Shown here: one piece after another, positions 1-1,084 of the stretch | Layout: every line of letters begins with the position of its first letter | Position numbering within the stretch: the first letter of the stretch is position 1 | NCBI GenBank assembly: GCA_000004985.1 | Contig: GG739572.1 | Strand: one strand, 5' to 3' | Source of the DNA: Naegleria gruberi | Lineage: Eukaryota | DNA: 1,084 nt | Notes under the pieces: generated by a model | The model's database searches: none | What the model was told of the DNA's origin: nothing | Seen by the model: the letters and a program-made list of their open reading frames with translations, nothing else | Made by a program: the position numbers and the translations under genes

Positions 1-1
1 A

Positions 2-118
2 AATTTAATTGGAAGTAGTGATAGTAGTAGTGGTAGTCCATCCACAACAAGAGAAGTAACACAAGATAATGGCAATAATGTAATAATTGCCTATCAATCA
101 TTTGTATTTAGATCTTAA
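2..118 (+). CDS. Possible 3'-terminal fragment (C-terminus) of an adjacent convergent gene. The open frame encodes NLIGSSDSSSGSPSTTREVTQDNGNNVIIAYQSFVFRS* with a TAA stop at 116..118.
   Basis: This is the only forward frame open across 2..115; the other two frames hit stops at 6..8 and 16..18. GC content is higher than in the flanking spacer. The Ser/Thr/Asn-rich low-complexity sequence and the codon choice (AGT, CCA, AGA, CAA, GGT) are typical of Dictyostelium coding DNA. It falls below the ORF-track length cutoff because it is truncated by the window edge. Confidence 0.4.
   Translation, partial: NLIGSSDSSSGSPSTTREVTQDNGNNVIIAYQSFVFRS
14..37 (+). repeat. Imperfect (AGT)n trinucleotide microsatellite (agtagtGATagtagtagtGGTagt) encoding a Ser-rich tract
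   Basis: The repeat is directly visible as six AGT units among eight triplets, interrupted by GAT and GGT. Confidence 0.6.
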
Positions 119-162
119 TAAAATTTATTGTGTGATTTGATTATTATATTTTATTCATCTTT
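117..162. terminator. AT-rich 3' spacer (119..162) shared between convergent genes, carrying candidate polyadenylation signals. AATAAA lies on the + strand at 117..122, partly overlapping the TAA stop. AATAAA lies on the - strand as tttatt at 150..155 and 124..129.
   Basis: The 44-bp spacer between the two stop codons (TAA at 116..118 and TAA at 163..165 on the reverse strand) is roughly 16% GC. Canonical AATAAA hexamers lie 8-40 nt downstream of each stop on the relevant strand. Confidence 0.45.
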
Positions 163-1084
163 TTATGCATTTATAAATTCAAAGGTACAATCTACATTGG
201 CCAAATTAAAAGCAGGATATAATTCATTTTCATTTGTAATTTCAGAAAACGCAACTCCATAATCTTTATCATTAACTTTGAATGAAATATTTCCATTTCT
301 TAATTCACATTCAATAATTGAACCATCAACTATGCGACTATTAATATAGGATTTGCATGAATCACCTCTTTCTGAAAACAAGTAACCATTACCAGCACAA
401 TATAAATAATAACCACATGAATTGTAATTTGAACCATTAATATTAATAGTTTTAGGTGCAAAACCAATCATTAAATTGGCACAATTTGAAATTAATTTAA
501 TTTTAAATACGTTTGTTTTTGTTCCTAATATGGCTGCATCCCAGCCGTTAGCTATTGTTTTTCTTGCTCTTGTTGGTGTTTCTAATTGAATATTTGATGA
601 ACAATAATTTGAATCAAATTCCACTTTAGCTGTTACGTTATTAGTACTTGTAGTAGAAATTGAATATTTTGGTTTTAATATTTTCTTTCCATTTATAGGT
701 AATAATTCATAAATAGATGTTAATTGATAATAAACAATTTCTTCAATGAAATCATTCAAATCATGTTCATTTAAACTTGATAATTTAGATGAAATATCAA
801 TTCCTCTTAAATAATTTAAAATTAAATGAAATTGTTCATTGGGTCTATCAATAAAGAATGAATTATCATCTTCCTCTGCTGTTGGATTAAACAAGTCATT
901 AAAATATCCTGTAAAGAATGTATCTTTAACACTTGTAATAGTAGCCAAATTAGTAGCAAATATTTTACCACCAACATTAAGTTTTACAACTTGATTCTTT
1001 CCTAATTTAGTTTCAATAGTTGTGCTGGTAGATAATTTTGTTTCCAAATTAAATAATCTTTCTTCACGTTCTTTCAAATCATTT
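163..1084 (-). CDS. BTB/POZ (KCTD/K+-channel-tetramerisation type) + SPRY domain protein. It is 5'-partial because the N-terminus lies beyond the right edge of the window. The stop codon TAA is at 163..165 (reverse complement of tta).
   Basis: A 304-codon ORF with no in-frame stops, in an AT-rich sequence where stop codons are otherwise frequent. Residues ~30-123 (VVKLNVGGKIFATNLATI...FFIDRPNEQFHLILNYLRG...EIVYYQL) match the BTB_2/K_tetra consensus (LNVGG...FT...TL.......DE.G.YFIDRD...F..ILNYLR.G.L). Residues ~150-301 match the SPRY consensus: FKIKL...LMIGFA resembles yWEVe...vGva, DGSIIECELRNGNISFKVNDKDYGVAF resembles gDviGvllDl.nGtlsFykNGk.lGvAF, and LYPAFNL resembles lyPvvsl. The reading frame stays open through 1078..1083 (D, N) to the window edge. 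The codon the ORF track calls 'M' at 1075..1077 is TTG (Leu). Confidence 0.85.
   Translation of the reverse strand, partial: NDLKEREERLFNLETKLSTSTTIETKLGKNQVVKLNVGGKIFATNLATITSVKDTFFTGYFNDLFNPTAEEDDNSFFIDRPNEQFHLILNYLRGIDISSKLSSLNEHDLNDFIEEIVYYQLTSIYELLPINGKKILKPKYSISTTSTNNVTAKVEFDSNYCSSNIQLETPTRARKTIANGWDAAILGTKTNVFKIKLISNCANLMIGFAPKTININGSNYNSCGYYLYCAGNGYLFSERGDSCKSYINSRIVDGSIIECELRNGNISFKVNDKDYGVAFSEITNENELYPAFNLANVDCTFEFINA
175..630 (-). other. SPRY / B30.2-like beta-sandwich domain, within the CDS above
   Basis: Protein residues ~150-301. A PRY-like lead-in (KVEFDSNYCSSNIQLE...GWDAA) is followed by the core SPRY motifs IGFA, GYYLY.AGNGYLF, DGSIIECELRNGNISFKVNDKDYGVAF and LYPAFNL. Confidence 0.7.
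709..990 (-). other. BTB/POZ domain of the KCTD / T1 tetramerisation type, within the CDS above
   Basis: Protein residues ~30-123. The hallmark motifs VKLNVGG, FFIDRP(N)..F..ILNYLR and a C-terminal hydrophobic helix (DFIEEIVYYQL) are all present. Confidence 0.8.

Follow-up and report, generated by a model that had tools for sequence, protein, structure and literature searches.

A KCTD-type BTB domain joined to a SPRY domain in Naegleria gruberi: a candidate Cullin-3 substrate receptor from a recurrent protist architecture

FBXO45 is a cullin–RING receptor that pairs an F-box with a SPRY domain. Several human KCTD proteins, whose BTB fold is the one considered here, are not ligase adaptors: KCTD1 and KCTD15 are AP-2 repressors, and KCTD8, KCTD12 and KCTD16 are auxiliary subunits of the GABA-B receptor/G-beta-gamma. 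To our knowledge, no human KCTD protein carries a SPRY domain. KCTD proteins assemble with CUL3 in a 5:5 arrangement, and the C-terminal domains described for the human members are small CTDs or, in SHKBP1, WD40; SPRY is not among them (PMC5664961). Cryo-EM and mutagenesis have shown that KCTD7 M76 (KCTD5 F69) and KCTD7 Y131 (KCTD5 F128) pack on F54, Y58 and Y62 of Cul3, and that mutation at either position impairs CUL3 binding (PMC10348674). At the first of these positions, KCTDs that bind CUL3 have M or F, whereas non-binders have K, R, T or L; an additional salt bridge is provided in some binders by KCTD7 R84/H85 in the alpha2–beta3 loop, of which pair KCTD2, KCTD5 and KCTD17 have the hydrophobic residue only, plus an acidic loop (PMC10348674). 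According to Balasco et al., this loop is variable and no simple motif decides CUL3 binding (PMC10856315).

Here we describe part of a Naegleria gruberi gene in which a BTB domain of this type is followed by a SPRY domain. The window, by which we mean the whole stretch of DNA that was analysed, is one entire small N. gruberi contig of 1084 bp. On its minus strand an open frame runs from the window edge (1083) to a TAA stop codon at 163-165, which gives the 3' part of a coding sequence (163..1083) with 306 codons plus TAA. Because the window has a GC content of ~25% and a stop-codon probability of 0.092, so that one stop is expected per ~11 codons, the probability of finding 306 open codons by chance at this base composition is ~1.5e-13, and a chance open reading frame was rejected on these grounds. 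Each of the remaining five frames contains 17-53 stops. An NCBI entry, 'predicted protein, partial [Naegleria gruberi]' (P0001), matches the translation at 100% identity, so that a Dictyostelid or viral source for the DNA was rejected. The translation aligns to paralogous proteins without gaps, leaving no intron in the 163..1083 portion, and its stop codon falls at the same place as theirs, with all family-conserved residues intact.

Of this gene, which encodes a three-part protein, the fragment represents the 3' three-quarters; the 5' end of the gene and the true N-terminus lie beyond the window edge. What is missing can be read from P0002, a full-length N. gruberi paralogue of 408 aa. The gap-free alignment begins at about P0002 residue 112, hence ~110 N-terminal residues, essentially one long helix, are absent from the window. 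In the structure model of P0002 (mean pLDDT 83), a single continuous helix runs over residues 26-125 (block pLDDT 81-95 over residues 31-120), after which come, in order, the BTB fold, a helical linker and the SPRY domain. The paralogues P0002, P0003 and P0007 all align through the N-terminus of the window protein and have only helix upstream of it, and a Pfam scan of full-length P0002 found nothing besides BTB_2 and SPRY. The window itself encodes the end of this helix, a putative coiled coil, together with a short S/T-rich connector (residues 1-27; 1003..1083, minus strand), and its own model predicts helix at residues 2-17. These models give the complete predicted architecture as coiled coil, T1-type BTB, helical linker and SPRY. 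The 304-aa polypeptide of the original prediction is therefore not the whole protein, and its length is that of a mechanically called open reading frame with an internal TTG start, against 306 open codons.

The KCTD/T1-type BTB domain occupies residues 33-123 (715..987, minus strand), in agreement with its predicted place at ~30-123. Its match to Pfam BTB_2 (PF02214; E=1e-16, 61.5 bits against a cut-off of 21.4) spans profile positions 1-88 of 94; a Pfam search of the window protein for PF00651 or PF07707 gave no match at E up to 10. The domain has neither the N-terminal dimerisation extension nor the 3-box/BACK of the PF00651 type. Instead, a short helical linker (residues 124-151; 631..714, minus strand; helices predicted at residues 122-127 and 130-140) leads directly to the SPRY domain. 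The BTB part of the window model is of low confidence (pLDDT 50-80), whereas that of the paralogue is good. The core BTB fold, a three-stranded sheet with five helices, superposes on solved KCTD BTB domains, and the top structural matches are the CUL3 binders KCTD7, KCTD10 and KCTD17. By sequence, the best PDB match of the BTB reaches only E=2e-8 (SHKBP1), identity to KCTD5 is 29%, and the non-binders KCTD15 and KCTD16 lie at about the same distance from the domain as do the binders SHKBP1 and KCTD7.

C-terminal to the BTB, where a SPRY domain had been predicted at ~180-300, Pfam SPRY (PF00622) matches residues 206-303 (nt 175-468) at E=2.7e-7, with a score of 31.1 bits (gathering cut-off 26.3). 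The structural domain is larger. In an AlphaFold2 model of the window protein built on 12 family members, and in Foldseek searches, the SPRY/B30.2-like beta-sandwich extends over approximately residues 152-304 (172..630, minus strand), with high confidence (block pLDDT mostly 80-95) apart from a dip at ~231-250. In the PDB, every one of the best 50 Foldseek matches is a SPRY/B30.2 domain; they include those of TRIM9, TRIM67, RanBP9/10, Ash2L, SPSB2 and GUSTAVUS, with E values of 2e-10 to 2e-8 and target TM-scores of 0.6-0.76. A profile search with the SPRY part finds RanBP9 (3e-11) and RanBP10 (7e-11), and also SPRYD7, HERC1, SPSB1/2/4 and TRIM9/67. A PHR, galectin or lectin fold was considered for the C-terminal half and rejected, as this half superposes on solved SPRY domains. 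The original prediction had named a PHR or galectin-like fold as grounds for abandoning it; the C-terminal half is SPRY, so that objection falls away. The closest solved SPRY relatives sit in E3 ligases, namely RanBP9/10 (CTLH complex), HERC1, SPSB and TRIM.

The original prediction had also held that a BTB without CUL3-contact residues would weaken the adaptor reading, and the two discriminating residues are of binder type. KCTD5, in a sequence checked to be identical to PDB 8u7z, and BTB domains from the PDB were aligned to the window protein. Residue F56 (codon TTC, 916..918, minus strand) is equivalent to KCTD5 F69 and KCTD7 M76; the aligned residue is F in KCTD5 and SHKBP1, R in KCTD15 and L in KCTD16. 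Y118 (codon TAT, 730..732, minus strand) is equivalent to KCTD7 Y131 and KCTD5 F128, the aromatic CUL3 contact in helix alpha4. Of 76 BTB–SPRY proteins, 37 have F, 29 have Y and 4 have M at position 56 (70/76, 92%) and none has K or R, and position 118 is aromatic in all 76 (Y in 39, F in 37). Together, F56 and Y118 form a binder-type CUL3 signature, in the window protein and family-wide; it is a signature in sequence, not proof of binding. The alpha2–beta3 loop follows a mixed pattern. L64 and F65 align with an R/I pair in SHKBP1 and are followed by the acidic stretch AEEDD, so that F65 with AEEDD resembles the KCTD2/5/17 type: the loop has the hydrophobic and the acidic element but lacks the Arg. 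The position of the Arg in KCTD7 R84/H85 is occupied by L64 here and by H in most paralogues, and R is found in only 17/76 family members.

A full HMMER scan of 1.84 billion cluster representatives returned 2619 matches at E≤1e-3, and 342 when the limit was E≤1e-10. HMMs specific to the BTB and SPRY of the family, made from alignment A1, were applied to 160 retrieved relatives, of which 81 have a BTB followed by a SPRY domain, 46 have BTB only and 33 have SPRY only. Many of the BTB-only proteins bear 2-8 tandem BTB_2 domains. The 81 include N. fowleri P0015 (299 aa), which ends after the first ~38 residues of the SPRY match and is not a clear two-domain case. Both domains are found in the Heterolobosea N. 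gruberi, N. lovaniensis and Willaertia magna, in the Amoebozoa Nematostelium, Thecamoeba and Vermamoeba, in the choanoflagellate Microstomoeca roanoka and in the stramenopile Tribonema minus, in which one protein contains two BTB–SPRY units. Pfam places both domains above threshold in Willaertia, Nematostelium, Thecamoeba and Tribonema; the Vermamoeba SPRY is slightly below the Pfam gathering score and the Microstomoeca SPRY is detected by the family HMM only. On the evidence of these sequences, the BTB–SPRY fusion is a real and recurrent protist architecture that is distributed over four supergroups, and is not rare. The combination had been predicted to be unusual and outside the familiar KCTD set. 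The second part stands, in that SPRY is not among the described human KCTD C-terminal domains (PMC5664961); the first does not, given this distribution.

Databases already tag the BTB–SPRY architecture automatically. Literature searches on BTB-SPRY, on Naegleria BTB/SPRY and on Naegleria Cul3 found no characterisation; a published table lists another N. gruberi protein, D2VKV5, as BTB(PF00651)–SPRY–LYR (PMC4381221). A search of IMG/VR viral contigs with the window protein gave no relatives, and Foldseek against the viral structures of BFVD gave SPRY-only matches (phage tail and SPRY proteins) or poor BTB-only matches, with no BTB–SPRY protein; the idea of giant-virus relatives is therefore not supported.

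Each of the two domains also occurs with other partners. When ten of the 'SPRY-only' relatives were scanned, eight had a canonical BTB (PF00651) before the same SPRY subtype, usually with BACK, and a ninth had a truncated BTB remnant only; one SPRY-only relative, Willaertia P0090, combines a B-box with this subtype. The BTB–BACK–SPRY layout is like that of KLHL/BTBD proteins, which are CUL3 adaptors, with SPRY replacing Kelch or PHR. Conversely, the same BTB_2 subtype is joined to PHR (P0011 and P0012), to WD40 (P0144, like SHKBP1/KCTD3) and to MLLE (P0064). By analogy, a constant docking or oligomerising module with interchangeable recognition modules has the look of a substrate-receptor family.

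The gene belongs to a family of Naegleria and Willaertia paralogues that use one coiled-coil–BTB chassis with either SPRY or PHR as the recognition domain. Its relationship to the closest N. gruberi paralogue, P0002, is uneven: identity is 90% in the helix, 94% in the BTB and 51% in the SPRY domain, with a sharp drop from 85-100% to 25-75% within the linker, at approximately residues 135-145. Compared with the SPRY domains of other paralogues (43-58%), that of P0002 is no nearer to the window SPRY. Such a mosaic of identities points to gene conversion of the 5' module, to swapping of domains or to a SPRY domain that diverged fast.

With moderate confidence, we infer that the protein serves a Cullin-3–RING ubiquitin ligase as substrate receptor. 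In this model the BTB, probably aided by the N-terminal coiled coil, would homo-oligomerise like KCTD BTB domains, as a tetramer or pentamer. An aromatic patch with F56, F65 and Y118 among its residues would contact helices H2 and H5 of the CUL3 N-terminal domain, which would be bound across BTB–BTB interfaces. A peptide or protein substrate would then be bound multivalently by the SPRY domains, held on the helical linker, and brought to the RBX1-bound E2 for ubiquitylation. Nine cullin-family genes have been reported in the Naegleria pangenome (PMC9928731). Indirect support for an adaptor role comes from the F56/Y118 signature, the fold matches to KCTD7, KCTD10 and KCTD17, the occurrence of the SPRY domain behind BTB–BACK and the swapped recognition domains. 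The BTB–BACK module is a hallmark of CUL3 adaptors and adds support from architecture. Counting against it are the replacement of the loop Arg by L64 and the sequence of the BTB, which is roughly as close to that of the non-binders KCTD15 and KCTD16 as to that of the binders.

The main rival to such a receptor is an oligomeric scaffold that is independent of any ligase, in which the BTB and coiled coil multimerise and the SPRY domain sequesters, clusters or regulates a partner without CUL3. CUL3 binding is not universal among KCTD proteins (PMC5664961, PMC10348674), KCTD15 and KCTD16 are among the closest solved relatives in sequence, and the alpha2–beta3 loop Arg is lacking in the window protein, all of which would fit a scaffold. 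However, where non-binders have K, R, T or L, the window protein has F; at this position 92% of family members have F, Y or M and none has K or R, and the same SPRY subtype recurs with BTB–BACK modules of the kind typical of CUL3 adaptors. We regard a scaffold as possible, but somewhat unlikely. The small size of the contig raises a different question: whether the sequence is a non-functional fragment, a pseudogene or an assembly leftover, that is, a truncated duplicate stranded on 1 kb of DNA. The gene is cut at its 5' end on a contig of only 1084 bp and is a mosaic relative to P0002 (94% identity in the BTB, 51% in the SPRY domain), as such a duplicate might be. Decay is nonetheless very unlikely, given 306 open codons in 25%-GC DNA (chance ~1.5e-13), family-conserved residues that are all intact and a stop codon at the paralogues' position; and the truncation falls exactly at the contig end and therefore reflects the assembly, not the gene.

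Two further readings assign the BTB a different role. In one, the protein is a self-contained E3 in the manner of TRIM proteins, with a RING or B-box in the missing N-terminus and a BTB that serves only for oligomerisation. A coiled coil followed by a C-terminal SPRY domain does resemble TRIM proteins, and Willaertia P0090 shows that a B-box can accompany the same SPRY subtype, but the full-length paralogues P0002, P0003 and P0007 have only helix upstream and Pfam found no RING or B-box in P0002, which makes this highly improbable. In the other, the BTB is the cytoplasmic T1 domain of a voltage-gated potassium channel. The T1 domains of Kv1, Kv3 and Kv4 do appear among the PDB matches, although weakly and far behind the KCTD proteins, and the BTB is followed by the helical linker and a soluble SPRY domain rather than by transmembrane segments (S1-S6); we give a channel next to no credence, as the sequence refutes it.

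In a broader extension of the CUL3 receptor role, the chassis would be a modular, lineage-expanded receptor platform of free-living amoebae, a CUL3-dependent analogue of TRIM proteins in which SPRY and PHR are recombined at the linker, and an ancient family of cell-autonomous immune sensors. The SPRY domain would then diversify rapidly, as in TRIM5 or in nematode and plant MATH-BTB proteins, and recognise proteins of intracellular bacteria or giant viruses; the drop in identity at residues 135-145 would be the footprint of domain swapping or of diversifying selection. We consider this speculative and unlikely.

If the protein binds CUL3, it would represent an uncharacterised class of CRL3 receptor that combines KCTD-type oligomeric docking with substrate recognition by SPRY, and would enlarge the set of docking modules paired with SPRY, which so far comprises the SOCS box, the F-box and RING/TRIM. 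It would also open a way into the study of protein turnover in Naegleria, the genus of the pathogen N. fowleri, from which the related protein P0015 comes. The spread over at least four eukaryotic supergroups points to an architecture that is old or has been invented repeatedly. We conclude that the fusion is an uncharacterised but widespread pairing of two well-known modules along known adaptor logic, without mechanistic surprise. The domains of a hypothetical protein are soundly annotated, and its mosaic, modular family offers a reasonable lead.

By analogy with known systems, the protein would work like a KCTD-type CRL3 receptor and like the SPRY-based cullin receptors SPSB and FBXO45. With the human KCTD CRL3 receptors (KCTD5, KCTD7, KCTD10/13 and SHKBP1/KCTD3) it shares a T1-type BTB that lacks the N-terminal extension, 3-box and BACK, the aromatic residues of the CUL3 contact (F56 for KCTD5 F69, Y118 for KCTD5 F128) and the order of parts, with the BTB first and the recognition domain C-terminal; the WD40 of SHKBP1 is a precedent for a large recognition domain in place of the small KCTD C-terminal domain. 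Because its identity to the human family (25 members) is ~30% and a SPRY domain stands in place of the KCTD C-terminal domain, it falls outside every human KCTD clade. In SPSB1-4 and GUSTAVUS (SPRY–SOCS box, CUL5), as is proposed here, a substrate-binding SPRY domain is joined to a small cullin-docking module, and the SPSB SPRY domains give significant sequence-profile and fold matches to that of the window. The BTB would dock CUL3 directly, whereas the SOCS box and F-box of SPSB and FBXO45 work through Elongin BC and SKP1, respectively; relative to SPSB the domain order is reversed, and an oligomeric BTB would imply multivalency.

Among proteins with the same or similar SPRY domains, the protist BTB(PF00651)–BACK–SPRY proteins (P0043, P0107 and P0111) and D2VKV5 (BTB–SPRY–LYR) have the same SPRY subtype C-terminal to a BTB. 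The SPRY domains of the BTB–BACK–SPRY proteins match the family SPRY HMM from alignment A1 at E=1e-31 to 1e-51; their BTB is the dimeric type that bears 3-box/BACK, in contrast to the T1/KCTD type here. RanBP9/RanBP10, from the scaffold of the CTLH/GID E3, provide the closest solved SPRY by profile and are among the top fold matches, but RanBP9 has LisH and CTLH and no BTB, and its identity to the window SPRY is ~18-22%. TRIM proteins (RING–B-box–coiled coil–PRY/SPRY) share the coiled coil and the C-terminal SPRY domain, with TRIM67, TRIM9 and TRIM25 among the best fold matches. The protein is nevertheless not a member of the TRIM family: RING and B-box are absent from the window and from P0002, and any RING activity would be supplied by CUL3–RBX1 in trans. 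A further comparison comes from the Naegleria group itself, in which the BTB_2–PHR paralogues P0011 and P0012 share this coiled-coil–BTB chassis, being 67-69% identical where the coiled coil and BTB align (roughly half of the query), but have PHR, a different beta-sandwich recognition domain, in place of SPRY; animal BTBD1, BTBD2, BTBD3 and BTBD6 are BTB–BACK–PHR proteins with a BTB of the PF00651 type.

Comparison of the window protein with its closest Naegleria gruberi paralogue (P0002) revealed a sharp identity breakpoint in the linker between its two domains (window positions 631–714, residues 124–151). Identity is 85–100% across the helix and BTB domain, whereas it is only 25–75% in the SPRY domain. 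This pattern, read from the aligned sequences, suggests a gene conversion event, a swap of domains or a SPRY domain that has diverged rapidly.

Other relatives carry different C-terminal domains after the BTB_2 domain. Two proteins from ENA assemblies (P0011 and P0012) have a PHR domain instead of SPRY on the same coiled-coil–BTB_2 chassis; their identity to the window protein is 67–69%, a value that refers to the aligned coiled-coil–BTB part only. P0064 (285 amino acids; ENA) combines the same BTB_2 subtype with an MLLE (PABP C-terminal) domain, and P0144 (517 amino acids; JGI) combines it with a WD40 propeller. In P0018 (284 amino acids; NCBI/JGI), the coiled coil and BTB_2 domain are followed by a C-terminal region of around 140 residues for which Pfam gives no match. 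The contig that encodes P0018 is, like the window, 1,084 bp in length, which is a coincidence.

Domain repetition is also common among the relatives of the window protein, with 3–8 tandem T1-type BTB_2 domains per protein. Eight are present in P0027 (953 amino acids), and further tandem-BTB_2 relatives include P0038, P0046, P0055, P0058 and P0061, among others. In a single polypeptide from Tribonema minus (P0054; 769 amino acids), the complete BTB_2–SPRY unit occurs twice in tandem.

At the left edge of the window, an open frame of 38 codons (2–121, + strand, frame 2; translation NLIGSSDSSSGSPSTTREVTQDNGNNVIIAYQSFVFRS) is closed by a double stop, TAA TAA (116–121, + strand), and lies just 44 nt from the BTB–SPRY stop codon. 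The frame may belong to a neighbouring gene that runs convergently and has its 3′ end here, a reading that stays tentative because 38 open codons would arise by chance with a probability of around 0.025.

The SPRY subtype of the window protein also occurs behind a different N-terminal module. A protein of 517 amino acids from Willaertia magna (P0090) has an N-terminal B-box zinc finger and the same SPRY subtype at its C terminus, and is a TRIM-like protein from a heterolobosean.
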